This document shows, one piece after another, positions 1 to 44,150 of a DNA stretch of 44,150 nt. The translations under genes and the position numbers were made by a program. Source of the DNA: a virus (lineage: Duplodnaviria > Caudoviricetes); IMG/VR virus record IMGVR_UViG_3300032212_000033, positions 1 through 44,150 of that record. The stretch is one strand, 5' to 3'. The notes under the pieces are model-generated. The model was not told where the DNA came from and did no database searches. It saw nothing but the letters and a program-made list of their open reading frames with translations. Every line of letters begins with the position of its first letter. Position 1 is the first letter of the stretch.

Positions 1-197
1 TCATAGGTGTTTAGGTAGTGGAGCACTGTCCAATTACCGAACGCTTGACCAACCTTTATGTCTTGACCTGAAATAACAACCTTTATAGTTAATGCCCCTA
101 GAGCTATCATACCTACGAACATTCCTACTACAATAGCAAGGATTAGTACCCCTGCCAACATTAACTTCACATTACTGTATAGCTCTTTCATAACTTG
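1..197. repeat. Terminal direct repeat, left copy (circular overlap)
   Basis: 1-197 identical to 43954-44150 except G70 vs C44023. Confidence 0.97.
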
Positions 198-1374
198 CCT
201 TGATAAAATTTTCTTCTTTAACTGCTACTGCTTCATACACAGCCAAACCTATTCCAGGTTTATCACTGACAAGAACGTCAACTTCGATAGGGGTGGCCCT
301 GTCATGATTAGCCTGTCTTGCGACTCTCTGAGTATGTTTACTTGTTTTAAACGACATTGAATATATGACAAGTTTGTCGTAATGGGATAAGTCAACCCCT
401 TCTGCATCTCCGTCAGAGCTGAGTATCTTGAGTTTTGGTATAGCTCTTGAGAGTAAATCTCTTTCAGCGATAAAGTGACACATGACTGCTGTCCGACTAA
501 TGTCGTAGCTTGACCGAATATAAACAAGTTTTTCATTTGTTCCGAGCTCATATGAGCTATCAGCGTGCTTAATTGTTCCACCCTCAAGCTGGTAGTGCAT
601 GGCTCTTCTCTTTGAGTCGGAGTCTGCAAGAATAGTGGTGCCATTAATCTCCATGTATCCTTTTTCACTTATATCCTCCATGTATTGTTTTGATTTTTCA
701 TGTAGCGGCACTTTCACAACCCTTACAGTTGGTTCATGCTTAATACCTACATCTTGTCTAGTCTTAAAGTTGAATAGGTGTTCAACCTTAGCAAGCACCT
801 CCTCAGTCTTATACTTGTTACGTTGGTCTTGTAAACCATAGGGAGTCCTAATCATGTTAGGTATACCATATGTTTTGTACCAAGCATAAAAGTCTTTATA
901 CTTTCTAAAAGGTGACCAATCACTAAGAGCTAACTGATGGTACAGTAAGCCTACATGTTCAGCATAGGGTGTAGCTGATAGGTACAGTATAGCTTTCTTC
1001 TTAGTAAACTGTCTTACAGCTTTCCAAGTCTTAGACTTTCTACCGATACCACTAATACCATGATGTGCTTCATCTAGTATGATAAAGTCATACACTGGAC
1101 CAAGCTTATGAATGGACTCATAGTTTATCACTGTATAGTGCTTACTATGAGTCCACTGCCGTAAAGTATCCTCCCAACCTTCAATGGCTTTCTTCTTAGT
1201 AACAATTAAAACCCTGCTAGCAGTTAAATACTCTGCAGCTGTCAAAGCTGTTAAGGTCTTACCAGTTCTTTCCTTCCATGATAGGTAGGCTAGTCCATGC
1301 TCACGTATAGTCTCAATGGCCCATACCGCACCATCAATTTGATGTTGACGTGGTTTCATTGGTAAGCTCTTCAT
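172..1374 (-). CDS. SF2 (SNF2/DEAH-like) helicase
   Basis: PRQHQ Q-motif, ERTGKT Walker A, ILDEAHH motif II, LSATP motif III. Confidence 0.88.
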   Translation of the reverse strand: MKSLPMKPRQHQIDGAVWAIETIREHGLAYLSWKERTGKTLTALTAAEYLTASRVLIVTKKKAIEGWEDTLRQWTHSKHYTVINYESIHKLGPVYDFIILDEAHHGISGIGRKSKTWKAVRQFTKKKAILYLSATPYAEHVGLLYHQLALSDWSPFRKYKDFYAWYKTYGIPNMIRTPYGLQDQRNKYKTEEVLAKVEHLFNFKTRQDVGIKHEPTVRVVKVPLHEKSKQYMEDISEKGYMEINGTTILADSDSKRRAMHYQLEGGTIKHADSSYELGTNEKLVYIRSSYDISRTAVMCHFIAERDLLSRAIPKLKILSSDGDAEGVDLSHYDKLVIYSMSFKTSKHTQRVARQANHDRATPIEVDVLVSDKPGIGLAVYEAVAVKEENFIKASYERAIQ

Positions 1375-1579
1375 ACTTCTTCATTAAAGCCTTATCAGTA
1401 AAAGGCTCAACCTGCATTCCATGAACGCCCCACATAAGTGCAGCTGTCTTAAGGCTGGGATAGTTCCCATTCTTTAGGTAGTGACTAACCATTCCAGGTG
1501 TAATCTCTACACTTGCAGCAATCTCCTTTGGAGTGTTGTCATGGTCTAGTAACACGGTGATAGCTTCATTAATTTCCAT
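1334..1579 (-). CDS. Small XRE/Cro-like HTH DNA-binding protein
   Basis: TPKEIAASVEITPGMVSHYLKNGNYPS HTH pattern; AAGGA SD. Confidence 0.7.
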   Translation of the reverse strand: MEINEAITVLLDHDNTPKEIAASVEITPGMVSHYLKNGNYPSLKTAALMWGVHGMQVEPFTDKALMKKYEELTNETTSTSN

Positions 1580-1590
1580 TTCTTATCCTT

Positions 1591-1630
1591 TATATAATTA
1601 TATTCAATTATTCCTTTATTTAAACTTAAG
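1591..1630 (-). promoter_or_regulatory. Putative promoter CTTAAG-N5-ATAAAG-N11-TATAAT
   Basis: Minus strand reads CTTAAGTTTAAATAAAGGAATAATTGAATATAAT; 1591-1623 repeats at 9108-9140 with 1 mismatch. Confidence 0.7.
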
Positions 1631-1692
1631 CCTATAAATCGTCTATATAGCTTTAAAAGTTCTAGGAATAGTAAGGTATTAGTAAAGTATTA

Positions 1693-1713
1693 AAACGGCT
1701 AAAATAGCCGTTT
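1693..1713 (-). terminator. Hairpin terminator after folE
   Basis: AAACGGCTA-AAA-TAGCCGTTT perfect inverted repeat just after the folE stop; core stem followed by T tract. Confidence 0.65.
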
Positions 1714-1717
1714 CCGC

Positions 1718-2287
1718 TTATTTTATAAGGCTTAAGAATTCATTCCTAGCCTTAATATCTTCTTTGAAGATACCTTGAAGCTTTGATGTTGTAGTGGTGC
1801 TGTTAACGTCTTTAATACCCCTATAACATACACATAGGTGACTAGCTTCGATCATTACCGCTACTCCTAAAGGCTCTAAAGCCTCCTGAATAGCATTAGC
1901 AATTTGGACAGTTAAGCGTTCTTGAACTTGCAATCTACGCATGTACTTCTCAACTATTCTGTTAATCTTTGACAGCCCTACAATCTTACCATTAGGTACG
2001 TAGGCTACATGACATACACCAAAGAAAGGTATCATGTGATGTTCACAGAATGACTGAAGTTTAATGTCCTTAACAAGTATCATTTCATCATACCCATCAG
2101 CACCATCTTCAAACACTTTCATAATGTCTTCATCTGATGGAGCATTGTAACCACTTAATAACTCGTCCCAAGCCTTTATAACTCTCTTAGGTGTCTCAAG
2201 CAGTCCTTCTCTGTTAGCGTTCTCACCAACATACCATAGTATATCACTTACAGCTTTCTCAGCTTCTAATCTCTCTACGTGGCTCAT
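1718..2287 (-). CDS. folE: GTP cyclohydrolase I
   Basis: REGLLETPKRV, SFCEHHMIPFFG, GLSKINR, LQVQERLT, HLCVCYRG motifs. Confidence 0.97.
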   Translation of the reverse strand: MSHVERLEAEKAVSDILWYVGENANREGLLETPKRVIKAWDELLSGYNAPSDEDIMKVFEDGADGYDEMILVKDIKLQSFCEHHMIPFFGVCHVAYVPNGKIVGLSKINRIVEKYMRRLQVQERLTVQIANAIQEALEPLGVAVMIEASHLCVCYRGIKDVNSTTTTSKLQGIFKEDIKARNEFLSLIK

Positions 2288-2535
2288 GTATTTTTCCTAT
2301 TCTGTCTTTTCATAGCTATAAACATAGCAAAGTTAGCCACATCGGCACATTCTCTAATAATTGAGGCATCTTCATTCTCATCAAGTGAGTCATTCAACTC
2401 TGACACCTCTTCTTTTAGCAACCTAAGAAGTTCATAAGAGCTTAAACGCTCAAAACCCCCTTTATGCTTATGTACTAGAAGCTTATGCTTCATATGTACT
2501 GTAAAGTCTTCAATCTCTTCATCAAATAAACTCAT
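2284..2535 (-). CDS. MazG-like (d)NTP pyrophosphohydrolase
   Basis: EEVSEL...ECADVANFAM acidic-helix signature (EExxE / ExAD). Confidence 0.7.
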   Translation of the reverse strand: MSLFDEEIEDFTVHMKHKLLVHKHKGGFERLSSYELLRLLKEEVSELNDSLDENEDASIIRECADVANFAMFIAMKRQNRKNT

Positions 2536-3296
2536 AGTAATGACTCCATATAGTTAATGTTGCTCACAGTAAGCTCATGGAATTCCTCAAAGGTAGTGAC
2601 CCTATCAAAATCCACAGCATCAGCAAACTTAGTTTCAGTCTTAGACACATCTAAACCATTTACACCATACCACACAGCTGCAGAAGTGTCCCAACTATTA
2701 ACCAAGTGTTTGTAGTAGGTTACACGTAAGATTTCATCTACACTGTTAAGCATTCCTAACATATGAAACTTCTTAGCGTTATTAGGAGTGTTGAACTTCT
2801 CAAGTATATGTGACCTAACCTTAATAGGTGGCATAAGCTCATAAGCATTAGGTGCACCTAAAATAGAAAGCCCTACAAAGTCTATGTCAGGGTGATGCAA
2901 GGCATTATGAATACTTAACTCATAGCCCTGAGCATCACCTTTAAGTGACTGAGGCACAAACATGGTTCTAAAACCTGCATCTTTGTAAGCTTTAATATCA
3001 CTCTCAATAGTCAACCAGCCTTTAGCCCAAGGTTCAAAAGGATAGTCAGGTAGAACCAAAATATCAGCTCCCACCTTGCGACCAATCTCAATCATTTTAT
3101 CTACGGGTAGGGGCACACCATTTTCAAAGGCTCCATTGTCAAGAAGCGTCTCTTTATTAGAAGCTTTAAACAGTTCAGCGTAAGCATCATCTTTATCCGC
3201 TATATGAGCCAGTACCATGTTCATACCACTACGTTTAATAGCATATGCTGCATCACTTGTAGGGGCAATATGTGCCAACTTAATATCTTCTACCAT
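2532..3296 (-). CDS. dpdA: DpdA-like TGT-fold DNA guanine transglycosylase
   Basis: LLDNGAFE, LVLPD, KFHMLG, SWDTS correspond to TGT/DpdA DSGAF, base-binding Asp, HxLG and nucleophilic Asp motifs; sits among que genes. Confidence 0.72.
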   Translation of the reverse strand: MVEDIKLAHIAPTSDAAYAIKRSGMNMVLAHIADKDDAYAELFKASNKETLLDNGAFENGVPLPVDKMIEIGRKVGADILVLPDYPFEPWAKGWLTIESDIKAYKDAGFRTMFVPQSLKGDAQGYELSIHNALHHPDIDFVGLSILGAPNAYELMPPIKVRSHILEKFNTPNNAKKFHMLGMLNSVDEILRVTYYKHLVNSWDTSAAVWYGVNGLDVSKTETKFADAVDFDRVTTFEEFHELTVSNINYMESLL

Positions 3297-3637
3297 TCTT
3301 CAACTCCTCTATAAACTGCACCGTTCTCATTATCTTCTAAGACCTCACAACTCTTAAGGTCAAACCTATTATATAACTCTCTAGCTATCATCTCACAACT
3401 CATCTTATCAAAGAAGTGAGTACGGTGATCAGCGTCATAATACTCTTCTTCAAGATACTCTAACATATCCTTCTTAAGCATTATGATTTCTCTATCACGA
3501 TCATCATGATTTACACGTTTCTCACATTTAAAGTAAAACACATGTCTGTGATGGTATCTGAGATAACTAACCTCTTCATGAGGGCAGTCAGCCCATCTAT
3601 GAATTCCCTCAAGCTGAAACTTCATTACTATGTTCAT
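3290..3637 (-). CDS. dpdL: QueD-paralogue T-fold protein, DpdL-like (putative CDG decarboxylase)
   Basis: EGIHRW, LRYHHRHVF (LxxxHRHxF in place of QueD CxxxHGH), SCEMIA, EDNENGA; start at 3637 gives TAATG coupling to queE. Confidence 0.65.
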   Translation of the reverse strand: MNIVMKFQLEGIHRWADCPHEEVSYLRYHHRHVFYFKCEKRVNHDDRDREIIMLKKDMLEYLEEEYYDADHRTHFFDKMSCEMIARELYNRFDLKSCEVLEDNENGAVYRGVEEW

Positions 3638-4251
3638 TATCTTACCTCCATAGCTTTGTGTGTTTGAAGTGATAGCTTCCACTCAGGGTTAGCCTTCACA
3701 AACTCTATACAGTATCTAACATTATCCATATCCCAGGTATGCTCGTTACCTATAGGCTGAACATATTTACGTTTAATATGCATCCAAGCAAACACATCCA
3801 CAGGATTGTCTACGCCAGCTAATAGCTTAAGCTCATGAAATCCAGTGGATGGTCTAGGTGCATCTTTGTCAAATGCTGCCTTAGGACTATAAGTAATATA
3901 GTCAGCCAATCTCACATTCTCAAGATTGAAGCCATTAGTCTCAACCTGAACGGTTACATTGAGGCTCAGGTTTAGGGCTGCAATGAGAGGATTAACATCA
4001 TGAAGACTGACTTCACCACCAGTAAGGACAACATGGTTAGTACCAGATGATGCAACGGCTTCCACGAGTTCCTTGATAGAGTATGTCTTGACCAAATCTT
4101 TATTAGTGTGAGCTTCATCATCACATACAAAGCCACCCCCAAAGTTACACTTAAGATTACACTTGTAAAATCTGATAAAAAACGCAGCTGTTCCAGCATA
4201 CTTACCTTCTCCCTGTATTGAGTAGAATGTCTCCACTATTTTATAGCTCAT
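3637..4251 (-). CDS. queE: 7-carboxy-7-deazaguanine synthase (radical SAM)
   Basis: ETFYSIQGEG, FIRFYKCNLKC...CD, VLTGGE, VETNG, SPK, LSLQTHK; probable ATG at 4251 overlapping queD stop. Confidence 0.95.
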   Translation of the reverse strand: MSYKIVETFYSIQGEGKYAGTAAFFIRFYKCNLKCNFGGGFVCDDEAHTNKDLVKTYSIKELVEAVASSGTNHVVLTGGEVSLHDVNPLIAALNLSLNVTVQVETNGFNLENVRLADYITYSPKAAFDKDAPRPSTGFHELKLLAGVDNPVDVFAWMHIKRKYVQPIGNEHTWDMDNVRYCIEFVKANPEWKLSLQTHKAMEVR

Positions 4252-4765
4252 AGATAGCCTCCGATTTTGGTGTTTCATTAAAGGTGACACGCTTAACAGT
4301 GACACCCATTTTAGCCATTTTAGTTTTAGCTATGTTAAAGAACCATTTAGATAAGTTCTCAGATGTAGGAACAAAATCCACGACCACAAACGACTCATAA
4401 AATTCATTTTCTAGTTCGTTGTCATCCAGTTCAAAGTATCCATAAGTTGCCCCACTATGAACCCCCTGCTCCACTTGACAAGGTGAGTTACCAGTAATAA
4501 CTGTAAATAGAGGGTCATTAATGTCAACAATAAACTTGTGGTCAATTACCTCATCAATAAACTTCTTGAACCAATTGAGGTGTTTAAAGTCTGTAACCAT
4601 TCCCTCTGTTAGCTCCTCAGCTTCCAATGAAATGGCTACCTTCATTCTGTGCCCATGCAGGTGACGGCACACACATTGATCATCAATACTGTACTCTTTG
4701 TTAAGTGTTTGATTATGAACTCTATGACCGTAATCACACTCAAACGTTTTTGTTATTCTATGCAT
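4241..4765 (-). CDS. queD: 6-carboxy-5,6,7,8-tetrahydropterin synthase
   Basis: GHRV, CRHLHGH, GMVTDF, DHKF, PTSENL, ETP motifs. Confidence 0.95.
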   Translation of the reverse strand: MHRITKTFECDYGHRVHNQTLNKEYSIDDQCVCRHLHGHRMKVAISLEAEELTEGMVTDFKHLNWFKKFIDEVIDHKFIVDINDPLFTVITGNSPCQVEQGVHSGATYGYFELDDNELENEFYESFVVVDFVPTSENLSKWFFNIAKTKMAKMGVTVKRVTFNETPKSEAIYEL

Positions 4766-5307
4766 TAGTTATCTCCTTGAAATTTAAACTTAATATATGC
4801 ATCACTCTCTACAACCATACCACAGTATGTAGGTTCAATAGGGCAGTTATAACGCTTACATAGTACAGCAGTATCATACTTACTGCCCTTTAATGTAGCT
4901 CCTGTGTCCGCTATATCATCTACCCATAGCACATACCTATCATCAGCTTCAGGTTCCATGTCAACATGAACCCTTGGAATATTTAAAGCATAGGCTACAC
5001 GTGCAGCCACATGCAGTCCACCTCTACCAGTTGTGTAGATAGCTAGATATTTCTCGTTAGGTATCTGTTTAATGAGATCAAACACTGCTTTGTCTTCATC
5101 AATAATGTCCTCACGATGAGCAAGCTCAACCCACTTAGCATACACTTGGATTTTCTGATAGTCCTCAACAAGTGAACCCTTCTCTCTCCAATTGTACTTC
5201 TCAATGCTCCATCTCATAGCACCAAGATAGGCTTCAGGTGACATGTTAGCTTTACACATAGCATGCACCTCAATACCCATATTAGCATAATGATCTTGGT
5301 TTCTCAT
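4765..5307 (-). CDS. DUF3310-like domain fused to type I phosphoribosyltransferase
   Basis: N-term HY..GIE...KYNWREKG..EDYQK (DUF3310 pattern); C-term GRGGL and VLWVDDIADTGATL PRPP-binding motif. Confidence 0.8.
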   Translation of the reverse strand: MRNQDHYANMGIEVHAMCKANMSPEAYLGAMRWSIEKYNWREKGSLVEDYQKIQVYAKWVELAHREDIIDEDKAVFDLIKQIPNEKYLAIYTTGRGGLHVAARVAYALNIPRVHVDMEPEADDRYVLWVDDIADTGATLKGSKYDTAVLCKRYNCPIEPTYCGMVVESDAYIKFKFQGDN

Positions 5308-6203
5308 TTTCTAGCCTTAAATATACTTAGTTCTACTCTAGTAACAAACTCCTCATGACTGACAGAAGTCACTTGGTGCATATCAGCTAGAATACCTGTT
5401 TGAATTGCTTCACCTAATCCCAAACCTTTCTTCTTGTAGAGTGCTAAAGTAGCATCCCACATTTCTTTGGGTTCTGTAAGACCTGCAAGAGCTTTATCAG
5501 CTCCAACCTTACCTACACCTGGAACACCCTTATAGCCATCAGAAGGGTCACCTGCAATCATTTGAAAGTATAAATACTTCACAGCCTCTAAAGGCTTAAC
5601 GATTTCAAACTCCTTCTTACCATAGTTGTAGTGACGACCAGCTGATTGATATAGTACATCCTTATCAAGAGCTGAAAGCAGATACTTCTCAGGGTCTTGT
5701 TTCTTTAAGTGAACTACTACATCATCAGCCTCACAACCATCACATACACGTACAGTTACGGGCACACCATCAATCTCAGTAATACTGAAGATATGAGCCC
5801 ATAACTCATTAAGCCCTGCTGGAGGTCTTGACTCTTTACGTGTAGCTTTATAGTCCTCAACATACTCCATACGGAAGTTAGGAGCTACATCCTCACAATG
5901 TAAACGTTCAGGCTTACCAGTCATGTATATCTCTATACTTGTAGGAGCTTGCTCACGGTCAGTAATAGCATCAACCATCCAAGCATCTGAAATCTCCTCA
6001 ATGTGATAGTTAACGGCATTGTATGCAGACTCTAAGTGTAACTGGTACTCACCACTAACAGCATACTCTGCCTCATCAGCATCATCAAAACCCTCTAAGC
6101 CTTCATCATCACCTTCAAGAGCATCAATGTCACAAAGCTCCTCACCTCTAAATGCTACTCTATAAAGGATAGAGTCACCATCAATTAAAACAACTTTACT
6201 CAT
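5304..6203 (-). CDS. 5'-3' exonuclease (T7 gp6/FEN-like)
   Basis: LIDGDSILYR, YKATR, EADD, DKD, GDPSDGYKGVPGVG; probable start 6203. Confidence 0.92.
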   Translation of the reverse strand: MSKVVLIDGDSILYRVAFRGEELCDIDALEGDDEGLEGFDDADEAEYAVSGEYQLHLESAYNAVNYHIEEISDAWMVDAITDREQAPTSIEIYMTGKPERLHCEDVAPNFRMEYVEDYKATRKESRPPAGLNELWAHIFSITEIDGVPVTVRVCDGCEADDVVVHLKKQDPEKYLLSALDKDVLYQSAGRHYNYGKKEFEIVKPLEAVKYLYFQMIAGDPSDGYKGVPGVGKVGADKALAGLTEPKEMWDATLALYKKKGLGLGEAIQTGILADMHQVTSVSHEEFVTRVELSIFKARK

Positions 6204-7923
6204 AAGTACACTCCCATAGACAACCATCCTTCTCAATAGTATTCATGTTCTGACCTACAAATACATCCACTGGCATAGGTAGGTCACTAATCTTAGTGTT
6301 CACTGTAATAGAGTACCAAGCTTCTCTCATGCACTCAGCTAGTACAGCTCCTACTTCTTTAGCCTCGTCAAGTGAGTCAGCTTCATAAGTATAGGAGTCA
6401 TGAATAAACATGAGCATCTTGCCGTAGTCCTCGCCCAGCCTCTTACGCATGTTCACTAAAGCTAGTTTTGCAACCTCTGCTCCAAGACCTTGGTTCATAA
6501 TATTGTTAGTATCTGTTGGAAGCTTACCAATATATTTACGTCCCATAGGTGTAGACATTACTGTCTTCTTCTGCCAATGACGAATGTTACGATCATGCCA
6601 AGCTTTAATGCCAGGGAAAGTATCAAGCCACTTTTTCTTGTTAGCCTTGAGTTCAGACTCAGGCAGTATCATACCAGTGTACTTTGTTAGTACATTACCT
6701 ACCTGAGCCCATCCAGCACCGTATAGACATGCAAAGTTATAAATCTTAGCAATCTGTCTTAACGAGTTACCACGTCCAGCATCACTAACCTCTTGGTCAG
6801 CACTAAATAGAGAGTCACGTACATAATCATGCATATCTTGTTTCTCTCTAAAAAGTTTCTCAAGAATGGGTTCACCAATCAATACACACAGACTTCTAAG
6901 CTCCAACTGAGCAAAGTCAGCATATACAAAGTATTTACCCTCTTTACACTGAATCATCTGCTTGAGTGATGTAGGTATCTGCTGTAAGTTCATATCGGAA
7001 CACTTAGAACGACCTGAACGAGTACCTATGTTTAGATACCCTTTCACATAGTCATCATCTTTACGTTCATTTAAGAACTTAGTAATGAATGAGTTCTGCT
7101 TTCTAAGTGACCTGACAGTTCTAACATTAGCGGCACGTTCATTACCACTAGCCGCAGCTAAAGCAAGAGCGTCATCATCTGACTGGTCAAGACCAATGTA
7201 AGGTCTCACTTGTTGATAGCTGTTCACATTGATAGGTAGGTTCATTTCATTAATCTGTGAGTTGTTGAGAGCCATACGCTCCTCTAACCACTCAACATCA
7301 ATAGGTAGTTTCTCACCCATCATAGCAAAAGCTTCAATAGTAGCTTTATCAAGCTTATACGTCCACCCAGCCGCATCAATGTCATAAGACTCAAACACTT
7401 TAGGTAGTGCCCAAACATCCATCGCAGCATAAGCATACTGCTGATCAGTTAGTCCACCTGACCAATCCGACTTCTGCATTTTCTTTTTATCGTATACGAT
7501 ACCTTTAGAGAAGTCAATCTGCTCACCATCCATATACACTGGATAGCTACCATCAAACATATCAGCATACATATCTTTACGCCATACACGCATAACTACA
7601 TCATCAAGTGAGTGTTTATCTTTATTGAAGTTTATGATAGTGTCTAGTACATATGTGTCATCCCATGACTCAGGACAAAAACCTAAACAATCCATATCAT
7701 ACTTGAAGTTGTGGCCTACTACATTAGAAGCCTCTTTGATACGCTTCTTAACAAGTGGTAGTGGAAACCTAGCTACATCATAAACATAGACGTTTTTCTC
7801 ATCAAGCTCAGGACAGTAGATTTGCACTACTCTCACGTCACCATGAAGTCCACGTGTTTCAGAATCACAGAATATTTGTTTGTCTTTGAAGTTTACATCT
7901 TCGCTGTTTAGAATTATGTTCAT
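6196..7923 (-). CDS. polA: Family A DNA polymerase with 3'-5' exonuclease
   Basis: Exo CDSET, HNFKYD, YAAMD; pol NLQQIP, ADFAQLELR, RQIAKIYNFACLYG, IHDS. Confidence 0.96.
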   Translation of the reverse strand: MNIILNSEDVNFKDKQIFCDSETRGLHGDVRVVQIYCPELDEKNVYVYDVARFPLPLVKKRIKEASNVVGHNFKYDMDCLGFCPESWDDTYVLDTIINFNKDKHSLDDVVMRVWRKDMYADMFDGSYPVYMDGEQIDFSKGIVYDKKKMQKSDWSGGLTDQQYAYAAMDVWALPKVFESYDIDAAGWTYKLDKATIEAFAMMGEKLPIDVEWLEERMALNNSQINEMNLPINVNSYQQVRPYIGLDQSDDDALALAAASGNERAANVRTVRSLRKQNSFITKFLNERKDDDYVKGYLNIGTRSGRSKCSDMNLQQIPTSLKQMIQCKEGKYFVYADFAQLELRSLCVLIGEPILEKLFREKQDMHDYVRDSLFSADQEVSDAGRGNSLRQIAKIYNFACLYGAGWAQVGNVLTKYTGMILPESELKANKKKWLDTFPGIKAWHDRNIRHWQKKTVMSTPMGRKYIGKLPTDTNNIMNQGLGAEVAKLALVNMRKRLGEDYGKMLMFIHDSYTYEADSLDEAKEVGAVLAECMREAWYSITVNTKISDLPMPVDVFVGQNMNTIEKDGCLWECTYE

Positions 7924-8096
7924 TAGCTACGCCATCTCAAAGCTAAAGCTTCAGCACTTCTAGGTGGGCCACTTCTGTCACGTTGAACAAGCTTGGTGTA
8001 GCTCACACCTGCTTTACTTACCGTTGTACGCATAGCGTAGAAGCCTTTACCTACTGGAGTCTCATTATATCTATTTACATAAATGTCTTCAGGCAT
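7923..8096 (-). CDS. Hypothetical 57-aa protein (not in ORF track)
   Basis: MPEDIYVNRY...ALRWRS; AAGGA SD; TAATG coupled to polA start. Confidence 0.65.
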   Translation of the reverse strand: MPEDIYVNRYNETPVGKGFYAMRTTVSKAGVSYTKLVQRDRSGPPRSAEALALRWRS

Positions 8097-8165
8097 TTCT
8101 GTATCCTTATTGTTTTATTTACTGTCTAGGACAGTTTAATGACCACCACTGTGGCCACTAACTAC

Positions 8166-8369
8166 CTAGAAGGGCAGTACTTCTTCAAGCAGGTCATGAA
8201 AGCTCTTAAGAAGCTGTTCATAACTTGCCTTGTAATCAATGTTCTCATCAGCCTGATTAAGTTGCTTGAGTAGCTTCTTATTCTCAGCTTCAAGAGCATC
8301 AACCCTATCTTCAAGAGCTTGGATGTGCTCATCTCTATCATCACCCAAATCCTCGATATCTAGTGCCAT
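8166..8369 (-). CDS. Small acidic coiled-coil protein
   Basis: Heptad pattern IQALEDRVDALEAENKKLLKQL; follows ssb. Confidence 0.7.
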   Translation of the reverse strand: MALDIEDLGDDRDEHIQALEDRVDALEAENKKLLKQLNQADENIDYKASYEQLLKSFHDLLEEVLPF

Positions 8370-8371
8370 GA

Positions 8372-9034
8372 CTACACGTCAGGAGTATTGATAGGTTGGT
8401 CTACCCCATCCATTTCAAGCTCATCCAAACCTTCATCATCACCTAAATCATCTGCATCAACATCACCACCCGTTTTCTCAACGAATTTTTTTAGTTGTAC
8501 GGCAGTTAAATAGAAGTTCAAGCCTTCATTACCTTTAAAGGCATTAACTGCAACAGTCCCATGGATTACACCAACTGAGCCATCACCTATCTCTTTATCA
8601 CCTAAGTTAAGAGGCTGTCCGTTACCACGAAGCACCTTAATCTTATTTGGCTTGCCATCAGGCCATTGAGTGGTAGTCTTAGCTGCCATGATATAGAAAC
8701 CTGTGGGTTGCTTAATAATCTCACCTTCATCATCTTCTTGAGTGTTACCAGCGTTATCAAGCACTGGCTCCATTTCCTCTTTGATAAGGTCATACTGCAT
8801 CTTGGTTGCACCAGCTGGTTTGTTATCTTTCCAATAAGCTTTCATTTGAGCAATTAAAGGTGTTGCTTGCTCTTTAGTTAGAATAGCTGTTGCCGTGAAT
8901 TGGTAACTTGCAGGGTCATTTTTATCAAGCTCACCTGTAGGGTCCATTCTCATTTTACCTTGACCAGTAATGTTTACCCAACGAAGTTCTGCTAGCGGTG
9001 TTTTAAATGTAAATTTTGCTGTTTTTGCTGCCAT
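8372..9034 (-). CDS. ssb: Single-stranded DNA-binding protein (T7 gp2.5-like)
   Basis: FKTP, IGDGS, LNFYLTAVQLKKFVE, acidic C-terminal tail; replication context. Confidence 0.8.
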   Translation of the reverse strand: MAAKTAKFTFKTPLAELRWVNITGQGKMRMDPTGELDKNDPASYQFTATAILTKEQATPLIAQMKAYWKDNKPAGATKMQYDLIKEEMEPVLDNAGNTQEDDEGEIIKQPTGFYIMAAKTTTQWPDGKPNKIKVLRGNGQPLNLGDKEIGDGSVGVIHGTVAVNAFKGNEGLNFYLTAVQLKKFVEKTGGDVDADDLGDDEGLDELEMDGVDQPINTPDV

Positions 9035-9107
9035 GTGTTATTCCTTTTATGACGTTTTATATGTTTTGTGTCAGTTTGACCTTTGTCAGGGACTAAGATA
9101 TTTAAAC

Positions 9108-9147
9108 TATATAATTATATTCAATTATACCTTTATTTAAGTTTAAG
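9108..9147 (-). promoter_or_regulatory. Putative promoter upstream of ssb
   Basis: Minus strand CTTAAACTTAAATAAAGGTATAATTGAATATAAT; near-identical to 1591-1630. Confidence 0.7.
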
Positions 9148-9164
9148 AATTTCTTAAATATTCC

Positions 9165-10439
9165 TTAAACCAGTATGGCTCTATCAGTAGCTCTTGACAA
9201 TGCTACATACATCAGTCTTGCATACTGGAGATAGTGGTTGTTCCTTATAGCCTTCTTAATATCTGATTGAGCTACAAACACTGTACTAAACTCACTACCT
9301 TGTGATTTATGCACTGTTGTAGCATAAGGTCTACGTAAATTGAAGATGTATGACTGATGGTTAAGGTACTGAGACCAAGCCTGACCACGTTCAGCCACAC
9401 CATCTAAGCCTTTATTGTTATAGCACCACTTCTTAAGGTCTACATCTTTGTCAAGGTTGTACTTGTTTATAAGGTTAAACTGTGCATCCTTCACATCTTG
9501 TTCAAACTGCTTAGAATTTGCATAGTGGTCAGTATCTACAAAGACATTAAACTTGCGTCCATCATCCATAAGTATAGACATTTCCTCATATCTTGAGATA
9601 TAAACATCAGTACCCCATTTGTGAATTTCGTCCTCTATTTTACCCTTATCATCAGTCTCTATAACGCCCTTAACGATACTTTTAGGGTACACCCTTGTAT
9701 AGCTACCTTTATCAATTATTTCGCCCGCTATATCGTTAATAACCACCTTAGAACCGATAGAAATAGCCTCTGATTTTATAAGGCTATTAAGTCTTAAAAC
9801 CTCAGCATTTGTAAATGCTAGCACCCTATCTGTCTCAGGGTTAAACTCAGAAGGCCACTGCTTGTCAGTCATCTTTCTAATGTTAGGGTTCATCTTTAGG
9901 TTCATCTCACCCGTACCCTTGATATAGTTCATAAACCTCATAAATGTCTCCACAACCTCAGGAGCATTAGCTCTGTGTTGTTTAGTGAGTTCCCTAATAT
10001 CTGATGTGTAGTCTAGTGGGTCAACAGCATCACCACTCACTGGAGGTAGCTGGTAAGGGTCACCATAAACTGTCACAGGAGTTGTATCAGGTAACACCTC
10101 TAAGAGTTTATCGAGGATGTCAACATTAATCATACTAAACTCATCTATAACAATATGCTTTATCTTAGACAGGTCTGTTTTACCAACTGTTCTAAGAGTC
10201 TGCATCTTTTGACCTTTCCTAAAGTTCTCATTTATGGTAGGTACAAGTTTAAGAGTAGCATAGATAGTATAGACATTCTCAACACCTTTAGATTTTAAAA
10301 CATCTGCAGCCTTGTGCGTAGGCACTAATACTAGAGTGTCTTTTGATACTGCCTTTGATAGGTCTGTACTCTTACCTGAGCCAGCAAAGCCCGTCACAAA
10401 CTCTATTGGTTGGTCATAAGCTGATACTACTTCATTCAT
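9165..10439 (-). CDS. SF1B helicase (Dda/RecD-like)
   Basis: GFAGSGKS, PTHKAA, IDEFSM, GDPYQLPPV, TVHKSQGSEF, YVALSRA. Confidence 0.93.
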   Translation of the reverse strand: MNEVVSAYDQPIEFVTGFAGSGKSTDLSKAVSKDTLVLVPTHKAADVLKSKGVENVYTIYATLKLVPTINENFRKGQKMQTLRTVGKTDLSKIKHIVIDEFSMINVDILDKLLEVLPDTTPVTVYGDPYQLPPVSGDAVDPLDYTSDIRELTKQHRANAPEVVETFMRFMNYIKGTGEMNLKMNPNIRKMTDKQWPSEFNPETDRVLAFTNAEVLRLNSLIKSEAISIGSKVVINDIAGEIIDKGSYTRVYPKSIVKGVIETDDKGKIEDEIHKWGTDVYISRYEEMSILMDDGRKFNVFVDTDHYANSKQFEQDVKDAQFNLINKYNLDKDVDLKKWCYNNKGLDGVAERGQAWSQYLNHQSYIFNLRRPYATTVHKSQGSEFSTVFVAQSDIKKAIRNNHYLQYARLMYVALSRATDRAILV

Positions 10440-10716
10440 TTGAAAGCCTTTTAATTAATGCATCTATATCAGGTAGATAACCTGTTGTGTAGTTATCATC
10501 TTCCCAATCACTAACTATGTTCCTGAGAGCCTCAAGTAATTCCAAGTCATTAACTATATAAGGCACAACCGTCATATAGTGTGCAAATGCTGAGGTACCA
10601 TTTGTAAAATATAGGTACTCCCGCCCCTCAACTATTGTCACCTTTTCCACAGTTCTGTGTTCAGCTCTTACCTTCTTTGAATTGTATACTACATCACCAA
10701 TTTTAAATTTGTTCAT
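10432..10716 (-). CDS. Hypothetical protein
   Basis: ORF coupled to neighbours; KFKIGDVV SH3/YorP-like start. Confidence 0.7.
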   Translation of the reverse strand: MNKFKIGDVVYNSKKVRAEHRTVEKVTIVEGREYLYFTNGTSAFAHYMTVVPYIVNDLELLEALRNIVSDWEDDNYTTGYLPDIDALIKRLSNE

Positions 10717-11033
10717 GCTATTACCCTTGAATAAATTATCTTCTCCAGTTCACTGTCCAGTTCAGGACCACTAGGCATAGACTCACACAACTCATTACAC
10801 TTCACAATCTGCTGATTACTTAGATGCTCCGATGTGTCCAGCACTATATCATATTCTGATACATCATCAATAACATGTATCTCGTCACTGAGATACCCCT
10901 CATTCTGTACCTCTTCAAGAAAGGCTGCAAGTATCTCCTCTCTAGTAGCAATAAGTTCCGACTCCACAACTGAGCCTAAGTGAGGTTCACCGTCCATAAC
11001 ACTATATCTAGTTCTCTTAGTGTACATCTTCAT
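10713..11033 (-). CDS. Hypothetical acidic protein
   Basis: ORF with ATGA overlap to the next gene. Confidence 0.7.
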   Translation of the reverse strand: MKMYTKRTRYSVMDGEPHLGSVVESELIATREEILAAFLEEVQNEGYLSDEIHVIDDVSEYDIVLDTSEHLSNQQIVKCNELCESMPSGPELDSELEKIIYSRVIA

Positions 11034-11172
11034 TCCTTTGCTTATGTTTGTTAGCCATATACTTTTGATTGTCTCTGTGCATGGCTTGCTTACGTGCTTT
11101 CCATGAAGCTTTATTCTCCACTAGACTACCAATCTTAACTGTCTTCTTATGTTTTTCTTCTACGTTGCTCAT
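11017..11172 (-). CDS. Hypothetical basic 51-aa protein (not in ORF track)
   Basis: MSNVEEKHKK...; AAGGAG SD; fills the gap between 11033 and 11147. Confidence 0.55.
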   Translation of the reverse strand: MSNVEEKHKKTVKIGSLVENKASWKARKQAMHRDNQKYMANKHKQRNEDVH

Positions 11173-11596
11173 TTCTTCTCCTTATACTTAGTAACCATCT
11201 TGCATACCTAACAAACAAGTAGTCTTTAGGTCTTGGATACATTATTACTTTGGACTCATCAATCATCCACATACCTTGGTGCATCCATGCGTCCCACACT
11301 CTAGCGTTCTTTAACGAGTCATCACCATCTAGCTTAGCTATAAGCCTTGACAGTTTAGATTGTGAGGAATAAATCTCACGCAACTCATAATAGAGCTCAT
11401 GACTCATTAACCACATCTTCTGTCTAAAGTCCATACGCTTATTAAAGTAGGCTGTATCTATTAAAACAGTGTGCCTATCATACCTAAACATTACTTCAGG
11501 CAAACGTCCATCACTTCTTGCAGCCTCTACCGTTATACTTTTAACATCATAACGTTCACAGAAGATTGGGAGTGGTATGAAACTGGGCTTAATCAT
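11147..11596 (-). CDS. Hypothetical protein, possible DNA-binding
   Basis: ORF in dense minus-strand operon; N-terminus resembles excisionase/MerR-like wHTH. Confidence 0.65.
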   Translation of the reverse strand: MIKPSFIPLPIFCERYDVKSITVEAARSDGRLPEVMFRYDRHTVLIDTAYFNKRMDFRQKMWLMSHELYYELREIYSSQSKLSRLIAKLDGDDSLKNARVWDAWMHQGMWMIDESKVIMYPRPKDYLFVRYARWLLSIRRRNEQRRRKT

Positions 11597-11834
11597 AAAC
11601 TTCTTTGTACCTTTCTCTCCACCACTTGATGGCTTCGTTTATATCTTTACCTCTATTGTAATCTGTATCACAATATGTTGCATGATACAGGTTACGCTTT
11701 AATAACTCAATACGTGCATTGTAAGACTCTTCTTGTGTGAAGTTCTTAATTGTATGCAGGTTAGGTAAACCGTACAACCACAGCGTTAAACTAACGTCAC
11801 TCTTCTTTACGAACCATCTAGTGTAATGTTTCAT
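11589..11834 (-). CDS. Hypothetical protein
   Basis: Coupled ORF. Confidence 0.65.
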   Translation of the reverse strand: MKHYTRWFVKKSDVSLTLWLYGLPNLHTIKNFTQEESYNARIELLKRNLYHATYCDTDYNRGKDINEAIKWWRERYKEVYD

Positions 11835-11944
11835 TTGTTCACCATCTTAATTAATCCATCTAGTATGTCAGGCTCACCTAGTGTTAATATAATTAATGCT
11901 GTGATACATAATACAAGCGTTACCTCATCTAAATTTATTTTCAT
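11831..11944 (-). CDS. Small membrane peptide, 37 aa (not in ORF track)
   Basis: MKINLDEVTLVLCITALIILTLGEPD...; ATGA overlaps at both ends. Confidence 0.6.
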   Translation of the reverse strand: MKINLDEVTLVLCITALIILTLGEPDILDGLIKMVNK

Positions 11945-12348
11945 TTTATTATCCTTGTATCCTTGATTGATAGGTTCTCATAGTTGCTACTGTTCCTATT
12001 GAAGTATTTATACACCTTACCCTCCACAGTAACTATGTTACCCTGATGCTTTGCATAGTTAGGTGGTGTATCTATCCATAGATGATGAGCCACTTTAGCT
12101 TTACCTAGCTTAACCATTTTTAGAAGTATGCGCTTATTGTCACTGCTTACATGTGTTAAGATGCCTGTAACTACAACAGTGTTACCTAAATAAGGTTTAA
12201 GCTTGTTCCTATTAGTAGGATAACTGCCTTTATGTCTACCTGCATAGTCAGTAATAATAGCATTTAACTTACCGTTATTATCCTTTAATGCTTGTAAATT
12301 GCTCAGGGTTGTCAATCCAAACATTTTTAGTAATCTCTTCATTGTCAT
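11941..12348 (-). CDS. Hypothetical basic protein, possible OB fold
   Basis: Beta-rich GNTVVVTG / HLWI / GNIVTVEGKVYKY. Confidence 0.7.
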   Translation of the reverse strand: MTMKRLLKMFGLTTLSNLQALKDNNGKLNAIITDYAGRHKGSYPTNRNKLKPYLGNTVVVTGILTHVSSDNKRILLKMVKLGKAKVAHHLWIDTPPNYAKHQGNIVTVEGKVYKYFNRNSSNYENLSIKDTRIIK

Positions 12349-12349
12349 T

Positions 12350-12784
12350 CTATAAACCTTTCAATAATTCTATATTTGCTAGATATACTTTACTATTATG
12401 AGTTTCTTTCACTTTAGTTTCTAATTCTTCTAACGTACCCCAAAAACACCCTGCTTGTACCATCCAACTATCATCATGTTGTTTGACACAATAAACCAAT
12501 CTTTTTGACGTATCATAAGCTATGAATTGGTAAACATTATTAGCCCTTCTTAAATTAGCACATCTTAAATCAGCACCTCTTAAATTAGCACCTCTTAAAT
12601 TAGCACATCTTAAATCAGCATCTCTTAAATTAGCACCTTCTAAATTAGCACATCTTAAATTAGCACATCTTAAATTAGCACGTTCTAAGGATATTCTATT
12701 AAATATACAATATTTAACCATTTCCTTAACAGTATCATATTCACCTTCATGTATAATAGTTCCATCAATTCTTTTAAGTTGCAT
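12350..12784 (-). CDS. Pentapeptide-repeat protein
   Basis: About 9 A[ND]L[RE]x repeats and C-terminal [12 protein letters not shown] motif. Confidence 0.92.
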
Positions 12785-12916
12785 CTAATCCACCTCTACT
12801 TCACAGTAACCATGCTGTTCATAAATTCTATCTTGCTTTAGGTGGTCGTATACAGCATACGTTCCTAAAGATAACCATAATATTATAAGTCCAATTGCTA
12901 TGTCATTAATATTCAT
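12785..12916 (-). CDS. Small membrane protein
   Basis: AAGGAG SD before ATG 12916; one hydrophobic helix. Confidence 0.55.
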   Translation of the reverse strand: MNINDIAIGLIILWLSLGTYAVYDHLKQDRIYEQHGYCEVEVD

Positions 12917-13034
12917 CTTATCTCCTTCTAATGCTGCAACGTGTAGCTTTCTTATACATAAGAACAACAGCTAATATGTCTACGTCTTGCATGCCACTGT
13001 CCACACATTGACTAATCAGCTCTATTATTCTCAC

Positions 13035-13217
13035 TTAATATCCTTTGCCTATGTCCTCAATACTACCATTCCTTGTTTGTAGATAGTCAAGGTGTATCTC
13101 ATGGTTACAATTCGCATAACTATGAGGGTGAATAGGTGCTGGCTCAAACCACGTCTCCATGATAGCACCTAAAGCAAACATGAATACTATAACTATAAGA
13201 CCGTATATATGCCTCAT
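13035..13217 (-). CDS. Small membrane protein
   Basis: N-terminal hydrophobic helix; ATGA overlap. Confidence 0.6.
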   Translation of the reverse strand: MRHIYGLIVIVFMFALGAIMETWFEPAPIHPHSYANCNHEIHLDYLQTRNGSIEDIGKGY

Positions 13218-13414
13218 ACTCTTAAGTCCACATGAACTAGTGGTCTGTCTAAGAGTTCTGTTAATGTCTCAACTCTGAGCCTTAAAGACTTGTTGGCTTT
13301 CTCTAGAGTGCTCTTAGCCCTGATAAGGTCTTGAAGCTCTCGTGCATTCACCGTCACTGTGTCGTGTGGGTAGTAAGTGTCTACCATGAAGTCATCTTGT
13401 CTCATATCTGACAA
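13214..13414 (-). CDS. Small coiled-coil protein
   Basis: GGAG SD; heptad segment. Confidence 0.6.
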   Translation of the reverse strand: MSDMRQDDFMVDTYYPHDTVTVNARELQDLIRAKSTLEKANKSLRLRVETLTELLDRPLVHVDLRV

Positions 13415-13860
13415 TCTCCATTATGTGCCTTAACTACTTCATCCCACTCTATAACACCATCTTTAAACAACTGCATTACTTTACAGTCTAGGTCTGTCCA
13501 TCTATCCAACTTCATGGCTCTTCTAACAAACGACTTCATTTCCTTATCTATAGCTTGCTGTGGGATACTATCTTTAACCTCGTGTGCAACCTCCACTACT
13601 CGTAAACGGTCAAAATAGTCATGTCTCCCCGTAGCTTTAGTAATACCCTCAAACTCAATTTGGCTATCTGACTGTAAAGACTCTATAAGTCGTGCTCTGT
13701 CATAGTCAGACAATTTGCCTTCCGGTACGGTGAAGTGGCCATATACCTTATCAATACATGACGTGTGAACTGGGTAGCCTACGTGTTTAGACATAGCTAA
13801 AAAGTGGTTTAGTCTCTTAGCTATGTTAGCCTTCTCTTTAAAAAATTGTGTACGTGTCAT
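13402..13860 (-). CDS. Hypothetical protein
   Basis: AAGGA SD, ATGA overlap. Confidence 0.7.
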   Translation of the reverse strand: MTRTQFFKEKANIAKRLNHFLAMSKHVGYPVHTSCIDKVYGHFTVPEGKLSDYDRARLIESLQSDSQIEFEGITKATGRHDYFDRLRVVEVAHEVKDSIPQQAIDKEMKSFVRRAMKLDRWTDLDCKVMQLFKDGVIEWDEVVKAHNGDCQI

Positions 13861-14009
13861 TTCTTATCCTTTATTATGGTTAATGCTTCATTAATCTTAT
13901 ATGCTGATACCTCTATCAACATCTTAATAGCTGTTACAACAGCCTCCTTGTTACGGTCTGCATGAGACCTGTGCTGTGGCCTAAATGTCTTATCTACTAA
14001 ATGAGACAC
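13857..14009 (-). CDS. Hypothetical protein
   Basis: Part of track ORF 13857-14051; GGAGG SD favours GTG at 14009. Confidence 0.5.
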   Translation of the reverse strand: MSHLVDKTFRPQHRSHADRNKEAVVTAIKMLIEVSAYKINEALTIIKDKK

Positions 14010-14124
14010 TTGGCACCTCCATGGTAGTGTAATCATAGTGATACTTCTCACTCAATATATGAAGGGATATCAACATAATCCCTACCACTACCATATAAAC
14101 ATACTTTACGTTGATTTTAACCAT
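13990..14124 (-). CDS. Small membrane peptide, 44 aa (not in ORF track)
   Basis: MVKINVKYVYMVVVGIMLISLHIL...; GAGG SD right after the primase stop. Confidence 0.5.
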   Translation of the reverse strand: MVKINVKYVYMVVVGIMLISLHILSEKYHYDYTTMEVPSVSFSR

Positions 14125-14125
14125 C

Positions 14126-16516
14126 TCACACCTCCTCAGGATATTTAATGTCTTGAACTTCTCCAAGCATGTTACTAATTAGTGACTTGTAGCCTTCAAA
14201 AGCTTCATCACTCAACGCAAACACATACCCATCACTAGGCCATGTAGCCCAGTCAGGTGGCATGTATGATGGCAAGTGTTTCTTCCACTTAGGTACATAC
14301 TTAGCACCACAGTTGTTAAAATCTACGTGAAGCATCTTGCCTATGCTTGACTTTGAAAACGTAGACTCCGCATGACGTTCAGCCATTACAAAAGGTAGGA
14401 ACATTTCAAACCATTTCCACGGTAATGCCACCTTGCCAGTATCAGCGTTATAGGTATGCACTAAGAACTGATACAGTTGTAACAGCTCACCCTCTCCAGC
14501 TTCATCAACCTTCACTATACCATGTAGGTCTTGAGGCTGACTCAACGAGTGGATAATATTCTGAGTATTCGTAGCACCACTACTCACCCACAGCTTCCTA
14601 TACTCAGTTGGTGGTGCCTCTTTAAACAACGCAAGCTGTGTAGCCTTATCAAACCCTGCACTATATAGGTGATATAGGTAGTCAGTAAACTCCTGAGCCA
14701 CCTCACTATGATCATGAGTCTGAAGCAGTTTAGCGAGCTCAAGTTGCTCCACCTCTGTTAGTGGTTCAGTCATTCCATGGAAATGAGCAGGCTCAAGACA
14801 CAGCATACGTCTATCACTAGGTGACAGCTTAAGCCTAAAGTTAGTTGAACCAGTCAATGCCACCTTTATACGCTCTGTACTAACAGAAGCACCCTTCATA
14901 TTCAGCTTGCGGTATGCGTTAGTATTCTGTTGTTTGATAACAGCGTATGCAGAGTCCCATTCCTTTACAGATAGGTTGGGCATATCCTCTAGCGACAATA
15001 GCCTCACTTGACTCACAGCATCACCCCACCCACTTGTAAGCGTCTTAACATCTATACCACTCGCAGCCTGCTGTAGTATTAGTGAAGGTATTTCAATAGT
15101 AACAGCCGACTTACCTGACCCACCTTTCTCAGTTTCAAGTGCAGCCATCCACAGCACGGTAGAGGGAGACTCACTACCAAACACTACCTGAGCATAAAAA
15201 GCCAGCACTATATCAAGATACGTTGGCCCCACAGTAGAGCGTAGTGTCTTCATCAGTATGTTGTTAGCACTCACAGTATCAATAGGTGATGCTTGTTTGA
15301 TATACTCACTAGGACTATACAGATTGACCTGATGTCTGTCGTGTCTAGTATCAATGGTATACTGTGGCTCATATGGAGAGTTCATAGTATAGATGATAGG
15401 CAGGTTAGAGTCCCACCCTACAACCCTACCTTCTTCATTCACTATATCTCTCTCAGGATGTAATGCTTGTGCCGTGTTGATGTCAATGAGATACGAGTTA
15501 CCATGAGCTACAGGCTCACGTGAAAACTTATCTACCTCAATGAAAAACAACTTACCATTGTTAATGGTTCTGAAGATTGGACTCTCTGTCGCAGGCTGAC
15601 TATCTAAATGCTCTTGAAAGGTCTGATCATCATCACTAAGTGAAAAGTGAGTAAGACTGGCGTGCTGAGGCAAACTCGGCAGTATATTGACGTGCATCAG
15701 AGATTGACTCATATCAGACATAGGATTGATACCCCACTGCGTTAGTAGCTTGTAGAGTGCAGGCACAGTATGTTCGTTGTAATCAAGCTCTGCAGTTGCA
15801 GTTAGCTTTACAGCAATCTTATTGAACAAGTCATAACTCAGTGGAAAGTCCTTGAGGTCAATCTTCTTTGTACCTGATTGAATATACTCTGCTGGAATGA
15901 TTGACCTATAAAAGGCATTCCACTGCTTACGACTCGTCAGCTCATCTTCAAGGAACGCCCTGACCAGGTTGAAACGCTGGACGTTAGTGGTTGGGGTTAT
16001 AATCCCAGTCTTGTTAGTGGTAGGCACGTCCAGCGAGTCAATCAGTTTCAGGAGGTCTTCAGGAGCCTCAAGCATTGGATTGTCATGAAGCTGATAGTGC
16101 TCACTAAACGTATGCGCTTCAAATATAGTACCATATGAAAACACATCACAATCAGTACCTAATATATGCGTTATGCGATTAGGGATGTTTGATGTGTTGG
16201 CGTTGTAGTAGATATGATAACTCCCTGGCTTAGTTGTCTGTGAGTAAAGGCTCAGAGGCAGTGTAAGCTCAAGAGAGGGTATCTCAATGGTATTTGCTTC
16301 ATTGTCTATAATTGAATACTCACCATCTATGTCAAACACTATGATATCTTTGGTTAAGAAGTGACGTGCCATGTTGTCATTCGGATAGCTTGACCAGTTT
16401 AGGTTGTCTACCCTCTTGGCATCTTTGGCTTTCTTCTTGCCATGCTCCATAGTCCACTGTCCCGCTGGAGTTAGAGTGATGTTGTGTTTAGAGAATGTCT
16501 CTATAATGTTTTGCAT
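14126..16516 (-). CDS. Primase-helicase (AEP/prim-pol N-terminus plus SF3-like helicase)
   Basis: IVFDIDG (DxD) and SYHIYY AEP motifs; KGGSGKS Walker A, LSLED Walker B, TGSTN motif C; probable start 16516. Confidence 0.82.
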   Translation of the reverse strand: MQNIIETFSKHNITLTPAGQWTMEHGKKKAKDAKRVDNLNWSSYPNDNMARHFLTKDIIVFDIDGEYSIIDNEANTIEIPSLELTLPLSLYSQTTKPGSYHIYYNANTSNIPNRITHILGTDCDVFSYGTIFEAHTFSEHYQLHDNPMLEAPEDLLKLIDSLDVPTTNKTGIITPTTNVQRFNLVRAFLEDELTSRKQWNAFYRSIIPAEYIQSGTKKIDLKDFPLSYDLFNKIAVKLTATAELDYNEHTVPALYKLLTQWGINPMSDMSQSLMHVNILPSLPQHASLTHFSLSDDDQTFQEHLDSQPATESPIFRTINNGKLFFIEVDKFSREPVAHGNSYLIDINTAQALHPERDIVNEEGRVVGWDSNLPIIYTMNSPYEPQYTIDTRHDRHQVNLYSPSEYIKQASPIDTVSANNILMKTLRSTVGPTYLDIVLAFYAQVVFGSESPSTVLWMAALETEKGGSGKSAVTIEIPSLILQQAASGIDVKTLTSGWGDAVSQVRLLSLEDMPNLSVKEWDSAYAVIKQQNTNAYRKLNMKGASVSTERIKVALTGSTNFRLKLSPSDRRMLCLEPAHFHGMTEPLTEVEQLELAKLLQTHDHSEVAQEFTDYLYHLYSAGFDKATQLALFKEAPPTEYRKLWVSSGATNTQNIIHSLSQPQDLHGIVKVDEAGEGELLQLYQFLVHTYNADTGKVALPWKWFEMFLPFVMAERHAESTFSKSSIGKMLHVDFNNCGAKYVPKWKKHLPSYMPPDWATWPSDGYVFALSDEAFEGYKSLISNMLGEVQDIKYPEEV

Positions 16517-16517
16517 A

Positions 16518-16988
16518 CTACGCCACCACAGCGTTGTCAAGCATGGTCAGCAGGACGTCTGACAGAGGCTCATCAAGCGTTACGTACATAGGTATAATAT
16601 CTGTGGGATACTCTTCATGACTAACACGCTCACAAATATAAGCCATTAAAGTGCCTGCGTCAGTAGCATCCATGTTCCACGTGGTAATAGTTAGCTTGTC
16701 AGGAAAGAATGACAATGCTTCAGCCACTTGAGTGGCAGTCCCTATAATAGGTTTGAGGTCATTGTCCCTAGTTATATAATACACCGTTGTTCCTGATGAT
16801 ATTGACGCCCTGAGTAGTGCGGCTATTGGACTCAGCTTTGCTTGTGACATGCCTATGTCCTCTGCAACAGCTACTTGTCCATAGTCTCTTATGCGTTTTA
16901 GAATGTCCGCTCTGTGATCTATGATGGCTATATAGTATTGAGGATTGTGTGGAATGCTTAGCCTTTTTAGTAGGTCTGTGTATGCCAT
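16518..16988 (-). CDS. Hypothetical protein with HTH-like segment
   Basis: GQVAVAEDIGMSQAKLS; AAGGA SD. Confidence 0.65.
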   Translation of the reverse strand: MAYTDLLKRLSIPHNPQYYIAIIDHRADILKRIRDYGQVAVAEDIGMSQAKLSPIAALLRASISSGTTVYYITRDNDLKPIIGTATQVAEALSFFPDKLTITTWNMDATDAGTLMAYICERVSHEEYPTDIIPMYVTLDEPLSDVLLTMLDNAVVA

Positions 16989-17018
16989 TGTTAGTTCCTT
17001 TATTTAATTAATATTTAT

Positions 17019-17053
17019 TATTATATATTAATAATTCTTTATCCAAGCTTAAA
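17019..17053 (-). promoter_or_regulatory. Putative promoter
   Basis: Minus strand TTTAAG-CTTGG-ATAAAG-N11-TATAAT, upstream of 16988. Confidence 0.6.
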
Positions 17054-17240
17054 ATAAATGGAATTATTAATAATTATAAAACTGGTTTAGTCTGAGCTGT
17101 TTTTGACCCATTATAATTTGACCCGATTCTAAGAATTATAGAATTATAGGGGTGAACCTGCAATAGAGATTCTATTCTACTTTAACTATATAGATTATAG
17201 TATTCTATATAGGGTGTTTATAATTATAGAACAATGAATA

Positions 17241-17272
17241 ATTATATAATTTATTCTTTATTTAACCTTAAA
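17241..17272 (-). promoter_or_regulatory. Putative promoter
   Basis: Minus strand TTTAAG-GTTAA-ATAAAG-N9-TATAAT. Confidence 0.5.
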
Positions 17273-17281
17273 TGACCCTAA

Positions 17282-17497
17282 TCACTCCTTTTGTGATAGG
17301 TACTCAGCTTTAAACTCACTGTCACTCATATATTCATAGGCTTTCATGAGTAGAAACACACCTTTAACAGTTTTTACCGTGTTTGACAGCTTATAAAGCT
17401 TGCTATCTATAATTCTACTGACCTCAATAACTCCATCTTGGCTGTACTCAGCCGTAGTTCCATTACTTAATCTCATTTTCAACTCCTTACACAACAT
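17282..17497 (-). CDS. Hypothetical protein
   Basis: ORF; AAGGAG SD favours the internal start MRLSNG. Confidence 0.65.
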   Translation of the reverse strand: MLCKELKMRLSNGTTAEYSQDGVIEVSRIIDSKLYKLSNTVKTVKGVFLLMKAYEYMSDSEFKAEYLSQKE

Positions 17498-17544
17498 TAT
17501 ATACTCACCTTAGTGAATATAATTATATTATATAATCTAATTAA

Positions 17545-17580
17545 ATAAAAAGGCTTACTCAATATAACCTTTGAGTAAGC
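17545..17580 (-). terminator. Rho-independent terminator
   Basis: 10-bp stem GCTTACTCAA/TTGAGTAAGC followed by CTTTTTATT on the minus strand. Confidence 0.8.
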
Positions 17581-17638
17581 TTAAGTATCCTAGCCTAGCC
17601 AAGATACCTTGTATACCCAAAGTAAACTTTGGGATAAC

Positions 17639-18133
17639 TTAAGCGATACTCTCAAGAGCATCTTCATAAGTAGCGTAGTTCTCAGCATCGCCATCATACT
17701 CAGCTTTGATTTCAGATTGAGCAACTGCTTCAGCCTTAGCTTCTTTCCAAGCTTTGATATCTTCAGTTTCTTCAAGTTGAACATCAGCTTCTTTAAGAGC
17801 ATTTTCAAGCTCAGTCTTAGAATGACGTGCTGCTGCCGCACCTAGTTTAGATTGATAAGCTAACTTTGAGTTACCTTGTTCATCTTTACCAACTGTACCA
17901 AACTCAGATACTGGTAAATATATACCAAAGTATGAACAACGCTTAAGAACAGCAACACCCTCATCATCACGAACAATAGTGTTAGTAGCAACAACTTTAC
18001 CAGCAAACAAACCATCTAATGTAGTCTTAACTTCTTGAGTGATTTCACCCGCTTCAAATAACTCTGCTGTTTTAGCTGTTAGTGCTTCACGAGCAACTGT
18101 TTTTGTAAACCATGTTTTTTTAGTATCAGACAT
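17639..18133 (-). CDS. Early hypothetical protein (Ala/Glu/Lys-rich)
   Basis: AAAGGAG SD before ATG 18133 (MSDTKK); strongly biased codon use; followed by terminator. Confidence 0.8.
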   Translation of the reverse strand: MSDTKKTWFTKTVAREALTAKTAELFEAGEITQEVKTTLDGLFAGKVVATNTIVRDDEGVAVLKRCSYFGIYLPVSEFGTVGKDEQGNSKLAYQSKLGAAAARHSKTELENALKEADVQLEETEDIKAWKEAKAEAVAQSEIKAEYDGDAENYATYEDALESIA

Positions 18134-18248
18134 AATGTCTCCTTTGTGCCTAGTAGGACTTTTGTATTTTTCAGTTTTGGGACTGATAAGAAGGTATCTA
18201 TTAGATACCCTCCAATCAAACTCATAATATATTATAGGCAAACACTCC

Positions 18249-18563
18249 TTAAAGGAATGTTAATCTCTCATATAGCTTATTAAGCTCTTCATCTTCACCT
18301 AGAAGCTTAATGTCTCTTAAAGAGTCCTTAAAGTCCTCCATAGTATAATTGAAAGTATCCATATAACCTCCATTACAATCATAACTATCCACAGAAAAAT
18401 GGAATTCTCCATTAATAGTTACTGGATGGTTTATAGCCTCTTCAATTATCATTATTAAGCCATAGATAAGCTGTTCTTTACCTTTATAACCATCTATAAT
18501 TCTACCATCAGAAACAGAAGTCACACCTCTAATACCTTTAAGCTGTTTAATAGTTACCTTCAT
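18249..18563 (-). CDS. Hypothetical protein, first early gene
   Basis: AAAGGA SD; directly downstream of consensus promoter. Confidence 0.75.
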   Translation of the reverse strand: MKVTIKQLKGIRGVTSVSDGRIIDGYKGKEQLIYGLIMIIEEAINHPVTINGEFHFSVDSYDCNGGYMDTFNYTMEDFKDSLRDIKLLGEDEELNKLYERLTFL

Positions 18564-18593
18564 CTTTAATCCTTTATCTCTTTAACTGACCTC

Positions 18594-18622
18594 ATTATAA
18601 TATAATTCTATTATATAGTCAA
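18594..18622 (-). promoter_or_regulatory. Near-consensus sigma70 promoter
   Basis: TTGACT-N17-TATAAT on the minus strand. Confidence 0.8.
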
Positions 18623-18766
18623 GGTATTTTCAAAAGAATTTAGAAATTTATAGGTACCTTATATAAAGAACGGAAACGGCCTTTAAAAGGGTTTTAATCG
18701 TTTACCCTAGCCTTACTATTCCCTAAATATAAATAGGCTTATATTCTATCCCTTATATAATGTAAA

Positions 18767-18907
18767 ATAAATAGTCAATCCTTTCTTAAAAGTCAACACT
18801 ATTTATAATTAGTATAATAGATTAAGAATAAATAAAGAATAGTATAAATAGTCAAACCTTTCTTAAAAGTCAACACTATTTATAATTAGTATACTAAATT
18901 AAGAATA
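18767..18907. repeat. Two 64-bp direct repeats, period 77
   Basis: 18767-18830 vs 18844-18907, 3 mismatches. Confidence 0.92.
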
Positions 18908-18909
18908 GA

Positions 18910-19097
18910 TTAATAGTCTAGCCTAGCCAAATAGACTGAGAAAGTCATTAACCTTTCATACTAGTATAGTGACCTCAGTTTAAATTAATAGTACGACTAG
19001 CCAAATAGACTGTGAATAACCTGAGACTATTATACTAGTATGGCTGTGTTATATTAATTTAAGCTAGCTGTGACGAGTCTTAAACTATCATACTAGT
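18910..19097. repeat. Second imperfect direct repeat, period about 75
   Basis: TTAATAGT..CTAGCCAAATAGACTG.GAA twice, ATACTAGT three times. Confidence 0.8.
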
Positions 19098-19251
19098 TGT
19101 GATCTGTCAGTTTCGTCTAAGGGGGTGGGGGTCTATGCGGCACATGATGTATGGCTTTACCTGCAAAAATTTTTTCCACCCAAATTTTGACAACCTATCA
19201 AATATAATTATATTGACAGCCTACCAAGCCTACAAGATATTCCAAGCCGTA

Positions 19252-20841
19252 TCAAACGGCCATGGACTTCTTCCCACCTCCAAGCCTTTTCTTCTTTCGC
19301 GTTGGTTTAGCCCTCTTACCTAGATTAATGTATCGAGACACTGCAAGGTAACGAATAGCGTCTGCAGGGTGAGACCATTCATCATGAAGTGGCCGCTCTT
19401 TCCAAACACCAAGCTTTTCATCCCACTCTTTGGAATAGTTATGGAATGTATCATCTATATAGTCGCACGACTCATCAAGTATTACGTGTGGTAGGATACG
19501 ACGAACGGCCTCTATACCAACCTGAACAGCCAATCTAGGTAGGACTTTAATCTTGTTGATACCTAACTCACGCAACCTACCTACACGCGTCTGTCTATTG
19601 TTTAGTTCACGTACCATCGCATCGTGAGGGACATATACCATTTCTATGTTATAGAGAGTGTCTTTTATATGGTTTGCATAGTGAGATAGTCCCTCTCCTG
19701 AGTTGGCGTATGCCTGGATTATACGAACCTCTAATACTCCATCAGAGTTTTTGTACTCTTGCCAGTAAACAACTACCATTGTATCGGACATACCGAGATC
19801 CATTGCTACGAATACATCGAGTGCTTCATCATAGAGACCTGAAACAATACGTTTGTGCTTTCTCCACAGTTTTGAGTAGTATGCCCCATCACGTACAGCT
19901 GCGAATGCTGCCTCAGGTGAATAAGGGTATTCCTGATCGAAATCTTCACGTAACTCATCCCTCTGTGAAACAGCCCACCACTTTTGAGTGTCCGTGAGTT
20001 CAATGTCTAGGTCGTGCTCTACTTTGTCTAGGTATGCCTGGTCTTCAGCGTTTATACGTTGTGGTACGTTTATATGACTGTCCATATCCTGAACCCATGA
20101 GAGGAATACTGGCTTGAATGCTTTTGGGCCTCTCTCACCGACGAAATCAACTGCTGTGTACCACATATTGTAGAATAGGTTTTTGCGTCCCTCGGCCGTA
20201 CTCTCCAGCACAACTGGATTACCTGCTTTGACAGCTTGCATGGTACCTGACATCAGCTCTTTTGCCTTTAGTGGGTCTTTAGCAGATATTTTACCTAGCT
20301 CTGATACATGCAGTCGCTGGAGTGTAGCTGACCTGAATGAAGTCCTAATGAATATCTTTGAACCGTTGTTGAATGAGAACTCTTTTGAGTTGTCTTTTAG
20401 GAGTCTGATGCCCAAGAAGTCTTTTATGTTTGGAGGGAATTCTTCCCATGCCAGTTTTACCTTTTCAAGCAGGTTTGAAGCTTCTTCAAGACCCTGAGCA
20501 AGCATACCTATATTTAGGTCGTCAATGAAGATTGCATCATCGAAGAAGTCAAGTAGCCAGTATGTAGATATACCACGCTGTCTAGACTTTAGAACTATGA
20601 TACGGGAGTGACGGAGCTGCGCAGACTTAACATCATGCTGACCTTCATTCATTAGGAATGGTATCTTGTGTCCATCTTTATCAACGATTTTGTATAGGTT
20701 GTTCATTCTCCACAGCTTACTAGTTAGGAAGTTGGCAACCAAGTCCTCATCGCTTCTTGGGTTACGTTTGAATATCTCTATGTCTGCATTTGGGTAGTAT
20801 GCCTTGAACTGCTCTTCAGTTATAGATAGGTACCACTGCAT
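19252..20841 (-). CDS. terL: Terminase large subunit
   Basis: LKSRQRGIST Walker A, LHVSE Walker B, LESTAEG, AMDLG and HPADA nuclease motifs. Confidence 0.95.
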   Translation of the reverse strand: MQWYLSITEEQFKAYYPNADIEIFKRNPRSDEDLVANFLTSKLWRMNNLYKIVDKDGHKIPFLMNEGQHDVKSAQLRHSRIIVLKSRQRGISTYWLLDFFDDAIFIDDLNIGMLAQGLEEASNLLEKVKLAWEEFPPNIKDFLGIRLLKDNSKEFSFNNGSKIFIRTSFRSATLQRLHVSELGKISAKDPLKAKELMSGTMQAVKAGNPVVLESTAEGRKNLFYNMWYTAVDFVGERGPKAFKPVFLSWVQDMDSHINVPQRINAEDQAYLDKVEHDLDIELTDTQKWWAVSQRDELREDFDQEYPYSPEAAFAAVRDGAYYSKLWRKHKRIVSGLYDEALDVFVAMDLGMSDTMVVVYWQEYKNSDGVLEVRIIQAYANSGEGLSHYANHIKDTLYNIEMVYVPHDAMVRELNNRQTRVGRLRELGINKIKVLPRLAVQVGIEAVRRILPHVILDESCDYIDDTFHNYSKEWDEKLGVWKERPLHDEWSHPADAIRYLAVSRYINLGKRAKPTRKKKRLGGGKKSMAV

Positions 20842-20842
20842 C

Positions 20843-21337
20843 TTAATCCCTTAGCTGTGATTTGAATAGTGATACTTTCTCACTATTGACTGTAGTTTGG
20901 TTCATTACATTTACGTTTACACCTGCTTTGTTGAATATGTTGCTATATAGGGAGCCTATACCATTGCTGAGAGTGGCCCAATCTTTAACGGTTAGGTCAC
21001 CCATGCTCAATTCTTCAGCTGCTTCGAGTAGGTTTTGAACGACAGTGAGAAATTTGGGTTCTAATTGCTGAAGTCCTACAACACCATCCACAAGCTTTTG
21101 TGCTTTCTTCTGTACTACCCCATGGTCAATGTTGTTCACAACACCTTGAAGTACATCTTTATCAACTTTTACAAGTTTCTGTACGTTTGCACTTTCACCC
21201 AGCTCCGCTTGCTGTTTCTTTTTCCATGAATTTATAGTTACGTATGGTAGGTCATACTTTTCAGACAACTCTTTAGGTTCAGCACCTAGTGCTAACTCAC
21301 CTAGAACCTTAGCTTTTATACCTGCATCCACTGCCAT
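20843..21337 (-). CDS. terS: Terminase small subunit
   Basis: N-terminal HTH (PKELSEKYDLPYVTINSWKK); directly upstream of terL. Confidence 0.72.
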   Translation of the reverse strand: MAVDAGIKAKVLGELALGAEPKELSEKYDLPYVTINSWKKKQQAELGESANVQKLVKVDKDVLQGVVNNIDHGVVQKKAQKLVDGVVGLQQLEPKFLTVVQNLLEAAEELSMGDLTVKDWATLSNGIGSLYSNIFNKAGVNVNVMNQTTVNSEKVSLFKSQLRD

Positions 21338-21383
21338 TTAATATCCTTTTTATATATTTAAGATATATTTTAACTTAAACTGG

Positions 21384-21417
21384 CTTAAGACTTTATTAAG
21401 CCATTAATGAGTATAAT
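21384..21417 (+). promoter_or_regulatory. Putative structural-arm promoter
   Basis: CTTAAG-ACTTT-ATTAAG-N11-TATAAT upstream of the scaffold gene. Confidence 0.65.
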
Positions 21418-21447
21418 AGGTATGAAATTTTATTAAAGGTACTAACT

Positions 21448-22146
21448 ATGGCTGAAAAGGCAGAGAATACCTCAACTATTACTGATGAGGTCAATACAAT
21501 TCTTAAGGGATTAGAGAAAGGTGATGATGGGCTTGCAAAGCTTGTTATTCCTGAAGGCACGTCAGACCATGTAGCTGACTTGGTTAGAGCAGAGCATAAG
21601 TTCCGCTCCACGCAGTCAAGCTACACAAGAGAGCGGCAGCGTTCTAAAGAGCTTGAGGCAGAGAATGAGGTTTTGCGCGGACACGTTAAGCCTCAGGTTT
21701 CTAAGGAAGAGCAGGACAGGCTAGATGAGTTGAAATACACTGATCCTTTAGCTTGGCATAACGAGCTTCTGTTACAAAAGGCTAACATGCCTGATGTGGG
21801 AGCGGAAGCACGTGCTAAAGCTGCTAGCAATTTTGAATTAGAACGTAGAGTTGAAGTTCTAGCAACGTTTAATGAAGGTCGGGAAGTTCCTATCACTGAA
21901 GAAGTGGTACAGAATGATATCCCTCCACGCATTAGTAACAAGCTGGATAATGGAACAGTTACGTTTGAGGAGTTTTTGGATGAGGCGTCTGCCTATCTAG
22001 CTAAAGGAAAAGCCGTAGCCAATCCTGCAGCCATGGAGCAGACAAACATAGGGGATATTGCGGGTGGTGATAAACCATCTAAAGATGGACCCGTCACTGA
22101 GACAGGTAAGTATGTGGACCTGGCTCAGGCTGACACTATTTTATAG
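21448..22146 (+). CDS. Capsid scaffolding protein
   Basis: Acidic, helical/coiled-coil; immediately upstream of the capsid gene. Confidence 0.7.
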   Translation: MAEKAENTSTITDEVNTILKGLEKGDDGLAKLVIPEGTSDHVADLVRAEHKFRSTQSSYTRERQRSKELEAENEVLRGHVKPQVSKEEQDRLDELKYTDPLAWHNELLLQKANMPDVGAEARAKAASNFELERRVEVLATFNEGREVPITEEVVQNDIPPRISNKLDNGTVTFEEFLDEASAYLAKGKAVANPAAMEQTNIGDIAGGDKPSKDGPVTETGKYVDLAQADTIL

Positions 22147-22157
22147 GAGAGTAACAA

Positions 22158-23324
22158 ATGGCAGTACAACAAAAGACTGACACAGCGTCATTAGATGCAT
22201 CAAGTCAACTAGTACGTAATGGATGGATGAAGGAAGGGATGATTCAAGCATCATCTACATCTTTTTGGGCACCTTACAAAGGTAACTCAGCATCGTCTGT
22301 AATCTATCAAAAACAACAAAAGAATGCGGCTGAAGGTCACACAATTATTTTTGACTTTGATGGTAACTATGCAGGTAAAGGTATTCGTGGTGATGAGAAG
22401 GCTTATGGTAAAGGTGGTTCTAAGCAAAAGTTTAGTGACAAGCTTACTTGTGAAGAAATTCGCTACCCTATCTCAAATGGTAACAAGTTTAAAGGTAAGA
22501 ACATTGGTGATTTAAGTATTACTGAGCATTCAAACTCTAGAACATTACTTTCAGATATGTGGGTACGTTCAGAAGATCAAATGTTCTTTGATGCAGCTCA
22601 ATCACGTTTACATGGTGAAGCACCTACGCATATTATCCGTCCAAATGGTCGAGCCAATATTGCAGCTCTTACAACTGCGGATACAATGTCTTACGCTTTC
22701 TTGCTTGAGATTGAAGAAGCAGTACGTACGGGTAATGGTTACACTACAGGTGGTAAACGTCGTCCATTGAAACCAGTTAAGTTTCAAGATGGTAAAGAAG
22801 TATGGGTACTTTGTCTTGATGTAACAGCTAAAAACCAGCTATTACTAGATACTGAATTCCAAACAATTGTAATGAATGCGGACGTTCGTGGTCGTGACAA
22901 CATGCTACTAAGTGGTATCATTGGTCAAGTTGGTTCACTTCTTGTCGTTACAGCACCTACTTATTTTGGTGATACTGGTTCTTTTGAGCTTGGTGACGAT
23001 GCGGTTGAATTAGCAGGTATGCGTACAGTTGATCAATCAGGTAAGTTCTCAGGTGAAGAAGGTTATGGTGGTGCAGGTAAAGTTGCTTCACGTTCATTCT
23101 TACTTGGTCAAGGTGCTATCCAAGAAGGTATCGGTATGGACCCTGATTATGCATTCCAATCGTCTGATGACTTTGGTAAAACGTCTGAGTCTGCACTAGA
23201 GTTTTGGGGACAGGTACAGAAATGTAACCTTAAAGCAGAAATCGGCGATTATAAAGAAGCTAAAGTTGCTAACATGGACTTCGGTATTGTTACAATTGAA
23301 ACTTATAACTCAACAATAGCATAA
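22158..23324 (+). CDS. Major capsid protein (N4 gp56/DUF4043-like)
   Basis: 388 aa; SFWAPYKG, GHTIIFD, RGRDNMLLSGIIG; optimal codon bias; GGAG SD. Confidence 0.85.
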   Translation: MAVQQKTDTASLDASSQLVRNGWMKEGMIQASSTSFWAPYKGNSASSVIYQKQQKNAAEGHTIIFDFDGNYAGKGIRGDEKAYGKGGSKQKFSDKLTCEEIRYPISNGNKFKGKNIGDLSITEHSNSRTLLSDMWVRSEDQMFFDAAQSRLHGEAPTHIIRPNGRANIAALTTADTMSYAFLLEIEEAVRTGNGYTTGGKRRPLKPVKFQDGKEVWVLCLDVTAKNQLLLDTEFQTIVMNADVRGRDNMLLSGIIGQVGSLLVVTAPTYFGDTGSFELGDDAVELAGMRTVDQSGKFSGEEGYGGAGKVASRSFLLGQGAIQEGIGMDPDYAFQSSDDFGKTSESALEFWGQVQKCNLKAEIGDYKEAKVANMDFGIVTIETYNSTIA

Positions 23325-23335
23325 GGAGCTAATCA

Positions 23336-23779
23336 ATGAACTTAAAATCAAGATACGGCAACACTGAGCGTAGAGAAACAAATGGGGTTACGGCCTCATT
23401 ACCAGCTATGCTTACAGAGGCTTACAGAAGTACACCTAAAGAAGTTGTTCTAACAGCTACTGAGTACACTGTAACAACAATTCCAGCTAATGTACTGATT
23501 ACGAAGATCTCGTATATTGTTACAGAAGCTTTCACACCTGCAACAACTGCTACGGCTTCAATCAAGCTTGGAGCTACTGTTTTAGATGCGGCACTGAACC
23601 TTAAAGTTGTAGGAGCTACGGCTTCTGCAGTTGTAGCACCTACGTATGTTACAGCTAATACTGATGTAACCATTACACCTACATTCGTAGGAGCTGCTAC
23701 TAATGATGAGCTAGGTATTGTTAAGGTTCTAATCGAGTACAACGACTTTAATCGTGATACTGGGTCATACTTAGCATAA
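23336..23779 (+). CDS. Probable head decoration/minor capsid protein
   Basis: TIPAN...VTEAF beta-rich protein following the MCP. Confidence 0.6.
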   Translation: MNLKSRYGNTERRETNGVTASLPAMLTEAYRSTPKEVVLTATEYTVTTIPANVLITKISYIVTEAFTPATTATASIKLGATVLDAALNLKVVGATASAVVAPTYVTANTDVTITPTFVGAATNDELGIVKVLIEYNDFNRDTGSYLA

Positions 23780-23862
23780 TGGCTGTTTACGTAGGCACTG
23801 AAAAAGACCCTAAAGCAGGGTCTGCCAAGAAAACAAAAGCGTCGTCTAACAAAGACAAATAA
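23779..23862 (+). CDS. Lys-rich 27-aa peptide (not in ORF track)
   Basis: TAATG coupled; MAVYVGTEKDPKAGSAKKTKASSNKDK. Confidence 0.4.
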   Translation: MAVYVGTEKDPKAGSAKKTKASSNKDK

Positions 23863-23864
23863 TA

Positions 23865-23890
23865 GTGAGCTCTTAGGAGCTTACACTTTA
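23865..23890 (+). terminator. Hairpin after the capsid genes
   Basis: GTGAGCTC-TTAG-GAGCTTAC stem with short T tract. Confidence 0.55.
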
Positions 23891-23903
23891 TATGGAGCAT
23901 TAA

Positions 23904-24893
23904 ATGAACATACAAGAAGTAATTGATGACGTACGTGATGCTTTAGGTGACGAAGAAGGCACTGGTTGGAGTGAACGTAGGTTATTATCTATTATCTCAT
24001 CAGGTCAGCGTGATATATGCAAGCAAGCAAAGGTACTGAAAACTGAAATAGTCATGCCTCTGCTTAATGGACAGAAGATATACGAGCTACCTAAGCACTG
24101 TATAGAAGTATCAAGAATTGAGAATGGTGGTAATAAAGTCATTATGGCTTCTAGGAGTCAGCTAGATGAAGGCATATATGAAGAAGGTCAATTCGTAACA
24201 ATCAAAGATAAGCTACCTATGGGTGAACTAGAGTTAAGACCCATACCTAATGACCTAGCTGATACATTTATAGTAGATACCACAGACCTGGCCACTTTAG
24301 CATCAGTAACACTAGATACAGTGTTTGGAGTTAGTTCTCAGTTCAGTTCTGCTTATTTACTTGATTCAGTAGAGGGTACATTATCAGGTGGTTTAGAGGG
24401 TGCACCTAACTTAACGCTACCAGCGGTTTATGGTACCCTTAACGTGTATAGTCCTTTATCGACGATAGGTGCAGACACTGATTTTGGTGTGGTAGTAGGT
24501 ACTAACTCAGTTGAATCAGGCAACTTAGAAGGTATCTATGGTTTTGTAACGAGTGCCAATCTTTATGAGACAAGTGGGCTATATGGAGTAGTTACCTCAG
24601 CTACACCACTTGAAAGTGCTTTAAGGGTTTATTACACTTATGCACCTGATAGACTTGTTAACGTAGTGGAAGCAATCAAACTGCCTGATATATGGTTTGA
24701 TGCGCTTGTTAAGTATTCAGTAGCCGTTGCTTTATCTGATGATAATGATGGAGCTAATTTACAACGTAGTCAGCTTTTTGCTAGCTACTATGAGCGTGAA
24801 CTTAAGTTGGCTAAGAAGCTTTCAGCTGGTTCATTTAACAGAGTGCAGTCTAAGAATGCAACTACATATAGGAGTTTACGTAATGGCAAATAG
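23904..24893 (+). CDS. Head-tail adaptor protein with internal repeat insertion
   Basis: VRDALGD..WS..RLL...GQRDIC, YELP, LRVYY..P, ALVKY.V..AL pattern of podovirus adaptors. Confidence 0.7.
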   Translation: MNIQEVIDDVRDALGDEEGTGWSERRLLSIISSGQRDICKQAKVLKTEIVMPLLNGQKIYELPKHCIEVSRIENGGNKVIMASRSQLDEGIYEEGQFVTIKDKLPMGELELRPIPNDLADTFIVDTTDLATLASVTLDTVFGVSSQFSSAYLLDSVEGTLSGGLEGAPNLTLPAVYGTLNVYSPLSTIGADTDFGVVVGTNSVESGNLEGIYGFVTSANLYETSGLYGVVTSATPLESALRVYYTYAPDRLVNVVEAIKLPDIWFDALVKYSVAVALSDDNDGANLQRSQLFASYYERELKLAKKLSAGSFNRVQSKNATTYRSLRNGK

Positions 24894-25119
24894 TGATATT
24901 TTACTGGTAAAACAGTTAGCAGGTAAGGAAGATTTACTTCATGGGTATGGTAAAGAGGTTCAGGTTAGAAATGGCCGTAACATTGAGATAACTAAAATTA
25001 ATGCTTCAGTATTTGATTATCAGTACAGTGATGCAAATGGCTCTCAGATTACTGACCCTACAAAAATCAAGACTATTGCTGACGCATTAGACTACTTGAT
25101 TTATAACAAGGCTGTATAA
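24883..25119 (+). CDS. Small tail-anchor-like protein (78 aa)
   Basis: GGAG SD before ATG 24883 (MANSDILL); resembles N-terminus of the next gene. Confidence 0.7.
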   Translation: MANSDILLVKQLAGKEDLLHGYGKEVQVRNGRNIEITKINASVFDYQYSDANGSQITDPTKIKTIADALDYLIYNKAV

Positions 25120-26477
25120 TGGCTGAGATAGTTCTTAAAAAGGAACTTATAGTAGCTGAGGATATGGTGCTAAGCACTGAGCCTTCAGTAGCTCAGACAC
25201 GTAGTGGTCAACCTTTCACGGGTACACCTCTTAACGCAGGTGTACTACCGCTGACGCCTACTGAGACAGTTAAGGCTAGGCTAGATGCCTCATACACTAA
25301 AGTTGAAGCTGATGCAGCGATTGCTGCTAAGACTGATAACATAGATGCTTCAATTAGTGAACTTAAAGGTGTGTGGTTTGGGCCTTTAGCCAATCGAGCC
25401 ACTGCTACTCAGTATGTTTTAGACAATAACCTCACTCTATTAGGTGGTGAGACGTACTACGATTTAGCTTTACAGCTTTTATATGTATGGAACAACGATA
25501 GTTTATCATGGAAAAATATACCTATCACTATGGACACAAACGTTAGTACTGGGGATATAGCAGCTACTGGTGTAGCTACTTACACCATACCTGGTGGGTT
25601 TGTAGCCTCTACGTTGACAGTGTACCTTGATAGACAGTTTCAGACTCAGGGCGTTGATTACACTGCAGATGCTTCCGCTGGAACAATTACGTTTACGGCT
25701 GGTATAGTTAGTGCTCCAGTGGTTATATCTTATATGTCATTTACGGCTGTAAGACTTGGTGAGTATCCACGTATCACAATTACTGATTCAGTGGCTAGTC
25801 TACCTGTAAACCCTACACCTGGTGACGTAGCTTATGTTTATGGGGCTGCTGGTGCTCAAGAGATGGTTAAGTATGTGCTGCCAGTTCAGACTGGTCAAGC
25901 TAATAAGTTCCTCACAACCGATGGAACAACCGCAGCATGGTCAACACTTACATTTGTAGATGTTGAGGCTGCTAGAGACTTCGCTTATGAGTGGGCACGC
26001 AAACCTACGGGTAACGTGAATGATGGGGTCAATCCTGCAGGGCTTTCAGCTTTTCAGGAGGCTGAGAGAGCTAAGGCTCAAGTAACACTGGCCACCGACC
26101 AGGTAACCCTAGCCACCAACCAGGCGGTGAGAGCTGAAGATGCCGCAGCTCAGGCAGAGGCTATTGTAGGCTTCACTGAGGCTCCCATTGATGGCCAGTC
26201 TTACGCACGTAAGGATGCGGGCTGGGTAGTGGTTACTCAAGCTCAATTCATTGAAGTTGAGTTCGCAAGTTTAAATGAAGATATATCTACACCTATCACA
26301 GTAAATGCACTAGGCGACCCTCTTGTTATTACTTATACAAATGGATACACGAAAACACATACTTATGATGCTAGTAATAACGTAGAAACAGTAGTATATA
26401 AAGACAACACAGCAACGGTCTTAGCTACTAAGACTTATACATACTTAAATAATATACCTTATGGGGTTTGGAGTTAG
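25119..26477 (+). CDS. Tail fibre protein
   Basis: QTGQANKFLTTDGT and EAPIDGQSYARKDAGW fibre motifs; Ala-rich coil. Confidence 0.8.
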   Translation: MAEIVLKKELIVAEDMVLSTEPSVAQTRSGQPFTGTPLNAGVLPLTPTETVKARLDASYTKVEADAAIAAKTDNIDASISELKGVWFGPLANRATATQYVLDNNLTLLGGETYYDLALQLLYVWNNDSLSWKNIPITMDTNVSTGDIAATGVATYTIPGGFVASTLTVYLDRQFQTQGVDYTADASAGTITFTAGIVSAPVVISYMSFTAVRLGEYPRITITDSVASLPVNPTPGDVAYVYGAAGAQEMVKYVLPVQTGQANKFLTTDGTTAAWSTLTFVDVEAARDFAYEWARKPTGNVNDGVNPAGLSAFQEAERAKAQVTLATDQVTLATNQAVRAEDAAAQAEAIVGFTEAPIDGQSYARKDAGWVVVTQAQFIEVEFASLNEDISTPITVNALGDPLVITYTNGYTKTHTYDASNNVETVVYKDNTATVLATKTYTYLNNIPYGVWS

Positions 26478-26480
26478 AAG

Positions 26481-27554
26481 ATGGCAGATGAAGCAAGAAC
26501 ACAACAGATAATAAATGCACAAAGAGCCTCACAGACAAGAGTAGCTTTTAGTAAAGACATGGCAGATGGAATTACGACCTTTCCTTATATATTAACGGGT
26601 GGTGCTACGGGTAGTGGTTACTATCTAGAAACCCCCCCAACGGTAGAAATTTTAGGCAGTACATCAGAAGTTGGTACTACCTCTCCATTAGGTATAAATA
26701 CCCTATATAACGGTTTTGTTCAAGTAGGGAATTTAGTATACATACTTAATGGCTTAACTGGTGCTTTCTATTCTTACAATATTGATACAAATGTATGGAC
26801 AGTTTTAGCAACAGCACCAAGTCAAGCACAATATTCTACACCAGTAGTGCAGGGTGGTAAGATATACATAATGACTTATTACAATGGTACTGCTCATGTA
26901 ATGAACGCTCCTTTAGTTTATGATATAACTGGTGGCACATGGTCTACTTTAACAGCACCTACTGGATCTCCTGCTACAGTTTATATCTATTCGTCAGTTG
27001 CAGATGAAACAGATGCAAACATAATATATGTGATGTTAGATGCTAATGTTGCCGCTACTGATAGGTTGTGGTCTTACAACATAGCTACAAACACTTATAC
27101 AGTTATGACACCTCCTCACTTATCTAGTGCCTTAGAGAACATAGTATATGACAATGGTTATTTATATTATATAGCTTATAATGATAATTCTTTATATAGG
27201 TATAAATTAGTTGATGGTGTAAGTGAGTTGGTTAAAAGACTGTATTCAACACACCAAGTATATAGAGGGTTTTTATTTAAAGCAGGTGGTTTAATATATG
27301 CTGGTAGTGACTACGTTACAATCGCTACAGTTATTAACACTGCAACTGGCATTACTCAGTTTATGTATAGAGGTACATACCCTTTTCTTAATTCGTATTG
27401 TACATCACAAAGCACTTTTGAACATCAAGGAAAACTATACAGCTTTATGCCTTATAACTATGCTCATGATTTAACTAGGAATGTATATAGTGACAGAGTT
27501 TTAAGTATAGACTTATCTTTACCACATTTTTATAATCTAACAAAGGAGGTCTAA
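26481..27554 (+). CDS. Kelch-like beta-propeller protein (putative virion appendage)
   Basis: Repeated VYILNG/KIYIM...YNIDTNVW / YDITGGTW / YNIATNTY blades. Confidence 0.72.
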   Translation: MADEARTQQIINAQRASQTRVAFSKDMADGITTFPYILTGGATGSGYYLETPPTVEILGSTSEVGTTSPLGINTLYNGFVQVGNLVYILNGLTGAFYSYNIDTNVWTVLATAPSQAQYSTPVVQGGKIYIMTYYNGTAHVMNAPLVYDITGGTWSTLTAPTGSPATVYIYSSVADETDANIIYVMLDANVAATDRLWSYNIATNTYTVMTPPHLSSALENIVYDNGYLYYIAYNDNSLYRYKLVDGVSELVKRLYSTHQVYRGFLFKAGGLIYAGSDYVTIATVINTATGITQFMYRGTYPFLNSYCTSQSTFEHQGKLYSFMPYNYAHDLTRNVYSDRVLSIDLSLPHFYNLTKEV

Positions 27555-27555
27555 A

Positions 27556-27966
27556 ATGGCTTATAAAATAGTAGGTACAGCATGCGTAAATGAACAAGGT
27601 TCAGTTATAGAGTGTGGAACGGTAGCTAAGGCAGAGGCACAGCTATTAGTTTTAAACATAGCTCCACCTGCACGTCCTATGACAGATATTACAGTGACTA
27701 CAACAGAACCCTTAATGATAAATACGGTTCGTAACTTCCCATTCACTACTAATCTACCTGCGGGTGTCCACCCTATGCCAGTACGCCATGTGGGTACGGA
27801 TGAATTAGAGCTATTCGCTGTGACAGTTAGTGCATTAGGTGATGGGACGTTCTCACCTACATTTAATAAGTCAGGTATCTATTATATAGATATTAATGAC
27901 TTGAAGACTGACCTTAAGATAAACGGGGACTTGTCTACTAGATTTACAGTGTATGTGATGCAGTAA
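27556..27966 (+). CDS. Hypothetical structural protein
   Basis: AAGGAGG SD; beta-rich C-terminal part. Confidence 0.7.
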   Translation: MAYKIVGTACVNEQGSVIECGTVAKAEAQLLVLNIAPPARPMTDITVTTTEPLMINTVRNFPFTTNLPAGVHPMPVRHVGTDELELFAVTVSALGDGTFSPTFNKSGIYYIDINDLKTDLKINGDLSTRFTVYVMQ

Positions 27967-28241
27967 TGAAGAAAGATTGGTGCACAGGGTTCTTTGAGCG
28001 TTGGCCTCAATGGACTAGTTACTTTACATGGCGGTTAGTACCTATTGGTAGGCTTATCTGTAAACCACATGATAAGCGTTGCAGCTCAACTGGTATATAC
28101 AGACGCATGTTTGAGTATAGGATTGTAGGTGGGTTTATTTTAGGCACTATAGCATCCATTGGGTGCTGGGCTAAATACCCTAAACGAATGGTCAAGAGAC
28201 TATTTGGAATTAAAACAGAGGACTTTAAAGATGTGGATTGA
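27966..28241 (+). CDS. Hypothetical protein (Cys/His, CxxHD motif)
   Basis: TAATG coupled; DWCT...CKPHD, loosely like small phage PLA2-fold proteins. Confidence 0.6.
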   Translation: MKKDWCTGFFERWPQWTSYFTWRLVPIGRLICKPHDKRCSSTGIYRRMFEYRIVGGFILGTIASIGCWAKYPKRMVKRLFGIKTEDFKDVD

Positions 28242-28920
28242 GATAGTAAAGGCACTAGGTTATTTAGCTTTCACACCTGTACGTAAGGTGTGGGGTTTAG
28301 TATGGTTTTATGTAGTGGTGCGGTTTAGAGAGGACTCACGGAGTATTCACTACAATTATGTTTTACAAAACCCTACAAAAGCTAAGTTGCCTAGGCTTAC
28401 TGTACGGCCCATCAAGGCTAGACCTTATGGGTGGCAGATCGAGCCTTTCCATGGTACTGAGGTGGGTGGCTATATTCGCTATGAGCCAGTCAACTGGTTG
28501 ATGTTTCAGCTCAACTATTGGTTAGTATATGGTTGGTTAGATGATGATGCTAACCATGACACATATGATAGAGGGCATTTACAGAGACTTATTAAAGAGA
28601 ACAAGTTGCCTAAATGGGTACTAAAGAGACTACAAAAGACAGTTGATGAAAGTCTGCTTTATGGGAACTCTTTTGATTTAGGTGATAGACGTGCAGAGTT
28701 CCCTAGTGAAGTTTTTTCATTAGCTACGTTTATGTGGAACTGGAGAAACACGGGATATAATTTTAGCTATTGTCAGTTTGAAAAGAACTATCAACCATTC
28801 TACTTTGACTATAAGTATTTTCAGTTCGGTTATAAGAAGGTGTGGAACATAGAAGGTACTCCTGACAATAACTATTGTTTAGTATTTGGGTTCAAGAGAA
28901 AACCTGAAAGGATGGCATAA
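28231..28920 (+). CDS. Trp/Tyr-rich membrane-associated protein
   Basis: GAGG SD before ATG 28231; hydrophobic N-terminus; GWLDDD, WNWRN. Confidence 0.7.
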   Translation: MWIEIVKALGYLAFTPVRKVWGLVWFYVVVRFREDSRSIHYNYVLQNPTKAKLPRLTVRPIKARPYGWQIEPFHGTEVGGYIRYEPVNWLMFQLNYWLVYGWLDDDANHDTYDRGHLQRLIKENKLPKWVLKRLQKTVDESLLYGNSFDLGDRRAEFPSEVFSLATFMWNWRNTGYNFSYCQFEKNYQPFYFDYKYFQFGYKKVWNIEGTPDNNYCLVFGFKRKPERMA

Positions 28921-29384
28921 TGGCGTTAGTAGATTTTACTTTAGGTGATATAGGAGGTGTCTTTACTAGTATTAGAGAGGCTATTACCGGTGAGAAGATT
29001 AAAGACCCTGCTAAGATGGCTGAGATACGGTTACAGTTACAGCAGTTAGAGAGTATGGCTAACCAAGGTCAAATCTCTATCAACAAGGTAGAGGCAGCAC
29101 ATAAGTCTCTATTTGTAGCAGGATGGAGACCTTTTATAGGGTGGGTATGTGGTGTAGCTGTAGCTTATGCTTTTGTACTCCAGCCTATCATTGAATGGGT
29201 AGTTGTACTGGCAGGGTTCGAGGTATCTCATTACACTGTAGTAGCGGATAAGGTAGTTTGGTCGGAAGGCATTAGATTGCCTATTATAGAGTCAGATAGA
29301 CTTCTTGAGTTGGTACTAGCTATGCTAGGTATGGCTACATTAAGAACGTACGAGAAAAAACATAGTAAAGCTAGAGAGCTTTAA
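28920..29384 (+). CDS. Holin (3TM/GTA-holin-like family)
   Basis: SLFVAGWRPFIGWVCG and LAMLGMATLRTYEK signature. Confidence 0.85.
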   Translation: MALVDFTLGDIGGVFTSIREAITGEKIKDPAKMAEIRLQLQQLESMANQGQISINKVEAAHKSLFVAGWRPFIGWVCGVAVAYAFVLQPIIEWVVVLAGFEVSHYTVVADKVVWSEGIRLPIIESDRLLELVLAMLGMATLRTYEKKHSKAREL

Positions 29385-29403
29385 CGATTACAGAGGGGAT
29401 TAG

Positions 29404-29889
29404 ATGATTAGTGAAGAAGAGTTTGAACAACTCAAACGTGACGTAGCTAAATGTAAAGAGAGTGTACATGCAGATATTAGAGAGTTAAAAGAGGGTCAGA
29501 CTAAGTTTAACCTTGTTTTAACAGAGCAGGCTGTAGAACGTAAGAAGTATAATACCAATATGAGTGAAAAATTAGACTCACTAAGTAAAGCTTTAATGGG
29601 TCATACAGAGGATGAAATGGGTACTATAAAGAAGTTGCAAGAGACATTAAATCAAGTTCTAGAGCAGACAGCGCATAATACAAACCATATACAGTCGGCT
29701 GAGTTTAATAGAGAAATGGACAGACGTGTAGCACAAGAGTTAGATGCTATCAATAAGCCTAGAGCAGAGATGTGGAACAAAGTAAAGATGACAGCTTTAT
29801 CAGTAGCCACTGTAGCTGTCATGGGTGCTATGGGTTCAGGCATTAAAGTAATTTACGACCTATATAACATGCTTCATGGAGGTCAGTAA
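29404..29889 (+). CDS. Coiled-coil protein with C-terminal TM helix (lysis module)
   Basis: Long heptads then TALSVATVAVMGAMG; lies between holin and endolysin. Confidence 0.7.
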   Translation: MISEEEFEQLKRDVAKCKESVHADIRELKEGQTKFNLVLTEQAVERKKYNTNMSEKLDSLSKALMGHTEDEMGTIKKLQETLNQVLEQTAHNTNHIQSAEFNREMDRRVAQELDAINKPRAEMWNKVKMTALSVATVAVMGAMGSGIKVIYDLYNMLHGGQ

Positions 29890-30305
29890 TGGCCTTTAGA
29901 ATAGAGGAGTTAGTACCTAAGCAGGTGTATGAAGACCTAGGCGAAGAGGCTTGGGAACTGGTAGCTAAAGAACTTAAGCTAAGTATTATGGCTATCAAGC
30001 TTGCTTTTCCTGAAGGTACTATGACAATTAATAATTGGGTATGGGGAGGCAACAGGCAATGGAGCGGTTTACGTACTCCTGACAGTCCTTACTACTCTAA
30101 GACTTCACAGCATACTTTGGATTTCGAAGATAGAGTGTTTAGAGCCATTGATGCCGTATTTAGTCATTATGAAACAGAAGAGGTTAGACAGTACATTATA
30201 GATAACCCTGAGGAGTTCCCTTTCATTAAGGGTATAGAGCTAGACGTATCGTGGCTACATATAGATACAAGAGAGCGTGAAAAACTCTTACAATTTAGAG
30301 CATAG
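29889..30305 (+). CDS. Endolysin, peptidase M15-like
   Basis: SGLR, SQH, AID, WLHID zinc-peptidase motifs. Confidence 0.82.
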   Translation: MAFRIEELVPKQVYEDLGEEAWELVAKELKLSIMAIKLAFPEGTMTINNWVWGGNRQWSGLRTPDSPYYSKTSQHTLDFEDRVFRAIDAVFSHYETEEVRQYIIDNPEEFPFIKGIELDVSWLHIDTREREKLLQFRA

Positions 30306-30313
30306 GAGACACA

Positions 30314-31288
30314 ATGGCATTAGAACAAGTAGGAATTCTTGTATGGAATGGTACTGATTGGGAAGTGCCTAAAATGTACCTTGACTCAGTACATACACCG
30401 GGTTCATTTATGACTGATAGAATACCTGACACACCCGCACTACCTGTACCTTCTGAGAGGTATGTAGCGGTATCAGCTAACGCCTATCAGCACCAAACAG
30501 TTAGATGGCGTTGGGATGGTACCACAGCTACCTACGTAGAGAAGTGGTCAATCGTGGACACAATAGTAAGACCTGAAACACATGGTAAGGTTCAGTATGT
30601 TCTAAATGGCACCAATATAGATAGCTCAACAACTACTTACAAGTGGGTAGAGCCTAACTGGGTAGTGGATATAGTGACTCCGCATGCTGCGATTGCTAGA
30701 CCTACAAACCACGGTAACTTATTTTGGGTTGATGATAACGGTGTAGCTACTCAGAAAAGCATAACATATGTAGCACATATAGATAACACCGTTCCTGAAG
30801 GTAGATGGGACTTAACAAACCCCATAACTGGTCTAGAGTCATTTGACCTTACAGAGGTATCAAGTGTTGAAAAACTCAATAATGGGGTAGTGTCCATTCA
30901 CACTACTGGATATGAGTACACCTTTGATGTAGGTACTGGATGGACTCCTACACTAGTTAATACTTTTACTGATAGACCTAATGACCATGATACTTTCATT
31001 GATTGGCGATTAGACAGTGCTGATAATAACCTAGCTAAGATATTTCACTATTATAGAACTAGTGTACTTACAACATATCCAGCTACTTGGGAGCTATCCG
31101 AGGAGTGGAATGGTGGGCAGGAAAATCGTTTAGGAATGACGCCTGCTCATGGTGAGGTGGTAGGTGGAACACCCGTAGTTTATGCCTTAGATGCCCAATT
31201 AGGCTGGGTTACAAATTTAGCAGCTAATGTTGTTACTTTTAATGATCAGGTAGTGACACATAATAACATTACCGTTACTTTTGGATAG
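30314..31288 (+). CDS. Virion protein with internal Trp-rich RPxxH repeats
   Basis: AGGAG SD; RPETHG, RPTNHG, RPNDHD, TPAHG. Confidence 0.7.
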   Translation: MALEQVGILVWNGTDWEVPKMYLDSVHTPGSFMTDRIPDTPALPVPSERYVAVSANAYQHQTVRWRWDGTTATYVEKWSIVDTIVRPETHGKVQYVLNGTNIDSSTTTYKWVEPNWVVDIVTPHAAIARPTNHGNLFWVDDNGVATQKSITYVAHIDNTVPEGRWDLTNPITGLESFDLTEVSSVEKLNNGVVSIHTTGYEYTFDVGTGWTPTLVNTFTDRPNDHDTFIDWRLDSADNNLAKIFHYYRTSVLTTYPATWELSEEWNGGQENRLGMTPAHGEVVGGTPVVYALDAQLGWVTNLAANVVTFNDQVVTHNNITVTFG

Positions 31289-31296
31289 GAGATAAT

Positions 31297-31788
31297 ATGG
31301 CAGATTTACAGGCAATTTTAAGTGGTGGGGATATCACAGGTATGAATATTGGTGGTGTTACAGCTGGTGATGCAGTTGTTGAGAAAGGTGAGCTTGATGC
31401 AGGACTTGCTTTAGTGCCTTCAGCTATGACGTATGACTACGCTCAAGTGGCTAACCATACTGTGACTAACGATGTATATGAAGAGGTGTTAAGGCTTACA
31501 ACAGTCTCAAGACCTACGGGTGTGTATAAGGCTGAGCTCTCAATGATTTACAGTCTAAACTCTACAACTACTTCAGCCTTCTTTAGGTTCAGTATTGATG
31601 GAGGCACTACGTGGACAGAGGTGAGGAAAGAGCCTAAGGATAACACTGACCTAGTGCCTGAGGCTTATCCCTTCACTGTATCTCATACGGCAGGTGCTAG
31701 GGTTATTATCATCCAGGCACGTAAAGAGAATGCGGCTGATGTTCTAAACATTGCAGCAATGGACATAATGTTTGAAAGAAGGGCATAA
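31297..31788 (+). CDS. Virion structural protein (beta-sandwich)
   Basis: AGGAG SD; RFSIDGGTTW. Confidence 0.7.
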   Translation: MADLQAILSGGDITGMNIGGVTAGDAVVEKGELDAGLALVPSAMTYDYAQVANHTVTNDVYEEVLRLTTVSRPTGVYKAELSMIYSLNSTTTSAFFRFSIDGGTTWTEVRKEPKDNTDLVPEAYPFTVSHTAGARVIIIQARKENAADVLNIAAMDIMFERRA

Positions 31789-34709
31789 TGGAAATACTTG
31801 ACTTTTCAGGAGGGCTGAACTACATCGTAGCTCCTCACCTGATTGCTTCTAATGAATCACGTGAACTATCAAACATAGATGTTAATAGTGGAGCCATTAG
31901 ACCAGCTAAAAGCAAAGCTATTTGGACTGGGCAGGTTGTAGTGAATGGTGCCGTTGTTGTAAGTAGTAAAGTGGCTGAGAATTTCTACTACTTTAATGGT
32001 ATATGGATATCAGGTAGAGAGTCACGTAACTATGTAGAGTATAACAGACGTCTATATTATTCTAATGGCAGACAAGCTAAGTGGACTTCTGATGGCATTA
32101 CTTTTAGTGACTTAGGAACTAACACACCTACTGATATCCTGGTTCCTAATGAGCGAGCTAGTGCTTTCACAGCTACTGTAGCTTCAGGTGGTACTTTAGG
32201 GATAGGTACTAGGAACTATAAGATTGTATCAGGTACTGACGTTTATACGGTATCCAAAGATATTACAGTTGTAGGAAGTAAAGTAACCTTCAGCTTTACA
32301 TCAGCTGTAGAGTACAGAGTATATGGTAAGTGGTCAAATGAGACAGAGTACATTACAGTTGACGACCCTGTCACTGGTCCAGGGTCTATTACAGATGGAA
32401 GTGCTGTAGTTGCTCCCTCTATTACAGTTACTGAAAGTGTAAAGATTACTCACTCTGTTGAAGGTGAGTTCAGTGGAATAACTAAGTTAAATGGGCTTAT
32501 ATACGGTACTCAACAAAAAACACCAAGGTACAAAGTACCTAGTGGTATCACTGGCACTAAGATATATGATGCTACTCAGAACAAGTTTATTGCGGATAAC
32601 AATGTGCCTGGCCAGGTAAGTGGTTACACGGTTGGTGACCCCTCACCACTGCCTAATACCTATGGTCCAGTAGGGACTATCTACTCACCTACTGGTCTGC
32701 ATTCCCAGTATTTGAACCTGGGTGGTGTACTGCATATGTATGTGACAGATTTATATAGTGATTATGTTACTAATATATTTAGAACACACCTAGCTGGTAA
32801 AGATGGTATACTTTATAAGCTTGTTAGTAATGTATGGACACCAGTGAATTATAACTTGCCTGCTTTAGGTAGGGCACGTAGAGTAGAGGACGGATTACCT
32901 GTGAATGACGCAATGCTTGTAACAGCTGTTGCTTTTAACTTAGTGTACTTCTTTGACCTAGTAGGTGGAAGGTTTCAAAGCTTTGCCTCAGATGGTACGG
33001 CTGCTGGTGGAGCATGCCCCGTAATGGATAATCCCCTATCTAGTACAGCTGTTAAGTTTGATGGAACTCAGTGGTTAATTTTTGAGCTTACACCTGCTAC
33101 AGAGTTTACAGCTTACTCTTACAAGATATACTCTTTTACGCCTGGTTCAAGTGGTAAAAGTTTATTCCTTGATTTAACCTCTAACCCTGATGTAACTGTA
33201 GCACCTCAAGGAGGTCTTGAGTTTGCGCAGGCTGATGATAGAACTAACGGCTTAATTAGGTGGATATCTATACAGCCTGAGTGGAACCAGCAGCACAAGC
33301 TTTTTGAACTTGATACGGCTACTAAAGCTGTAACAGTTACAACACTTGTTACAGACCATGAGGAGTCAGTGACTGGGCTAATTACTGATGGTACAAGTAT
33401 CCATCTTATAACCAATGTAAATGATGAGTATGTTTTAAGTAGTTTAGATACAGCTACTCAGCCTCACTATGGTAAGATATGGACATACACTCAACCTGAA
33501 CTAGTTGATAGAGTTGGTTCACCTTTACCTAATGTAGGTATCACTGGTACGTACACCTATTTATTCACCTACTCAGACATAGGTGGTGCTAACGAGTCAG
33601 GGCCAAGTAATGCTTCAGATGCTATCACAGTTAGTAGGTCTAATATAGAGTTTAACAACCTTGACGCAATAGCTAATCCTGACTTAAAGGCAAGATTTAG
33701 AATTTATAGGATTGGAGGTGATTTAAGTAAGTATACCTTAGTGGCTGAGATACCTTCAACGGATACATCATATATTGATTATCAGTCTGATGTGGCTATC
33801 TCAGCTAATGGAGTCATAGGTACCATAGGTGAAGGAGCCGCACCACAATCAATAAAATTCCTTACGGAGCATTTAGGTAGACTGTGGGGTGCGGCTAGTG
33901 AGGCCGATGGTTACACAAAGCTATACTTTAGCCAGCTAGGTGACCCTCAGGTATGGGGAGCCACCGACTTTATTCAGTTGCCAGCAGCCATTCATGGCAT
34001 AGGCGGTACAGCTGGTGGGCTTATAATATTCACTTTTACTGAGACATGGGTTTTACTTGGTAATGACCCTAGTAACTTTGCTCTAAGATTAGTAAGTAGT
34101 GAGCATGGTTGTACTCAGCCTTATAGCATTAATTATAGAGAGGGGAACTTAATCTATGTGACAGAAGGTAAGATACTGCTGTGTAATGGTAGCAGTGTTA
34201 AGGTGCTGTCAGAGCACAAAGTGAACTTACCTAGTCACATTTCTGATAGTGCTTTACATGACTCAAAATACTATCTCCTTGATTGGTCAGGTAATATGTG
34301 GATAATGGACTTCAAACTAGGTGGAGCTATCTATAAGCATACATCTAGGATGAAAGGGCTAGGCAACTTCCTAGGTGCTATGTACTTCAGTGATGGTGAA
34401 AATCTTTACTATGAGAATAGGGAGGTCACTAAAGAAACAATGGCTTATACATCACCAAAGTACATAGATGGTGAACTCACAAATCAAAAGGAGTATGAGA
34501 AGATTAGGCTCTCAGGTTCAGGTACTGCTACTGTGACGGTATCCATAGGTGGTACGGTTTACAGCAAATATATAGCTCTGAGTGGTTCAACTAGAATAAC
34601 GCTACCTAATGGTAAAAATAAAGGTTACAGTATTCAATTTGGTTTACGTGGAACCTTTAGCCTAGATGCAATCAACTATACAGTGAAAGGGAGAAGCAGT
34701 GGCAGCTAA
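31788..34709 (+). CDS. Tail nozzle/stabilisation protein (P22 gp10 / tail tubular B-like), enlarged
   Basis: DFSGGLN start, ESGPS, RIYR, LYFSQLGDPQVW, HGC..PYSI. Confidence 0.72.
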   Translation: MEILDFSGGLNYIVAPHLIASNESRELSNIDVNSGAIRPAKSKAIWTGQVVVNGAVVVSSKVAENFYYFNGIWISGRESRNYVEYNRRLYYSNGRQAKWTSDGITFSDLGTNTPTDILVPNERASAFTATVASGGTLGIGTRNYKIVSGTDVYTVSKDITVVGSKVTFSFTSAVEYRVYGKWSNETEYITVDDPVTGPGSITDGSAVVAPSITVTESVKITHSVEGEFSGITKLNGLIYGTQQKTPRYKVPSGITGTKIYDATQNKFIADNNVPGQVSGYTVGDPSPLPNTYGPVGTIYSPTGLHSQYLNLGGVLHMYVTDLYSDYVTNIFRTHLAGKDGILYKLVSNVWTPVNYNLPALGRARRVEDGLPVNDAMLVTAVAFNLVYFFDLVGGRFQSFASDGTAAGGACPVMDNPLSSTAVKFDGTQWLIFELTPATEFTAYSYKIYSFTPGSSGKSLFLDLTSNPDVTVAPQGGLEFAQADDRTNGLIRWISIQPEWNQQHKLFELDTATKAVTVTTLVTDHEESVTGLITDGTSIHLITNVNDEYVLSSLDTATQPHYGKIWTYTQPELVDRVGSPLPNVGITGTYTYLFTYSDIGGANESGPSNASDAITVSRSNIEFNNLDAIANPDLKARFRIYRIGGDLSKYTLVAEIPSTDTSYIDYQSDVAISANGVIGTIGEGAAPQSIKFLTEHLGRLWGAASEADGYTKLYFSQLGDPQVWGATDFIQLPAAIHGIGGTAGGLIIFTFTETWVLLGNDPSNFALRLVSSEHGCTQPYSINYREGNLIYVTEGKILLCNGSSVKVLSEHKVNLPSHISDSALHDSKYYLLDWSGNMWIMDFKLGGAIYKHTSRMKGLGNFLGAMYFSDGENLYYENREVTKETMAYTSPKYIDGELTNQKEYEKIRLSGSGTATVTVSIGGTVYSKYIALSGSTRITLPNGKNKGYSIQFGLRGTFSLDAINYTVKGRSSGS

Positions 34710-34869
34710 AGGGAGTCTACTTCCTCCACCAGTGAAGGATGACCAACAGCATCTATTCAATCAGCAGGTGGCGGACAAGTATAATAAGTTGGTGACTCAG
34801 ATAACTGAGATACCTGATGGACTTACAGCACAACAAATAATTGATTATTTGAAGGGTCTTAAGGTCTGA
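34699..34869 (+). CDS. Hypothetical 56-aa protein (not in ORF track)
   Basis: AAGGGAG SD, GTG start overlapping the nozzle stop. Confidence 0.55.
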   Translation: MAAKGSLLPPPVKDDQQHLFNQQVADKYNKLVTQITEIPDGLTAQQIIDYLKGLKV

Positions 34870-34890
34870 TTAAGATTATTTGGATATAAT
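34858..34890 (+). promoter_or_regulatory. Putative internal promoter
   Basis: CTTAAG-GTCTG-ATTAAG-N10-TATAAT. Confidence 0.6.
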
Positions 34891-34895
34891 AGAGT

Positions 34896-35312
34896 ATGAT
34901 TATATTAGCTAATGTGAGTCATATGGAGATAGTTAGTCAAATGCTTTATGCAATGTATAACGAACTACAACCTGATAAATGTTCTAAGAACAAGTCAGAT
35001 TATGATAGTGAAGCTTTACGTTACTTGAAGGATTATGACGTGTTACTAGATAGTGAGTTTAGAGGTATGTTCATGGTTAAACATGTTAACAATCCTTTAA
35101 CACCTAATCTTGAACAGTGGAATGGTGAGATAGTTTATATCAAACCTCAGTATAGAAAGACAAGAGTCCTTAAGACTATGTATACTTACCTCTTCAATAA
35201 CTATGAAGGGGACATACTAGGTCTTACAGATATTAATAGTGAGCATATAAAGGTAATGGATAAACGCCATACCTGCATAGCTAAACTATACATCGTAAAC
35301 AAAGGAAAGTAA
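34896..35312 (+). CDS. GNAT-fold acetyltransferase-like protein
   Basis: VYIKPQYRKT motif A; position before ejection proteins is typical of podoviruses. Confidence 0.7.
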   Translation: MIILANVSHMEIVSQMLYAMYNELQPDKCSKNKSDYDSEALRYLKDYDVLLDSEFRGMFMVKHVNNPLTPNLEQWNGEIVYIKPQYRKTRVLKTMYTYLFNNYEGDILGLTDINSEHIKVMDKRHTCIAKLYIVNKGK

Positions 35313-36050
35313 ATGGGAGTAGCAGCCACAGTAGTGGGTACAGCTGTATCAATCTATGGAAGTTATGAAGCTGGTAAGGATGCTGACGCAGCCCAGGCAG
35401 CAGCTGAACGTGATAGACAGGATAGGCTTAAGCTTGAAAAGCAGAGACTTGAAATGAGTCAGGAACAGCTGGATTACAATATGTATCAGCAACAGCTTTG
35501 GAACAGTACATATGGAGCTATTGAAAAGAACGTAGCTGATTATTATGGGTCACTTGACCCTGCTAAGTTTGAAGCTCAAATGAATACTGACATAGGCACA
35601 GCTTACAATGCGGCCAAGGAACGTCTAGATGCAAACCTAGCGTCTAGAGGTCTTCAAGGTTCAGGTATAGAGGCTGAAAGTCTTAGCCAGCTTGAGGTAG
35701 GTAGGGCTGATGCAGAGGCATCTACACGTTTACGAGCTGAGGAATATGTAGCTGGTCAACAAGCAGGTTTTGCTCACCAGCAGGCAGGTCGAAGGGCTAT
35801 GCTTGAACAAAACGTCCAATCTGCTATGTTAGGTACTCAACAATCGGTAAGTGGTGTAGCTAATGTTTATGGTGAGAGTTATGGTCAGAACATGGCTCTA
35901 GCTCAGCAGTATGGTAAGTCTCAAGCAGGCTACACAGCTGCAGCAGGTTCGTTCCTAGCTAGAGGCATAGATGCTTATAAAGGTGGTGACATGGTGCATG
36001 ACTACTTCAATCCTCCTAAAGATATCAAACCTAGTGATAGGACGCAATAA
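35313..36050 (+). CDS. Internal virion/ejection (pilot) protein
   Basis: MGVAATVVGTAVSIYG hydrophobic start, Ala/Gln coil, LASRGLQGSG. Confidence 0.72.
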   Translation: MGVAATVVGTAVSIYGSYEAGKDADAAQAAAERDRQDRLKLEKQRLEMSQEQLDYNMYQQQLWNSTYGAIEKNVADYYGSLDPAKFEAQMNTDIGTAYNAAKERLDANLASRGLQGSGIEAESLSQLEVGRADAEASTRLRAEEYVAGQQAGFAHQQAGRRAMLEQNVQSAMLGTQQSVSGVANVYGESYGQNMALAQQYGKSQAGYTAAAGSFLARGIDAYKGGDMVHDYFNPPKDIKPSDRTQ

Positions 36051-37942
36051 TGAAGCCTACAATTGATCATTTAAAAGACAGTTTTAAAATTAGTGCTGAC
36101 GTGTTTAGAGATAGCCGTAATGAAGGTATGGAGGTCTTAGACTTCTATCACAATCGTCAGTTTACAAAAGAAGAGATTTCAATAATTCAGGATAGAGGTC
36201 AGCCAGTTGAAACTTTTAACATTGTTAAAATGCTTACTCATGCTACACTAGGTTATCTTAGTACAGTATCTAATGAGGTTCAGGTTAAGCCTAGACACTT
36301 TAATGATGCCTTATCAGCTCACCTGGTTGGGGATACTGTGGAGCATGTATTAGAAACCAATGACTTCGATGAAGTTTCTCTTGAACTTAAACAAGATATG
36401 CTTCTATTTGGTTTATCTTGTTGTTACGAGAACGTGGTACCTACTGGTGAGATGGACCAATATGGTAGAAAGCTTTATAGGATAGAGCTTACACGTATCC
36501 CACCATGGCAAGTGCATATTGACCCTTTAAGTAGGCTAGCTGATTATTCTGATGCTAGGTACATTCATAGGTACCAATGGATAGCTGAAGAGGAGCTTCA
36601 AGCTAGATGGCCTAACAAGGTTAAGAAGTTAAGCAGTGATGAATATAACTTTCTTGATGATGATGAGCAAGCTGAATTCATTAGAGAGTATGGAAAGAAG
36701 TTTGTAGGTAAATATAACTACTGGCACAACTACCTAATAGTTCACTCTATTGTAAAAGAGGTAAAGGGCAAAGAGGTTAAATACTGGTCAGTCATTTGGT
36801 CTGATGAGTGGATACTTGAGAAGAAAGAGGTTACTTATAAAGATGTTAAGTTTCCTTATAGAGTGTCTAGGCTATTCAAGAGTGATAGAGCTGAGTTTTA
36901 CTCTATGCATAGAGAAGTTATTGAGAGTCAGAAAGCTATCAATCAAGCCTTGATTCAAATACAAATGCTTGTAAACACCTCTAAGGCTATTGTAGAAAAA
37001 GGTGCTGTTGAAGACATAGACGAATTTAGAGAAGCTTTTAACAGAGTTAACACTGTACTAGAGGTTGAATTTCTAGCAGGTGTTAAAATTGAGGACATGA
37101 GTAGAGACGTGCAGGCTCAATACATAATTATCAACAATGCTTTAGAACGTGTAAAGTCAGTCTTAGGTGTTAACGATAGTTTCTTAGGTAATGCAGCTGC
37201 TTCAGACTCAGGTAGAAAGGTTCAGATACAGCGTCAATCAAGTGCTAGTCAAATGACTGTAATAGTTAATTCCATTAACCATATGTTAAAGCATATTGGT
37301 AGGGACGTAGTAGCTCTTATACAGCAGTACTATACAGCTGAGCAAGTCCTTAGAGTTAGTGACATGGTTAGTGGTGATAGGTATATTGAGATTAACAAAC
37401 CTCTGCAAGTACCTACAGGTCAGATGGACCCTATGACTGGTCAGATGGCTATGACTGTTATCTATGATGAAGAGCTTGACCCTGAAACTGGTGAGCCTAT
37501 GGAAGATGAGTTTGGTAACATTATAGTTACGCCACTTAATAACCCTGATACTGATATCCGTTATTCAAAAGTGGATGTTAAAGTTGAGCCAGTTCCTTAC
37601 AATAACGCTGAAGAACGTAACCAACTAATGTTTGAGACATTCCTACAAGGTCCAGTTGGTCAGTACGTAGGTCAGCTTGATCCAGCTAGTTATGTGCAAG
37701 CTGCGTCTTTACAGATTAAAGAGTTTGGAGCTAAAGACAGTATTAAGATAGCTAAGATACTTGATGACTTAGCAACTAAGATTAGTGGTGGTCAGATTGA
37801 CCCTACACTGGCTCAGACTGGTGGAGACACTCAAGCTGTATTAGGTGGAGCTAATGGAGGTAACATAGGTAATGCTAACAACGCTGGACCTAAGTCACCT
37901 ACGTTACAAATACCTACTAAATATAATGAAGGAAATGCATAA
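36050..37942 (+). CDS. Portal protein (P22-like)
   Basis: FYHNRQF...RGQPVETFN, IDP..RLADYSDARY, SQKAIN, SGRKVQ, YYTAEQVLRV. Confidence 0.85.
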   Translation: MKPTIDHLKDSFKISADVFRDSRNEGMEVLDFYHNRQFTKEEISIIQDRGQPVETFNIVKMLTHATLGYLSTVSNEVQVKPRHFNDALSAHLVGDTVEHVLETNDFDEVSLELKQDMLLFGLSCCYENVVPTGEMDQYGRKLYRIELTRIPPWQVHIDPLSRLADYSDARYIHRYQWIAEEELQARWPNKVKKLSSDEYNFLDDDEQAEFIREYGKKFVGKYNYWHNYLIVHSIVKEVKGKEVKYWSVIWSDEWILEKKEVTYKDVKFPYRVSRLFKSDRAEFYSMHREVIESQKAINQALIQIQMLVNTSKAIVEKGAVEDIDEFREAFNRVNTVLEVEFLAGVKIEDMSRDVQAQYIIINNALERVKSVLGVNDSFLGNAAASDSGRKVQIQRQSSASQMTVIVNSINHMLKHIGRDVVALIQQYYTAEQVLRVSDMVSGDRYIEINKPLQVPTGQMDPMTGQMAMTVIYDEELDPETGEPMEDEFGNIIVTPLNNPDTDIRYSKVDVKVEPVPYNNAEERNQLMFETFLQGPVGQYVGQLDPASYVQAASLQIKEFGAKDSIKIAKILDDLATKISGGQIDPTLAQTGGDTQAVLGGANGGNIGNANNAGPKSPTLQIPTKYNEGNA

Positions 37943-39552
37943 TGGGAATGTTTACTGGTCAAGCCTTACTGGCAGGTGTACAAGGCTTCCAAGCCGAGCA
38001 AGATAGAGGACAGAAGCAACGTTTAGTGGCTGAACAAATTGAAGGTGCTAAGACACAGAATAAACAGTCTGAACTAGCTCTTCAAACGGCTCAACAAGAG
38101 AGTGATCTAATGAAAGGTTATATAGATAACCAACTCAATATTCAGAAAGCTCAGGCTGACACACCTAGGAAACTTCAACAGTTTATAGAGACTATGGATT
38201 ACCAAGGTAGTCAAGGTGATCAAGCTACAGCTAACCGTAGTTACACTCAAGCTGGTAATGCCTTAGTTGAGTGGTCAAATAGTAACCCAGCCACTAAGCA
38301 AATGTTTGGTGACTTTAGGACTGTTAACTTCAGTTCTGATGCAGATATGAATAGGGTGAAAAACTGGCTTGCTGAGAGTGGTCAGCCAGTTAAAGGCTTG
38401 GATGCTGGTCAACTAGAGAACCTAGTCACTAGTTCAGGATTGTTTATTACTGAGCAAGGAGTAGTTCCTCTACCTACAGTCACTCAGATTACAGGTGCTT
38501 ACAAGGATATGAGTAAGCAGTCACTGGCTGATATGGATTATGCTATTAAGGCTTCTAAGGGTATGCTTACTAAAGCTAACGTGGTCAATACTGTCAAGTA
38601 TAACGTAGAAGAGGCAGCTGTTAAAGCTATCATGGGTAGTGATGAACCTGAGGATGTTAAGGCATCAAAGCTTCTAAAGCTTTACTCTCAGAAGCATGCA
38701 CCTAAAGGAACAAAGCCTACATTAAATGAAGAGTTTGAGCAATCTGACCTTTATCAAGAAGGTATGAAAGGTGAAGCATATAGGAAAGCACTTAGACAGT
38801 TCAAGGGTGAGAAAGCTGAGTCAGGTGAAGCAGAGGAGTCTTCACAAAGCATTTATGATTTTGGCAAGTCTATCAATTATAGGAGTGATGATTTTAAGGT
38901 GTCTGATGAGATGCTTGATGATGCGGCTGCTCTTGAAAGTCCTAAGTCACGTAAAGCTTACAAGAAAGAGATAGGTGAGCTTAAAGCACTTAAGACAGCT
39001 TTCAAGAAGTCAGGTGAGCTATCCAAGAAGCTTAAAGACCCTAACTTCAATGCTGGTTGGACAGCTACAATTAAGACAGCAGCTGAGAAAGCTATGCCAT
39101 CAGGAGCTTTTGAAGGTCTTTCAGATCAGGAGAAAGTTGAACAGACTATGAAGATTATGGTTAACACTGAAGCTGGTATGATACTATCAGACTACATGAG
39201 ATCAATATCAGGTACAGCCGTAGCAGATGCCGAAGCTGCAAGACTATCAAACATCTTTAGTGCTGGTGCATATGCTAATAAGCAGGCTTTTCAAGATGCT
39301 GTTAGAGCTTTTACAGGTGGTATAGGTTCTACTATCAAAGAAGGTGCTAAGGATTATTTCATAGATGTGCCTTTACAATCTCTTAGATTATTAGAGGCTA
39401 CTCAAGGTAAAGAACCTGAGGCAAAGGTTGAGAAGCCTAAACCATTTAAGTCACCTAAAACAATACCTACATTTGAGCAGTTCAAGGCTAAGTTCCCTGC
39501 AGCTACAGAAGAGCAGTATGGTCAATGGGTAGCTTCAAAGAAAGGAGCCTAA
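37942..39552 (+). CDS. Internal virion/ejection protein
   Basis: Helical Ala/Gln/Lys-rich; SGTAVADAEAARL motif common in ejection proteins. Confidence 0.68.
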   Translation: MGMFTGQALLAGVQGFQAEQDRGQKQRLVAEQIEGAKTQNKQSELALQTAQQESDLMKGYIDNQLNIQKAQADTPRKLQQFIETMDYQGSQGDQATANRSYTQAGNALVEWSNSNPATKQMFGDFRTVNFSSDADMNRVKNWLAESGQPVKGLDAGQLENLVTSSGLFITEQGVVPLPTVTQITGAYKDMSKQSLADMDYAIKASKGMLTKANVVNTVKYNVEEAAVKAIMGSDEPEDVKASKLLKLYSQKHAPKGTKPTLNEEFEQSDLYQEGMKGEAYRKALRQFKGEKAESGEAEESSQSIYDFGKSINYRSDDFKVSDEMLDDAAALESPKSRKAYKKEIGELKALKTAFKKSGELSKKLKDPNFNAGWTATIKTAAEKAMPSGAFEGLSDQEKVEQTMKIMVNTEAGMILSDYMRSISGTAVADAEAARLSNIFSAGAYANKQAFQDAVRAFTGGIGSTIKEGAKDYFIDVPLQSLRLLEATQGKEPEAKVEKPKPFKSPKTIPTFEQFKAKFPAATEEQYGQWVASKKGA

Positions 39553-42141
39553 ATGGAGGAGTTAGATTTTGAAGGTGCTGAGGCATTTGTTGAAGATTTA
39601 GATTTTGAAGGTGCTGAGGAGTTCACGGGTAATGTTATAGCCTTTGAACAACCTGAACCTACCCTTACAGCTACTGATAGTTCTGAGACTCCTATGGATA
39701 TTCCTGAAGACACTCAGGCAACAATGTCCTCAAAGGAGTTAGAGGCTTCAGGTCACGCAGGTCAATTAGGTGAACAGCTTCAACTAGGTGTAGCCTCTAC
39801 GTTTGGTGGTGCCTATCAAGGAGCTTTAGACCTAGCTGATATGGTAGGTATTGATGTTAGCCAGGAGAGTGAACTAAACCTTAAAACACTTGAAATGATT
39901 AACACTCAAATGAAAGCTTATGGTGATGATAGCATGTTCTCTCCTAGTAATGTAGGTGAGATGCTTCCATCCCTTGCAACGTTACCAGTGGCTTATGCCT
40001 CTAAACTTGCAGGCTTTGTGGTAGAGGGTTCAATAGCTTACGCTGATTCAAGAGGGTCAGAAGCACCTATATCAGAGTCACTAACTAACATGGTTATTGC
40101 TGGTGGTTTAACTGCGGGTAGTAAATATGTGTTTGATTACTTTGCTCAGAAAGGGCCAAGAGCACTTCAAATGGTTAAAGATGAGTTAGGTGTAGATGAT
40201 AAAGCTTTAACGGGTATCTATACTAGGTTTGGTAAGGTAGTAGGTAAAGACGTAGCTAGCATGACTGATGGTGATAAAGCTGTAGCACTCCTATCACAGG
40301 GAAAGGATAAAGGTGCGGCAATTCTCCATGAGATAGTAGCTAGTGATTTCAAGGCTCAAAAAGCTATGGATGCTTTACATAAGTCTAAGGTCAATGCGCA
40401 AGGTAGGTTAATAGGTGAGAAGGCTAATGTAGCTAAAGCAATCAAACCTATACTAGAGCAGAAGAAGTTCGCTAGTCAGTCATATGCAGAGTTTAAAAAC
40501 TTTCTAACAAAAGCTAAACCTTCTGTAGTTGTTCAGCCTGATCAAGTAACTAAGATAGTTGAAGCTTTAGCTGACATACCTGAACTCAGTAGACAGCCTA
40601 TTGCTAATAGAGTCATGAAGACCTTAAGTAAGAAGCTTGAAAGTGGTGAAGCTATCTCAATGGAGGATTTGTTTGATGCTAGAGAAGCTATGAATGCTGT
40701 AACACTGAAAACCAAAAATGTGGATAAGAAAACCTTTGAAACAATGAAGGGTCAGAAGTTTATAGATAGTATGATTGAAGCTAACATGCCTGAGTCAGGT
40801 GCTAAGCTATGGAGTCAGCTTAAAGGTGAACTAAAACTAAGCTATGCTTTAGGTGGTAAGAACACTAAGGCTGAGCTTAACAACGTCTTTGGCTCCCTTC
40901 TTAGTGATGCAGGTAAAGGTAAAATGACCTACAAAGCTATCTTAGATAACATCTATAAGACGTCAGGTAATACTAATAAGTTAATGGGTAGACACTCATT
41001 CAATCAAATTAGGGATGCTATTGGGTCAGTTAAGATGGAGCAGTTTGAGCGTGGCCTTGTCAAAGAGATTATGGAGGGCACTGGTGATGATTTAGGTAAG
41101 ACAATTGATAGAGTTGATAACCTAGGTTTTGTAACTCCTGAAGGTAAAGCCTTGAAGAAAGAGCTGAAGGCTTTAGATAGAGTGTTCAGTTCTGATGACT
41201 ATTATAAGCTAGCTGCTAATGTATTGTCAGGTAGAGCTGACATTGATGGTACATCCATTACAGCTAACCTTCTTAGTAAGCTGAAGTATACAGCTTCAGG
41301 AGCTTCATGGAATTGGTTGAAGAAGCTAGTACCTACTGAGAAGAATAAGTTCATCAAAAACATGGACCACCTAACAAAGATGATAGGTAAGACTAACCTA
41401 AGTGTAGCGGATTTAAGAGGTGTAAACCCTAGCACCTTTAGGGAGTACCAAGGAGTTGTTAGAGAGAGTATTCAGAACACTATTGATGAAGACTTAGTAA
41501 GGTTCAAAGAAGATTTCAACCTAGACAATGCTGAAGTGATTGACGCTGATGAAGTAGCTAAGCAGGCTGGTGATGTGTTTGATACCAGTGTAATACCTGA
41601 AACTAAACAACTGCCTGGAGGAGCTAAACAGCTTCCAGCACAGGCTAGTGGTGATACGGCTATTCCTATGGCTGCACCTAAGGCTTCAGGTATTAAGGGT
41701 GAGAAAGTTGCTCTTGAAGCCTTCATTAAAGACCATAGGTCAGTAGATAGCGGTAAGATAGATAAGATAGTTAAATCAGCTACTCCTGATGTTCAAGCTA
41801 CTCCTGAAGCACCTTTATACAGAGGTATGCGTATGAGTGATATGGAATTTCAACGTATGATTGATAGTGGAGAGTACATAAGTAGAAAACCTGACTCATT
41901 CTCTACAGACCTAATGTCAGCTAAAGGTTTCACCCTTGAGCAGTTCACTGGAGCTAGTAAAGGTAAGAATGAGGTCATCTTGGTTGATTCTAATGGTAAA
42001 GGTGTTAACTTAGGTGAAGGAAATCAGTTTGGTGTTAAGAGTATTGAAGATGAAGTATTAGTACCTAAAGGCACAAAATATAAGATTAAATCTACCAAGA
42101 AAGAAGATGGTAGAACTATTGTAGAGGTGGAACAGCTTTAG
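39553..42141 (+). CDS. Large ejection-type protein with C-terminal ADP-ribosyltransferase domain
   Basis: Last structural gene; C-terminal LYRG, SFST, IEDEVLVPKGTKYKI (R-S-ExE). Confidence 0.78.
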   Translation: MEELDFEGAEAFVEDLDFEGAEEFTGNVIAFEQPEPTLTATDSSETPMDIPEDTQATMSSKELEASGHAGQLGEQLQLGVASTFGGAYQGALDLADMVGIDVSQESELNLKTLEMINTQMKAYGDDSMFSPSNVGEMLPSLATLPVAYASKLAGFVVEGSIAYADSRGSEAPISESLTNMVIAGGLTAGSKYVFDYFAQKGPRALQMVKDELGVDDKALTGIYTRFGKVVGKDVASMTDGDKAVALLSQGKDKGAAILHEIVASDFKAQKAMDALHKSKVNAQGRLIGEKANVAKAIKPILEQKKFASQSYAEFKNFLTKAKPSVVVQPDQVTKIVEALADIPELSRQPIANRVMKTLSKKLESGEAISMEDLFDAREAMNAVTLKTKNVDKKTFETMKGQKFIDSMIEANMPESGAKLWSQLKGELKLSYALGGKNTKAELNNVFGSLLSDAGKGKMTYKAILDNIYKTSGNTNKLMGRHSFNQIRDAIGSVKMEQFERGLVKEIMEGTGDDLGKTIDRVDNLGFVTPEGKALKKELKALDRVFSSDDYYKLAANVLSGRADIDGTSITANLLSKLKYTASGASWNWLKKLVPTEKNKFIKNMDHLTKMIGKTNLSVADLRGVNPSTFREYQGVVRESIQNTIDEDLVRFKEDFNLDNAEVIDADEVAKQAGDVFDTSVIPETKQLPGGAKQLPAQASGDTAIPMAAPKASGIKGEKVALEAFIKDHRSVDSGKIDKIVKSATPDVQATPEAPLYRGMRMSDMEFQRMIDSGEYISRKPDSFSTDLMSAKGFTLEQFTGASKGKNEVILVDSNGKGVNLGEGNQFGVKSIEDEVLVPKGTKYKIKSTKKEDGRTIVEVEQL

Positions 42142-42320
42142 CCGTTCCATACTGTCTCAGGGTGTGTAGCCTCATACTTAGTTTGTATAAGCTCTCTTTC
42201 ACATGCAGCTGCATGGCTGTCATGCCCTTTGTTTTTAGCATCAAGTATCTCACGTGTTAGCCACGCCACTTGTTGAAACTTCATTTTACCTATTTCACTT
42301 AGTTTGAATATCTTGCTCAT
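42138..42320 (-). CDS. Hypothetical protein
   Basis: AAGGA SD, ATGA overlap. Confidence 0.6.
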   Translation of the reverse strand: MSKIFKLSEIGKMKFQQVAWLTREILDAKNKGHDSHAAACERELIQTKYEATHPETVWNG

Positions 42321-42517
42321 AACAAATCCTTTTCATCAAGTGGTTCAAATGCACCACCAGTTAAAACTTCTACAATAAGCTGAGGCAAATCTTCCATCAT
42401 CTTATTGAACCTTTTCATGGCAGCTAACTCATCTTCTTCAATGAAGATGACGTCACGCTCTCCACGAACATTAGCTATAACCTTGTTACCTTCAATCGTT
42501 AGGTTACACACAGTCAT
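42317..42517 (-). CDS. Hypothetical protein
   Basis: AAGGAG SD. Confidence 0.6.
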   Translation of the reverse strand: MTVCNLTIEGNKVIANVRGERDVIFIEEDELAAMKRFNKMMEDLPQLIVEVLTGGAFEPLDEKDLL

Positions 42518-42896
42518 TCATATACTCCTTTACTTGGTCTATATTGTAGGCTATAAGAGCGTTACCACCTAGCCTACGAACGATGTTTATTTTCTCTATC
42601 TGTAAAGGTTCATGCTTCTTCAAGCCCTTCTGACCTTCTTTAATAACATAGAGTCCATCTACCTCATCAATACAGCTCATCACTCTTTGATAGTCCACAG
42701 CTGTCTTAACCTCTACAGCTAGGTAAACTAGTATAGGTGCTTCTTGGTAGCCTGTATCCTCATCAGGTGGAGCTTGCATAGGCCACCCGCATTGTAGGTC
42801 GGCCTCACCAGCTTTAGTGTAGTTGCCATTAATAGCTCTACCACCTAATGCTTCAATACCTTTTATGATTTTTGATTGATATGCTGACTCTTTCAT
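42504..42896 (-). CDS. VRR-NUC/Holliday-junction-resolvase-like PD-(D/E)xK nuclease
   Basis: KESAYQ..I, GEADL, AVEVKT, LQ...I...GG. Confidence 0.8.
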   Translation of the reverse strand: MKESAYQSKIIKGIEALGGRAINGNYTKAGEADLQCGWPMQAPPDEDTGYQEAPILVYLAVEVKTAVDYQRVMSCIDEVDGLYVIKEGQKGLKKHEPLQIEKINIVRRLGGNALIAYNIDQVKEYMNDCV

Positions 42897-43753
42897 TAGT
42901 CTATCTCCTCTTTAGTTTTATCGTGTCTAACACTTATAAATGTTGGTTGAATGTAGGTGTCTAATAACTGTTCATAACGTATCTCAACTACCTTACCTAC
43001 AAAATCCCCGTTAAGTCTAGACTCATCACTAAGTCCACTACCTACACTAACTACCCTACCTTTAGAGTCCTTCAAGACTAAAGCACCTATCATACCTTCA
43101 TACTTGCCAGTACCTTCAGTTTCACCTATGCAAAGTAAATCCACGGTAGGACGTTTCTTGTACTTACAAAAGTTAATCTTTCTGCTTTTAGTGTTTGACC
43201 ACTGCCAGTCAGGGTCTATTAGCATGATACCTTCATACCCACTTCTAACAGTGCATCTAAGATAGTCCTCAACCTCTTCAATGCTATACATTAATCTAGG
43301 CATAACTATCTTATCAACCCCTACTGGTAGATAGAGGAGTTCATTCATAACCTCACTAAACTTTCTTTTAGTTGCTCCAGCATCATACTCCTCCAAGGTC
43401 ATTTTAAAGTGTATCTTGTAGGAATGTCCTGTACTTGTCTGAGCTGTCTTTGGCCCTCTAAGATTACATCTAACTCTATCACCTAGCTTGCCAAGTCCTG
43501 CGACTCTTTCAGCTATGTAAACACCATCTGCAGCTACATCAAAGCAATCACCACCATTGTCAGTGTGGCTATAATTGAGGCCACCACTAGTCGTAAAAGT
43601 TGTTCGTCCATTCTCCCTCCTTACAGTAACATAGTTACCATCATACTTGATAGAGGCATAAAGTGGAAACTTTAGCTTCTTTTTTAATAGCTTACCTTGA
43701 GCCTGGTCCTGCAACAGTTTGTTGTAATCTAAAGCTTTATTTATTTTTGCCAT
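42896..43753 (-). CDS. ATP-dependent DNA ligase
   Basis: KYDG adenylation motif, YEGIML, KYKK, VGSGLSD OB domain. Confidence 0.93.
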   Translation of the reverse strand: MAKINKALDYNKLLQDQAQGKLLKKKLKFPLYASIKYDGNYVTVRRENGRTTFTTSGGLNYSHTDNGGDCFDVAADGVYIAERVAGLGKLGDRVRCNLRGPKTAQTSTGHSYKIHFKMTLEEYDAGATKRKFSEVMNELLYLPVGVDKIVMPRLMYSIEEVEDYLRCTVRSGYEGIMLIDPDWQWSNTKSRKINFCKYKKRPTVDLLCIGETEGTGKYEGMIGALVLKDSKGRVVSVGSGLSDESRLNGDFVGKVVEIRYEQLLDTYIQPTFISVRHDKTKEEID

Positions 43754-44123
43754 CTAAAAACTCCTTTATCATTCTAGCTTCCTCCTCAGGTGTGCTTTGA
43801 GGGTACTTGTCGGTATCTTCTTTCTTTCGACCTTTGATATCAAACTGAGCAAACTCCTTAGCAACGCAGAACTTACATCCTCTTGATACACCTCTCAATA
43901 ATTGAGACGACCTATGAATAGCTAAGGTTCCACACTTGCATATAACCTCTACTTCATAGGTGTTTAGGTAGTGGAGCACTGTCCAATTACCGAACGCTTG
44001 ACCAACCTTTATGTCTTGACCTCAAATAACAACCTTTATAGTTAATGCCCCTAGAGCTATCATACCTACGAACATTCCTACTACAATAGCAAGGATTAGT
44101 ACCCCTGCCAACATTAACTTCAC
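43737..44123 (-). CDS. TM helix plus Cys4 zinc-ribbon protein spanning the terminal overlap (128 aa using the left-copy allele)
   Basis: GQAFGNWTVL...CKCG...GCKFC; frame is open upstream in the left copy (TCA) but stopped in the right copy (TGA at 44022-44024). Confidence 0.55.
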
Positions 44124-44150
44124 ATTACTGTATAGCTCTTTCATAACTTG
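43954..44150. repeat. Terminal direct repeat, right copy
   Basis: Matches 1-197 with one mismatch. Confidence 0.97.

Follow-up and report, generated by a model that had tools for sequence, protein, structure and literature searches.

A phage 7-deazaguanine operon in which DpdA3 may exchange the base on free dGMP

The stretch of phage DNA analysed here (the window, 44,150 nucleotides) carries 7-deazaguanine genes in one run with a DNA polymerase and with genes resembling enzymes of nucleotide metabolism. Is the modified base inserted into finished DNA, or does it enter through the nucleotide pool? We predict that the operon makes 7-deazaguanine and that the base reaches DNA via the pool, with DpdA3 exchanging the base on free dGMP, a reading that stands about evenly between right and wrong.

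The operon and its genes

Nine genes, from polA to folE, lie on the minus strand between positions 7923 and 1718, as seen from the ORF list and the sequence, and overlap at all eight junctions (8, 4, 1, 11, 1, 7, 4 and 4 nt). The order, strand and overlaps bear out the coupled run described in the first-pass annotation. The run opens with a family A DNA polymerase with a 3'-5' exonuclease domain (6196..7923, 575 aa; PF00476, E 4e-36; PF01612) and a 5'-3' exonuclease (5304..6203, 299 aa; PF02739, 1e-9; phrog_107), the likely start of which, at 6203, is an ATG with a Shine-Dalgarno-like site. These are followed by a fusion of DUF3310 with a Gpt-like phosphoribosyltransferase, PRTase (4765..5307, 180 aa; PF11753, 7.5e-6; PF00156, 1.4e-4), by QueD with an intact CxxxHGH motif (4241..4765, 174 aa; PF01242, 1e-26), and by the radical-SAM CDG synthase QueE (3637..4251, 204 aa; phrog_2076, 3e-28), whose likely ATG start at 4251 was read off the sequence. 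The proposed CDG decarboxylase DpdL (3290..3637, 115 aa, likely start 3637) is 35% identical to CGPG_00067 of phage phiST (E 4e-19). Next come a guanine transglycosylase of the DpdA3 family (2532..3296, 254 aa; hhalign P 98.55, E 1.5e-15 to phiST CGPG_00065), a MazG-like all-alpha NTP pyrophosphatase with predicted substrate dGTP (2284..2535, 83 aa; PF01503, 9e-5; PF03819, 6e-4), and GTP cyclohydrolase I, FolE (1718..2287, 189 aa; PF01227, 2e-72).

Judged by its genes, the operon is a 7-deazaguanine (dDG) system of the phiST type. It contains FolE, QueD and QueE, a DpdA3-family transglycosylase, and a DpdL homologue with the LxxxHRHxF motif described by Cui et al. (NAR 2023, PMC10516641). DpdL and DpdA have no Pfam match and were identified by comparison with phiST. 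No reductase, QueC or QueF was observed among the 53 scanned ORFs, in agreement with the earlier remark that no ribonucleotide reductase is visible, and a QueC profile search of the window was also negative. The locus is a further member of a known system. The 44-kb contig has no exact terminal repeat, and therefore completeness of the genome is unproven.

The DUF3310 half of the fusion (aa 1-68; PF11753, 26.3 bits with the cut-off at 24) resembles nucleotide kinases of the T7 gp1.7 type in sequence and profile, and is a predicted dNMP kinase; this activity is shown for T7 gp1.7 only, as cited in PMC11897194. The PRTase half (aa about 70-180) is short and divergent, with a PF00156 match below the cut-off. 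Among structures, the best matches of its family profile are purine PRTases and xanthine-guanine PRTases (1a98, E 1e-18), and it has a type I PRPP motif; the members tested all fall far short of the NCBIfam cut-off. It is similar to E. coli Gpt and is predicted to act in guanine salvage. Whereas gp1.7 and Gpt are separate proteins, their counterparts are fused here and in one relative (L467), and lie side by side in another (L452).

The MazG-like protein retains the acidic quartet E43/E46/E62/D65, arranged as ExxE...ExxD in an all-alpha fold. MazZ was not among its PDB sequence matches. In L090, L091, L092, L452 and L467 a MazG-like gene is likewise found at this position, with dpdA3 (or queC) on one side and folE on the other.

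The model of DpdA3 (pLDDT 96) is a predicted bare TIM barrel of the TGT type. Its fold matches TGT and DpdA, the closest structures being TGT and bacterial DpdA 7ui4. D53, D84 and D203 are invariant in alignments of 61 and 11 sequences, and H178 is an invariant residue as well. The three aspartates occur at motifs matching the invariant aspartates of DpdA1, and presumably correspond to Asp102, Asp156 and Asp280 of TGT. The DpdA3 profile retrieves DpdA3 of CP220 (E 4.5e-12) and of immuto, and has no match to DpdA1 of iggy or phiSM. Net charge was considered as a discriminator and rejected, as it separates the groups weakly (median per 100 aa -4.0 in DpdA3 vs -1.9 in DpdA1, both acidic). In Cap10 the TGT fold has been reshaped to act on a protein.

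Genes accompanying DpdA3

We compared the neighbourhoods (three genes on either side) of 99 DpdA3 and 51 DpdA1 loci, using anchors dereplicated at 80% and having flanks of at least 1.5 kb. Kinase-like genes were found in 82 of the 99 DpdA3 loci and in none of the 51 DpdA1 loci, pyrophosphatase-like genes in 88/99 and 1/51, and both together in 77/99 and 0/51, in a comparison where the DpdA1 set is mostly one siphovirus group and the DpdA3 set is mostly T4-like. DpdA2 of VH7D, sought as a T4-like control, was not located by the DpdA1 profile, PF01702 or NF041059, and a viral scan with the phiSM DpdA1 found no relative. A second check against Pfam, covering 125 of the 147 DpdA1 neighbours left unlabelled, turned up one MazG and one HD hydrolase but no kinase family. 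DpdA1 is usually adjacent to a gene family annotated as DNA polymerase beta clamp (44/51 loci). The first-pass annotation, which had proposed such a survey, saw in this operon a 7-deazaguanine system with nucleotide-level enzymes; the survey ties both kinds of genes to DpdA3 and not to DpdA1.

A kinase-like neighbour is present in all three lineages with reported complete replacement, phiST, Immutovirus and CP220. In phiST, DpdA3 is preceded by MazG, DpdL and a P-loop protein (AAA_18, 9e-7), all in a row. Besides DpdA3, immuto_13-6C, a relative of 2-6A, the Immutovirus in which the base was measured, has a PRTase, an NTP pyrophosphatase and a thymidylate-kinase-like gene. The DpdA3 gene of CP220 is found among structural genes, and an AAA_28 P-loop protein is encoded directly after it; the HD protein upstream of it resembles a CCA/PNK-type protein and not a known dGTPase.

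The kinase slot can be filled in different ways. In the main clade of 84 loci, DUF3310 occurs in 52, P-loop kinases in 19, and both in none. Mapping of the DUF3310 label onto the tree requires seven changes, at least six of them forced by well-supported branches. The two unrelated kinase folds displace one another repeatedly and never occur together. In Rhizobium phage RHph_I1_18, DpdA3 itself and DUF3310 form a single fusion protein, and in L406 a kinase is fused to a dUTPase. What occupies the pyrophosphatase slot is either a trimeric dUTPase fold or a MazG fold. In two of five genomes (D479 and Ahp1) a separate canonical dUTPase is encoded elsewhere, so that the DpdA3-linked dUTPase is a second, divergent copy.

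In the window the DUF3310 domain is four genes away from dpdA3, and the profile trained on T4-like loci did not detect it. No kinase was recognised in 13 of the 99 DpdA3 loci, eight of them in one clade. The complete related genome G001 contains DpdA3, DpdL, QueD, QueE and FolE; in 40,000 of its 40,632 bases we observed no kinase and no MazG-like match, only PF18909 fused to PRTase. G001 also has putative reductase-like genes of its own, named from sequence. In L091 and L025 the place of DUF3310 is taken by PF18909 (dATP/dGTP diphosphohydrolase N-terminal). Since it has no homology to DUF3310 by hhalign and also occurs in phages PH1 and KF-1, it was counted neither as kinase nor as pyrophosphatase. 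The small proteins c69 and c149, found in the kinase slot, have no similarity to DUF3310.

A candidate pathway

As kinase-like and pyrophosphatase-like genes accompany DpdA3 across unrelated phages, it is likely that the base is swapped on free nucleotides before replication. DpdA3 itself as a nucleotide-level enzyme is an option absent from the first-pass annotation.

The pathway would start from GTP, converted to CDG by FolE, QueD and QueE; this chemistry is established and the genes are present. Decarboxylation of CDG to 7-deazaguanine by DpdL would follow, as proposed in the literature. The MazG-like protein would hydrolyse dGTP to dGMP, at once removing the competitor and supplying the substrate, and on this dGMP DpdA3 would put 7-deazaguanine in the place of guanine. 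The resulting 7-deaza-dGMP may be phosphorylated by the gp1.7-like DUF3310 domain, with the host diphosphate kinase completing the triphosphate, which an unspecialised PolA would incorporate. As an accessory step, the guanine released may be salvaged by the Gpt-like PRTase, giving GMP and then GTP for FolE; the suggestion that guanine is recycled to feed FolE fits this enzyme.

This pathway needs neither a reductase for the new base nor a special polymerase, and thus leaves both the PRTase-plus-reductase route and the dedicated PolA of the first-pass annotation unsupported. The nearest relatives of the window PolA are from Pseudoalteromonas phage PH1 (37%), which has no annotated deazaguanine genes in the 19 kb around polA, and from KF-1 (33%). 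Its scores with the DpoZ models are low (54 bits against 500, and 35 against 350). A dedicated Z-type polymerase was rejected on the strength of these scores and relatives, and DpdA3 loci occur both with PolA and with PolB. By sequence comparison the enzyme appears ordinary for its podovirus group.

A more general form of the prediction is held somewhat more tentatively. DpdA3 would be a mononucleotide transglycosylase, a TGT fold acting on dGMP; all phages with complete replacement of the DpdA3 type (dDG, dADG, fdPreQ1) would build a modified dGTP in a Z-like loop that joins DpdA3 with a dGTP pyrophosphatase and a dNMP kinase; and the present operon would be a minimal self-contained kit for G-free DNA. 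For Campylobacter phages, a modified dGTP was already suggested in 2019, as cited in PMC6884629.

Alternative explanations

In the published model, proposed by Cui et al. (2023, PMC10516641), DpdA3 exchanges the base on DNA after replication, and PRTase, kinase and pyrophosphatase would balance the pools and recycle the abundant released guanine. We consider it rather unlikely, although several observations are in its favour. All DpdA enzymes assayed to date act on DNA. The closeness of the DpdA3 fold to TGT and 7ui4 agrees with this model, as do the absence of a detected kinase in G001 and the occurrence of a Gpt-like PRTase beside DpdA1 too. The statement in the first-pass annotation that DpdA inserts deazaguanines after replication holds for DpdA1, DpdA2 and bacterial DpdA; for DpdA3 it is only a proposal. 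The persistence of restriction-site avoidance in the window points the same way. The observed/expected ratios are 0.24 for GATC, 0.17 for CCGG and 0.39 for GCGC, and the mean for G-containing palindromes is 0.68, compared to 0.84-0.92 in phiST, CP220 and immuto_13-6C. The avoidance is compatible with incomplete or recent protection, and speaks weakly against this phage's DNA having been fully protected for long, although CP220 avoids CATG too (0.03) and PH1 avoids GATC (0.06). However, the post-replicative model does not explain why kinase and pyrophosphatase genes flank DpdA3 and not DpdA1, nor the repeated displacement of kinase folds, and a swap on finished DNA would gain nothing from destruction of a dNTP. 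In E. coli, DpdA3 gave no product, and the activity of DpdA3 and DpdL could not be shown, according to Cui et al.

A different entry into the pool, with DpdA3 acting on dGTP, dGDP or a ribonucleotide, or a dual pathway with a finishing step on DNA, seems improbable. The co-occurrence data do not name the substrate of DpdA3, and a triphosphate would suit the 13 loci that have no recognised kinase. On the other hand, a monophosphate kinase together with a pyrophosphatase would make the monophosphate the branch point, and gp1.7 works on dNMPs, according to the cited source.

It is still less probable that DUF3310, PRTase and the small MazG are bystanders, ordinary phage nucleotide genes packed into a replication operon. 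DUF3310 is indeed common in ordinary T7-like and enterococcal phages; PH1 and KF-1, with no annotated dpd genes near polA, have a MazG-like and a PF18909 gene there; and the 83-aa MazG family is near DpdA3 in 6 of 59 loci, the other 53 having no DpdA3 within 4 kb. Against this, BLAST detects no similarity between the MazG of the window and that of PH1 or ct1fd225, the gene lies inside the cluster in the five relatives named above, two of which have QueC in place of DpdL, and the family-wide contrast between DpdA3 and DpdA1 persists.

The least probable is the route of the first-pass annotation, in which 7-deazaguanine is coupled with PRPP by the PRTase and then converted by the kinase and a reductase of the host to 7-deaza-dGTP, for which a dedicated PolA selects: the fusion of PRTase to a kinase-like domain here and in L467, the enrichment of PRTase near DpdA3 (54/99 loci vs 11/51 for DpdA1) and the putative reductase-like genes of G001 are in line with it, but PRTase is absent from 45 of the 99 DpdA3 neighbourhoods, those of phiST and CP220 included, and present beside post-replicative DpdA1, which rejects it as an obligatory entry point, the requirement for a host reductase follows from this route only, the window PolA is ordinary, and DpdA3 would be left without a role while the base would enter RNA pools.

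For the exchange on dGMP, the neighbourhood evidence names two missing partners of DpdA3 and a different substrate, which would account for the failed reconstitution of this enzyme. If true, it would define a new substrate class for the TGT family, place G-replacement alongside the logic of Z-genomes, and provide a small set of genes with which 7-deaza-dG DNA could be produced enzymatically or in vivo.

Comparison with known systems

The operon is most similar to that of phiST, with the same five genes (FolE, QueD, QueE, DpdL, DpdA3), no QueC, a MazG-like and a kinase-like gene within the cluster, and a polymerase adjoining it. In Cui et al. (PMC10516641), the phiST MazG is mentioned without a role and CGPG_00066 is set aside. 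However, the present phage has a 44-kb genome of the podovirus type with PolA, its kinase-like part is DUF3310 and not a P-loop protein, its MazG belongs to an 83-aa family unrelated to that of phiST, and a Gpt-like PRTase is added.

In Immutovirus (fdPreQ1) and CP220 (dADG) a P-loop kinase-like gene also neighbours DpdA3, and immuto_13-6C has PRTase, NTP pyrophosphatase and PolA as well, whereas the bases differ (QueC, QueF and DpdN in Immutovirus) and the genomes are much larger.

In the DpdA1 systems of 9g, iggy and phiSM the transglycosylase likewise has a TGT-like barrel, its invariant Asp and His residues fall at corresponding positions, and FolE, QueD and QueE are present. Unlike the present operon, they have QueC, a beta-clamp neighbour and no kinase-like neighbour, and replacement is partial, 0.1-30% of G.

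In the Z-genome phages, which have PurZ, MazZ, DatZ and DpoZ, MazZ converts dGTP to dGMP (PMC8342488). The predicted logic here is analogous, a MazG-fold enzyme with a similar pattern of acidic residues providing dGMP as the substrate of a conversion at the monophosphate level. The differences are that no PurZ or DatZ was found among the 53 scanned ORFs and that PolA is not DpoZ. Here the conversion would be performed by a transglycosylase fold, and a single enzyme could supply the pathway while also draining the competing dNTP.

The nine-gene operon

The first-pass annotation had proposed a coupled run of 7-deazaguanine genes beside the DNA polymerase. Indeed, nine minus-strand ORFs lie between 7923 and 1718 in the order claimed (polA, exonuclease, DUF3310-PRTase, queD, queE, dpdL, dpdA3, MazG-like, folE), with overlaps of 1 to 11 nt at each of the eight junctions. 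The assignments of PolA, the 5'-3' exonuclease, QueD, QueE and FolE are firm; conversion of GTP to CDG by the last three is established. The DUF3310 domain and a short PRTase are fused in a single 180-aa ORF. The 83-aa MazG-like ORF retains E43, E46, E62 and D65, invariant in all five aligned members. A scan of 53 window ORFs revealed no reductase, QueC or QueF, in agreement with the earlier remark that no reductase is visible.

Terminase, capsid, portal and internal virion genes are present in the 44,150-base window. There is no exact terminal repeat, and thus completeness is unproven. The nearest relatives of PolA are found in podoviruses, e.g. PH1 and KF-1. An 804-aa ORF (14126-16540, minus strand) has no Pfam or PHROG match and does not resemble the primase-helicase that PH1 encodes upstream of its Dda helicase; no primase was identified in the window. 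A pentapeptide-repeat protein is encoded at 12350-12784 (minus strand) and a Kelch-like beta-propeller protein at 26481-27554 (plus strand), in the structural region. After the portal region, an 862-aa ORF (39553-42141, plus strand) weakly resembles ADP-ribosyltransferases at the very end of its C-terminus (phrog_3895, E 2e-6; PF03496, E 0.005); its product is possibly an injected host-takeover protein.

Neighbourhoods of DpdA3 and DpdA1

The window enzyme belongs to the DpdA3 subfamily, and loci of the post-replicative transglycosylase DpdA1 served as the control. DpdA3 loci were gathered from scans as the best 80 of 549, 288, 99 and 233 confirmed matches; DpdA1 loci came from the best 80 of 590 confirmed matches, a further scan and named phages. 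The anchor was found in 407 of 410 loci, and grouping at 80% identity gave 197 clusters. From each cluster a single locus was taken, provided that it had 1.5 kb or more on either side; L172, a duplicate of CP220, and L087 were left out. The final set comprised 84 main-clade DpdA3 loci (including the window), 15 Immutovirus-like DpdA3 loci and 51 DpdA1 loci. An attempt to locate DpdA2 for a T4-like control failed. Contrasts are stated as counts; Fisher p-values, which ignore relatedness, were set aside. The window DUF3310 label was taken from Pfam, as the survey profile, trained on T4-like loci, missed this domain.

Within three genes, kinase-like genes were found at 82 of 99 DpdA3 versus 0 of 51 DpdA1 loci, pyrophosphatase-like genes at 88 versus 1, and both together at 77 versus 0, the control differing by phage type from most DpdA3 loci. 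The neighbourhood survey suggested in the first pass shows that kinase-like and pyrophosphatase-like genes track DpdA3 and not DpdA1; the earlier idea of nucleotide-level enzymes tied to a 7-deazaguanine system is thereby supported. Because the label profiles were trained on DpdA3 neighbours, control neighbours were re-checked with Pfam. Among 125 of the 147 unlabelled DpdA1 neighbours no kinase family was observed; there were one dCTP deaminase (the sole pyrophosphatase-like match of the survey), one MazG, one HD hydrolase and two deoxyribosyltransferases. Most of the remainder were covered by other scans or record annotation. A clamp-annotated family adjoins DpdA1 in 44 of 51 loci. Nucleoside 2-deoxyribosyltransferase genes occur near DpdA1 in a few phages (L265:7715-8125, L290:6059-6496).

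Of the 84 main-clade loci, 52 have DUF3310 and 19 have P-loop kinases between -5 and +4 kb; no locus has both. On a FastTree tree of 102 DpdA3 proteins, which is rough and has long branches, explaining the labels takes 7 changes for DUF3310, of which at least 6 are forced, and 8 for P-loop kinases, of which at least 4 are forced; therefore the swap occurred repeatedly. A PF18909 gene (dATP/dGTP diphosphohydrolase N-terminal) stands in place of DUF3310 at L091:2648-2986 and, fused to a PRTase, at L025:5589-6398; it could encode an unrecognised kinase or dGTPase.

The commonest pyrophosphatase-like partner of DpdA3 has the dUTPase/dCTP-deaminase fold and, judged by eye, appears to lack the deaminase glutamate. 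D479 and Ahp1 have a canonical dUTPase elsewhere in the genome (E 3e-18 and 5e-25), the DpdA3-linked copy scoring only ~1e-5; no second copy was found in the other three of five genomes tested. One DpdA3 clade (L140-L165 and L386, eight representatives) has the dUTPase-fold partner and no recognised kinase; in some members small proteins of clusters c69 and c149 occupy the kinase slot. A GMP-reductase/IMPDH-like family was observed near DpdA3 in L140 and L167.

PRTases were found near 54 of 99 DpdA3 and 11 of 51 DpdA1 loci, in the latter mostly as an N-terminal extension of FolE. Such PRTase-like domains in DpdA1 phages (L179:7028-7933, L283:7070-7984, L340:6745-7662) match the survey profile only and are negative in Pfam. 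The closest relatives of the PRTase family are the purine and xanthine-guanine PRTases. Distribution and kinship together suit salvage of guanine freed by any transglycosylase.

Possible mechanism

What is observed directly is which genes are present, to which families they belong and how they are linked. They may act in one pathway: dGTP would be cleaved to dGMP, DpdA3 would exchange the base on dGMP, the kinase would re-phosphorylate the product, any polymerase could incorporate the modified nucleotide, and the PRTase would recycle guanine. We give this dGMP-level swap about an even chance of being correct. It would explain why G replacement is complete, why the two-gene reconstitution failed and why free nucleoside was observed in CP220-infected cells, and would require no reductase for the new base. 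It is established that T7 gp1.7 is a dTMP/dGMP kinase (PMC11897194) and that a MazG-fold dGTPase supplies dGMP in Z-genome phages (PMC8342488); Cap10 is an example of the TGT fold with a changed substrate class. A literature search, with most subscription papers outside its coverage, returned no publication on a nucleotide-level DpdA3 mechanism, the on-topic result being Cui et al. alone.

Cui et al. (PMC10516641) propose that all such modifications are post-replicative; there, testing of DpdA3 was unsuccessful and E. coli with dpdL and dpdA produced no dDG (7-deazaguanine in DNA). We consider this explanation rather unlikely for DpdA3, given the partner genes. Some results run against the dGMP-level swap. 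A recognised kinase is absent from 13 of 99 DpdA3 loci, and neither kinase nor MazG was detectable in 40,000 of the 40,632 bases of G001, a complete relative with DpdA3. In the window GATC (observed/expected 0.24), CCGG (0.17) and GCGC (0.39) are avoided, and 4-base palindromes that contain G average 0.68, versus 0.84 in phiST, 0.91 in CP220 and 0.92 in immuto_13-6C (60 kb each). Such avoidance does not settle the matter, because CATG is avoided in CP220 (0.03) and GATC in PH1 (0.06).

CpG is also strongly depleted in the window (0.39), and CGCG avoided; this depletion, with the GATC, CCGG and GCGC avoidance, is partly common to the relatives G001, L090 and L091. Such a pattern points to a host with many restriction systems.

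Pool-level routes of another kind, or dual ones, seem improbable. A modified dGTP had already been proposed for Campylobacter phages, as cited in Hutinet 2019 (PMC6884629). Even less probably, the nucleotide genes are bystanders unrelated to the base swap. PH1 and KF-1 have MazG-like and PF18909 genes near polA with no annotated dpd genes there; their MazG is dissimilar to the 83-aa protein (comparison made for PH1). Of 59 loci with the 83-aa family, only 6 have DpdA3 nearby, among them three near-copies and one that repeats L403, and none has DpdA1 nearby. Least probable of all is the PRTase-reductase route of the first-pass annotation, a part of that interpretation which was not supported.

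Comparison with known systems

The window-type module, with MazG between dpdA3 and folE, recurs in L090, L091 and L092, and with QueC replacing DpdL in L452 and L467; L467 shares the DUF3310-PRTase fusion. In cultured phages (L001, L002, L003, L004, L086, L170) DpdA3-family genes are not named as such in the records. Cultured DpdA3 carriers with DpdL homologues are D479, Ahp1_CNU-2021, RHph_I1_18, Bakedbeans and MA9V-3, and Bacillus phage BSP7 has QueC; all six are candidates for complete G replacement.

The lineages of Immutovirus and CP220 are reported to have full replacement. In immuto_13-6C, which is related to the measured 2-6A, PRTase, folE, NTP pyrophosphatase, dpdA3, dpdN, thymidylate-kinase-like, queF and polA genes were found. 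In CP220, dpdA3 lies among structural genes, preceded by an HD and P-loop protein resembling CCA/PNK types and followed by an AAA_28 P-loop protein; no pyrophosphatase was established in its surroundings. Cellulophaga phage phiST, with full replacement reported, has queD, queE, folE, MazG, dpdL, a P-loop protein (AAA_18, E 9e-7) and dpdA3. MazG is included in the phiST cluster by Cui et al. (PMC10516641), who set CGPG_00066 aside. The dDG system of phiST is already known; the window adds a new, compact variant of it, one that lets the published, unproven DpdA3 mechanism be tested directly against one specific alternative.

Follow-up and report, generated by a model that had tools for sequence, protein, structure and literature searches.

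A DUF3310-phosphoribosyltransferase fusion in a phage 7-deazaguanine gene run and a possible pre-replicative route to the modified base

What is a domain of a nucleotide kinase family doing on a phosphoribosyltransferase (PRT), in the middle of a phage gene run for 7-deazaguanine? The protein in question is encoded in the window, by which we mean the whole 44,150-nucleotide stretch analyzed here (IMG/VR record IMGVR_UViG_3300032212_000033, Caudoviricetes); it carries a 197-base direct terminal repeat (1-197 and 43954-44150, 99% identical) and is apparently the complete genome of an uncultured phage. The question concerns timing as well as function. According to the published analysis of related systems (PMC10516641), 7-deazaguanine insertion is always post-replicative, and phages phiST, CP220, and immuto_2-6A are 100% substituted; the plasmid assay described there, in E. 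coli, yielded nothing with either DpdA3 or DpdL, and for DpdA3 the published model could not be reconstituted.

A two-domain protein in an intact reading frame

Positions 4765-5307 (minus strand) hold an intact 180-aa open reading frame with two domains: DUF3310 (residues 5-58) and a 6-oxopurine PRT fold (residues 65-180). The helical N-terminal domain (residues 1-64; 5116..5307, minus strand) matches PF11753 with 26.3 bits (cutoff 24; E 7.5e-6) and PHROG 236 'nucleotide kinase' over residues 3-71 (E 3.4e-9), and retains the HY, KY-x-WR-x-K, and D-xx-K motifs conserved in alignment A1; from the gene replacements described below, we predict that it is a dNMP kinase. The tie to T7 gp1.7 appears to come through family membership and to be weak at the pairwise level: the A1 profile aligns weakly with gp1.7 over 43 columns (hhalign probability 66%, E 5.5e-5), a direct BLASTP gave no match, and tblastn reached phiA1122 'protein 1.7' at E 6e-3. 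A whole-protein structure search returned no informative fold match for the N-terminal domain, and an Atlas look-up returned DUF3310 clusters only, with scores below 0.9.

The C-terminal domain (residues 65-180; 4765..5115, minus strand) is, as modeled, a minimal type I PRT core fold of 6-oxopurine type. It matches PHROG 8995 over residues 72-174, and in an AlphaFold2 model of the fusion (pLDDT 87) its best structural match is the HGXPRT 4z1o (Z 14.4, rmsd 2.1, 111 aligned), followed by the XGPRT 6kp5 (Z 13.4, rmsd 2.6, 116 aligned) and 1vdm (Z 12.8). By profile the domain is divergent, scoring 21.7 bits against the Pfam Pribosyltran (PF00156) cutoff of 26.3, which some fused homologues pass, and 14-18 against NCBIfam cutoffs of 138-345. 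The GRGG loop and the VDDIADTGAT PRPP loop are both intact, the latter with its acidic pair (VLWVDDIADTGAT, residues 126-138), and 1vdm has about 19 more residues in the loop II region, between two aligned blocks. Asp137 of human HGPRT lies near N7 of the base (PMC2228302), and the equivalent Asp is kept in 29 of the 30 readable fused proteins (of 32); it is replaced by Cys or His in 1 of these 30 and in 9 of the 66 readable stand-alone minimal PRTs (of 70). As a separate observation, 5 of the 30 fused proteins (P0085, P0088, P0092, P0103, and P0107) have Ser or Gly in place of the second acidic residue in the PRPP loop, which could reflect altered sugar recognition or decay.

The fusion is real, as originally predicted, down to the match of its N-terminus with DUF3310. 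A word-based search (42 candidates) found 11 further fused homologues of 49-83% identity, and in a profile search of 50% clusters the representative was fused in 19 of the best 150 distant clusters; pN is below pS in both halves (compared with L070 and L189), at levels like those of queD and DpdA3. The many homologues and purifying selection rule out an assembly artefact or chance read-through. On a tree of the PRT domain, the fused and unfused states switch 4 times, at least 3 of them forced; a tree of DUF3310 is too short to resolve this history. No cultured phage record among those searched covers the fusion to 80%, and neither a single-sequence scan of viral contigs nor a scan with a fusion-specific DNA pattern found anything. 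The literature searched, mostly outside subscription papers, holds no description of a DUF3310-PRT fusion, in agreement with the original prediction, and the architecture, though part of a known system, is apparently undescribed.

The surrounding gene run and its counterparts

The fusion lies in a minus-strand gene run of polA, exonuclease, fusion, queD, queE, dpdL, dpdA3, mazG-like, and folE. Upstream are a family A DNA polymerase (PolA, 6196..7923, Pfam), to which we assign a putative role in the pathway, and, directly adjoining, a 5'-3' exonuclease (5304..6236, Pfam). The stop codon of the fusion overlaps the start codon of QueD (4241..4765; Pfam PTPS, E 1e-26), and there follow the radical SAM enzyme QueE (3637..4305; PHROG and NCBIfam profile matches); a DpdL-type QueD paralogue (3290..3682), the proposed CDG decarboxylase, which is 35% identical to phiST CGPG_00067 and whose LRYHHRHVF fits the LxxxHRHxF signature given for DpdL (PMC10516641); a DpdA3-type transglycosylase (2532..3296; family profile, alignment, and fold); a MazG/PRA-PH-like pyrophosphohydrolase (2284..2535; Pfam PRA-PH above cutoff, MazG below), predicted to convert dGTP to dGMP; and FolE, GTP cyclohydrolase I (1718..2287; Pfam E 2e-72). 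FolE, QueD, and QueE are thus present and QueC absent; searches of the window with one query each found no QueC, QueF, reductase, ThyX, dUTPase-like, or dNMP kinase gene, and the FolE control was found.

The DpdA3-type protein consists of a bare TIM barrel of 254 aa, in which D53, D84, and D203 are invariant; TGT and bacterial DpdA chains have 373-577 aa. The profile of its family detects DpdA3 in phiST (E 6e-14), immuto_2-6A (E 2e-23), and CP220 (E 9e-14), to which the window protein is only 16-21% identical, indicating a divergent branch. The fold matches aTGT (Z 16.4, rmsd 3.2, 228 aligned) and bacterial DpdA (Z 15.3, rmsd 3.5, 226 aligned); the profile matched no solved structure by sequence, and a single-sequence scan of viral contigs with DpdA3 found nothing. 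Full replacement of G by 7-deazaguanine has been measured in phiST (PMC10516641), and as the window has the phiST gene set, we predict full replacement here as well. A near-identical operon on a contig of a Sulfurovum MAG suggests a Campylobacterota host.

Other features of the genome were observed in passing. A 40-base AT-rich intergenic repeat, possibly a phage promoter or operator, occurs upstream of three minus-strand gene runs (1591-1630, 9108-9147, and 17014-17053), the 9108 copy preceding ssb, polA, and the deazaguanine genes. The structural region ends with a protein of 862 aa (39553-42141, plus strand) that has a weak C-terminal ADP-ribosyltransferase PHROG match (residues 832-860, E 2e-6); a pentapeptide-repeat protein (12350-12784, minus strand) contains a 15-base tandem array; and an 804-aa open reading frame (14126-16540, minus strand) with a P-loop-like GGSGKS motif, matching nothing in Pfam, PHROG, or NCBIfam, is by position probably a divergent primase-helicase.

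The fusion is tied to the 7-deazaguanine pathway. At all five fusion loci with DNA (the window, L070, L151, L152, and L189; L069, whose length and match are those of the window itself, was left out of all counts), it immediately precedes queD, and a DpdA3-type gene follows further downstream, as expected for the base-modification operon originally proposed, and we therefore reject the possibility that the fusion is unrelated to deazaguanine genes or common in phages lacking them. A scan with alignment A1 matched stand-alone DUF3310 only; these matches served as a control set, and que, DpdA3, or PRT genes occur at none of 64 stand-alone DUF3310 loci. In two of the fusion loci (L151 and L152), queC is present instead of dpdL, and related loci whose minimal PRT is unfused have queC and queF; the PRT thus accompanies several end products.

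Kinases and PRTs in the company of DpdA3

To place the two halves of the fusion, we turn to the genes beside DpdA3 in other phages. Our sample was the best 80 of 554 confirmed IMG/VR matches to the DpdA3 family, loci that come mostly from related T4-like phages and are not independent samples. Among these best 80 of 554, DUF3310 is found at 64 loci and a T4-type dNMP kinase (PF21448) at 14, with both at none and neither at 2; the kinase-slot gene usually adjoins DpdA3 or lies one gene off, and 59 of the 78 such genes start no more than 170 bases from the DpdA3 stop. The dNMP-kinase label changes 5 times on a quick DpdA3 tree, at least 3 changes being forced by supported branches. T4 gp1 is deoxy-specific, and a deoxy substrate is suggested by the fact that DUF3310 and a deoxynucleotide kinase exclude each other next to DpdA3. 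A gene of the dUTPase/dCTP-deaminase fold accompanies 76 of the same best 80 of 554 and could encode an ordinary dUTPase; at other DpdA3 loci, MazG or DUF5664 takes its place. Two side observations from these loci (L071-L150) may possibly indicate further modification: most of the T4-like ones have a protein of about 300 aa (PHROG 1574) following the DpdA3 cluster, and nine have a 2OG-Fe(II) oxygenase within the que genes.

All nine cultured DpdA3-type loci examined, those of the three fully substituted phages among them, likewise have a kinase-like gene or domain that is fused, adjacent, or two genes off: a dNMP kinase in D479, Ahp1, and Bakedbeans; AAA_18 in phiST and MA9V-3; and a thymidylate-kinase-like protein in CP220, immuto_2-6A, and BSP7. 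In cultured Rhizobium phage RHph_I1_18 (L067:7001-8269), the DpdA3-type barrel itself carries a C-terminal DUF3310-like domain. The phiST gene between dpdL and dpdA3, CGPG_00066 (L181:6314-6793), encodes an AAA_18 P-loop protein that is nucleotide-kinase-like, and was set aside by the published analysis (PMC10516641). The DpdA3-type genes beside kinases in Bacillus phage BSP7 (L186), Vibrio D479 (L065), Aeromonas Ahp1 (L066), and Vibrio Bakedbeans (L068) are unannotated, and these phages are candidates for full G replacement. We were unable to find a kinase within the fetched stretch of five related DpdA3 and PRT loci (L091, L153, L155, L167, and L177), and a further one (L154) has a weak kinase match only. 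The DpdL-bearing phages ACP17, PA5oct, and Roos, which we left out of the nine cultured loci, show no DpdA3-profile match and no kinase match within 5 kb, PA5oct having a PRT; and a DpdA1 control confined to the 9g cluster and two CAjan neighbours contains no named kinase or PRT, two 9g genes having a vague ATPase likeness.

The PRT half is less constant. It is present in 23 of the 36 loci reaching QueE and FolE and, in the stretches fetched, in 1 of the 9 cultured DpdA3-type loci; it is also found fused to FolE (P0230) and MazG (P0229), and occurs alike with dpdL, queC, or queC and queF gene sets. In the same slot before queD, L091:5589-6398 encodes a dATP/dGTP diphosphohydrolase (PF18909, DUF5664) fused to a PRT. 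An optional PRT that fuses to nearby pathway genes and keeps the N7-side Asp fits guanine salvage better than the loading of any one deazabase. Guanine would be the by-product common to every DpdA3 reaction, and its salvage is likely to be the predicted activity of the PRT.

Timing of guanine replacement and related systems

Taken in this light, the two halves of the fusion would do separate jobs, one activating a modified nucleotide and the other recycling displaced guanine; the unusual base would then be made ahead of DNA replication rather than after it, as published. Tentatively, and with slightly less than even confidence, we propose that base exchange by DpdA3 takes place on dGMP, which the MazG-like enzyme supplies, that DUF3310 phosphorylates the product, that PolA incorporates it, and that the PRT returns guanine to GMP. 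Specifically, i) FolE, QueD, and QueE would convert GTP to 7-carboxy-7-deazaguanine, as established for these families; ii) DpdL would remove the carboxyl group, as proposed in print; iii) the MazG-like enzyme would convert dGTP to dGMP, at once removing the competing triphosphate and supplying substrate; iv) DpdA3, unlike in the published model, would exchange guanine for 7-deazaguanine on free dGMP; v) the 7-deaza-dGMP would be phosphorylated by DUF3310 and then incorporated by the phage PolA, which would need to accept 7-deaza-dGTP; and vi) the PRT would salvage the released guanine with PRPP, refilling the GTP pool for FolE. The fusion would couple neighbouring genes and form no substrate channel. 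What we observe is gene content, folds, motifs, and co-occurrence; all catalytic assignments after QueE are inferred. According to a citation in PMC6884629, a modified-dGTP route was put forward earlier for phages of Campylobacter; a term search of the main text of PMC10516641 found no mention of kinase, ribosyltransferase, DUF3310, or dGTP. Phages with full replacement might on this proposal make 7-deaza-dGTP before replication, and the fusion, by phosphorylating the product and recycling guanine, might close a compact, self-contained dNTP-synthesis loop within one gene run of a 44-kb genome; we hold this, too, to be a little short of probable.

Guanine salvage by the PRT is common to the pre-replicative and post-replicative readings. 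In the latter, which follows the model of Cui et al. 2023 (PMC10516641), DpdA3 acts on DNA and the fusion merely supports the pools, DUF3310 being a general dGMP/dTMP kinase and the PRT recycling excised guanine; we regard this as rather unlikely. DpdA3 does have the TGT/DpdA fold, but as a bare 254-aa barrel shorter than TGT and bacterial DpdA chains, and it gave no product on plasmid DNA in the assay cited above. The T4-like DUF3310 family, which occurs in 462 phage records and frequently beside cobS, is common without deazaguanine genes, and so is perhaps no more than a general dNMP kinase attracted to a cluster for nucleotide metabolism; several unrelated kinase families nonetheless adjoin DpdA3, and a kinase lies next to it even in CP220, where DpdA3 sits between tail genes, away from the que genes. 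The five related loci in whose fetched stretches no kinase was seen fit this reading, whereas the pyrophosphohydrolase-type genes that accompany DpdA3 speak against it.

The original prediction placed the fusion in a route that takes the free base to the monophosphate and on to the diphosphate. Spelled out, the PRT would load 7-deazaguanine or CDG onto PRPP, the fused DUF3310 would phosphorylate the ribonucleotide, and a host reductase would give the deoxy form. Its operon link stands, but the channelling, while possible, is less likely, since the PRT product is a ribonucleotide, gp1.7 is reported to act on the deoxynucleotides dTMP and dGMP (PMC11897194), and the PRT is optional; we judge the route unlikely. 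TubE, itself a PRT, has been shown to act on CDG with PRPP, but it did not accept 7-deazaguanine (PMC6112128). The repeated alternation of fused and unfused states on the PRT tree speaks for this route, yet the PRT fuses equally to FolE, MazG, and DUF5664, and DUF3310 itself swaps with a deoxynucleotide kinase. Cys or His in place of the N7-side Asp might suit a base without N7, and is seen mainly in stand-alone PRTs; L091, L153, L155, and L167 keep the PRT where no kinase was seen, but 13 of the 36 loci and 8 of the 9 cultured loci (stretches fetched) are without it. The one query used found no ribonucleotide reductase in the window genome, and loading by the PRT would leave DpdA3, which is always present, without a role.

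Finally, it is improbable that one half belies its family name, the PRT as a non-catalytic nucleotide sensor or DUF3310 as a dNTP hydrolase or a host-takeover domain like lactococcal SaV, which also falls within DUF3310 (PMC8306868): the short loop II region, the Ser or Gly in five PRPP loops, the weak gp1.7 match, and the DUF5664 and MazG hydrolase domains in the same N-terminal position on PRTs would agree with this, but the GRGG and PRPP loops of the fusion are intact and under purifying selection, a MazG-like gene is already present in the window genome, and DUF3310 and dNMP kinases are mutually exclusive although each is found together with the dUTPase-fold gene.

We wish to stress that the kinase and hydrolase company of DpdA3 provides a concrete alternative to the published model and makes the timing of G replacement testable. 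If true, the pre-replicative model would add a transglycosylase acting on free nucleotide, give DUF3310 a function in many environmental phages, and provide an enzymatic route to 7-deaza-dGTP; if the fusion provides pool support only, it is by itself a modest curiosity.

The closest parallel in logic to the pre-replicative model is the Z-genome pathway (PurZ, MazZ, DatZ, and DpoZ), in which dGTP is hydrolysed to dGMP, the base is remodelled on the monophosphate, and the triphosphate is used by the phage polymerase; the base and the enzymes are different, the window lacks PurZ, and its PolA scores far below the DpoZ cutoffs. In gene content, the window resembles the phiST dDG system (PMC10516641), both having FolE, QueD, QueE, a MazG-like enzyme, DpdL, and DpdA3 and no QueC; they differ in that phiST has the AAA_18 P-loop kinase-like CGPG_00066 beside DpdA3 instead of DUF3310, and that the 12 kb fetched from phiST contain no PRT. 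The PRTs TubE and ToyH of Streptomyces are likewise encoded with folE, queD, and queE (PMC6112128), and belong to an antibiotic pathway in which the TubE substrate is CDG, not 7-deazaguanine. With the 6-oxopurine PRTs (Sulfolobus HGXPRT 4z1o, XGPRT 6kp5, and P. horikoshii 1vdm), the fusion PRT shares the fold, PRPP loop, acidic pair, and N7-side Asp, but has 115 residues, a shortened loop II region, and scores under all Pfam and NCBIfam cutoffs. The N-terminal domain passes the Pfam cutoff of the family of T7 gp1.7 and has a weak alignment with that protein in its C-terminal part, but it comprises a core of only about 60 residues joined to a PRT, its kinase activity is predicted, and its family also includes SaV.
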